From: Anolis carolinensis
Lineage: Eukaryota
Assembly (NCBI RefSeq): GCF_035594765.1
Contig: NC_085843.1
Location: 254,177,971-254,241,970, forward strand
Direction of reading: 5' to 3'
Length of the DNA: 64,000 nt
Positions 1 to 64,000 of the stretch are shown here, one piece after another. Each line of letters starts with the position of its first letter. Within the stretch, counting starts at the first letter, position 1. Position numbers and translations under genes: made by a program. The notes beneath the pieces are model-generated. The model was not told the origin of the DNA. It did no database searches and saw only the letters and a program-made list of their open reading frames with translations.

Positions 1-33
1 CATACTGCAGGTTGCTTTTGATGTGAGAGAATG
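1..33 (-). mobile_element. Anolis SINE2-like 3' fragment
   Basis: catactgcaggttgcttttgatgtgagagaat matches the SINE copy at about 12038-12070. Confidence 0.5.
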
Positions 34-227
34 CCCAAATGCATTAACATCTTTGTAAAACAGCCGTTTGTAAAACAGTATATGATTTCATCCTACATCC
101 GCCCTGAATGTAAATATTACTTGTCCTGTGGTTTCTGATGCAAAAGAGACCAACAATCTAGGTGGACAGAGCTCCAGTGGGTTATCAGTACCAAACATTT
201 CATCCATGATAAATAATATGATTAACA

Positions 228-535
228 GATAATAATAATTTATTTGTTTGACCAGTCATATGACCATTTCAAAGTGCAATATAAATAAAAACAAGGCAAA
301 AAGGATGGGAGAACAGCAGGCAGCTGACCTTCTGTTTGCCATCAAAATCTTATTTTCCTGATTCTTCTTTCAGGAAATGTGATCTTTTCTTGATAGCTTT
401 CAGGATAAAAAGGCTTACTCTGATTACGGTGGATCTTTCTTGTCCTTGCAAGAGGACTGTCAGAAGATCATTTCTGTTGGGGGAATATGATGAATAGGAA
501 CAATAAGTATATTAAAGGATGGATCTCTCTAAACA
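228..535 (-). mobile_element. Non-LTR retrotransposon 3' end (RTE-X-like, tentative)
   Basis: Minus frame ends LLTVLLQGQERSTVIRVSLFILKAIKKRSHFLKEESGK*. It is followed by a 3' UTR with a GGTCATATGAC hairpin-like motif and an AATAAATTATT tail. Confidence 0.35.
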
Positions 536-1209
536 GTATTCATTTTTGGGCACAATGTTGCTCTCTCAAAGCTGATGTACTACAGCTCTCAGAATTTATC
601 AACACTGACCAGGGCTGCAAGGAGTGGCAGTCCAACAAATATCTGGAAGGCTGCACATTGCATGTCCTTGATCTATCAGTAGAAATAATTTGCTGGACCG
701 ACAGTGAAAAATAAATACCTTATTGATTTGTTACTAAAATTCTACAGAACAAAGAGCTGCATTAAGATGAAATGTCGGACCCAGAGACGTTGGTATTAAT
801 CAGCAGAGTAGGAGATTGTGTCTAAATCACCTTGCATAAGAAGGGATAAAGTAGCCCGTTTGACAATGCATGATAAACACTCTGGGTTAAGTTTGTCTTT
901 GTTGAGTAATCAACAATAAGCCCTAGGGATTTCCATCAGGAAGAAATGCAGCCTCACTCAAAGCTTCACAAAGGGACTTCTTTGTAGCCAGGGAGCTCAA
1001 TTGACAATAAAGAGGATCTCTAGGGAAGTCATCTAGAGCAGTAAAAGCTATTGCTGGCTCCCTCTAAGTCTGTGAGACTCTAATTTTGGAGACTTTTTCT
1101 GTTCATCGTCTAGCCATTTGTATGGACCATTATTAAAAAGAGGAAACATAATAAGGGAATTGTTTGGATTTTTTTAAAAGTGACCACCTCAAACTTCCTA
1201 GTTGTATTA

Positions 1210-1518
1210 CACTATGTAACTCAATTTTGTTCCTGGGTTATAAACGTCATTTCTTAATTGGTTATATCATAAAAACATGGGAAAAGTTTATTAAACTGCA
1301 AAAACTTTGTTTTTGTGGGACATCCTGCAGTACAATTTCCTATAGCTTTTCAATGAATATCTGATAGAGTCTCAGCCAAGTCAACATAATTTGTCATAGC
1401 CACAAAACAAAGTTTCTGGGGTATAACAATTACTTTCAAAATAAGTGCAGCACAATTAAACAGGAAATAATAGTTTCAAAGCAGGAACAGAAAATGTTTC
1501 AAATTTTATTACTTAGTG
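1210..1518. mobile_element. Chapaev3-like non-autonomous DNA transposon
   Basis: TIRs CACTATGTAAC...ATTACTTAGTG with TTA on both flanks (3-bp TWA TSD). A second copy is at 24880-26051. Confidence 0.75.
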
Positions 1519-1695
1519 TTATACTAGATACCAGGTTGTGTTATCTGTTCTTTGGGTGGAATAAGATAACATCCCACTACAAGAATTGATTTGGCCCAGA
1601 CACATGGTTGTATTATCCACAAATTGCCTTTATGCAGAAGAGATCATACTAAAAGGAGCTGATTTCCACATGTTCAAGTTTGTATTAGCAACCTT

Positions 1696-1697
<2 letters not shown>

Positions 1698-1749
<52 letters not shown>
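1698..1749. repeat. (TTA)n microsatellite, tail/target of R4 elements
   Basis: Pure TTA run; further runs at 1969-2017 and 2444-2496. Confidence 0.95.
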
Positions 1750-1968
1750 GACACAACGACATTGTATGACACAGCAAACAAGATAGATATGCTGGATTTT
1801 GTATCACAAAATCACAAGTCGAACACTTCCCAAGTGTTTAGGACTGTGTGATGTATTTTCGGATGATGCGCAAAGATCCAGTAAGGTGGCCTTTTGCAGT
1901 TGGCAGATCGTAATTTTGTCAATGTCTATTGTTTCCAAATGCCGGCTGAGATCTTTGGCACGGCACCC
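1750..1968 (-). mobile_element. R4/Dong-clade LINE 3' end, copy 1
   Basis: KDLSRHLETIDIDKITICQLQKATLL plus 3' UTR, with (TAA)n on both sides. Confidence 0.85.
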
Positions 1969-2017
<49 letters not shown>

Positions 2018-2442
2018 GACACAATGATGTTGTATGACACAGCAAACAAGATAGACATGCTGGATTTCGTTTCACAAAACCACAAGTCGAACACTTCCCA
2101 AGTGTCTAGGACTGTGTGATGTATTTTCGGATGATGTGTGCAGATCCCAGCAGGGTGGCCTTTTGCAGTTGGCAGATCGTAATTTTGTCAATGTCTATTG
2201 TTTCCAAATGCCGGCTGAGATCTTTTGGCACGGCACCCAATGTGCCCATCACCACCGGGACCACCTGCACTGGTTTCTGCCAGAGTCTTTGAAGTTCAAT
2301 CTTGAGGTCCTGATAGCGGCTGAGTTTTTCCTGTTGTTTTTCATCAATGCGACTGTCACCTGGGATGGCGACATCAATTATCCAAACCTTGTTCTTTTCC
2401 ACAACTGTGATATCTGGTGTGTTGTGTTCCAGAACTTTGTCA

Positions 2443-2443
<1 letters not shown>
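2018..2443 (-). mobile_element. R4/Dong-clade LINE 3' end, copy 2 (restriction-like endonuclease domain)
   Basis: HNTPDITVVEKNKVWIIDVAIPGD...EKLSRYQDLKIELQRLW...ITQS*, a PD..D-type REL endonuclease. Flanked by (TAA)n. Confidence 0.9.
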
Positions 2444-2496
<53 letters not shown>

Positions 2497-3085
2497 TGAT
2501 ACACAACATGATTGGTACACAACAAACAAGATCACTATTCTGGCTTCTGTATTGGATCACACATTGGACACTTCCCAAGTGTCTAGAACTATGTGATGTA
2601 TTGGCAAATAATGTGTGCAGATCTGAGTAGGGTGGCCTTTTGCAGCTGACAGATAGTGATTTTGTCAGAGCCGATTGTTTTTAAGTTCTGGCCAAGGCCT
2701 TTAGGCACTGCACTTAGTGTACCGATCACCACTAGGACCACCTTCACTGGCTTGTGCCAGAGTCTTTGCAGTTTGATCTTTAAATCCTTGTATCATGAAA
2801 GGTTTTCCAGTTGGTTCTCGTCAATTTTTCTGTCACCTGGGATTGCAACATCGACAATCCATACTTTTTTTTTTAACACGATCATGAGGTCAGGAGTATT
2901 GTGCTCCAAAATTCTGTCAGTCTGAATTCAGAAATCCTAGAGTAGTTTTATGTGTTCATTTTCTGTAACCTTTTCATGCTTGTGATCCCACCGGTTCTTT
3001 GTTACAGGCAGATAGTGTTTGTGATACATGTTCCAGTGGATCACCTGAACAACAGTATTATGCCTATACTTGTAGTCTGTCTATG
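2497..3085 (-). mobile_element. R4/Dong-clade LINE 3' end, copy 3 (different, more decayed subfamily)
   Basis: Minus translation DYKYRHNTVVQVIHW...ILEHNTPDLMIV carries RHN and PD motifs, with stop codons. Confidence 0.85.
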
Positions 3086-3595
3086 CAATCTTCCTAACCT
3101 CATTATTAGTACACATATCCTCTCCTCCCACAGAATTGAAAATGATAAGAGCAAGTGTTCTTGAGCCTTTTCTAAAAACAGTCTCGAAGAAGAGCCATGT
3201 TGGATTTGAATAAAGATTTCCTATTAAGCTCAGCATTCTGTTCACATAAAGGACAATGATTTGCTTCTGTGAAGCAGAATATAAGTGTGTAAAACATGTA
3301 CCACTTGTGTTTCCCAGTAACCGATACACAGATCTTTTGGCTTCCTTCTGACACTTATTTCAGTGTCTTTTATCATGCTACTTAATAAATATTAATTAAA
3401 TCATTCATCAGTATATCCACATTTTATGGGAGTGGGTGCTTTAATATGTATGTGTTGGAGTACTTTGATCTGCCACAGACATGAGATTTCTCAAGTCACC
3501 ATCATTTCACCCATTGGTCCCTTTCTCAGACATAAAAAAACAGGTTCAGTGTAGGCCTTAAATAACACGAATTTAGTCAATTAGGACAGAACAAG

Positions 3596-4365
3596 GGCCC
3601 TTCCAGACAATGTCAAAATGCAGGGCAAATAAGTGGGGCAAAAAAAAAATCACAGTACCATAAGGAAAGTCCAGACACGGAGATGTCAGTCTTGGTAAAT
3701 GTTCCCCTGGTGTCCTGACAGGTTTAGTTGTAGCGGGTTTTAGAAATCCACAAGATGGATGTGGGCATCTGCCGGAAGTTTACTTTTCATTTTTTCTTGA
3801 CTCTCCAAGATGTGCTGGACCTCATAAGTGCTGATGCGGATATACAAATGTGCAAACAAGCAGATCATTTGTAATCATTTATCCTCATCTGCTGCCTTTA
3901 CTTTTTTGTTCTTGAAGCCCGTTTCCCTTTGGGGTACTTCCCTGCCATACTGGTGCCCACTGTGTAAATTCAAGCTCTGTTTAATTTCATAAACATGAGA
4001 ACAAAGGAATTGTTGTCGAGAGCTCTCTTGAGAATTGCTTTTCATTTGTGCTTCCATTTAGCCACCTGTGTATCCATGGCTCAATTTGTTTACAGCCCTC
4101 ACCAGCTGTTTCATGATTTAAAAATGCGCAGATATGCTGGAGCAGTTCACACCAGTGTATAGCAACGAAGTCATGTGTTTTTCTTGACTGCAGGGATATA
4201 TGGTGATGTGAGTTTGCACATTTTTTGGCTGAGATTGGATGTAAGCGCACCTTTTTAACACGTGATTTTCAGCCATTAATGCAAACAGCATGCATTTTCC
4301 ACAAACATTGTGTAGCTACTCCACTTTTATCCCAGTTTTTTCTGCATTTTAGTCCATGGAGACTA
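3596..4365. mobile_element. Decayed PIF/Harbinger-like non-autonomous element (tentative)
   Basis: Starts GGGCCCTTCCAGACA. Imperfect inverted match between aaaatgcagggcaaataagtgg and ccacttttatcccagttttttctgcatttt. Confidence 0.3.
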
Positions 4366-4608
4366 TAAAGTCTTGAGTCATTCTTAACAGAGTGACCTCA
4401 GTATGAATGTTAAACCACCCCATCAGAACAAGCCAAGAGGAATGCATAATCAACCCAGGACCGCACAAGTTAAGGATAAGACACTGTTGGACAGTGGTGT
4501 GAATGGTAGACCAATGTAATCCTAATTCTGTCCTGAACACCACTTTCAGATACATGTTCTTGAAGTGACAAGTTACAAAATAGAACATTTGAATTCAGCT
4601 TGAAGATA

Positions 4609-4609
<1 letters not shown>

Positions 4610-4656
<47 letters not shown>
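4610..4656. repeat. (TA)n microsatellite
   Basis: Pure TA run. Confidence 0.95.
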
Positions 4657-4658
<2 letters not shown>

Positions 4659-6855
4659 CTGACTACTAAGGATCTTTTTTCAGAATAGCTGGCTTAAATT
4701 CGATAATAGGACAAATGCTTCTGTTGTAATTCAATTTTGTTTGCATTGCTATGAACCTTTTAGATGCTAAGAACAGTTGAATTTCAGTATATAAATTTCA
4801 ATTTACAAGTCCCTGCAGATATCTAGCAGATTTTTCTAGTAGACTTCCACTTGTGTCAATAGTTATCACCTGATTGGTTCCCTTATTATATCAATGCCAT
4901 GCAGAAAGCATACAACACTGGAAAAAGTAGGCTTTAGGAAGATGAGGATAGTATGGCAAACACCGGTGCCACTGAACATGGTTTACACATCCATTTTCTC
5001 TTCTCAAGTATAATTTATGGTGAAATTGGTTTTACAGGTTTTTAAACCACTCTGTTTGACCCATGATATATGGTTGGAGAGAAGAAAAATGAGCACTTAG
5101 GTTATGATAAATGTCTCAAATGTGCTGAGTGCAGTGATTCATCTATCATTCACTGATTCATACCTACCTAAAAGTTGAGAAAACCTGAAAACAAAATTAC
5201 CTTATCTTGTTATTTGGACAAATACTATATAAGTGTCAACAATCACTGTATATCTCCTATTTTGAGTATTCCCAAATTTTTTCTAGGGCTCCCAATATTC
5301 ACATGTGAATGACAACACTCACTGAATTTCAGAAATCTAAATATTAGAGGTCTGCATTTTTTTCATTAGTTGTAAGTCAATTAGTCATTTGATCGTAAGT
5401 TGTATCAAATTTGTTAGATTCATACTTACAACGTGATATCCATCACGTTGCATGGCCTGTGCCAAAACCTTAAGAATAGAAACTTGACCAAATGCATTTT
5501 GGTTTGCATTTTGTAAATCTCGGAAGCCTCTCAAAATCAGTTTCATTTTCAGTGAAAGGAAGCAAAGTAAAGCCAAAAGGGCTGCCTTTCCTCATTAGGA
5601 GATGGAAGCAGCAAGGAGAAAGCAGTTTGCTGGGAAAGAAAGCACAGGAGCCCTATGCCAGAGAATTCAAAAGGCCCTGCCCTAAACAACATTTCCTAGA
5701 ATTCTGCTCAGCATCTGAAAGCTCTAATCAGTATAGGGGAGAGATTTGTTCCTTCGTAGCAGCAGCCAGTCAGAGTTCCAATAAATTGTTGAATCTGCAA
5801 AGAGGAGGACTAACTGATACTTCTAGTAAGTAAATTTCTGTGCTGGTCTGGGAAGAAATCCCTAAATGGAAGTTCCTCTGGTTAATATGAGAGATATTCA
5901 ATGAGATAGCTGCTGTGGTTTTTTTTTATTTTAAAATGTTTTGTTCAAAACTTTTAAAAATTCCCTAAAATCAGTAGATGTATGAATATTTATGAAAATT
6001 GGGAAAATGATCCCCTGTTATCCTGTGTCATTATATAGAAAATTCAAGGAGATGGCTCTTGTAGTTTTTAAAAAATGGTGTCTATAAAAACTTTGAAAAT
6101 TCCCCAAAAATCCATGGATAAGGTAAACATTCTGAAACTTGATGGGCTAACAGTGGTAAATGTGTTCTACAATTGTAGCAAGTTTCACCCCAATAGTTGT
6201 AAAAATGAGGGAGAAAGGAGCTCCTGAAGCTTCCCCACTTGTGCAATTACTGTAATGAAAAAGTAATGAAATTTTCTTACTCTCGTTATAGTAATGGCAT
6301 TTTCATTAACAACATTTTAGAAACAAAATACTGGCACCCCCTAATTTTGTAATGAGTTTTGAAACTTTTTTTCATTGATTACACAGCAGATATATCTATA
6401 TCTGTCTTCATCCACACTCAGATACATTAAACCTAAAGTTGTTTCCTTCTCAGAAATGAATGCTTGCACAAATATTAGTGCATGCTTTCAAACGGAACCG
6501 TAATGCAATTATTCCCTTTCACCAAAGCCAAGTTGAGCACATACTGCTGTTCCCAAAATGGAGATGACAATTTTCTAGGTCAGGAGTGGCCAACATTAGT
6601 GAATCCCTGGGTCTATGTTTTCTCCTTGATACTTGTTATGGGCCTCACCTCTCTTGCCATTTAGCTGAAATGTGGTGGTAAATCTGGTTGAGATTCACCA
6701 AACAAAAGCAAAGTGCTATAATTCTACGTGGATCAGATCTCTTCAGATAAGGAAGGGCAAGATATGAGCCCAGAAGACAGGCTTTGATCAAAACCAGGGG
6801 ATGATGGCAATCTGTCTTGGGACCAGAGAAGACTGCCAGCCCTACTGCAGAAGCA

Positions 6856-7271
6856 TGTCCTGGACCTTTACACACAGCTCTTGAACAATGGATACTAGGG
6901 TGTTTCATCTTTCAGCGCTTTGCAGACTTAAATGGCAGTAACAAAGACAAAGGTGTGGCCAGCTTTGAAAGAGAAATATTGGAGTAATGAGGTAGTAAAA
7001 CTGTAAATTAGAGCAGGTAAGGCTGCTACTGTGCTGTAAACAACCAATTCCACTCTCTTTGGCATCAACCTGTGGTCTAATTTACCGGAATTCAGCTTGC
7101 TCTTTGAACTCTTCTGCTTTGCAACTCCCTGAGTAGTATTCACCCTGCTCGGAGTGCTTTTTGTGCTTAGACCTTATACAGCTTTGATCATGTCTGCTCC
7201 TAGGGACTCTGGGTTTGGTTTGGCATCATTTGTTTTCTTGAACTAGAGAAGAACTTACCTGGGACAGGACA
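6856..7271. mobile_element. Possible solo LTR
   Basis: Inverted termini TGTCCTG...CAGGACA about 416 bp apart. No recognisable TSD. Confidence 0.3.
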
Positions 7272-9059
7272 CATTAATGGCCTAGTTGGATGAACTGATG
7301 AAAACAACATTCAATGACTGTTAGGTACCACTATAACGGTTATGTGATAAAATTGTGGAACAATTGTGTTACAACAATTCAGCCATCACAATAAATTGTT
7401 TGGCAAGATATTTCTCTGAGCACAAGCTTTGACCAGGTATTTGCGATCAATACCAGAATCATGTTCACAACTCCTCCATGCAACTTATATTCGTGGTTAC
7501 CCACAAAATATTTTTTGCAGCAATCTCATTAGGGAAAGGTATGCTGTTAGACACTGTAATATTCGAATTTTTTTTTGGTTGACACATTGCAGATTGCACA
7601 GAGATTTACCAGTATATTCTGATTTATCTTCTGATCACCCCCTACTCTAAAAAGTCAGCTTCAACTTTGTTCTGCTATTCAAGTATAACAATGCTATGTT
7701 TTCAGTGGCAATTTCAGCTAAGCTTCACCTCCTATTTTCCAGTTGCTTCTAATACCCAAAGTTGCCAAGCCATTTGTTCTTTTAAAAGAGAAAGTCCAAA
7801 AGTTGGAGCATAGCTCCCACTAAATTGGGATGAGGACCATACTTCCTCAAATAAGAATTCTGCTTTCCAATGACATTTTCATTTAATCCTCAAGTTGCCA
7901 TAACTAAAAGCTTTTAAGCATTTTAGAAATATAGTTTATCTCAAGAAAAGGAACAAGAAACGTGACCAAAGAAACACAAAGACAAGCAAATAGAAGAACT
8001 CTTGCTGTGAATGATTTTCAGTGTCTCATTCTTTGCAATGTTAGAAATGTGGAAACTGAAGGAGAAATGAAACAGACGAAAAGTGGTGGGTAGGGGCAAT
8101 GCTCTCCTTTTGCTCCCCTCCTGGTAGCTACATCTATGCTAAAAGCAGTGTTTCTTGTATTGCATCCATTCCACTGATGGCAAAATAATTTGGTTCAGCT
8201 AAGCACAGGCATGCTTAACCTGCATTGGGATTCTACAGCATAGCTATCCCAGCAGTAAGGCTGGTAAGTCTCTGTGGGGGTGAAACAAACCTGCAAGCCA
8301 TGTTCTAGCAGCTTCCTAACTAGTCACTTCCTCCCCAAATGCTAAGGTGACCAGATCACTGATTTCATATCTGCTGTAGAAACCAGTCCTGTACAGTTCT
8401 TATGTAGAAACAGAACATACAAGCCCACTTTTCCTAAGGAAAATAACAATGCAGCTGGTTATTACCGGGAGAATATTATCCATATCATTTAGAAGCCTTA
8501 TACAAACTTACACTCAAAATAGCTACCTAGTGGAAATTGGATATATTCCTTCAGACATAATAAATGTAGCAATAAATCAGAGTAATGGCCTATAGGTATA
8601 ACCCACAGAGCTCTCTGAATTGCAGTAAAAGCCACACCATAACACTCTGAGCATCAGCTGCTGGCTCAGAACTGAAGACATAAGCCACCCCAAGGAAGGT
8701 GAAACCTTTATAGCATAATTGTTGTCGACTGCAGCAACTTTCTCCTCATGGTAAAATTGCGTGCAGCACAGGTAAAAACTTGAATTTAGGTTATTAAAAA
8801 ATACTGAAATCACTGCTATTGCCTGTAGTAAAGGGTGGATAGAGACCACTCAATTTGGACTACAACTTTGGACTACAATACCTAGAGTCCTGTAAACAGT
8901 ACCAAATAGCCTTCTAGTGCTGCTTGGGGAGAGTTATGCTTTGGGCAGCAACTCCCTGTGTCCCAAACCAGCCTGGTCCATTGAAAAGATAACTTTTCCA
9001 AACTGTAACACTAAGTTCTTGGACATGAATTTAGGATTATGATTATGAACAAGGATTAT

Positions 9060-9284
9060 GGAGGAATGCATTTATGCACTTTATATGTTTTTAATCTGTT
9101 TGGTTTATATGTTTTATCTGCAAAACTGTTTTAATTGTTTTTAATTGATGAGATGTGTTTTATTACTATGATTTAAGCGGCATTGAATCTTGCTGGAATT
9201 GTAAGCTACCTTGAGTTCCCTACGGGGTGAGAAAGGTGGGGTATAAATGAAGTAAATAAATGAATAAATAAATAAATAAATAAA
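9060..9284 (+). mobile_element. L2 LINE 3' UTR/tail with (TAAA)n
   Basis: gtaagctaccttgagttccctacggggtgagaaaggtggggtataaat-(TAAA)n is the same tail type as 53950-54022. Confidence 0.75.
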
Positions 9285-9971
9285 TGATGCCTTGTCTCCT
9301 CATTCCTAAAGAGAGTGGGCTATTGGTACATATTTTGCTGACTCAAACAAAACTCTCAGTTGTAGGCATTTGCATTTGTTGTACAGCCAAGAATACACAC
9401 TGAAAGCTCACTAAAATCTCCAGACTTCAGTCTCTGCTCCTGAGTTTTAGGGCCTGGCCTTGCTTCTCTCTTCCTCAGGACAAAGGGCTACAAATGGTTC
9501 CAAGCTCATTACATTCAATGGAATAAAATTGTTGCTTTTTCTCTCCTAGCTAAAACTTCAAAGCTCCTTAGAATAACAAAATGATATGGAAGATGCTACA
9601 GATATTAAATTGAATTCCTGCAAGTAACAGGAACAATTGTCTTAATATACCAGTAATGTCCTTTGTTATATTTTAAGTATTTCCATCTGTTTGACTGTAT
9701 GTAATACGATAACTTGCAAATTAACCTGGAGTCATCGAAATATGCTTATTCATAACACTATTGCATATTTCAAGTTCTGGTCCAATCCATCCTTATATAT
9801 TGGTGAGGCAGCCATTAGAAGTCTGAAAATTCATTTGGAATGGTAATTTTCATTGTTGATTGTTTGAGTGATGAAATTTCTATTCCATTTCTCAGTCCAC
9901 ATTTCAAACAATTCATCTACTGATGTCTCAAGACAGGCAGCCAAATATTTACAGTGATCAAAATAAATATA

Positions 9972-10175
9972 TAATATGACCCCCCCCCCCCTTATCCATG
10001 GATGATACATTCCAAGACCTCCTGTGGATAGTGAACCCTAATGTTTTTACAATACTTGGGCCAAAAGCATACTATAGAATCCCATTGGAGGCCCACAAAC
10101 ACCAGGGATGATATTTTTGCAGTGTGGTAAGTGAAACTGTGGATAATCAAATTTATGGATCAAGGGGTCATTTTG
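9972..10175. mobile_element. Old Tc1/mariner (Tigger-like) MITE
   Basis: TA-flanked imperfect TIRs TAATATGACCCC...GGGGTCATTTTG and ATCCATGGAT subterminal motifs. Confidence 0.55.
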
Positions 10176-11099
10176 TATACATTCCAAACACCTAAAAGCA
10201 CATGAAGAAATCAAATAATATATCACAGAAAAATAGTATAAAGGAGAAATAATGAATCCGTACAGTTAGAAATGGTGAAGACTACAAATAACTCAGCCTT
10301 CTCAAGCAAAAACCTCCTGTAATCTGTGCTTTGCTGTTGTGCTCAAGACCTGTTGCTGACTGTCATTCTGTTCGGACTAAGTACTGGTAGCATCTATGAT
10401 CTTTGAGCATGTAATTTGCGGAACCTCTTCAGTTTCATTCTTGCTCCATCTCTTCTCCTTTAAAATAGTATAATAGCAAATCCATGTAAGCTGCCAAACC
10501 TTTCCACAGGAGCACACAATTTTGTCTGGCGAGCATTACATTAGCCCTTTCCAGTTGGTGTTCAAAAGCAATGCCTAACAGACACTCAGCACTTTCATTC
10601 TCTCGTTGTTTCTCTAGCAAAGGTAATGAGTTCTTTTGTTTTGAAATGGTTTGTGCTACAAATTATCTTCATCAGTAAGCATGAATAGGTAAACTAAGTC
10701 CTAAAATGAAAACCTTCCTGGAAATCATGTCCTCTGGCCAGGAAGTTCCTCCTCCAAAACCCCAATCCCCTGGAACAGAGAGCACTGAATCTTTTAAACT
10801 CTACTTATGTAGCACTTTGATTCCTCTTTAACTACCATGGTTTTACCCTATGCAATATTGGAATTTGCAGTTTAGCTCTCTCTCACAGAGAATTTGAAAT
10901 GAATGGTGCTCAGTCTTTGGGCCTCTAGATGTTTGAGATGTTAATTTCCAGAGGTCCCAGCTAGAATGGTCAGTGGTCAGAAATATTTCATTGGCATAAG
11001 AGAAGCGGGGAACTTCTAAAGGACACCATCATATCTTGAAGTGTCATCAGCAATCTATTTTCCCAATTTTCCAACTTCTTTTAAAACATCCCAGTTTTT

Positions 11100-11459
11100 G
11101 TGTTGTCGAAGGCTTTCATGGCCGGAATCACAGGGCTGTTGTGTGTTTTCCAGGCTGTATGGCCATGTTCCAGAAGTATTCTCTCCTGACATTTTGCCCA
11201 CATCTATGGCAGGCACCCTCAGAGTTGTGAGGTATATGACACTTAGTAAGTATTATGTGTCAAGACAGGCAGCCAAATATGTATAGTGATCAAAATAAAA
11301 ATATAGTATGACCCTCCATAGCCATGGATGATACTTTCCATATCCATGGATGATACGTTCCATATACCTCACAACCTCTGAGGATGCCTGCCATAGATGT
11401 GGGCGAAACGTCAGGAGAGAATACTTCTGGAACATGGCCATACAGCCCAGAAAACACAC
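11100..11459. mobile_element. Penelope-like element insertion: inverted arms (11100-11238 minus, 11361-11459 plus) around a captured spacer
   Basis: The arms are reverse complements of each other and match the PLE copy at about 37645-37780. A 15-bp direct repeat AACATCCCAGTTTTT lies at 11085-11099 and 11460-11474. Confidence 0.85.
11375..11415 (+). ncRNA. Minimal type I hammerhead ribozyme motif in Penelope pLTR
   Basis: CCT-CTGAGGA-T-GCCTGC(catagat)GTGGGC-GAAA-CG-TC-AGG: CUGANGA and GAAA core boxes, helix II, palindromic ACGU helix III, and a GUC cleavage triplet at 11410-11412. Confidence 0.75.
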
Positions 11460-11699
11460 AACATCCCAGTTTTTCTTTCCTCCACCCCCACTTTCCCCTT
11501 TTGTCCTTAGCGTATGTTAGTTGTTCCATAGTGAGTTCAAAATTCAAAACTAGTTTGCTCTCAATTAACTTTGCAATAGGGACAAAAGAAGATAAAAAAG
11601 AGGGTGTGGAATATTAACTTGTGTGATCTTCCGATTGAATCACTTTTGCCATCTTGACCACATTTTGCTATTGCTACACATATCCTAGTTTTCAACTGT

Positions 11700-12620
11700 G
11701 ATTAGAGCGCAGATGGTGGAAAACTTGGCTTTATGCAAAGGACACAGTATAGAGGGCACCTTTGCTCCTATAAGGTGGTAATAAGCGCAGCAAAGAAAGC
11801 TTTCTTTTCCACACGCATTGTGTTGGCAGATTCATGTCCAGCTGAGCTGTTCAGAGTGGTGAGAGGTGTAACTCAGGTACCCTCCTCTTTGAATCCATTA
11901 TTAGAACCTTCAGTACTCACTGTGATGCCTTTAACAACCATTTCACAAATAAAATCTCTCACACAAAAGCTGACTAATCATTAGAGCAGAGGCTAACAGT
12001 GTGGTTTTTAAAAATAATGTCAGAAGTGACTTGAGAACATACTACAAGTTGTTTCTGATGTGAGAGAATTGGCCATCTACAGAGACATTGCCCAGGGGAC
12101 GTTACCATCCTACTGAGAGGCTTCTCTCATGTCCCTGCAAGCTAGAGCTGACAGACAGGAGCTCACCCTATCTTGCGCATTTGAACCGGCAACCTTTAGG
12201 TCAGCAACCCAACCTTTAGGTCCATAGTCTAGCCGACACAAGGGTTTAACTCATTGTACCACTGCGGCTCCTAACAAAGTGGTGCTCAGCAACTCTGTGA
12301 GTGGGATTACACTGGATCAGTTTCAATTGGTGAGTATTATTGATATGGACAAGCTGCTGGGACAAGTAAGAAGGATGATCCTTGTCTCTCTTGGCTAGTT
12401 GTCCAGGGAGGCGATGTAATTCAATTTCAAATACAACAAATTATTAACACATCTCCCATGGAGGGGAATTTTCCATCCTATTTAGAAGAATCTGTAGTTA
12501 GACTGCTGATGAAAAAGCCCTCCCTGGATTCCCTGGACCTTTATAATTGCAAACCAGTCTCTAACCTTCATTTTTTGGGCTAAGTGATTGCAGTTGCCCT
12601 CCAAATTCAGGCTGTCTTAG
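11700..12620 (+). mobile_element. Decayed L2 ORF2 fragment split by a SINE
   Basis: AAKKAFFSTRI...PAELFRVVRG before the SINE; LLMKKPSLDSLDLYNCKPVSNLHFLG (start of RT) after it. Confidence 0.75.
12005..12271 (-). mobile_element. Anolis SINE2-like tRNA-derived SINE
   Basis: Minus head GGAGCCGCAGTGGTACAATGAGTTAAACC with B-box-like GGTTCAAATG and a Vingi-like TGACA/A-rich tail. Degenerate TSD ctaacagtgtggt / ctaacaaagtggt. Confidence 0.8.
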
Positions 12621-12732
12621 GTGACACACACTTATTTGATTTTTGGGCGGAATACTTTCAATCCAGTGGTTGAATCCACAGATATAGAATCTGTGTACAC
12701 AATGGGGCAATGGTACACTGCTACAAAGAGGG

Positions 12733-13032
12733 TATGTTACCATAAGGTAACATGTTATTTTCAAAAGTAGTATTAGTAGAAGCAATAGGTAACACCCATA
12801 GTTGTTACTTATTACTCTAAGAGGAGCACATAAATACCATCATATTTTTTATTGTTGCTTAATAATATCTTAAAATATTTACAAACAAAAAACATTATTT
12901 TAGACGTAAAAAGTAAATGTTATCTTTGATGTTTCTATTTTGGTTGTAACAAGTAAATATTACTTGTTACAACCAACATAGCAACATTAAAATTAATTAT
13001 GTCATTTCATAAAAATGATGTTACTATGCCCT
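12733..13032. mobile_element. Decayed DNA transposon with GTAAC/GTTAC subterminal repeats
   Basis: Imperfect inverted ends agggtatgttacc / tgttactatgccct and many GTAAC/GTTAC words. Confidence 0.35.
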
Positions 13033-13700
13033 TATTGTTGGGTGATGTGAAAGACAGTAAATGTAAACAGAATTTTCAAGAAGAATAGCCAGTACCCCAA
13101 TCTCGACAGAGTCTAGCAGAGTAATAAAATTATATGAAGTAAGTTTACTTATAAATACTAAATGCTTCATAGCATCTTGTGGTGAGAGGGTTCGTAAGTG
13201 TATTCTTCAAACATAGATGAGTGTGTGAGAGAGAATCTCACACTAACAAAATGGAAGATAAACCAATTTAGAATAATTAGAATAACTGAGGAAAGATAAG
13301 ATTGAATATGGCGGAGATCAAGAAACAGGAAATGACATTAATATATGGTTATGCCTAACTTCCATAGAGACAAAGAAGCTACCAGCTACTTACTATAGTC
13401 ATGCTAAGATTTCTACCTATACCTGCTGCTTGAAAAGCTGTATTGGAGGTAACACCATTCCTAGGAAGATCTAATTTACCAGTCCCTTTTGTTGATGGAT
13501 AAGCTGTGGGTGTTTCATTGTTGTGATCTTTCTAAACTAGTTTGCTATCTTCAAGTGGAGTGGAACGATAGACAGGTGACCCATGACCTGTCTACAGTTG
13601 TGAGATTTCACTAGGAATTTCTCTACCTGGAGTAATAGAATGGGTGCCAATAATCCTAATTCTCTGTCTTGGTTTTGTCTATGCCAGCATTGACAAGCAT

Positions 13701-14300
13701 TGTCATGGCCATCTTAGAAAGTGAGGATGAGGAATGGCTGGAAGGGTCAGTAGGGGAGATGAAAATCAGCAATTCCCAGCAGTCTTCCCAGCTTAGTTCA
13801 GTCACTGCTGAGGATGAGCATTCAGCAGTGATGGACACTCCCAAGCAGTCTGAACAAGCAAAGGAAATGAAGCAGAATCAGTCAGTAATGAGTTAAACAG
13901 ATCTCCATCTTTAGAATGCAGAAGGCAACATGCAGAGTCTTTCAGGTCTGCAAGATTAGCAGAGAAATGAGGTCTCAACAAGCAACAGTTGAGATTTTAG
14001 GATTAAGGGGCTCAATCTAAAGGCTTTCTGTGGCAATTAATATTATTCTCTGACTGAACCCAGATTCTTCTACTCCCATATGCTTGGCTATTTGGACCTT
14101 GGTTTATCCCAGGCCTGCTCCTGTAATTCTCCAACTTTGACTCCAGTAATTGAACTGAGACTATAGCTTTGGAATATCATAATCAGTTATTGTTTGGACT
14201 TTGTGCTTTGAGTTAGGAATGTTGACCTTGGCTTTGTTGCACAAACTTCCGGTGTTTATCTTGTGAACTGTGCCTGTGATAGTGCAGCACAATCATGATA
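13701..14300. mobile_element. Solo LTR (Gypsy-like), 600 bp
   Basis: Termini TGTCATG...CATGATA with a 5-bp TSD AGCAT/AGAAT. Confidence 0.7.
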
Positions 14301-14519
14301 AGAATAAGGAAAGAAATTAGGATCTTTCACTTCTGTTGGACCCTCCCACAAGCATTGACTTCAGAGGAGGTGGGCATGTTAATAGACAGTGATAAGAATA
14401 AAATGGATGCACTCAGAGTCACCAAGGGGATTTTCCCAATCTTTCACTTCCAAACCTGGAGATGGCTTGTCCTCTTTCAAGTCTGAGGTCATGTTTGGTT
14501 TTCCCAATTGCTTGGATGA

Positions 14520-15150
14520 AGTGTAAAGCTTGTATGAAGACCAGGAGTGCCTTAAAGCTTGTGTGCCAACTGCACCCGTATCTTGAGATGCCAGATTTGG
14601 CCATGGTAGTCCACGTCTTAATTAAATCCCAACTTGATTACTGCAATATGCTGGTCCAAAGATCAGTGGCCAGATTACTAACTGGAGCTCCATACAGGGA
14701 GAGAACCACTCTCATGTTATGAAAGTTCCACTGGCTACCAGTTTGTTTCCAGGCAAAATACAAAGTGCTGGTTATTACCTTTAAAGCCCTAAACGGTTTG
14801 AGCCCAGACTGGCCGCATCTCTGTATACAAGCCTGGCCGGGAGCTTAGTTTACTGATGAAGCCCACTTTCTGTTCCGCCCCCGTCTCAGGTATGGCTGGT
14901 GGGAACAAGAGAAAGGGCCTTCTCCACAGTCGCTCCCCACCTCTGGAACTCTTTCCCTAAGGAAATCAAAATGGTCCCCTCCTTGCCTGATTTTTAAAAA
15001 AATTAAAAACTTTCTTATGCTTGTAAGCATATAGCGAGGAGGACATATGAAGTATTCAGCATGAACAAAATGGTCTGGAACATGATAACGGCTACCATTC
15101 TGGTTTATATCCTTTAAATTTAAATGTTTTTTTAAATTTTTACTGAAATT
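14520..15150 (+). mobile_element. L2 ORF2 C-terminal fragment and 3' UTR
   Basis: LHPYLEMPDLAMVVHVLIKSQLDYCN...ARLLTGAPYRERTT...HWLPV...VLVITFKALNG, homologous to 53170-53608. Confidence 0.85.
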
Positions 15151-16893
15151 GTAAAACAATAAAAAGATGATGGCATTTTATATAAAATACCAGAAGCATT
15201 AAAAAACCCACAAATCGCCAGTTATAAAGGGAGCAAGGGAAAGGGGTGTGATAAAACACACCTTGAGAGTGTAAATATTTCCAGGCATTTTTAAACAGAT
15301 CAAGGAAAAATAAAAAAGCAAGCAAGGAAGCACAATTAGAACAAAATCACATGTTGCTGATTTTAGATGAACTCTCTGATGACTCCCATCAGGATAATTT
15401 ACTCCTTTGGCATTCTGATTAATTCTCTTTTATCCTTATCTTTCTTTACTTATTTTTGTTCCCTGGATGGCATCTTCAGTTCTGGTTTTCTATGGATGCC
15501 AAGACAGGGGGATGGTTTAGTATACACTGTATTTTAATACAATTTCTAATAAAAGAAATCTCATTATGCTTGTGGGAACTTATTATAGTTATCTCACTAT
15601 TGCTTGTCTGTGCGACGCATAATATCTGACACTGATATCTATTCATGTGGTCAGAAGAAATTAGTTTCAAAATATATTTTTTAGCAATAACACAGATTTT
15701 TTTTTAAATCTAATTGCATGGTAGAGAACTATGTTTTATTTATTGCCTTCAGATTTCCCTACTGAGCACATAGATCTAGAGCTGGAAGTAACATTACATT
15801 GGATGTAATATATTACCTTATGGGATAACAAGACAGAATCACATTCTGTTTGAAAAGTGACAAAATGACTGGTAACATGGTTATCTTTTTTTTTTTAAAG
15901 CAATGTTTACAGGAATACGGATTAGGTTTGGAGGAAGTGCATCACACAGCTTTCTGTTTGAATTGTTGGCATAATCTGTTTGATTCCTGCATTTTTCATG
16001 GGAGCTCAGGTTTTTGTTGTTGTTGAAGTATTGGAATTGTTTTATATTCTTTTATAGTTACTTTATTGATTGCATCCTAGTCTCAGATCAGTTAATGCAG
16101 AACATGTTAGAGAAAAATACATGCATGAAATGGTGAGGAGTTTGCTGATCTGTTTGTTCTGCTGGAGTAAGAGAACCTGAAGCTGTCAAAGCAATAGGTT
16201 GCTGTGTATTTATTTGCAGGCAATGGGTTAATTAATCAAGTCAAAATAATTAATGGGATATAATTACATTGAACAAAAAACCTAAGTTAGTTGAAAGAAA
16301 GTTCCATGTTTATGCAATTAATTGTAGTTTTGTGTAAATAGCTTTGTTACCATTAATAAATGGGCTAATCGTTTTATATTGTACTGCACTAAAGCCAATA
16401 CCATTTTTCAAACAGGCACGCTGAGAATTGTATCCTAATTATTTCTCTGTACAGAAGAAAATTACCTGTTTTCAACCTTGAATATTGTCTTAGAACTGTT
16501 CTGGTCAAGACAAAAATAAATAAATAAAGGATGTGGGATTTAGGAAGAGGCAGTGTGTAAAATCGATTTGTGCTTCCTTATTCCTGTAATTCATAAGATA
16601 GAAAATCTTGGGCAGAAGGAAAAACAGATTGTATTCTGTCCAGAAAAGGTTCACCAAAGTTACAAATGTTCACCAAAGTGCATTGATTAGCTTTTGAGTC
16701 CAGTTTCGCACAAAATGCACAACTTTGAAAAAATTAAGGGCACAATTCAGTCACAAAATTAACCTGTGGTGAGAGGCATGAACTACTGGACAAATTACAT
16801 TGACAATGGCAAAGAACATTTCACCAAATGCGATTGACTCTTGCTTTTGTTAATTAGTATGAGTTAAATTCTTAGATGATATAAAAGTTACAT

Positions 16894-17431
16894 CAGTGGT
16901 GGCGCAACGGGTTAAACCGCTGAGTTGCTGAACTTGCTGACAGAAGCTTGGTGGTTCGAATTCATGGGACAGGGTGAGCGCCCGCTGTTAGCCCCAGCTT
17001 TTGCCATCCTAGCAGTTTGAAAATTTGCAAAGGTGAGTAGATAAATAAATACCGCCTCAGTGGGAAAGTAAATGGTGCTTCATGCAGTAATGCCGACCAC
17101 ATGACCTAGGACAGTGGTTCTCAACCTGTGGGTCTTCAGGTGTTTTGGCCTACAATTCCCAGAAATCCCAGCCAGTTTACCAGCTGTTAGGATTTCTGGG
17201 AGTTGAAGGCAAAAACATCTGGCAACACACAGGTTGAGAACCACTGACCTAGGAGGTGTTTACGGACAACGTAGGCTCTTTGGCTTAGAAATGGAGACGA
17301 GCGTAACTCCTCAGAGCAGGAAGGAGAAACCTTTACCTTTACCTGTGTTTGCTGTTTCAAGGCATTGAAGCCTTGTGTCTGTGTTTGCTGGAATCTGCCC
17401 TGAGTCCCCTCGGGGAGATAGGGCAGAATAA

Positions 17432-17485
<54 letters not shown>
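16894..17485 (+). mobile_element. Sauria SINE with BovB-type (ACCTTT)n tail plus L2-type tail; contains a nested hAT MITE
   Basis: tRNA-like head (GTGGCGCAACGGGTTAAACC; GGTTCGAATTC), ACCTTTACCTTTACC at about 17329-17343, then gccctgagtcccctcggggagatagggc-(TAA)n. Confidence 0.85.
17112..17246. mobile_element. hAT MITE (Charlie/Buster-type)
   Basis: TIR CAGTGGTTCTCAACCTGTG with a perfect 8-bp TSD ACCTAGGA at 17104-17111 and 17247-17254. Confidence 0.92.
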
Positions 17486-17486
<1 letters not shown>

Positions 17487-18164
17487 TATAGAGAGGGAGG
17501 AGTTTGAGTTAAAATCCAACTGCAAAAAGGTGGTTGAAAGTCATCTTTTTTCTTTTTCTATTTTATGTTGTAGTTTTTGTTATATAGTTAGGTAGTTTAG
17601 ATTTTTTTGTAAATATGTGGCACATTTTATATTGCTTTTCTCTTCTATTCTACATTTATTTGGTAGTTTGAGGTATGCAATTTTTTTGCTATAGTTTGTT
17701 TTTGTTGTATGCTTATTTAATTTTTACTTTATGTAGATTTTATTCAATAAACATGATTGATCAAAGAAGGCAGTTCTTTAATATCCTGGCGACCTTAGAT
17801 CCCATATGCATCTCGGTGTATATAATTCTTCCTTTTTCTTCCCTTCCTTGCAATCATCCCTTCCTAATGCAGTTAGGTATGTTATGCCCAGAAGTTATAA
17901 ATTGACAACTTCTTTTCATCAGTGTCAGGTATCACTAGAACTAAAACATATTTTTCCTTAGGGTGAAGCAAGATCCTCTGAAGCAAATTGATTCATGTTT
18001 TTGGAAGAAACAAAATAAAAACACATTTCAGCGACTGATGCCTGGGTTCTTGTTTTCATTTTATACTTGAAATAGTTGCTGTAAAAGTACATTCAGTTAA
18101 TTAGACTTGGGAAAACAAGATTAAAACTTGATTATATTCTGTAGCTATTTCAATCATTCACAGT

Positions 18165-20536
18165 TTCATCAAGATGGCTTGACATTTATTCTTAGAGATT
18201 TCATATCTCTAACGTTATGAGTTTCATAAACTTTCTAATAATAAACGTTCCCCTTATGACTTCTTCATAATTATGCATCAAACAAGTTGAGACTGCATAC
18301 CTGAATTGAGGAAAAGAAGCAATTCATCACAAAGTTATCTTTGAGCGCATTGATTTCGATTGAACTGTTCCAGCGCTGGGTTGTTTCCCCAGATTGTGAC
18401 CTTTGTTATTAAAGAACTTCATGGAATATTTTGGGAATGCTGTGATTTAGTCTGTAATTTATCTGTAAAATACAGAATTCCATCCTGAACTAAGGAACAT
18501 AGATCATACACAGGAAAATGATGACATGAGAAATCTTTTATGAGCCTTCTTTTCCATGCGACCACTTATGCTCTTATTTAATTTAATTTTTTTGGTAATC
18601 AAATGGCAAACATCTTCTTGATGATGTACAAATATGAAAAGACAAAAAACCAAAACAAAACAAAACAAGTAAAATCTCAACCAAAGTGAATAAAGTTTGA
18701 ATAATTGTCAACATTTGTGTTTCAAGATGTATAACAGAGAATAAGAAGTTTATCATGGAGATAAGGCACCTACTTGGACACATGGTTGAAATATTCAGCT
18801 TGCATATGTCATCTTGTTGAAGTAGGTAGATAAGTACTGAACAATCATGTGCTAACACTGAATCAAAGGATGTCACAACTCCTCAGGGGTAGTTGTTATC
18901 ATTTTTTTACATGAGATTGCTATTGTAAGTTAATTATAATTGGAGAAACATGATACAACATCAAGAACTAAGCTATGCAACCCACTTGCACTGAAAAATA
19001 GTTAACATCAAAATGTACATAAATCTGGTGAATGAGGTATGGGTGGATAAGAAATCTGGCCATGCTCTTATATCATAGACTTTGTTTCAGAATTTTTTGA
19101 ATCTGTAGTTACTTTGTAGAACTACAATAAAGCCCTGTTAATGAATTGTAAAGACGTTCACCAAGGCACTGGCTATAGTGCTGCAATGAATATTGGTTGT
19201 TCCCTTTGTGTTGCAGTAGTTGTGATGTTCACTGGTTCTGGTTGTTGCTCTGGCACTGTCTAGCCAGTGTCTGGATGCACACATTGTCTATCCATGCCCG
19301 TAGCATATCAGTCACCCTATTGTGCAATAGATATAGCTGTCTGCAAATTGTAACATCACAACAGCTCCTGGGTGAATATGGACATTGTAAAACTACTCAA
19401 ACATGTTGTTTATACCAGGAAGACATTCAGTAGTTTTATCCACAACATTTTTAAACAAGTCCATGACAGTACTTTTCTATATCTCTCCTGTCTACATATT
19501 GTATTGTGAAATAAGCAAGCAGATATATAAAGTTCTTTGGAGCAGCATCATAAACATCACTATATGTGGATTTGAGCAAGGATGCTATTCATGATGGATG
19601 ATGATTCAGGTGACCTTTTCTCCATGCTACCTGAACAGTGCTCAGATGTCTATGACTATGTTATGGAATGATTTCAAACTCTTATTGTTTACAAAAATGT
19701 TTTTACACACATCATTTAAAGTACCAGCTCTCTTCTCACCCTGGATTTCAGAGATAAACATGGAGCATAGGGGAATCTGATAAAGGATTGCTTCTAGCTA
19801 ATACACAGTTTGCATTATGAATGTACTGCACAAGACACACAAAAACATGGAGTGGGGGCGGGGGGCGGGGGGAGAAGCCTAATTGCTGTCTATACTGGTG
19901 ATGATGTTCAATCATAATAATCTCAAAATCTCTATTATTGATCTGTAGCTAATATATCAATGCCTATTTTTATGTGCTGCATTATTAACCCTTTGCTGGC
20001 AAGCTGCCACTGACAAAGGCTTGGAAAGCTTTGCAACACCAATGAGAAAAGAAAATGCACCCAAAAGCCCTGTCAACTTTGCCCCATAAGAGGGTGTGAC
20101 AGCAAAAGAAGAACAATATTACAGTGTCTGTGATTTTTGGAGCATGTACAAGTTTGCTCAATTCCCATCCTTCCCTCTCTCTTGGAATTAATTAGAAGAA
20201 TAATATACAAAGGCCTTTGTGTGCATGTGAGATAGGAATGTGGATGATGAAGCGTGATCAGAGACCAGGAGTGCATATGTAATGTCCCAGAAGCAGAGAT
20301 ATGATGCCTTCGATTCCATTATTAAAAACTGCCACTGTCAGAAAAATTAAATGTAGTTGTAGTATATATATGGAATGGTAATACGTTCTCATTCCTTCAG
20401 GCTCCAGGGATAGATTCAGCAAGATTTTGCTTCTTTTCGTTTGATGCCCTTAATACATTTTCTCAGGCTTCTTGCTAACTCTGCATAATAAACATGGCTT
20501 TTCTCCGTGCTTGTGATATACATTTTTTTCTGGACT
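18165..20536 (-). other. SLC9A9: Candidate SLC9A9 3' UTR; candidate polyA signal AATAAA at 18190-18185
   Basis: TE-poor stretch after the stop codon. AATAAA on the minus strand is followed by T/GT-rich sequence. An ATTAAA near 18580 is an alternative, so the end point is uncertain. Confidence 0.35.
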
Positions 20537-20758
20537 TCAGGGTGAGGAAACCAACTGGGATTGGCTTGGAGCAGGTTCAGATTGCAGTTCATATCCTCCT
20601 AAGCCAAGGTCTCCTTCATAAACATTTTCTTTGCCTCCAGGATGGGGACAATCTGGTTTGCTTTGCGGAGGAATGGGTGAAAGATCCGAGGCTACATAAC
20701 TTAGAGTCAGTTCATCATTATTGACAATACAGTCGGTATCATCATCTTTCAGTTGCTC
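20537..20758 (-). CDS. SLC9A9: SLC9A9 (NHE9) terminal coding exon
   Basis: Minus strand reads cctag|GAG...TGA and translates EQLKDDDTDCIVNNDELTLSYVASDLSPIPPQSKPDCPHPGGKENVYEGDLGLGGYELQSEPAPSQSQLVSSP*. This matches the NHE9 C-terminus as I recall it (EQLKEDD..IVNQDEL...GKENIYEGDLGLGGYEL...QSQL). AG acceptor at 20760-20759, phase 0. Not listed in the ORF track. Confidence 0.95.
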   Translation of the reverse strand, partial: EQLKDDDTDCIVNNDELTLSYVASDLSPIPPQSKPDCPHPGGKENVYEGDLGLGGYELQSEPAPSQSQLVSSP

Positions 20759-22505
20759 CTAGGTATTATTTTATAAAAGAAAAAAGAAGAAAGAAAGTTA
20801 TTTATCAATGCCAAGAAAACATCACTGTGTAGTTTCATTGAAATCAAATTGGACTTGATTTCATTTGGATGCTTTATTGAATTCCTTTATATCAACTCTT
20901 GTCAGTTCACATTACTTTAGCAGAAAAGCAGTCTTTATGTATTGAGCTATGTATTCATGAGTAACATTTTAATATGGTTAAAACTGCAATTATGATCGAG
21001 CTACAAATAGCTCCAAACAAAACTTTAAGAAAAAAAGAGGTACCCACATCCAGAAACTTCTTGGCCATTCGGAAGTGACTTTGCTGATGATGGCCTAAGA
21101 GATGTTCATTTCAAGTAACCTTTTCTATTTAGGAGAGCATGTATTATGCATATTGGCACAATGGAACCTATGGCAGTTGGTGGCTTCCTTATAAGGCAGC
21201 TACTAGATCCACACACTTTAAGAGAACTGACCAAGGTGCTGTCTCCAAAATAAATTGAGCTTTTTGGATATGTTATTTCAAATTAATAATAACACCTGGA
21301 GGAGATTCATTGTCTCACTGACATGGAAGCCACCATATACGGAGTTCTGGATCCAAGGCATAATAGCTGGACAAATGTTTGTATCAGGAAGCAGATGATA
21401 ATGAAGTTGATTCACCAACCGAGTTAATGGACTTGTTTTAGTTGGGATTAACTAACAGGATTCTAGTCCAAGGCTAAAATTAGCGACATACACAAGTAAT
21501 ATGCTTGTATTTGTACTTTGTTTTGGTTATTATGGAGGTTGGTAATATTTTCCTCCCTCTGCACATCCAAAGCTTCCCTTGGTCTCCCCATTACACTTAA
21601 TAGTTCCCTCCATGTGACTGCTGTACTGTGTTGTTGGTTGAAAGTAGAGGGGACAGGAGGTGTGTTTGGCACAAACTGATGACATCATCTGCTGAGACCT
21701 CTTTAGGACTCCAATGGTTGTCTGTAGACAATGCTGCCAGTTTGTCTGGCTAGGGCCAGATGCCTGTCCACCTCCCCCCCCCTATTCTCTTTGGGAATTT
21801 TAATTTATTGTGTCAAATGCAAATTGAGAATACAGCTATAATGTATAAAAAAGCAACAAACAAAGGTTTAAAACTTGGCATGATACTAGATTTCCTTTGA
21901 CCAGAAGCTGGCCACTTCTAGTGCCTCAGGTATCGCTGTACGGATGTCATCCATTGTGCATGTGGTAGGGCTCAGACTGCATTGCAGAAAGGGGTCTGTG
22001 GTTTGCTCTTTTCCACACTTGCATGTCATGGGCTCCACTTTATAGCCCTATTTCATGTGGCAATGGAATGATTGGAGTGGTGTTCTATTACAGTACAATT
22101 TAACTTACGTTACATTTGATCATACGTATTAACTGCCTCACTTACTGCTAGGATGTTTGTGTTATGACCAACAATTTTATTAATGACCACCATTAATAAT
22201 ACTGTTTCACTTTTACATCCAGTTCACTCTGATGTAACCCCATCTCCACTATGTACATTGTGAAATACCTGAACCCGTATAGTTGATAAAATAGGTTGTA
22301 ATCAAGAAAAGCTCATGTTAGTATAAATCTGTTAGTCTCAAATCAAACATTAACTTTTGTTCTCTTGCTAAAGCACAGATTAACAGTGGAGCCCCCGGGC
22401 GGGGTGTGTGAGAGGATAAGCATATTAGGAGCCCAACTAGTGGTTAAATATATGTAGTCTTATGATTTGGGACCTATTCCCAGTCTTAGACATTTGTGTA
22501 CTTAC
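20759..22505 (-). other. SLC9A9: SLC9A9 last intron (GT-AG, U2-type)
   Basis: GTAAGT donor at 22505-22500 and AG at 20760-20759, lying between two in-frame exons. Confidence 0.9.
21797..22055 (-). mobile_element. Vingi LINE 3' end in SLC9A9 last intron
   Basis: Minus translation GYKVEPMTCKCGKEQTTDPFLQCSLSPTTCTMDD...VASFWSKEI (degenerate zinc finger), with a TGACACAATAAA tail. Confidence 0.75.
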
Positions 22506-22611
22506 CCCATATGCTCTAGGACTAGTTAGTAATCTGGCCACAGGATTACACCAGCTTGGTAAAGTTGCAGTAAGTGGCGGACCAGTATGGGTGAGAATGG
22601 GTTTCAAATAT
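22506..22611 (-). CDS. SLC9A9: SLC9A9 (NHE9) penultimate coding exon, 106 bp
   Basis: ttttacag|A TAT TTG AAA...GCA TAT GGG|gtaagt translates (K)[35 protein letters not shown], the NHE6/7/9 'YLKP.LTH.GPPLT.TLP' block. It splices in frame to the exon at 20758. Confidence 0.95.
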
Positions 22612-25041
22612 CTGTAAAATCTGTTAAGTACTATAAGGCACATCAATCACAGCATCTACTGTTGAAAGGAATTGGCACTTAAGATCAACAAAATTAAAAC
22701 AAGGACAATAGTGTATTAATCCATCTTCATGAATAACAATAGGCATATATTTCCACTGTATTGCAAAAAAAAATGCATTGCCTGTAAATATGATTAATTA
22801 ATACCGTTAAAGAAACTTCTGTAATAACATCCACTGCTAATCTTTATCAGTGTGGTTTTCATAATTTGGACAATAGAAGTTTCTTCAAAGATATTCTCTC
22901 TTTGTTTAACATCATTATTAAAGCAAAACATAGTATGAAAATCGAATGGGGGTCTGAGTTCGTTCCACTGCTGGATATGGTAATTGTGAGACTATATACG
23001 AGATTCATTTCATAGTAGTGGAAAAGTACACATATATTTAGATATGCAATAAATACTAGGACATTGTGGTCATAGGCAATAAATCAAAATACAACCAATT
23101 TAATTATTCCAAATGTAAAAGGCTCTAGTGGAAAAAGCTACTGCAGTTCCAATGCACATATTTTTCAGTTCACAAATCCCCTGACTAACATGTATTTGTA
23201 TATGTTTTAGAAATATGCACCTAATTTTTTCCATTTAAAATTTTGCTTTTCCATCTCCCTGAAGCTTAGTTGCCTTGGCCAAAAGCCAGGACTTTTTGGA
23301 GCTGAAGTCCCAAACATCCACAGAAACAAAGTTTGGAAGTTGTTGATTTAAAAGATATGTCCATGATCTCAAATGCATTTGGCACATTTTATTTTAGGCA
23401 TGGCAAAGCCAGAAGTAGATATCCAAACACAAAGTGTCTTTGAATCTGTACTTGTTTCCAGGAAAAGCAGATCAAAATAATTTTTTTGACAAAATCTGTC
23501 TCCATAAGCATACTCAAAGAAGGCTATCTGGAGTCACCATTTTCTTCCTCCGTGTTTGGATCTACTTTCCAGCAGCCCTTGCAGTTTTCACAGTCATGTG
23601 TGTGGGTGTTTGTATAAGAAAGCTTCCCTACATTTGATGTTGTGATTGCAGTTTCTTTCCAGTCCTTCCAGGGAAGTTATAAATACTTCTCTGGAGCTCG
23701 CTTGGTCCATGTATTTTGTCATAGCTTTGGGCAAGAGCCAGTTTTTTTGTGGAAAGCAGGGTCTTTCAGACCTTGATTTTGGGGGAAAGGGTCCCCATAA
23801 CAGACTCACAGCTGCAGTGAAGCAGGAGCCAGGTCCATCTCAGGTGCCCAAATACTCTATCACCCTCCTCAATGGCAGGGAGCTAAACAGTGGCCATGTG
23901 CCCACATGGATTCCACTCTATCACTTTTCAGTTGTTTCCTGGAAGTTAGGCCAGTGGGTTGGCATATCGGATAGTGAATTTCCTAATTCCTGGACCTTCA
24001 TTCCAAATCAACACTGTAACAGCTGCAAACCAAAATGTGTTAGTGTGTACTTCCTTCTGACCAAGCCTGCTTCTTCCCACTTAGTCTACAAAGCCCCAAG
24101 AAGTGTAGATTTGTCACATATTGTTATTGGATGTACATCTGTCAGCACCTGAATACTCTATAGTTGTGATAAGTTCATGTATGGCTGAATGGGAAATTAC
24201 TATTAAATTGCCTTGTGTGTGAAGATGTGAGGAGCTGTGTATAGCTTATTTACATATGGAATGGCAAAGCTGAATGGAAAATGCTTTCCCGTGTTTATGG
24301 GTTCATTTGTAGGCAGCAAAAGTGGGACAGTAGTTCAGCAAGTTCTTGGCAGCTGGGGAACAGGACAAATTCTACAAAGCTGAGCAGTGCTGGCAGCAGC
24401 CTCTGGTTGTTGTTATTTTCCTCTTTGAAACAATTTAATTGCTTTCTTGCTGCAAGTGGTGACAGAGATGTATTCCATGGCCCAGTGGGCTACTTTGCCA
24501 GGTTCACCCACAATGCTTCAGTTGGAATGAAGATATGTCACCTCACAGCTTCAATCCAGAGGCATTGTTGGAAAAAAAGAGATGAGCTTCCTATTATGGA
24601 GGGAATAAGGCAGCCAGCTGGAGCACCAATTACTGCCCATCATCATATACAATTAAGGTTACCACTTACCACTGACATCTCTGCCTCAAATGAAAGAAAT
24701 ACTTTCTACCACTGTGAATGTATTCTTTTTCTCCCCACTGCATTTTTTTGCATTCTTCTTCTTTTTTGAATACAAAGCACTATTGCCAAAAGTTTACATT
24801 CAGCTTTGTTATAAGTCACTGTTTGATAGTAAAGCCATCAAGCAATAATACAAAATCTATGTGAATCAACCCTTGATTGCACTATGTAACACAATTTTTG
24901 TTCTTGGGTTATAAATGTCATTTCCTAATTGGTTCTATCATAAAAACGGTTATTTAAGAAAAGGTTATTTAAACTGCAAAAACTTTCTTTTTGTGGGGTA
25001 TCTTGCAGCACATTTTTCTATAGTTTTTCAATGAAAATCTC

Positions 25042-25375
25042 TAACAACATTCACATGGGGCCTTTTTAGTGTCCTAGGACACTTCCCACCAGCTAGCGAT
25101 GGATGGGCATGTGCCCATCATAAGATGTTGCTGGACTTCTGACAGAGGCCCTGCCCACAACTGGAGTGGAAGTGTCCCAGAAAGCTTCCCTCCAAACACA
25201 GGAGCCTGTCTGTGTTGTGCTGGCTCCCTGATCCACGTCGCTTCAGCGATGCTTCCCTTATGTGATGGGAGAAGTGTTGCAGCAACAAAGCAGTGTGCAG
25301 GGTGACAGAGTCACCCCACATCCCTGATGTTTTGCTATGGAAGCTGGCAAAATGGCACGGGGGCCATGATGAGTC
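25042..25375. mobile_element. GC-rich insert, PIF/Harbinger-like MITE (tentative)
   Basis: Absent from the uninterrupted Chapaev copy. Ends (cattcacatggggcc / ggggccatgatgagtc) resemble those at 44641, 51456 and 60839. Confidence 0.45.
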
Positions 25376-25441
25376 CATTGAGCCTCAACCAATTCAGCAT
25401 AGTTTGTGGCAGCCACAGAAATGAAGTTTGTGGAGTATAAC

Positions 25442-25940
25442 TGTTAAGGAAATCTCCAAATAGATTGTTTAAAAATATAAAACAGGATACCTTACTGAGC
25501 AGTTAGCTCACAGCAAGCTGAAGGTGTAGTGTTTTGGCTGTAAAAGAATTCTTGAGCTAAGGAGGCAAAGATGCAGAGTTCAATCCTTAAAGTTTCAAAA
25601 TGTTTATAAGAAATACACTTTTTGATAGAAAAGATTGGGTCTAAGCTTCTCTCAAACTCTATTACTTCTAAGTTCAAACAAAAGGGGGTAAAAAACTCTA
25701 AATACTACATTTTCTCAATCACACAAAGTAAAGAGAGGTCTGAATGAAAAGGTGGAAAAAGAAAAAGTGTAACTATGAGGTCTTAAAACAAAAATACATG
25801 CATCCTAAAGAAAGACCATTCTACACAGGATGAAAGGGGAGGGGGGAAGAGAGAGAGAGAGGGAGGGAGAGGGAGAGAGAGAGAGAGAGAGATCAAATAC
25901 ATCAAGGACATTCAGGAAGGGGAGGGGAGGGATTATCTCA
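25442..25940. mobile_element. About 500 bp TG...CA insert, possible solo LTR, containing (GA)n
   Basis: Interrupts the Chapaev3 copy, begins TGTTAAG and ends ATCTCA. TSD is not clean. Confidence 0.45.
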
Positions 25941-26439
25941 GCTACTTTCAACTACTTTCAAAGTATGTACCACACAGTTAAACAGAAAAGAAGACTTTCA
26001 AACCAGGAAGAGAAAAATGTATCCACATTTTTCAAATTTTGTTACATAGTGTTATTCATAGCTGAATATGTGTGCTACTGACAGGACTTAGAAACACCTT
26101 ATTCTTGCTCTACATCTCTTAGAGTCTAACCAGGGATTCTGGGAGTTGTACTCAAAACTAATTTTTCTAAGCTCTTATTCTGAAAGAGATGGCATCTGAG
26201 ATAATTCAAAGTAATATCAGAATCCTTCCTATGGAGTTTGATTTCTCTTTGCCATGGCTTGTCCCCACATTTCTTTCCATATATTTCTTTTGTTCCCACT
26301 CTGAATCAAGCAGCATTCAGTATTAAAAAGTTCTTCTAATGCTTGGTTGAAATTTGATTGCTTGCAATTTCCATCTAGTCGTTCTAGTCTTGTGTTCTGC
26401 AGCATCTTCTTTGTGACAGCTCTGTTGATACATGAAGAC

Positions 26440-26570
26440 ATCTATGATCTTCCCCTAACCTTCTGTTTTCCAGGTTAAATATATCCAACTCCGTTTTTGT
26501 AAGACTCACTTTCCATACACCTCTGATCATCTTGGTTATTCTTCCTGTGGACATGCTCTGGTTTGTGTAC
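26440..26570 (-). mobile_element. CR1 LINE fragment
   Basis: RITKMIRGVW...ELDIFNLENRRLGED resembles CR1 'RATKMI.GL...L.LFSLEKRRLRGD'. Confidence 0.7.
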
Positions 26571-27021
26571 ACACTTCTTATAATCAACGCGGTTCTAGTC
26601 TATAATAAAGAATCTTTGTGGAAAGAGAAACCTTTGGGCATATTTTGAAAACCGGCAATGAAGATGAGTTTCATAGGATGGTTGCTGTGGAGTTTTTGAT
26701 TGCTCTTTACTGAGTCAGATGTGCAATGTAATCTGTTACTGTCTAACTCAGTCATAGCATGAAACCAAGAAAAGATCCCGCCGTCCCACAATCCCTGATA
26801 AGCTAAGACATTTAGTGAAAGCTACTGGGTTTTAAGTGGGAACCTTCTGCATATAAAGTATGGGTGCAATCACTACCCTCAAATGTGCTATGGCCACCTA
26901 CTGACTAACTGATGGCAATATGCAAAGTGCAAGCAGAACAGGGAAAAATTATTTCTTGGGATGACAGTTTCCAGAATTCACTGACCAGCATCAACACTGG
27001 GAATAGTAGATAGCGATTTCT

Positions 27022-27082
27022 TTGCAGACGGCCAATTGTCTCACTCCAGAAGCAACTCCGGTTGCTCCTGATACGTAAAAAA
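27022..27082 (+). mobile_element. 61-bp 5'-truncated Anolis SINE2-like copy inserted in a MITE remnant
   Basis: gcagacggccaatt...gctcctgatacg-polyA, with a perfect 10-bp TSD AGCGATTTCT at 27012-27021 and 27083-27092. Confidence 0.8.
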
Positions 27083-29245
27083 AGCGATTTCTGGGAATTG
27101 TAGTCCAAAAAAGTAACACTTCCAACCCATGGGCACAAAGTAGTCATTGTTGCTGCAGTTACTGAGTGCTAATTATGTACATGCTTGTGTTTTTACTTAT
27201 CTAAATCTATCATGCTATTATCAACATGGCTGGAATAACAAGTGATGCAGGGAACATCACATACTCAGAATTATGTGCAAGAATTTTATTAGAAAACAGG
27301 AACAAATCTAGTCAGAGGATGTGTACAGTGAGCTAGCTGGGTGGGTTGTTTTCATTGAACATCTGTGATGCCCTCAAAATGTGCCCTATATACAATTGTA
27401 AACTATTCAAGACGCAGCTGCATGTGCTGCTTTGCATAAAAGAAGCAGTTGGCTAGTAATTGTCACATATCCCCTGCATCCAAGTACTTGCTCAGCATTT
27501 TATAAATCAAATCAAACACCCCCTTTCATTGCAAATGTATTTCATAAAATGTTAAGTAACTTTATAGCTGGGGAGTGAGTGCTAAGTGAGTCCCCATAAT
27601 GTGCTCTTTCTCAGAATTCAACACATTAGTTTTACACTTCACACTTCAGTGCTTTTTTGCGGAATTATGTAAATACACTGTAAGCATGCTTATGCTATTG
27701 TTTTGCACCCATCTTTCCAACCTTTTCATCCAAAATGATTTACTGGAATAAAAGAAAATCTGTGCATCTTGAGCAATTATATTATCCTCTGTCGAAAATT
27801 ATTCTTGCCAAGATCACTTGTAAATGATATATCCTCCTTCAACACTTTCCCATGATACTATCTCTCTTGTATCAAGGAAAGCAAGATGTCAGCATTTTGT
27901 TTGCTACATTAAAATCCTTAAAAAAAAAACTTTGATCGCAGTCTTTAACAAGATAAGAAAAGGATAATAAAAAAGCATTAAATCCACATAATTGCCTGAG
28001 GTCTTAGAAATAATAATAGCTGAACTCCCATGTCAATTACTGATGCAGAGAAATCTTTGACAAACCATCCTTGTGGTATGACTAGCTGAGGTTAGAATAA
28101 TTATTAGTATTATTAACTTTTTTTAATCACGCTTTTCTCCCCATAGGGATTCAAGAAGTTGGAAAGCTCTCATTTGTGTGTGGAGGCATCTTAGCATTGC
28201 AAAAATATATTCTATGGATCTTGTATGCTATTTGGCATTAAGAACACATTAAAAAGTCTTTTAATTACATTACTCATGTACTAAGTTCTGCCAAGGTTAA
28301 TTTTGACTCACAATACCAGAAACTCTAACTATCTATCTCCTCACATATGGGAATTAAAATAGTTTACAATATAAGGCCAAACAAAATACAAAAGTTAAAT
28401 CAATGGATAATACAAAAATACTGATAACATGTAAACCTGTAGTAACTTTGCATGTACACCAATAGGAGTGGGTTCAGACTCCTTGTCAGGACTCTTGGTA
28501 GAAAGCAGACTAGAAGGACCACAAAAGGAAAGCTACTTTGCTTTGGTATTAAAGCAAATTTTCCCATTGGAAAACACAAGACTTTCTCTCTCCTCACTGA
28601 GGATCAGTGGAAATAATTAGTCGGGTAAAACGAGTATATCTAGGATTGTAGAGAATGAGACAGTGAAAACTATTTACACCCAAACCTCTTGTATTCTTAT
28701 ACTTCCTGTGTTTGAATTCTCTTGTATTGTTTACTTTACCTGCAACATTTCCTTGGATGCCTGAACCCTTTCTAAATCCCTAACTAAAGTTTTAAGTTAC
28801 TACAGTGCTAGATATGTGGAAATTGAAGTAAATTTTTTGTTGTGGGCCAGAAATCTTACTTGGGAGGGGAAATTCTTCCTTTTGATATCTAGTCCCATTT
28901 TGGCTAAATCTCTGGGTAAAGTTCAGCATTAGCAGGGATCTTTAGGCCAATAGTGTTCGAGCGATGATTTCTATGCTAGTTTATAGAGTGGGAGAAAAAC
29001 TGAATCCATGAAAATGCTCTAGGCATATGTTGTAGTGCATAGTTGCAGTTCATTCCTTTTACAATGCGGCTTTGGTTTTTGCTAGGGTTTGGTTCCATGA
29101 GCCCCTGTGAATAACAAATTCCATGAATGTTCCAATTCCATTATTGCAAAATAGTAATGGCATAGTAAAATAGTGACTAGGGATGTAGATCTTCATAAAT
29201 TTTGTTAGAACTTGCAAGAATGTTTTTTATCACACTGTGAGAAAT

Positions 29246-29588
29246 GTGCGATGGGGAGTTGCTGCTAACTGTGAGAGAAATAAGGTTGAACACTGTGAAA
29301 ACCATCCACTGCATGACTATCAGCCTCCTCCCAGTAGACTCAAATCAAGGAAAAGTTTCATGAGAACCATCACTCCTCTTAATGTTTCTCCAGCAACAGC
29401 AAGAATATCCCTCTGGGCAACTAAACCAGCCCATCCCTACTGGATGGCCCCCCATGAGGGTCTGCCTCCAGGGACAACTAGGAATGGACAACTTTGAAGT
29501 CCCTGAACAGACTCAGAAGCGGAAAGGGCAGATCAAAAGACAACCTGGCAAGATGGCACTACCTGGGGGAATCCTATAAAATAAACAA
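29246..29588 (+). mobile_element. Internal Vingi ORF fragment with A-rich end and 17-bp TSD
   Basis: HPLHDYQPPPSRLKSRKSF...LNRLRSGKGRSKDNLARWHYL. Direct repeat ATCACACTGTGAGAAAT at 29229-29245 and 29589-29605. Confidence 0.8.
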
Positions 29589-30480
29589 ATCACACTGTGA
29601 GAAATAGAAGAATTTTCCAGGATTATATGTAGTTCTGGATTTATACTGTGCACACGCACACACAAAGGTTCTTTCAAAAACACCACTTTTAAGGCCAGAA
29701 GATAGGCTTTTATGTGCACAAATTATATTTTTTTATACAGAAAAAACATATTACTTGCATGAGAAATCTGCTTTCTTCAAAGAAACATGTTTGGGATTGA
29801 ATCCAGTAATTTATGAATGGAAAACCATCGAGCAGTGATTTCTCACTTGGTATATCTATCTGCACCTCCATCATTTGTCTAGAAAATAAGTGACTTGCTT
29901 TTCATTTCTATGGCAAGCATTGGTTTCAAAAAAGTTATAAGGTAATATTATTTTCTTTTTGCATCACGAGGAAGCATAGCCTTTCAGCATCTTCTTTTGT
30001 GTTTCTGTGCAACCCAACTGAAACACCCCTATTTGTCAATCTGCTCTTATTTATGAGACATGGCTTCATATAGAAACCATTTTCAAGACCTAACTGGATA
30101 TTCTCATTCTGTAATGATGAACTATTAGCTCTCATGTTCTACAGCCAACTAGCTATTATTTTCCTTTCTTAAAAATCTAATTCCCTGTGGCCTATTTTTA
30201 TTGCTTTAATAAATGAATCCCTCTTTTCTGCCTCTTGATTATTGGTACAATTGGTTTACTGCTTTATACACAAACAAACGGCATAATGGAAGGATTCTAG
30301 TTTATAAGCAGTATTGTCCATTATTTCAAAAGCATGACAGAAATGAGCTTCCAGAAATATCTCCCTTGAGAAATGTTTTGATCGGGTATTTGAAAGAAGC
30401 AAACCTTGGATAACATTGAATGAATTCCAAAGAAAAAGCAGGAAACATATCTCAAGATGATCAAGAAAATAGAAAAGCTG

Positions 30481-30532
30481 TGCCTTAGAAGCCTTCTTCA
30501 AGGCTTCTATGCCTTAGAAGCCTTCTTCAAGG
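30481..30532. repeat. 29-bp period tandem duplication
   Basis: TGCCTTAGAAGCCTTCTTCAAGG occurs twice. Confidence 0.85.
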
Positions 30533-30543
30533 TTCCTCTAGAG

Positions 30544-30678
30544 CAGTGGTTCTCAACCTGTGAGTCCCCAGATGTTTTGGCCAACAACTCCCAGAAATCC
30601 CAGCCTGTTTACCAGCTGTTAGGATTTCTGAGAGTTGAAGGCCAAAACCTCTGGGAACCCACAGGTTGAGAACCACTG
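30544..30678. mobile_element. hAT MITE (same family as 17112-17246)
   Basis: CAGTGGTTCTCAACCTG...CAGGTTGAGAACCACTG with a perfect TSD CTCTAGAG. Confidence 0.92.
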
Positions 30679-30861
30679 CTCTAGAGGAAACACAGGCTGA
30701 AATGCATTGAGCTTTTCTACTTTTCTACATTGGGTTGTTTACTTCTTCTGATGAAGAATTCATCAGTATTAATTCCTTAGCTATGATATGCAAATCCTTA
30801 ATTTCTCATCTGAGGCAAATAAGAATTATTTCAACACACCAGCATAAAAAAAAAAAAACCA

Positions 30862-31100
30862 GTCACAATTCTGGGCTGCATCAACATAGCCCTAATGTCT
30901 AGATAAAGGGAACTAGTAGTGCCTGCTTTGATCAGACCTCAACTAGAATAATGTTCCTAGTTTTGGGCACCATAGTTAAAGAAGTCTATTCATAAGTCAA
31001 AATATATCTAGAGGAGGAGGATCAACATGATCAACAGTCTGGACCCCAATCCTTATGAGAAATAGCCAAGAAAGATGAGTATGTTTAGCATGCAAAAATC
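30862..31100 (+). mobile_element. Decayed CR1 ORF2 fragment
   Basis: ILGCIN...ALIRPQLE*CS*FWAP resembles CR1 'ILGCI.R...ALVRPHLEYCVQFW.P'. Confidence 0.7.
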
Positions 31101-31287
31101 AAGTGAAGGGACATAAGTTCCTGAAAGCTTTCTCCAACTGCCTGTCTTCATGCACTCTATGACTGGTAGAGAACTGCAACAATAATTAATTCCCCAGCTC
31201 CCCATCTGCAGTGTTGCAAAACTCCTTTGGATGGAGTATCCCCAGCTCAAGAATTAGGTTTTTTTCAAGGTGACATCTGGCCTAAAT

Positions 31288-31500
31288 ATTCTAAAGATCT
31301 CATCTCATCTTGGAAGCTAAGCAAGGTCAGTTCTAGTTAGTACTTGGATGAGACACCGACAATGAATACCAGGTATTGTAAGTTATATTTCAAAGGAAGA
31401 ATCAGGCAAAACCACCTCTGAGTATTCCTTGCCTAAGGAAACCCTATGAAATTAATGGGGTCACCATAAGTCAACAGGCAACTTCAAGGCACTCACACAA
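31288..31500 (+). mobile_element. 5S rRNA-derived SINE (5S-Sauria-like) with RTE-type tail
   Basis: gatctcatctcatcttggaagctaagcaaggtcagttctagttagtacttggatgagacaccg...gaataccagg aligns to the 5S internal control region. Tail reads ggggtcaccataagtc...aaggcac. Confidence 0.8.
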
Positions 31501-32697
31501 AGAGAAACACACCATCAGATGTAGCTTCAGCAATGGAGTTCTGTCATAACTACATCCGATGATGCATCAGTAGATCATTTGGATGGTTGAAGAATTTTGT
31601 AGTGCCTACTATGTGGTATTTGTATTGCTGCCCCTTTTTCTTGCTTGCACAACAAATTGTTATTTCCCCTGCTTCTCCAAGAAATACAACCATGCTGTCC
31701 AGTGACACAAATGCTTTGAAACATAGTTCTGCCTTATGAATCGGAAAGTGTGTATCTATAATGGATGCACAACAACAAACAAGGAAAAATTACAGAATTC
31801 TAATCTCTTATTTTGGCATCTAGTTGTGAGAAAAAAAAATGGGAAGAAGAAGAGTCTGTCCTTGTTTCTGCCTCCAGAATGCAGGTCTTTCTTTTGGCTT
31901 TATTTACTGGGGTGAGAAAAGTTAGCCATTGTTCTCAAATAAAAATTCTGCCATCCAATGAATTCTTTTTTCCAGTTTCTAAATCACTAGCATTGCAAAG
32001 AGTGAAACACTGAAAATCATTCACTCCTAAAACATTTATATTGGCTATGTTTGTATTTTCTTAGTGACGTTATTTGGGAAGCTAATAACCTCATTTTATC
32101 CCTCAGTAGCTACATCTTTGCTTTTTGTCTTTTCTGTAGCTCTCACGGTAGTGGGTCCTCCCCTGTTTGCAATGATTCTCTAATGTCTATGTGGTTGGAA
32201 CAATTAAAAAAACTTTGACAGAAAAAGCACATATTTACATGGCATCTGGGATGTAGTAGATTTAAGTCAGTCACTAGCTTCAGACTTGTATGCCATTTCT
32301 AATATCTTTCTATTTCATGTTTCACAAATCATTATGAGACTCCACTGATTGAGTAACTAACACATACACACACCATAAAACACCAACACAGAGATAATAA
32401 TTTGGTTTCTTCTCTTATTGCTTTACAATATATTTCAGATTACACATACACTAATGGTGGCACTGCCCCTCTTCTAGATGATTATAGGATCAAATAGGAT
32501 TAATCACAGCCCCAATAGAGGGAAATACACCTCAAGTCACATACCTAATAGATCATCTAAGTGATTCAGATACTACTTATAATAAAACGTACCTATGCTT
32601 TATTTGAATCTATGTAGTTACTGTGCAGAAAACCAGCTGTGGCCTATAACTCATGCAATCTGGCACACCTTTATAACTTGGAGCAAGTTATAAAGGT

Positions 32698-32745
32698 AGC
32701 GACAATATGGAGTGCAACAGCAATATGGAGTGCGACAACAATATG
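32698..32745. repeat. 21-bp minisatellite, about 2.3 copies
   Basis: caatatggagtgc(a/g)aca is repeated. Confidence 0.75.
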
Positions 32746-33570
32746 TTGGACCATACTGAATGGCTCTCCTGAAATACAAACATTTATGAAAACTTTACCA
32801 AGTGTCAGATGGATGCACTTAGCTCTGACCAACAAGAACAGGCTAAACTTAGAGGTTGTCAAACAAACTAGTAGTGTGTAAGGTCCACAGAAAGGTCCTC
32901 TGAAAGAGTGACAATAACATTTATTTGCTGAACTTAGTCAATTTTAAATGCCTAGAAAATTCACTGAACTTATCAACCTCATAGGTTTTGTTCAGGTTTG
33001 TACTTAACAATATCTTTGAGCCAACCTCATAAGGCTTGAAATGCCACATTTTTTCTTTGCTTTTGTGGCCAGTTGTCAAACATTATGCCTGGGTGACTAT
33101 ACCTTCCAATTCCTGTCTCTCTTCTAAGTTGTTTTACTTTGCTTGATTTAGCCCAGAAACATACATCAGCTGTATAACTCTTTGTCCTGTATCAGAGACA
33201 TACAATCTTGTCTTATCTTGCTCCATGTGCCTGCATTTTATTTTTGAGTTTGCTCTGTCATCTTGTTAGGGGACATGGAGTCATGGAAACTCTAAAAGAA
33301 AAAAAACACTCTGGCTTTTTAGTGTTTCTGTCATGGCTAGAGATAATATTTGACATTGATGAAGCACTGAAGGAAGGACATAAGAAGCTGTCATGCTGTT
33401 GGACAATGCTGTGCTCTTCAAATATGCTGAGCTAAAGCTTCCATCACCTCTAGCCAGCAAAATCTTTCACCATTATTTGGGTAGAACATGAAAGGAATTG
33501 TAATCTGGCATATCTGGAGGTCATCATATTGAGAAAAGTTGACCCAGGAGAGATGTGACATGTCATAGTA

Positions 33571-34441
33571 CAGGCAGTCCCCAGGTTACAAACATCTGAC
33601 TTACAAATGACTCCTAGTTAAGAACAGGGGTGAGTCAATAGGAAGTGTGAGAAATTTATCCCTAGTAAGGGAAATACACTCCTGACAGAGTTATCATGGG
33701 GAAAAAGGTGTCTCCCTCGAAGCATTATCACCAATTCTTGTTTCCACAACAAGCGACATTTTTCAAAGTCCAATTGTTACAAGGACAGAAAGTGAAATGA
33801 AATCTTCTGAATAGGGGCACAGACAGCAAAGAAAACATCACAGTAGTGTTAAATCTTCCCTATGCTATTCAAGAAACTAGAAGACATTTACTTCTTGGGA
33901 GGAGAGCAATGACCAACCTTGATAAAATAGTGAAGAGTAGAGACATCACACTGGGAATGAAAATCCGCATAGTTAAAGCAATGGTATTCTCCATAGTAAC
34001 CTATAGATGCAAGACCTGGACCATAATGCCTGACTGCTCACTGGAGGGAAGGATATTAGAGGCAAAGATGAAGTACTTTGGCCACATCATGAGAAGATAA
34101 GAAAATTTAGAGAAGATAATGATGCTGGGGAAAATGGAAGGAAAAGGAAAGAGGGGTCGACTAAGGGCAAGATGGATGGATGGTATCCTTGAAGAAGCTG
34201 GGGTTGGCGATGGCTGACAGGGAGCTCTGCCATGGGCTGGTCCATGAGGTCACGAGGAGTCAGAAGCGACGGAATGAATAAACAACAACATGCTATCCAA
34301 AGATGATATATACACACACACAAAGGCACCCACATATGGCTGGAGCTACACTTAAAAATGTACCTGTTCCAATTTACAAACAAATTCAATTTAAGAACAA
34401 ACCTACAGAACCTATCTTGTCTGTAACTTGGGGACTGCCTG
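33571..34441. mobile_element. Tc1/mariner (Tigger-like) non-autonomous element carrying a BovB insert
   Basis: TA-flanked TIRs CAGGCAGTCCCCAGGTTACA / TGTAACTTGGGGACTGCCTG. Confidence 0.85.
33873..34289 (+). mobile_element. BovB (RTE) LINE 3' fragment
   Basis: RRHLLLGRRAMTNLDKIVKSRDITL...VKAMVF...MKYFGHIMRR...MLGKMEG..RG..R.RWMD with a (CAA)n tail. TSD ATGCTATTCAA / ATGCTATCCAA. Confidence 0.9.
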
Positions 34442-34897
34442 TATTTGTGTTTTGGTCATTGTTAGTTTTAATACAGAAGTCATTTTCTTGCAACTTGATC
34501 AATTCTCTTACCTGAATATTAAGAAGTTCAAAGGATTAAATCTGGGACCTTCAAGATACAAAGACTGATCTCAGTAATCCTTACTATGCTGTAAATTAGG
34601 CTGGAATCTTCATGTTTTTATGGGAGCTTGAAATATAAAGCTTCATGGAAGGCCACCTATTGAGTTTGCGACATTTGGATCCATAGCTTTTGGTTCATAT
34701 TTGACTCACTGAATTTCTTCACAACATTTGCTACCAGAAAATCTAGTAAACATAACTGAATGAACTGACCTATCCAAGATGATGACCGTTAATTTGGATA
34801 CAAGTATGATGGTTTAAAATGCATAGCTGACCTTCTTGCCTTATATACATACAGTAGGAAACACCAAGATATCATTGGTGTAACCAAGGCAAACTGA

Positions 34898-35046
34898 TGC
34901 CCCTTCTACCCTGCCATATAAAATCCAGATTATCTGCTTTGAACTGGACTATATGGCAGTGTAGACTAAGATAATCCAATTCAAAGCAGATAATGTGGGG
35001 TTTTCTGCCTTGATATTCTGGGTTATATGGCAGTGTAGAAGGGGCC
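34898..35046. mobile_element. PIF/Harbinger-like MITE
   Basis: TIR GCCCCTTCTACCCTGCCATATAA / TTATATGGCAGTGTAGAAGGGGC, flanked by TGA and TAA. Confidence 0.75.
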
Positions 35047-37087
35047 TAAGCTGTTATATTACATGTGAAATGGGTCTTAACTTCTAGTCTGTTGAAATGA
35101 TAGAAGGATACAGTCTATATTAAACCATCTAATTTTTTTCTTGGCATGAAGAAGTGTGACCTAATTGTATCCCTGTGACTAAATAAATCTCTAGATAACA
35201 AATTATGTAGCTCATTCTGATAAGATTATCATTTACATTTTTGTTTCTTATGAATTAGTGTGTGTGTGTGGCTGTTTGCATGTGGGCACAGGGGAAATTG
35301 AATTATACCAGCAGTTATCCATCAAAAGCAGTCACTCCGCTCTAGCCACTGAAAAGAAAATAGCAGGCAACGAGAAAATGATCATATTTTAGTGTATAGT
35401 TTCTTAATTTAAAACTGCCATTTCTTAGGATTATTATTTTTGGGTTTCAACTTTGGGATTTATATGAGCTTTAAGGTGATCATTTCTTAAAGGGAACACA
35501 ACTAGTACTTCGATTCCCAAATCTTTCTGTTCTTTTCATATTAAGTGCCCTTATGCTGGCAACATTTCTATGGATATGCTTTACAATAATGGCAATGTCT
35601 TCAAACATTTCAGTCCCATACCTCATTTTAATTTCCTTTCCTTTCTGCTTCAGTGTGCAAGATTGCATGAAAATTTACATATTATTGTGTACATTTTTCT
35701 TACATGTAATTTTAAAATGCAAATTGGTCTATTATATAGTTATATAAGTGGTTTTCCTTAATATAACACAATATAATATACACGTTTCCCCTAGTATGTG
35801 CATTTTTATATGTACTTGCTCCTAATATCGACATTTTGGATGCATGATTTTTGTTTTTTTGTTTGGAGAACTGCTGTGAAATATTCTAACAAGAGCACTA
35901 CTAAAAATAACTAGGTCAAGCCTGCATTGATTTGGAGACTACAGACTGGTTCTTAATGAAGTGAGATCTGAACAAAAGTATCCCCCATTCTTCAGTCAGA
36001 ATCAGGTTCAGAAGCTTTCCCTTCTTTTAAACCATTTTTTCCTTGAACTATCCCATGGTAACAGTTATCACCTCACCCTATATGCAGTGCTTTTGCTTCC
36101 CCTGTTTTAGAAACGTGCCAAGATAATCTTCTAAAATGTTTATTTCCTTTATTTTCTATCCCACTTTTCTCTTGATATAGCTGTAGAAAGAGATTTGTTA
36201 GAAGACACGATCATGGACCTCCTGTATAATGTCTCATTTGGACCACTTATTGTGAAACTTGATGACTCCATCATAGAACGCACAGTGAAAGAAGGTAAAA
36301 ATTTGCTCCCGCAGAAAAGATTTCAAATTAGGTGTGTCTTCAGCCACTCTCTGTGATTGTGATAAGCTATTTTAGTATTGTGGCACTACCATGTATCAGA
36401 AACCACATGAGACAATCCAGGGAAGCCCAATTGCCTGGTAAGACTTTTAGACAATGGCAATCTAAAATATGGCAGGAGACATGCCCCATGCAGGTCTGAA
36501 TACCGATGATGGAAATCTCAACCAGAATATAAAGTAGAGAAATGAACAAATCCACCCTCTATTTCAGATCGCCAAGCAAGAGGGAAATATCAATTGACAA
36601 GAGACGATTGTGTGCTTTTTGATGTTCAGAACTATTCTCTGAGTGGAGTCCACAATAAGTTTGTCTTTTTGTCTTTAAGGTTCCCAAATACTTACACTTA
36701 TTGGAATATTTTTAAACTGTAGAGTCTAGAAGACAAATTATTCTTTCAGTTCATGTTTGTAATACAAGTCTGCTTGCTTGCTCCCTCCTCCCTCCCTCTG
36801 CTACTGCGACATTATAGGTAATTTTATTCATACTGTCACTACAGTCTCTGGACAGAAGGGTTAACAGTGTTAGGAAGAAATGATTTATGTGTTCCATAAT
36901 GGGGCCACATCTCAATGAGAGATCCCCTGTTTTACATGTGTTTTGTCTTTCTTTTTGGTGTTCTGTTTTTAGTTGCTGTAGCAGCGGACAGAGCTCCAGA
37001 GAGCTCCTGGCCTTCACTCAGCACTTTTCCTGATATAAGCAAAGAGGCCCAAGTGACAGAAAGGGGAAAGGAGGGGCCTTTCAAAGT

Positions 37088-37302
37088 ACTGTCAGCCCTC
37101 CATATCCATGGATTCTGTATCCATGGATTTAGCTATCCACTGCTTGAAAATATTTTTAAACATCCCAAAAGCAAAACATGATTTTGATATTTTATATAGG
37201 GACACCATTTTGCAATGGCGTTGTAGATAATGCGACTTGGGCATCCACAGATTTTGGTATCCATGGGGTGGTGACGGTACTGGGACAAAACCCTGCTGAT
37301 AC
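37088..37302. mobile_element. Tigger/MER2-like DNA transposon remnant truncated by Penelope
   Basis: ta-ctgtcagccctccatatccatggattctgtatccatggat is a typical end sequence. Confidence 0.55.
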
Positions 37303-37780
37303 CAGCTTCAAAGTCTGTCTGCTTCCGCCTGGGGGAATCCTTTGTTGGGACTGTGTTAACTGGCCCTGATTGTTTCCTGTCTGGAATTCCCCTGTTTTCT
37401 GAGTGTTGTTCTTTATTTACTGTCCTGATTTATAGAGTTTTTTTAAAAAATACTGGTAGTGTTTTTAATCCCAAAAAGGATTTCCCCATGCAGGAAGCAG
37501 CCAGACTTTGAAGCTGCAAGGCCTTTTAATGCTAATCAAGGTGGCCAATTGCACCATTCACACTTGTCTCAAATAGATAAGAGTTTGTTCTCCTGCTTTG
37601 TACCTTCCACAGAAATATAAGCCCCATTTGTCTAGTTTCCAACAGACCTCACTACCTCTGAAGATGTCTGCCATAGATGTAGGCGAAATGTTAGGAGAGA
37701 ATGCTTCTGGAACATGGCCATACAGCCCAGAAAACTCACAGCAACCCAGTGATTCCGGCCATGAAAGCCTTTGACAACAC
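37303..37780. mobile_element. Penelope-like element with inverted 5' segment; degenerate hammerhead at 37655-37695
   Basis: cagcttcaaagtctg (37303) is inverted relative to cagactttgaagctg (37502). The plus arm carries CCT-CTGAAGA...GAAATGTT-AGG and ends GACAACACA. Confidence 0.85.
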
Positions 37781-37784
37781 AGTT

Positions 37785-38906
37785 TATTCATTGCTTTCTA
37801 TTTTCTCTCTTTATATGTCTGTCAACTTTTTTTTTCTTTTGATGCATTCATTCAAAGATCTCTTCTCTTCTTCAATGGTTTTCTTCACTTGTAACCTCCA
37901 ACCACCAATGTTATGCATTAGATATAGTCCATTAATAACGCTTCAAGAATGTAGAGCATGGTTTGCTCTAATAATTTTCTGCATTTTTCCTGTCTAGAGC
38001 ATTTAACTCTGCTTGAGTTCAATCAAAAATTCCAGTACCGTATCAAATAAAGGGCATGACCCTGGAGTTTATAGCCCAAATTACGTTTCTAGTGCTCAGT
38101 TTTGATTTTAGGGTTTTACATACTCATACTTGCAGCTTCCATCATGGTGGGTGCTTTTAATGATATTCCTTCTGATTCAACAATTTTATTCCTATTTATT
38201 GATAGTGTAGCACATTTATCAATATCAAATTTCACTACTCGTTTGTGATGGTGACATTTCATATAGTATTCAATTATCCACATGGAATAAATTATTCATG
38301 TTTCAGCTGGCTTTAGCATTTCACATCTCTGATTTGCTTTCTTTCATAGTACTTGAGGGACCGTATCTCCTCCCACCAACCCATTCGAGCCCTGAGATCT
38401 TCAGGAGAGGCCCTTCTCTCAGTCCTATCATCATCGCAGGCACGTTTGATGGGAACAGGGCCTTTTCTGTGGTGGCCCTGTGGCTCTGGCACTCCCTTCC
38501 TAGAGATATATGATTGGCCCCCTTCTTACTGGCCTTTCATTCACAAATTAAAATGTTTCTGTGGAGCCAGGCCTTCCCAGACAAATGATAACAGGCACTG
38601 CCAGATAACCGCTGGCCAAACTTCACCACTTAATGTTTTGCTGGCCCTGACAACTGCAATCTGACCTGAAAAGGGACATCTTAGGAACTGTATAATTTTT
38701 TAGGTTTACAAATAACCTCAGTGGTTGGATGTTATGGATACATTTAAATGGTAACTGTTTTATATGATGTGTTAAACTGAGTTATTTTTATATTTGTATA
38801 TGATGTTTAGTTGATTATGTATTGTGTGCCGAGGTATTTATATTGATTTTAAACTTTGTATTTTGCTTTGAGTCCCACCCATGGGAGAAAAGCGGGATAG
38901 AAATGA

Positions 38907-38965
<59 letters not shown>

Positions 38966-39750
38966 AGTAGTATCATTGCAGTGACAAATAGTAAGGTTGA
39001 CATAAAATCACCCTCAGAAATTCCATGGCTAATATTAGCTCTGCCAAGAATCTCCATTTACTGTTAAAATGGTCTTCCATGATTTCATTAGACGAATTTT
39101 CTGATGGTTTTGCTAATTCATTATATTTCAAGACATTTTGATCCATGCATAGAAGAAAGACTTAAATGCTTAGTAGCCAATCTCTTCTCTGTGCAAACTT
39201 GCCTTTTATAGTTTTTCAGTTTAATCTTATCCATTATTTGTGGATCTTTGGCTCATTGGAAATTGATACAATCGCATTTGTATTCCTTTGGATAAAAACA
39301 ATTTTGTGTTAGATGGGATTAGACTGAGTTAGCTATTATTCCTGTTAATAATGTATATGTTATTGGTAAGCAAGTAACTAGGGAGCAATTTGCTTGGGTA
39401 GCCACTTTCTCCCCATCTTTCATATTTAATTCTGTCCTTATTCTCATCCATTCTTTAATAACATTTGTTTTCAGTAAGGCATTAAAATGATGTGGTAACC
39501 TTGGGTGAAGGATAGTTAGATTTTTCAGCAAGAACACACAAACATCTCTTCTGGGACTTCCCAATCCTTGACTATCTTTGCACACTCAGCAGTTTTTCTG
39601 TTGTAATTACAATAGCTTCCATCTCTTTACATTTTCACTCTATTTCCATATTTTCAATCTAGGTTGCATAATAATGCATTTTTGGTTTATCACATTTTCC
39701 CCAGTATGTAAGTGTATTATCTTATTTGGGATGGGATGCTGATGTTAATT
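37785..39750 (-). mobile_element. Old R4/Dong-clade LINE reverse-transcriptase region, split by L2
   Basis: Minus-strand motifs in order: LVTCLPITYTLLTGII, GISEGDFMSTLLFVTAM (about QGDSLSPLLF), NNLFHVDN (about YMDD), KFDIDKCATL, TQAELNALDRK...HALH...GLYL...GG..LQVKKTIEEEKR. Confidence 0.75.
38352..38963 (+). mobile_element. L2 3' end with (TAA)n tail, inserted in the old R4
   Basis: LRDRISSHQPIRALRSSGEALLS..., 3' UTR, then tttgagtccc...gggagaaaagcggg-(TAA)n. Confidence 0.85.
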
Positions 39751-41084
39751 TCTTCTAGAAAGGACAATCATGATGAATGTTTTGAAGTTTGCCTTTTCCC
39801 CAGAACTAAAGGCATTTATTTATAAATTGAAATAAAGAGAGGTAGCTACAAATGCATCATTATGTCTTGTTTCCCAACCCAACTCCCCAAACCTACACTG
39901 ACAGCTAGCAGCTGCATATAGTGTCAGAAGTCTCTCCGCTGATGAGTGGAATTCAGGAAGATGATGACCCCTTCCTGTCCGTGATCTTTGGTGTGGTGAG
40001 GAATTGTGACCGAGGTTCTGCTTCTGATTGACCACAAATTGCTGATGGGAGGGAATTGGAGATGCTATCCTGCTGTATATCACTCACCAATAGCTGCTGG
40101 CTTTTAAGGTGGGAGGAAGGCATTTGAGATCCCGGCAACAAAAACATCCAAAGCATGACTGAAGGCACCAGAGTCACAGATTCATAACTCTAAGTTTTGG
40201 ATTTATAATTTGTGTATAAGATGCCAGTCACTGTACACAAGATAAGCTTTAACATTGAATTAAACTGCTCAGGGAATGTTTGGAAAATTCTTGTGTGTTT
40301 TTTTGTTAAGTTTAGAAAAAGAAAAAGAAATGGATGTTCTGCAAAAGGCACTGAAGTCTGTGCATCCTGCTGTGTTTTCTTTCATAAAACAATTACCATT
40401 TAGTGAAGGTTCTGTCAGCTTCTGGTGTAATTACAATTGATATTTAAAAGACAATACAAATACAGAAATGAAAGGCTTAGACTAGAGACTGTGGTGCCAA
40501 GAAACTCTAATAACTCTTTTTCCCCTCAATCTCTCCCTATGTTGTTTTTTCATCTCATTCAATGCCACTATTTTGACATGCAAGTTAGAAAGCAGGAGAC
40601 CTTCAAAATGAATTCTTTTTAGCTACTGGTTACTAACACACTGGTCCCCCCCCCCCCCCCTTCTCATTGCTTGAATGCTATCTGATGCTGGAAGCTGGCT
40701 GCAATTAATTTTAACATGTTAACTGTCAATCATTGTCGCTTATCTAACTTTTAGTTGAGATGAAATTGGAAATTCCTAAAAAATATGACACAGAAGCTTA
40801 GGTTATTTGCTCAGCATGGTGATTCCTGGTCAGGCTATCTGCTGTTCTAGGAATGTGAATGACAGTTCATTTTTGCACTCACTCCACTCATTCCAGCTAG
40901 GTCAATGTGTGTGAAGAAACACATATTGTATAGAAGTACATTTAGTGTAGAAACACATTCCTTATAGCAGAGAAAGCACTTGTGCAGGAATACATAAACA
41001 TATAATTCTTGCTACTTTAGCTTGCATACTTTCAACCAACATATCTCCTGCTGAGAATGTTGGAATAACTGTGCACAGAACCAG

Positions 41085-41275
41085 TTCCAATGTGAACTCA
41101 GCCAAGTGACTGAGTAGTCTTGGATGAGTTGCTGTCTCTCCTAATCTGCCTCACAGGGTTATTGTCAATATAAAGATGGGGAGAAAAGCACAGGAATATG
41201 GAGGAAAGGTAGGATATAAATTTTGTTGTTGTGTGCCTTCAAGTCATTTCATAATTATGGTGATCCTAAGGTGAT
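41085..41275. mobile_element. CORE/MIR-like SINE remnant (plus) abutting an RTE-tailed SINE end (minus)
   Basis: ctaatctgcctcacagggttattgt is CORE-like. ttgttgttgtgtgccttcaagtca is the tail. Confidence 0.5.
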
Positions 41276-42014
41276 ATTTTCACTAACTGAGATACAAGGA
41301 ACAGACTTGAACAGGTGGGTTTTGGCAGGACTATGAAAGGGGAGAAAGAGTTCCATATGCTCACAGTGGTGCAGTTAAAGTTGGGGGTCCAGGGTCCTGT
41401 AGTCCTGAGGGACAACGAATGACCACACAGAAGCTAGTAGGTGGCAATGCCAGTGCCAAATATATCTGGCATCAATATCTGGGCAAGCATGGATTTTTGT
41501 AGGCCCACTAAGGATAGAGTTGATCACCACAGCATCCTTTCTCTTAACTTTTTAAAAAGATAAAATTCTAATTGGGGTTGACTGGACATGTATGTTGTTA
41601 TAGATGCTCATATTATGATTTTCAAAATATATTATCCCCTTTTGTAATGAAACAGGAGTTATATTTCCCAACTAAATGTGTTCAGGCATGAGAACAACAG
41701 AAGGGAACTCTATTTTATTGCCGTAGTCCTTGTGGTGCTAAGATTTAATTGACTTTAAAACGTAAAAGCACACATGCCCAATGTGTTTTTATCAAAGCTG
41801 GCAGAACATTCAGGGATTTTTGTATCAGGACATCAGAACAGTTGTAAAATGTGGCATAGCTCTGAATGTGTGGCAAGAAGGGAAGAGAAATGTTTGTTGT
41901 GGATGTTGCAAAGGAAATTAAGTAGCAGGATGTTTATGACCCTTTCAGACTATTAATTTTGAAAGGGCATTGTCAAAATGCCCACTTTAGATGGTTTTTG
42001 ATTTCAGTTTTCAT

Positions 42015-42083
42015 CCTCCTTAGTAAACATAGCCAAAGGTGAAGAGTTACCTCCTTAGTAAACATAGCCAAAGGTGAAGAGTT
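42015..42083. repeat. Perfect 34-bp direct duplication
   Basis: CCTCCTTAGTAAACATAGCCAAAGGTGAAGAGTT at 42015-42048 and 42050-42083. Confidence 0.95.
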
Positions 42084-43454
42084 CTGCTGCTCGGGGACAT
42101 ATTTGCTGATTCTGGTTAAAAGTTATCAGCTGTCACACTGCATGACTTATTGCTAATAATGTCATATCAAAAAAAAGTGCAACATGCAATTAAGTCTATA
42201 TTTAATTTGATCCTGAGAAACAAAAGGAAGCAAAAATCAAAGACAGAAAACAAAACTAGAGGTGGCTACATGAACAGGACAGTAAGCACAGCCCTGTACT
42301 GATGAGGTTAATTTGCAAGCTGACTTTGATGATAGAACAATGAAATGCATTCTTGCATATTGCCAATACTTCCCTGGATTACAATGTGTATTGAAGCAGA
42401 AAGGTGATCTGATGTGGAGTACAGGAAGTAGCTTGTAGTAAACATGTTATATTATCTGAGCAAGATCAAATATTTACACACCAGACAAGATGTGAAATCA
42501 ACCACGTCAATAAATTTTCATTTTTGATATGCATGCCATGAGCAATAATTGTGAGAGAAAAGTTGAGAACAAGCAATCTGTGGGTCATAGTTGGTTGGTT
42601 TAGTGGATCTGGAAGGAAAAGCCTTCTTGAATCCATCATATAAGGGTTTTAGAAAGATCTTGTGTGTAAAGCAATAAAAGGGGAGACCCAGATTTGCAGA
42701 ACAAGGGCAGCACAACTAATGTGGAAAAAGCAGTGTCTTTGGGTGCATCTAGTGGACACACTACTGAGCAGGAACTGTGGGATGATATTCAGGAAGGGGA
42801 CAGATAGGGACTACTGAACAATTCCAACCAATTCCATTGGAGTCTGGGAGTGAGCCATGGATAAAAGAGATTGGCCTGGGAAGGGATGAAGGGAAATAGA
42901 AGGGATAGCAGGGTTACCATGCTACAAATTGCCTCACTGTTCTACTGTTTATGGTTGGAAGCAGAGCTGGTTCAGCTATGTTTGCTGAATGAAGCAAAAG
43001 ACAAGATGGAATTCCATGCAGTTCCATGTACAGAAGTTGAACTTTCAACACTTACAATGAACTATCATCCTGACATGTCTGAGATCAGTAAGCTGGTTTT
43101 GTGGAGAGGGAAGTATTTACGGCACAAACAGCTTTGGTTCCAAAGAGAAGAAAACAGGGACTCGGAAAGAATGCATGTATGTTCATGTACTACTATTTTT
43201 TCCAGTACTACCCCCAAAATTTGCTATCTTATGTAGTGGTCTCTAACAGTATAATCCTGGTGACAACCAACCTTTCTGAGGGTTTCTGCACACTCTTGTG
43301 TAAAATTTATTTTCCCCAAGGTCTGGTATTACTAGACGTGGTAGGAGTCTACATTCAAAGAGACATGTTTGTTGCCATCATGTGTAGTTTTGTCCTTCTG
43401 CTCCTATTCTAAGCACACACATATGGAAATATCTCAACAAGCCAAATAGAACTT

Positions 43455-43650
43455 TGTTGTTAAATGCTGTCAATCTTCCCCCGATTTGTGACCACCCTGC
43501 CATAGGGCTTTCTGGGAAAGATTGATTCAATAAAAATGCTGCTGCTTTTCTTTGAGGCTAAGAGAATATGACTTAACCAATGAGTCAGGATTTTAAGCCT
43601 GATCTCCCACAGTCCTAGTTCAACACTCAAACCAATACAACACAGTGGAT
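43455..43650 (-). mobile_element. Decayed tRNA/CORE SINE with RTE-like tail
   Basis: Reverse-complement similarity to 59845-60046 (gaggctaagagaatatgact). Confidence 0.55.
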
Positions 43651-43680
43651 TTCACTAAATGGGACTCCTAAGTAAATATA

Positions 43681-44083
43681 CAGACATCCCTGAGTTACAA
43701 ACATCTGACTTACATCTGAATCCTAGTTAGTTAACTTCCTGATAAGTGAGAGAAATCTACTCCTAGGATGGGAAATTCACTCTTGGAAGAGTTATTGTAA
43801 GGAAATTGTCTCTACTGAAGCTTTCTCAACAATCCTTTCCACAACAAGCCATTTTTTTTTCCAAAATCCAATTGTCCCAGAGACAGCAAGTGAAGTGAAA
43901 TCTTCTAAACAGGGGCACAGACAGCAAAACAGATTTTATACAATTTAACTTTAACCCCTATGCTAATATTTTTTTTTAAAAAAAGAGCTGCAGTTACACT
44001 TAAAATGAGCCTATTTCGATTTACATACAAATTCAACTCAAGTACAAACCTACATGACCTTGTTTGTAACCTGGGGACTGTCT
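43681..44083. mobile_element. Second copy of the Tigger-like element at 33571, without BovB
   Basis: CAGACATCCCTGAGTTACAAAC...GTAACCTGGGGACTGTCT, with collinear internal sequence. Confidence 0.8.
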
Positions 44084-44200
44084 ATACAAATAATTGGGCT
44101 ACACTTCAGTTGTTCAATTGAACAGGTCATAGACAACATTTTCAGCATGTTTTTTTAAATGGATAAACTTTATACTATTTTTTTGTCTTTTAAAGTAATA

Positions 44201-44523
44201 CAGTAGAGTCTCACTTATCCAACACTCGCTTATCCAACATTCTGGATTATCCAACGTATTTTTGTAGTCAATGTTTTCAATACATCGTGATATTTTGGTG
44301 CTAAATTAGTAAATATAGTAATTACTACATAGCATTACTGCGTATTGAACTATATTTTCTGTCAAATTTGTTGTAAAACATGATGTTTTGGTGCTTAATT
44401 TGTAAAATCATAACCTAATTTGATGTTTAATAGGCTTTTCCTTAATCTCTCCTTATTATCCAACATATTCGCTTATCCAATGTTCTTCCGGCCCATTTAC
44501 GTTGGATAAGTGAGACTCTACTG
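44201..44523. mobile_element. Tc1/mariner MITE, 323 bp
   Basis: TIR CAGTAGAGTCTCACTTATCCAAC with TA TSD. Confidence 0.92.
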
Positions 44524-44640
44524 TACATGCACTTTAAGCTATAGGTTTTGCAGTATTTAATGTTACAAGTCAAGGATCTGATCATATTTCAAGAAAGCCT
44601 ACTTCTGTGTACTTTATTGTGTACTCCAAACAAGACCTAC

Positions 44641-44981
44641 GACCTTATCATAAAGGCCCATGGATTTGCCCCACATCAGGGCGAATCCATGGGCTCCCGG
44701 CGGGGTGTGTGGAGAAGCCACTGCTCCATGCCCCACATTGCCTGCCTTACCTTGCCCCTCATCCTATTGGGGGGGGGAAACATTGCTACCCCGCTTCCCG
44801 CCATTGAAAGGAAGGCAATACAGAAAGGTTCCCATGTTGCAGCGGTGGTGGCATGCACTGCTTTCTCTCCCTTTTTGGCACAGAGCCCAGCTGGAAGTGC
44901 ATGTACAGCGTGTGAAGGGCTCCATGCTGAAAAGGGAGGTGAGGCAGCATACAATGGGCAAATTGGCCCATCTGATGAGGT
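44641..44981. mobile_element. GC-rich PIF/Harbinger-like MITE (similar elements at about 49010-49500, 51456-51793 and 60839-61180)
   Basis: GACCTTATCATA.../...TCTGATGAGGT-type termini. GC-rich interiors account for the ORF clusters here. Confidence 0.5.
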
Positions 44982-45648
44982 GGCTGCTGTAGTCAATGGG
45001 ACTTCTAAATAAGTGTGCCTAGAACTAGAGCCTAAAGCAAGGCTAAATGTTCAGGGGTAAACATAAACTGGAGACAAAAGTTCTTTGAATGGTCTCTGCT
45101 TTTCATTATGAGTTTCATTTTTGTTTTGAGAAAGATATAAAATGTTTTCCACTTCATTTGAATTGATGAAATACTACTGAGATTCTACACAGCTCCTGCC
45201 TTATCTAAGATTTCAAGGCAAAGTGGAACACAACAATCTAGCAACAATGGTTTCAAAAAGAAATAAAAATGTGTAGGAGAAAAACTACAGAAAGTCAGTT
45301 GTTAAAAAAATGTTCTGCCTTGGGGTGAATTACAAATTCAGAATCTTCTTTGGCTGTATTTTTTTAAAATGAAAGAACTGGATTATAAAATGGGACATCT
45401 TCAAGGCGGAAATCACACTAATCTTGATTTATGCTGTGCTTGCTGTGTTTTGCTGTGGCTGTTGCTACTGCTCTTATTTTTTTTATATAGAATGAGAATA
45501 GAAATATAGATTGATGCTCCAAGGAGCTTCAAAATTAAAAGAAAGGAAGTAAATACAGATAAATGGAGGGATGTAAACAGGGGAAGGAAATGTAATAGCT
45601 TCACTCATTATATGAACTTGTTGAACATGTATATGCCAAGAGCTTTGA

Positions 45649-45836
45649 ATACCACAGAATCACTCTGGAAAACCTAGAAAAATGCATAGAAGAGTGTTTT
45701 TTCCCTAGGCTTTCAATTTCCTCCAGAGATTAGGCTAGAAGTTGACCATAAATTCATGCTGGAAGCCTAGAAATAACACTTTTCTAGACATTTTCTCTAG
45801 GCACTTTCTAGGTTCTCCAGAGCAATTTTATGGTAT
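45649..45836. repeat. Imperfect inverted repeat, old DNA-transposon remnant
   Basis: ataccacagaatcactctggaaaacctagaaaaatgc versus gcactttctaggttctccagagcaattttatggtat. Confidence 0.5.
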
Positions 45837-45964
45837 ACCTTGACATCATTAATTTCTGGTAAGAAAAATAGAGTTCCAGATTGTGCAAAAATAATATTAT
45901 GGAAAATGTCACGGAATAGATTATTTGTGTAATATGCAGACCTACTGTACTTCAAGATCAGTTA

Positions 45965-46292
45965 TGTGTGTTGAGAAAGCAGTTGCCCTCCAACTCCAGG
46001 TAGTCGTGAATGACGCACACTTCCTCGACCCATTTCAAACTCGTTTCATACCAAGATACAGAGTTGAGACTGCTATGGTCGCCCTAGTGCAGTGGTTCCC
46101 AACCTTTGACCCTCCAGATGTTTGGGACTTCAGTTACCAGAAGCCCCATTCAATTTGACCAACTGTCAGGAATGTTGGGAGCTGAAGTCCAAAACACATG
46201 GAGGACCAAAGGTTGGGAATCACTGCTTTAGTGGATGATCTCCGTCCTAGCATTGACAAGGGGTATGTGTCCCTGTGGGTGCTTTTAGATAT
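45965..46292 (+). mobile_element. L2 RT fragment split by a hAT MITE (46090-46225)
   Basis: EKAVALQLQ...FLDPFQTRF..YRVETAMVALV|DDLR...VLLD. MITE TIR CAGTGGTTCCCAACCT, TSD CCCTAGTG/CTTTAGTG. Confidence 0.8.
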
Positions 46293-46661
46293 TGCATGAT
46301 GCTATGTCTGTCTTGTAGTTACATTGCACTTGAATCATGATTATATTGTCTCTTTTCATTGACAGAAAAAATCATCAATGGATCCAGTATTACTATTGTT
46401 CCACCTTCTATTGCAGTCCCAATATTATAAAGCAGAAGAAGGTCTCAAGAGAATAGTGAAACTGAATATGCAGCTGCAGCAAAGTAGAAAAACAAACAAA
46501 CAAACAAGCAAACAGGACGTGTGTGTTGGGTAGGGTGAACACAGGCAATAAGCAAGGAAGAGTGATTGTCAGAATTTGCATCACCAAGGATGTGAAAGTG
46601 ATCATTTCAATAATGGTGTGCTTCCATTTGCTTAAACAAAGTGATTGCCATGTTACTGTAA

Positions 46662-46795
46662 CAGGCATGGGCAAACTTCAGCCCTCCAGGTGTTTTGGAC
46701 TTCAACTCCCACAATTCGTAACAGCCAGTAGGCTGTTAGGAATTGTGGGAGCTGAAGTCCAAAACACCCGGAGGGCCAAAGTTTGCCCATGCCTG
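46662..46795. mobile_element. hAT MITE
   Basis: TIR CAGGCATGGGCAAACTT with TSD TACTGTAA/TACTATAG. Confidence 0.88.
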
Positions 46796-46814
46796 TACTA
46801 TAGGGTGGTATGAT

Positions 46815-47600
46815 AAAGTCTTAAATTTAATTAAATAAATCTTCAATGGCTCCCTTTGCTTTTTGAAGATCAAGGATTAGGAAAAAACAGGAAATGTCTT
46901 CAGAGAAGGAGGGAGGGAAGTTTAAGAGGAATAATCTAGATGTAAACAAAAATGAGTGAAGGCAAACTACAACAAGCTCTCTAGCTCGTTATCTCTATTT
47001 TTCATTATATGGGTTGGGGTCTTATTTCAACAGAGAGAGGCATAAAGGTAATTAGCAGAAGACATGATGTGTGGTGTATATTATATACAACAGAGGATAT
47101 GAGAATGGGGCAGTGAGATACAAGTTCTAGTGTGGAGAGGCAGCATTTGATGTCATCAGAATATAGTCAGCATTGACAGCCATGAAATTGCTTGAAATCA
47201 TACAAGGAGATGCTGTAATAAAACACAGAGAGATAAGAACAGTACTGGTGGGGATCTCAGTAGGGAAGGGAAAAACAGAAAAAGATTTAAAATATTGTTA
47301 AATATTTATCATACTGATAAAATATTGAAAGAGCCATTAGATAGATAGGACCAAAACCAGCTGCAGACAATAGCATGGGTGCCTAAGAAATAAGAGGAAT
47401 CAAGCAAGAGACTAGATCTCTGATGTCAAAGACAGCGGAGGTCAAGGATGGTGAGTCAGAGTCCTTGGATTTTCCAGTGAGGAAATCATTGGGGATTCCT
47501 TTGAAGACAGTTTGAGTGGCGTAGACACAGTGGGGGACAGATTGCAGAAAAGACCATCACAGGGAGAAACTAGAGGAGAGAAAGTGTAGACAGCATATTC
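46815..47600 (-). mobile_element. Ancient decayed L2 RT remnant
   Basis: Minus strand LQSVPH..ATQTVFK..PNDFL...LTSAVFD resembles LQSGFRP.HSTETAL..V.NDLL...LDLSAAFD. The left boundary is uncertain. Confidence 0.5.
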
Positions 47601-48799
47601 CTGGGGTCAGGAAGCAACCGGTCCATTTTAACTCTAACCACAGAAATGTCTCTATGACTGAGCACAAGGAAGGGATTGTCTCAGTCTGCAAATTTTGGTC
47701 ACTATCAAAAGATATCAAATTGTTAAATCTTTATTTTGCTATTTCTGTATTTTTACAGTCAGATGGGAGAAGGAGAGACCTATATGAAGGTTGGTTTTTT
47801 TTTTCCCGGACAAAATAATTTGACTAATTCAAGGTCATCTGACAACCATTTAGTCCTCTGCTTCAGTCAGCAACAGGACTCGAGCCAGCCTTGTACAGCC
47901 ATCACACTGTGCAAATCAGTTCTGGCATCAGTATGCCAAGGCTCTCAGGACTATACTCAGAACATTTTTAATGAGAAAAATCTGATTCTTCCCAATAAAT
48001 ACATATTTAACAAAGACCAAAATGTTTTGTCTTACATCTATTGTTTTAAAATCATGGTTTCCATGTGCCATTTCTTTTTCAAGAGGCCTTGTTCATATCA
48101 ACAGGAGATGCAGTGGTAAAACGGTCCCTGGGCTGCAATGTTTATGAACTCCCTGCCGTGTTTCTGTCACATGGCAGTTTACCTTCTTTGAGTAAATATT
48201 GCCATAGGATTCAGAGGGCTCAGTTCTCTTTCAACAAAACAAGGAAGAAAGGGCAATGTATCTGAAAATCCACAGGCTGGACTTTGCAGGCTCCCACATC
48301 TCAGCATGTGCATCCATTTTATAAAGCATTCTCTCTGTGAACTAAAGGTACACTCTTGCATTTCCTCTGCTGTTTGTTCAATATTTCAGAACATGCACTT
48401 ACCTTTTGTTAGTAACCTTCACATTATATGACCGGGGTGGTTAGGGAATATTTATATCGAGCAATTAAAAGAAAGAGAACTGTATATACTTATTACTATG
48501 TCCCAGACAAATAATACCCTTGTACTGATGATAGTCAGAGGCAAGAAATTTCTACACAAAGGTTCCTTTCATGTACTGAAAGGCAATGTGGGTTCAATTT
48601 ATCATGGCAGTTGTTCCCAATTCACTGAGAAGAAGCTTCTCCAAGCGTTCTACAGATGTAGCGCTGATTGTCGTAGGAGGAAAACGCATTACAAAAGTAA
48701 TATTGTTAAAGCTTTCAAAAACAGACCTGCAAAAACACCAACAGGGATCAGAAAGTGAATTTAGATCACAGTTTTCAGTCCCTTTGTCACAAAGTAGGA

Positions 48800-48935
48800 C
48801 AGGGATGAGGAAACTTTGGCCATTGAGATATTTTGGACTAATAATCCCACAAACCCTTACCATTAGTCATGTTAGCTGTGGATGGGTGATGTTGTAGGCC
48901 AAATCTTCCAGATAGCCCAAGGTCTCTAGCCCCTG
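48800..48935. mobile_element. Old hAT MITE
   Basis: CAGGGATGAGGAAACTT...CTAGCCCCTG, with the same architecture as younger MITEs. TSD is lost. Confidence 0.5.
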
Positions 48936-50931
48936 ATATAAATGGCTACTACAGATGACAAAACTACACAGCATTCAATGTATTCATAGGTGAATGTCTC
49001 TACACGCTAAGAATCTCCTCACATGGGGCATTTTGGCTCCTTTTTGCCACACAATGCATGGCACGCCCCACCCACATTCCTCCCAAAGTGGAGGGGAGAC
49101 ACCAAAAGGTGCTTTCTTCTCCACTATAGGGAGGAAAGTATAGTTTGGATATCTCCAATAGAGCTACCTGCACTTTCCTCCCCTTTTTGCTGTGTGATGG
49201 TAGAAAGGTAGAAACACTTGTTGCCACCCTTTCTGCCATCTGATGGGAGGGAAAGAGTGCCAAAGCACCCTCTCCCATCCCCACCGTGTGATAAGGGGAG
49301 GAGAGAGGGGACGTGGGATGCCACGAGTGGCCCCACATGCCTTCCCTTTCACTGGCAATTGCCAGCGCAATGGAAGAGGTTGTAACTCTTCAGGTATTTA
49401 TGGTGCTGGAGGTGGTTTGGTTTTGACCAGAGTAGCAGCTCTAGGAGGAAAAAAAAGGTGCATTTTCTCTTGTGCGATTTGCAAAACACGCACAATGAGA
49501 GGAAATGGGAAACAGGTTGTCGTTTCTCCTGCTTCCCAGTAAATTCTGTCCTTTGATTGGAATAATTGCTATTCATGAATTATGCAAGCAGAAGGGGATT
49601 ATTTTTCCTTTCATGTTGATGATAAGAGATACCTTCTTTTACCAGATTTTCCACAGTATTTATAGACTTAGTCTAAAAAGTAATAGCTTAAGACTGCTGA
49701 ACATATTGGATGAGTATCCTTGAATGGACATTATAGAACAAAAGTGAGACAACAGTGATACATTTACTGGAACCTCAATGTAAATTAGCTTAACATTGCA
49801 TTCCTTTCATAGAATGGTGCATTTTCAGTAATAAAAGTAATAACTCTTGCAAGGTATCTATGTAAATCAAGCAGTAAATATTAATCCAACATGTAATTGA
49901 TGCCCTCAAATAACAGAGCAAAAAGACAATGGAAAAGACTTTCAAGCAAATCATAGGGATGATTAAAAATTGTGTAATACACAGAATCAAAAATTATTTA
50001 CTCAGAGATCTGCAAATATGTGAATTCACCCTAACTGTTATAAATGTAATGTGTGTTGGCATTTGCAAGTTATGAAATATTCATTAATAAATCTCATTGG
50101 CAATGGATATTGAGAATGTGTTCCTTTCTTTGCAAATATTTGTGTTTCTGTAGCCGGACTGTGATTTCTTTAAATCATGTCACTGAACTAGGTCCTTGGA
50201 AGAACACTTTGACCTTGTGACATAACATATATCACTACCTGAGCAGTAGGCATGTGGAATCCTTTACAAAAGTGTTTCCCTCTAAATTACAATGGCCTAT
50301 ATACTAAGTTAGCCAATACTATTAAATCATTTAGTATTCTAATGGATACATTTTTAACACATTAAATATATCATGTATGCATTAAATATATTGCCTGCCA
50401 ATGAAATGATAAAGCCTTCTATGTATGAGTAGAGATGGTTTGAACTTTCACCCAGCCACTCCCTGTTTACGTTTGGCTCCCTCCTCTGTACAAGTGGGTA
50501 CAAATCTATCACTCACTGGGAGCCATTCATACTAATGTAATGAGTTTACTGTAAATGTAATCATTATACAAATGTAATGTGAATACATTTGTGAAAAATT
50601 ACAAAAATACTCCTACCCCCCTGTATGGGAAACAGATGAGCAGTGATAACCATCATATGTAGAAAGCTGTTTGTAAAAAGAAATGTTATCAGTCTAGTAA
50701 TGTCAGTTTCACTGACAATGATGATGATGACAATGACGACAATCATGGTATTGCTGATTGTCATCACCATCATCGTAAAATCCTTCTCTATTTTATTTGT
50801 AGAAAAAGCATAGAATCTAAAAACATGAAATTCACTGCAGTGTAAAACATCTGTGCCATTCTAAAAACACTTTTAGAAGTGATGTCTACATTATTCCATG
50901 GGATGTGTTAATTACTACATTTGCTAAGGAG

Positions 50932-51209
50932 CAGGGCCGTAGCCAGAAAAAAAATTTGGGGGGGGGGGGGGTTTGAAATTTTTTTGGGGTGGTTGAACTC
51001 CTACCCGCGCCCCCCGCTACAGGCCTGTCAATATCTGCTTGAGATAGTGCCTGGAGGGACTCTTAATTTTTTGCATGTCATAGACTTAGCATGGGGATTT
51101 GGTTAACCAGTTAAAATTCATGAGTAAACCAGGTTTTTTTAACCTGAAAAATTTCAGGGGGGGGGGGGGTTGAGCCCCTAACCCTCCCCCCTCCCGGGCT
51201 ACAGGCCTG
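50932..51209. mobile_element. hAT (Ac-type TSD) non-autonomous element with an internal duplicated right end
   Basis: CAGGGCCGTAGCC...GGCTACAGGCCTG with TSD CTAAGGAG/CTAAGAAG. An extra GCTACAGGCCTG lies at 51016-51027. Confidence 0.8.

Positions 51210-64000: not shown

What the first reader, a model, noticed from the sequence alone, without database searches (positions are those of the whole stretch)
11085..11474. Penelope insertion whose inverted arms enclose a templated copy of DNA from 1.3 kb upstream
Seen: a 15-bp TSD (AACATCCCAGTTTTT) brackets a minus PLE arm (11100-11238), a spacer and a plus PLE arm (11361-11459). Spacer 11255-11362 copies 9923-10014, i.e. apparently unique flank (atgtctcaagacaggcagccaaatat...) plus the start of a Tigger-like MITE. 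It contains a 22-bp stutter (catagccatggatgatactttc / catatccatggatgatacgttc) that runs through CATAT into the arm start catatacctc. The right arm stops where the PLE continuation (caacccagtg in the 37.7 kb copy) resembles the target (catcccagtt). Known: inverted arrangements are typical of Penelope-like elements. Inference: a single event used microhomology-guided template switches from element RNA to neighbouring chromosomal DNA (or its transcript) and back. That would be local sequence capture by a PLE, leaving a long RNA hairpin.
Basis: partly seen in the sequence, partly recalled or inferred. Interest (0 to 1): 0.75.

Follow-up and report, generated by a model that had tools for sequence, protein, structure and literature searches.

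The report
Penelope insertion patched with nearby DNA
A fragment of a Penelope-type jumping gene sits here as two mirror-image arms with a roughly 90-base copy of DNA from about 1.1 kb away between them, likely copied in by error-prone end-joining repair while the insertion was being closed, a kind of scar already described for other retrotransposons.

Summary
The structure is real. An exact 15-bp target duplication frames two head-to-head arms of a Poseidon_Ac-like Penelope element. Between them lies a diverged copy of 9923-10014 (77 of 92 columns match), with a 22-bp stutter. The donor was 1.07-1.16 kb from the target, not 1.3 kb. The inverted layout and the shorter right arm are ordinary: the left arm ends at the published reverse-transcription start (+117) and the right arm one 'tail' (37-41 nt) earlier. 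The middle is the informative part. The donor's end is the best or tied-best microhomology partner for the right arm's 5' end among 20,004 positions within 5 kb, and the left join is a short fold-back of the donor's start. Likely path: two target-primed cDNAs; the right one invaded the donor, slipped once, folded back and joined the left one, as in synthesis-dependent microhomology-mediated end joining. One continuous RNA-to-DNA-to-RNA switch cannot give inverted arms. Templated insertions are known for L1 and R2, host capture for rotifer Penelope, and this scan noted the same layout in two other genomes. Empty site, reads and genome-wide frequency are untested.

The parts
11085..11099 (+). 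Left copy of target-site duplication (15 bp; first 4 bases also fit the element)
11100..11238 (-). Left Penelope/Poseidon arm, -23 to +117 relative to the ORF ATG; 11100-11140 is the 'tail'; hammerhead core motifs mutated
   Evidence: by-eye comparison with the PAc RNA printed in PMC11167929
11237..11262 (.). Fold-back at the left join: 11237-11248 pairs with 11251-11262 (10 of 12, 2-nt loop); includes the 16-nt filler 11239-11254
11255..11301 (+). Copy of the flank 9923-9969 (43 of 47)
11302..11362 (+). Copy of the start of a Tigger-like MITE (family label recalled, not from a call), with a 22-bp stutter (units 11318-11339 and 11340-11361)
11359..11362 (+). 4-nt word shared by the donor's end and the element's 5' side; five more bases match after a bulge
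11361..11459 (+). Right Penelope/Poseidon arm, -23 (-25 with the shared word) to +76/+80, without tail; ATG at 11384; hammerhead core motifs intact at 11378-11412
11460..11474 (+). Right copy of target-site duplication
9923..10014 (+). Donor of the captured piece: flank plus start of a MITE that runs to about 10179
37303..37780 (.). Second, independent head-to-head Poseidon-type insertion used as comparison; arms overlap by about 48 nt, no captured local DNA seen

Best explanation
This is one Penelope (Poseidon-type) insertion with two inverted arms inside a target-site duplication, whose central gap was likely closed by copying DNA from 1.1 kb away during end-joining repair. Shown: the TSD, the two arms, their end points, the donor match, the stutter, the fold-back and the rank of the right-hand microhomology. 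Inferred path: (1) the element's protein nicked both target strands and primed a cDNA on each, one from the tail end (+117) and one from about +76/+80; (2) both cDNAs stopped at nearly the same place (-23 and -25), leaving two 3' ends with the same sequence, which cannot anneal to each other; (3) the right-arm cDNA end paired with the top strand of the donor through 4 exact plus 5 further bases and was extended leftwards; (4) after 22 nt it slipped back to the same short word and copied again; (5) it was released at 9923, folded back on itself for about 12 nt, and so gained a 2-3-nt match to the left cDNA end, which was joined. A non-processive repair polymerase such as polymerase theta is the most likely copier; the element's own RT is not excluded.
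For: PAc nicks and extends both strands and starts RT at two sites that bound the 30-40-nt tail, one at +111-118 (PMC11167929); here the left arm ends at +117 and the tail is 37-41 nt. Right-arm 5' 12-mer against all positions within 5 kb on both strands: 2 of 20,004 score as well as the donor end (one of the two is the donor end itself) and none better; 1 of 8,004 within 2 kb. The stricter 11-mer gives 5 of 20,006, with 1 better. That these bases are element-derived follows from P0001 and the printed PAc RNA (by eye). The left cDNA end has no match to the donor boundary (3 of 11), which fits entry from the right. Fold-back score reached by 43 of 5,000 random window 30-mers and 34 of 5,000 shuffles; 7 and 10 of 200 dinucleotide shuffles fold as well. 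Loop-out and snap-back synthesis give direct and inverted repeats at repair joins (PMC5728401; PMC13596132). Total divergence of arms (5 of 98) and spacer/donor (8-9 of 86) is not significantly different (Fisher p 0.26-0.39).
Against: Leaving out CpG changes, the arms differ at 1 of 92 sites and spacer/donor at 7-8 of 85 (Fisher p 0.015-0.029), so the capture looks somewhat older than the arms; gene conversion between the arms or error-prone copying would have to explain that. The fold-back test was chosen after seeing the sequence. The same filler also resembles decayed element sequence (287 of 5,000 random 20-mers score as well). Extending the microhomology query to 16 nt removes the signal (1,116 of 19,996), so the match is short. 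L1 templated insertions mostly draw on DNA within 15 bp of the site (10.1101/2024.08.27.596794), far closer than 1.1 kb. No empty site, reads or second allele were seen. One locus cannot name the polymerase.
Confidence: 0.55

Rival explanations
1. Two steps: the element first inserted as a near-perfect palindrome; the hairpin-prone centre broke later and was repaired with the templated insertion, independent of retrotransposition.
For: Both arms end within 2 nt of each other at the centre, as a symmetric centre break would give. Palindromes at the inverted junction are common in Penelope elements (PMC3846280). All repair signatures fit equally well.
Against: A later capture should be less diverged than the arms; it is equally or more diverged. 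This leaves only a break soon after insertion, or later homogenisation of the arms.
Confidence: 0.22
2. The element's own reverse transcriptase made the capture by jumping onto neighbouring DNA or onto a transcript of it.
For: Host DNA between Penelope terminal repeats with TSDs, and template jumps, are proposed in PMC3846280. R2 cDNA 3' ends prime further synthesis on cDNA or nearby DNA (PMC11371274). L1 ORF2p can extend on DNA templates (PMC11702581).
Against: No host exon found among 67 of 1,296 open frames scanned or, so no transcript is in evidence. Slip plus fold-back plus 2-3-nt join is the pattern described for synthesis-dependent end joining. The sequence cannot exclude RT as the copier.
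Confidence: 0.15
3. The spacer comes from a dispersed flank-plus-MITE composite elsewhere in the genome and the nearby copy is only a paralogue.
For: Non-CpG divergence from the local copy is higher than between the arms. No whole-genome search was possible.
Against: Only two copies of the flank part in 64 kb. For any copy number, the chance of one copy within 1.2 kb and no other in the window is at most 1.4%, assuming a 2-Gb genome (size recalled). At two columns the spacer agrees with another MITE of the window and the donor differs, as expected if the donor kept mutating (weak, different family).
Confidence: 0.05
4. Assembly artefact.
For: Inverted Penelope repeats are known to trouble assemblies (PMC8557442). 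No reads were laid on the locus.
Against: The repeated pieces differ by 5-10%, and 4 of the 5 arm substitutions are CpG transitions (read from the alignment); an assembler would duplicate identical sequence. The TSD and both canonical end points would be hard to fake.
Confidence: 0.03

Closest known systems
Canonical endonuclease-bearing Penelope/Poseidon insertion (PAc of Anolis carolinensis, PMC11167929; Pen2a_Av, PMC3846280; summary in PMC8557442)
   Same: Head-to-head terminal repeats, 5' truncation, TSD, 30-40-nt tail on one end only, hammerhead motif over the ORF start.
   Different: The inverted junction is not a short overlap or an element-derived palindrome; it holds 108 nt copied from the neighbourhood plus a fold-back made of that host DNA.
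L1 templated insertions (22 among 3,611 solo L1 insertions, 10.1101/2024.08.27.596794; three cases in PMC11702581)
   Same: A short genomic segment (<250 bp) duplicated into a retrotransposon insertion during integration.
   Different: Different element class; donor 1.1 kb away rather than typically within 15 bp; it bridges two overlapping inverted cDNAs rather than a cDNA and the target.
Host DNA captured between Penelope pLTRs in Adineta vaga (PMC3846280)
   Same: Non-element DNA between Penelope terminal repeats, framed by a TSD.
   Different: There the spacers are 0.9-1.5 kb or whole genes, mostly between direct repeats, moved to new places and read as mobilisation in trans; here the donor is adjacent, short, between inverted arms, with repair-type joins.
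Synthesis-dependent microhomology-mediated end joining / polymerase theta templated insertions (PMC5728401, PMC13596132); R2 snap-back 5' junctions (PMC11371274)
   Same: Microhomology-primed, interrupted synthesis leaving direct and inverted repeats at the join.
   Different: The studied cases use templates next to the break; polymerase dependence is not testable here.

Membership tests
Penelope-like element, Poseidon_Ac-related | Sequence similarity to the pLTR/ORF-start region of PAc | tested here: met
   By-eye comparison with the RNA printed in PMC11167929: about 6 differences in +1 to +76 of the right arm; 7 of 11 candidate proteins hit, 6 labelled Anolis carolinensis gene models, all carrying the same peptide.
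Penelope-like element, Poseidon_Ac-related | Inverted 5'-truncated terminal repeat with a 30-40-nt tail on one end | tested here: met
   Tail 37-41 nt on the left arm only; left end at +117.
Penelope-like element, Poseidon_Ac-related | Hammerhead ribozyme core in the pLTR | tested here: met
   Both core motifs present in the right arm, both mutated in the left (motif recalled, position agrees with PMC11167929). Rfam gave no hammerhead hit at E<=5. Cleavage not tested.
Penelope-like element, Poseidon_Ac-related | ORF with telomerase-like RT and GIY-YIG endonuclease | tested here: inconclusive
   The insertion holds only the first 39 codons; no full-length ORF was retrieved (the job never returned).
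Retrotransposition-coupled templated insertion | Non-element segment inside the TSD that duplicates nearby genomic DNA | tested here: met
Retrotransposition-coupled templated insertion | Capture happened in the same event as the insertion | tested here: inconclusive
   Overall divergence compatible (p 0.26-0.39), non-CpG divergence mildly discordant (p 0.015-0.029); empty site and alleles not seen.
SD-MMEJ / polymerase theta scar | Microhomology and direct or inverted primer repeats at the joins | tested here: met
   Right join rank 2 of 20,004; 22-bp direct repeat; fold-back 10 of 12, 43 of 5,000 controls.
SD-MMEJ / polymerase theta scar | Dependence on polymerase theta | not testable with these tools
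   Needs a retrotransposition assay in POLQ-deficient cells.
Tigger-like (TcMar) MITE for the donor repeat | Terminal inverted repeats flanked by TA, match to a family consensus | tested here: inconclusive
   Decayed inverted termini ending in TA at about 9970 and 10179; no repeat library on hand; family name recalled.

The most novel reading that the evidence does not exclude
Penelope's two-strand priming routinely leaves two identical, non-complementary cDNA ends (possibly run-offs at the pLTR transcription start, 25-30 nt below its TATA-like motif) that can only be closed by alternative end joining. Penelope elements would then be habitual duplicators of DNA from within a few kb, with the donor chosen by microhomology to the cDNA end, and the inverted junctions in lizard genomes would be a large natural record of the unresolved last step of Penelope integration.
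Probability: 0.3. Interest if true: 0.65.

Novelty: new variant of a known kind. Interest (0 to 1): 0.4.

Why it matters
How Penelope elements finish integration and form their inverted ends is stated to be unresolved (PMC11167929, PMC8557442). This locus records an order of events for that step and gives a sharp genome-wide prediction: spacers between inverted arms should map within a few kb, at sites with microhomology to an arm's 5' end. As a single old locus with no known function it is a scar, not a system; the same general outcome is known for L1 and R2.

Tried and rejected
Whole-genome search: no genome held. No reads were laid on the locus (one search gave no data), so misassembly, polymorphism and the empty site are open. 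One search listed 19 runs holding part of 9000-13000 (14 with half the words or more, all organism A); shares for other organisms were small and unlaid, so they are not used as evidence. Exact-pattern scans for other copies of the arm found 0 in metagenome contigs, viral contigs and prokaryote genomes. Rfam at E<=5 on 9800-11600: 3 chance-level hits. Host gene: 67 of 1,296 open frames scanned against Pfam gave one sub-threshold hit; one search found 0 of 30 candidates; one search found no candidate; never returned. Rejected: hammerhead cleavage as the arms' 5' end (arms reach about 50 nt beyond the +26 cut site). Rejected: homology-guided entry from the left arm (3 of 11). Rejected: a single RNA-DNA-RNA path (gives a direct repeat). 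The 390-nt RNA hairpin folds at -220.8 kcal/mol, z -23, but that follows trivially from the inverted arms and says nothing about transcription. Filler as an inverted copy of donor 9912-9930: 11 of 19 columns, not convincing. PAc supplements: file 2 gave only figure labels, file 3 a run list, the GenBank consensus could not be read and file 1 was not opened, so the exact position of the second RT start was not seen.

Full report
Observation. The window shows an exact 15-bp direct repeat at 11085-11099 and 11460-11474; an exact match of that length within 5 nt of both ends has a chance of about 2e-7. Inside lie a minus arm (11100-11238) and a plus arm (11361-11459) that agree at 93 of 99 columns. 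The spacer 11255-11340 aligns to 9923-10014 at 77 of 92 columns, E 4e-24 within the window, and its non-MITE part has no third copy in the 64 kb. A 22-bp unit is repeated 2.3 times at 11315-11365.

What the arms are. The right arm reads in frame as the N-terminal peptide that several Anolis carolinensis gene models have absorbed (7 hits among 11 candidates, 6 labelled with that species). By eye it matches the Poseidon_Ac (PAc) RNA printed in the methods of PMC11167929 with about 6 differences in +1 to +76. The host is therefore probably an Anolis lizard (inference). That paper shows that PAc nicks and extends both target strands, and starts reverse transcription at two sites that bound the 30-40-nt tail, the main one at +111-118. 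Here the left arm ends at +117 and the right arm at +76 to +80, so the tail is 37-41 nt. The position of the second start was in figures that I could not see; the fit rests on tail length. Inverted 5'-truncated arms, a one-sided tail and a TSD are the standard layout (PMC3846280; PMC8557442). So the short right arm needs no special explanation, although the target does match the element's continuation at 9 of 11 bases and may have helped priming. The hammerhead core is intact in the right arm and mutated in the left; both arms extend about 50 nt 5' of the published cut site (+26), so cleavage did not set their ends.

The right join. P0001 and the PAc RNA show that bases 11359-11370 belong to the element. 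I scored that 12-mer against every position on both strands within 5 kb: 2 of 20,004 reach the score of the donor's end, the donor's end being one of them, and none exceed it; within 2 kb it is 1 of 8,004. With an 11-mer the figures are 5 of 20,006 with 1 better; with a 16-mer the signal is lost (1,116 of 19,996), so the homology is short. The match is 4 exact bases shared by both sides and 5 more after a bulge. This is the strongest evidence that the donor was picked by the element's cDNA end.

The left join. The left arm's end matches the DNA before the donor's start at only 3 of 11 bases. A 16-nt filler (11239-11254) intervenes. Bases 11237-11248 pair with 11251-11262 at 10 of 12 positions around a 2-nt loop. 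The score is reached by 43 of 5,000 random window 30-mers and 34 of 5,000 shuffles; folding as DNA gives z about -2.2. This test was chosen after seeing the sequence. A rival origin, decayed element sequence with a 3-nt gap, scores at the 287 of 5,000 level, so the filler's origin is likely but not certainly a fold-back.

Age. The arms differ at 5 of 98 sites, spacer and donor at 8-9 of 86 depending on which stutter unit is used; p 0.26-0.39. Four of the five arm differences are CpG transitions (read from the alignment). Without CpG sites the counts are 1 of 92 against 7-8 of 85, p 0.015-0.029. A joint fit gives about 3% per lineage, under which the arms are under-diverged (P 0.03-0.04) and the TSD's perfect match is unremarkable (P about 0.4). 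The capture is thus not younger than the arms. The excess could come from conversion between the arms, error-prone copying, or a different donor; at two columns the spacer agrees with another MITE of the window and the donor does not, which points weakly to continued change in the donor.

Mechanism. Shown: the anatomy above. Inferred: two cDNAs primed on opposite target strands both stopped at about -24, leaving two 3' ends of the same sequence. The right one paired with the donor's top strand, was extended 22 nt, slipped back to the same short word, copied on to 9923, was released, folded back and gained a 2-3-nt match to the left end. Interrupted synthesis from direct and inverted primer repeats is what synthesis-dependent microhomology-mediated end joining describes (PMC5728401; PMC13596132), so a polymerase-theta-type repair is my choice (0.55). 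The main rival is a break at the centre of an already inserted palindrome, repaired the same way (0.22); then copying by the element's own RT, on DNA or a transcript (0.15). No host exon was found (67 of 1,296 frames scanned), so neither a transcript template nor an RNA hairpin has support; the strong fold only restates the inverted repeat.

Comparison with what is known. L1: 22 templated insertions among 3,611 solo insertions, mostly under 250 bp and within 15 bp of the site (10.1101/2024.08.27.596794; its supplement was closed, so the tail of that distance distribution was not seen); three more with nearby genomic templates in PMC11702581. R2: cDNA ends prime on cDNA or nearby DNA before joining (PMC11371274). 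Penelope: host DNA between terminal repeats with TSDs, and palindromes at inverted junctions, in Adineta vaga (PMC3846280). In my searches of the open library I saw no report of a local templated insertion between inverted Penelope arms; none of the 14 papers listed held both 'Penelope' and 'templated insertion'. Subscription papers were not searched. This scan's own notes describe the same layout in two other genomes (e1-9889359, 137 bp from about 400 bp away; e1-9989557, 1.7 kb from 3 kb away) and a related inversion (e1-7941254); these are unchecked leads. The only other inverted Penelope in this window (37303-37780) shows no captured local DNA, so 1 of 2 here.

What I read. PMC11167929: parts 1-3 of 4 of the main text, the supplement list, files 2 and 3. 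PMC11702581: passages and section 7. Passages only: PMC3846280, 10.1101/2024.08.27.596794, PMC5728401, PMC11371274, PMC13596132, PMC8557442. Recalled, not from a call: the Tigger label, the hammerhead and TATA motifs, the 2-Gb genome size, gene conversion between inverted arms.

Left open. No whole genome was held, no reads were laid, and no other copies of the element were found in the collections on hand. Uniqueness of the flank, the empty site, polymorphism and the genome-wide frequency of such captures are untested.

Verdict. A real, well-resolved scar: an ordinary Penelope insertion whose centre was likely closed by a local templated insertion. New variant of a known kind. Interest 0.4; 0.65 if a genome-wide survey shows this to be Penelope's habitual way of closing its inverted junction (probability 0.3).

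Noticed in passing
window 37303-37780: Second head-to-head Poseidon-type insertion of another subfamily: minus arm about 37303-37455, plus arm 37470-37780 with full tail, arms overlapping by about 48 nt. No TSD found at the ends; it sits at the end of a MITE (about 37087-37302) whose right remainder seems missing, so possibly a target deletion.
   Followed up: partly
window 11238 and 11359-11361: Both arms share their 5' end within 2 nt (-23 and -25), 25-30 nt below the TATA-like motif seen in the printed PAc RNA; chance about 1-5% under uniform truncation. Could mark the RNA's 5' end.
   Followed up: partly
window 11378-11412: The right arm keeps an intact hammerhead core and an open frame for the first 26 codons of the Poseidon ORF; six Anolis carolinensis gene models have wrongly absorbed or exonised this same peptide.
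   Followed up: no
window 44193-44525 and 59478-59811: 334-bp pair, 94% identical, not identified.
   Followed up: no
window 1698-2921: Tandem 270-480-bp repeats with trinucleotide runs; one frame looks like the 3' end of a LINE ORF (recalled resemblance; no Pfam hit).
   Followed up: no
window 12920-12996: 37-bp inverted arms, 86% complementary, only 3 nt apart.
   Followed up: no
window 17106-17252, 30538-30684, 46686-46785: Palindromic short repeat family, MITE-like.
   Followed up: no
window 62593-63187: Tandem array with a 279-285-bp unit and strong strand skew.
   Followed up: no
window 13660-13893 (+): Acidic, exon-like open frame of 78 codons; no homologue among 30 candidates, one sub-threshold Pfam hit.
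   Followed up: partly
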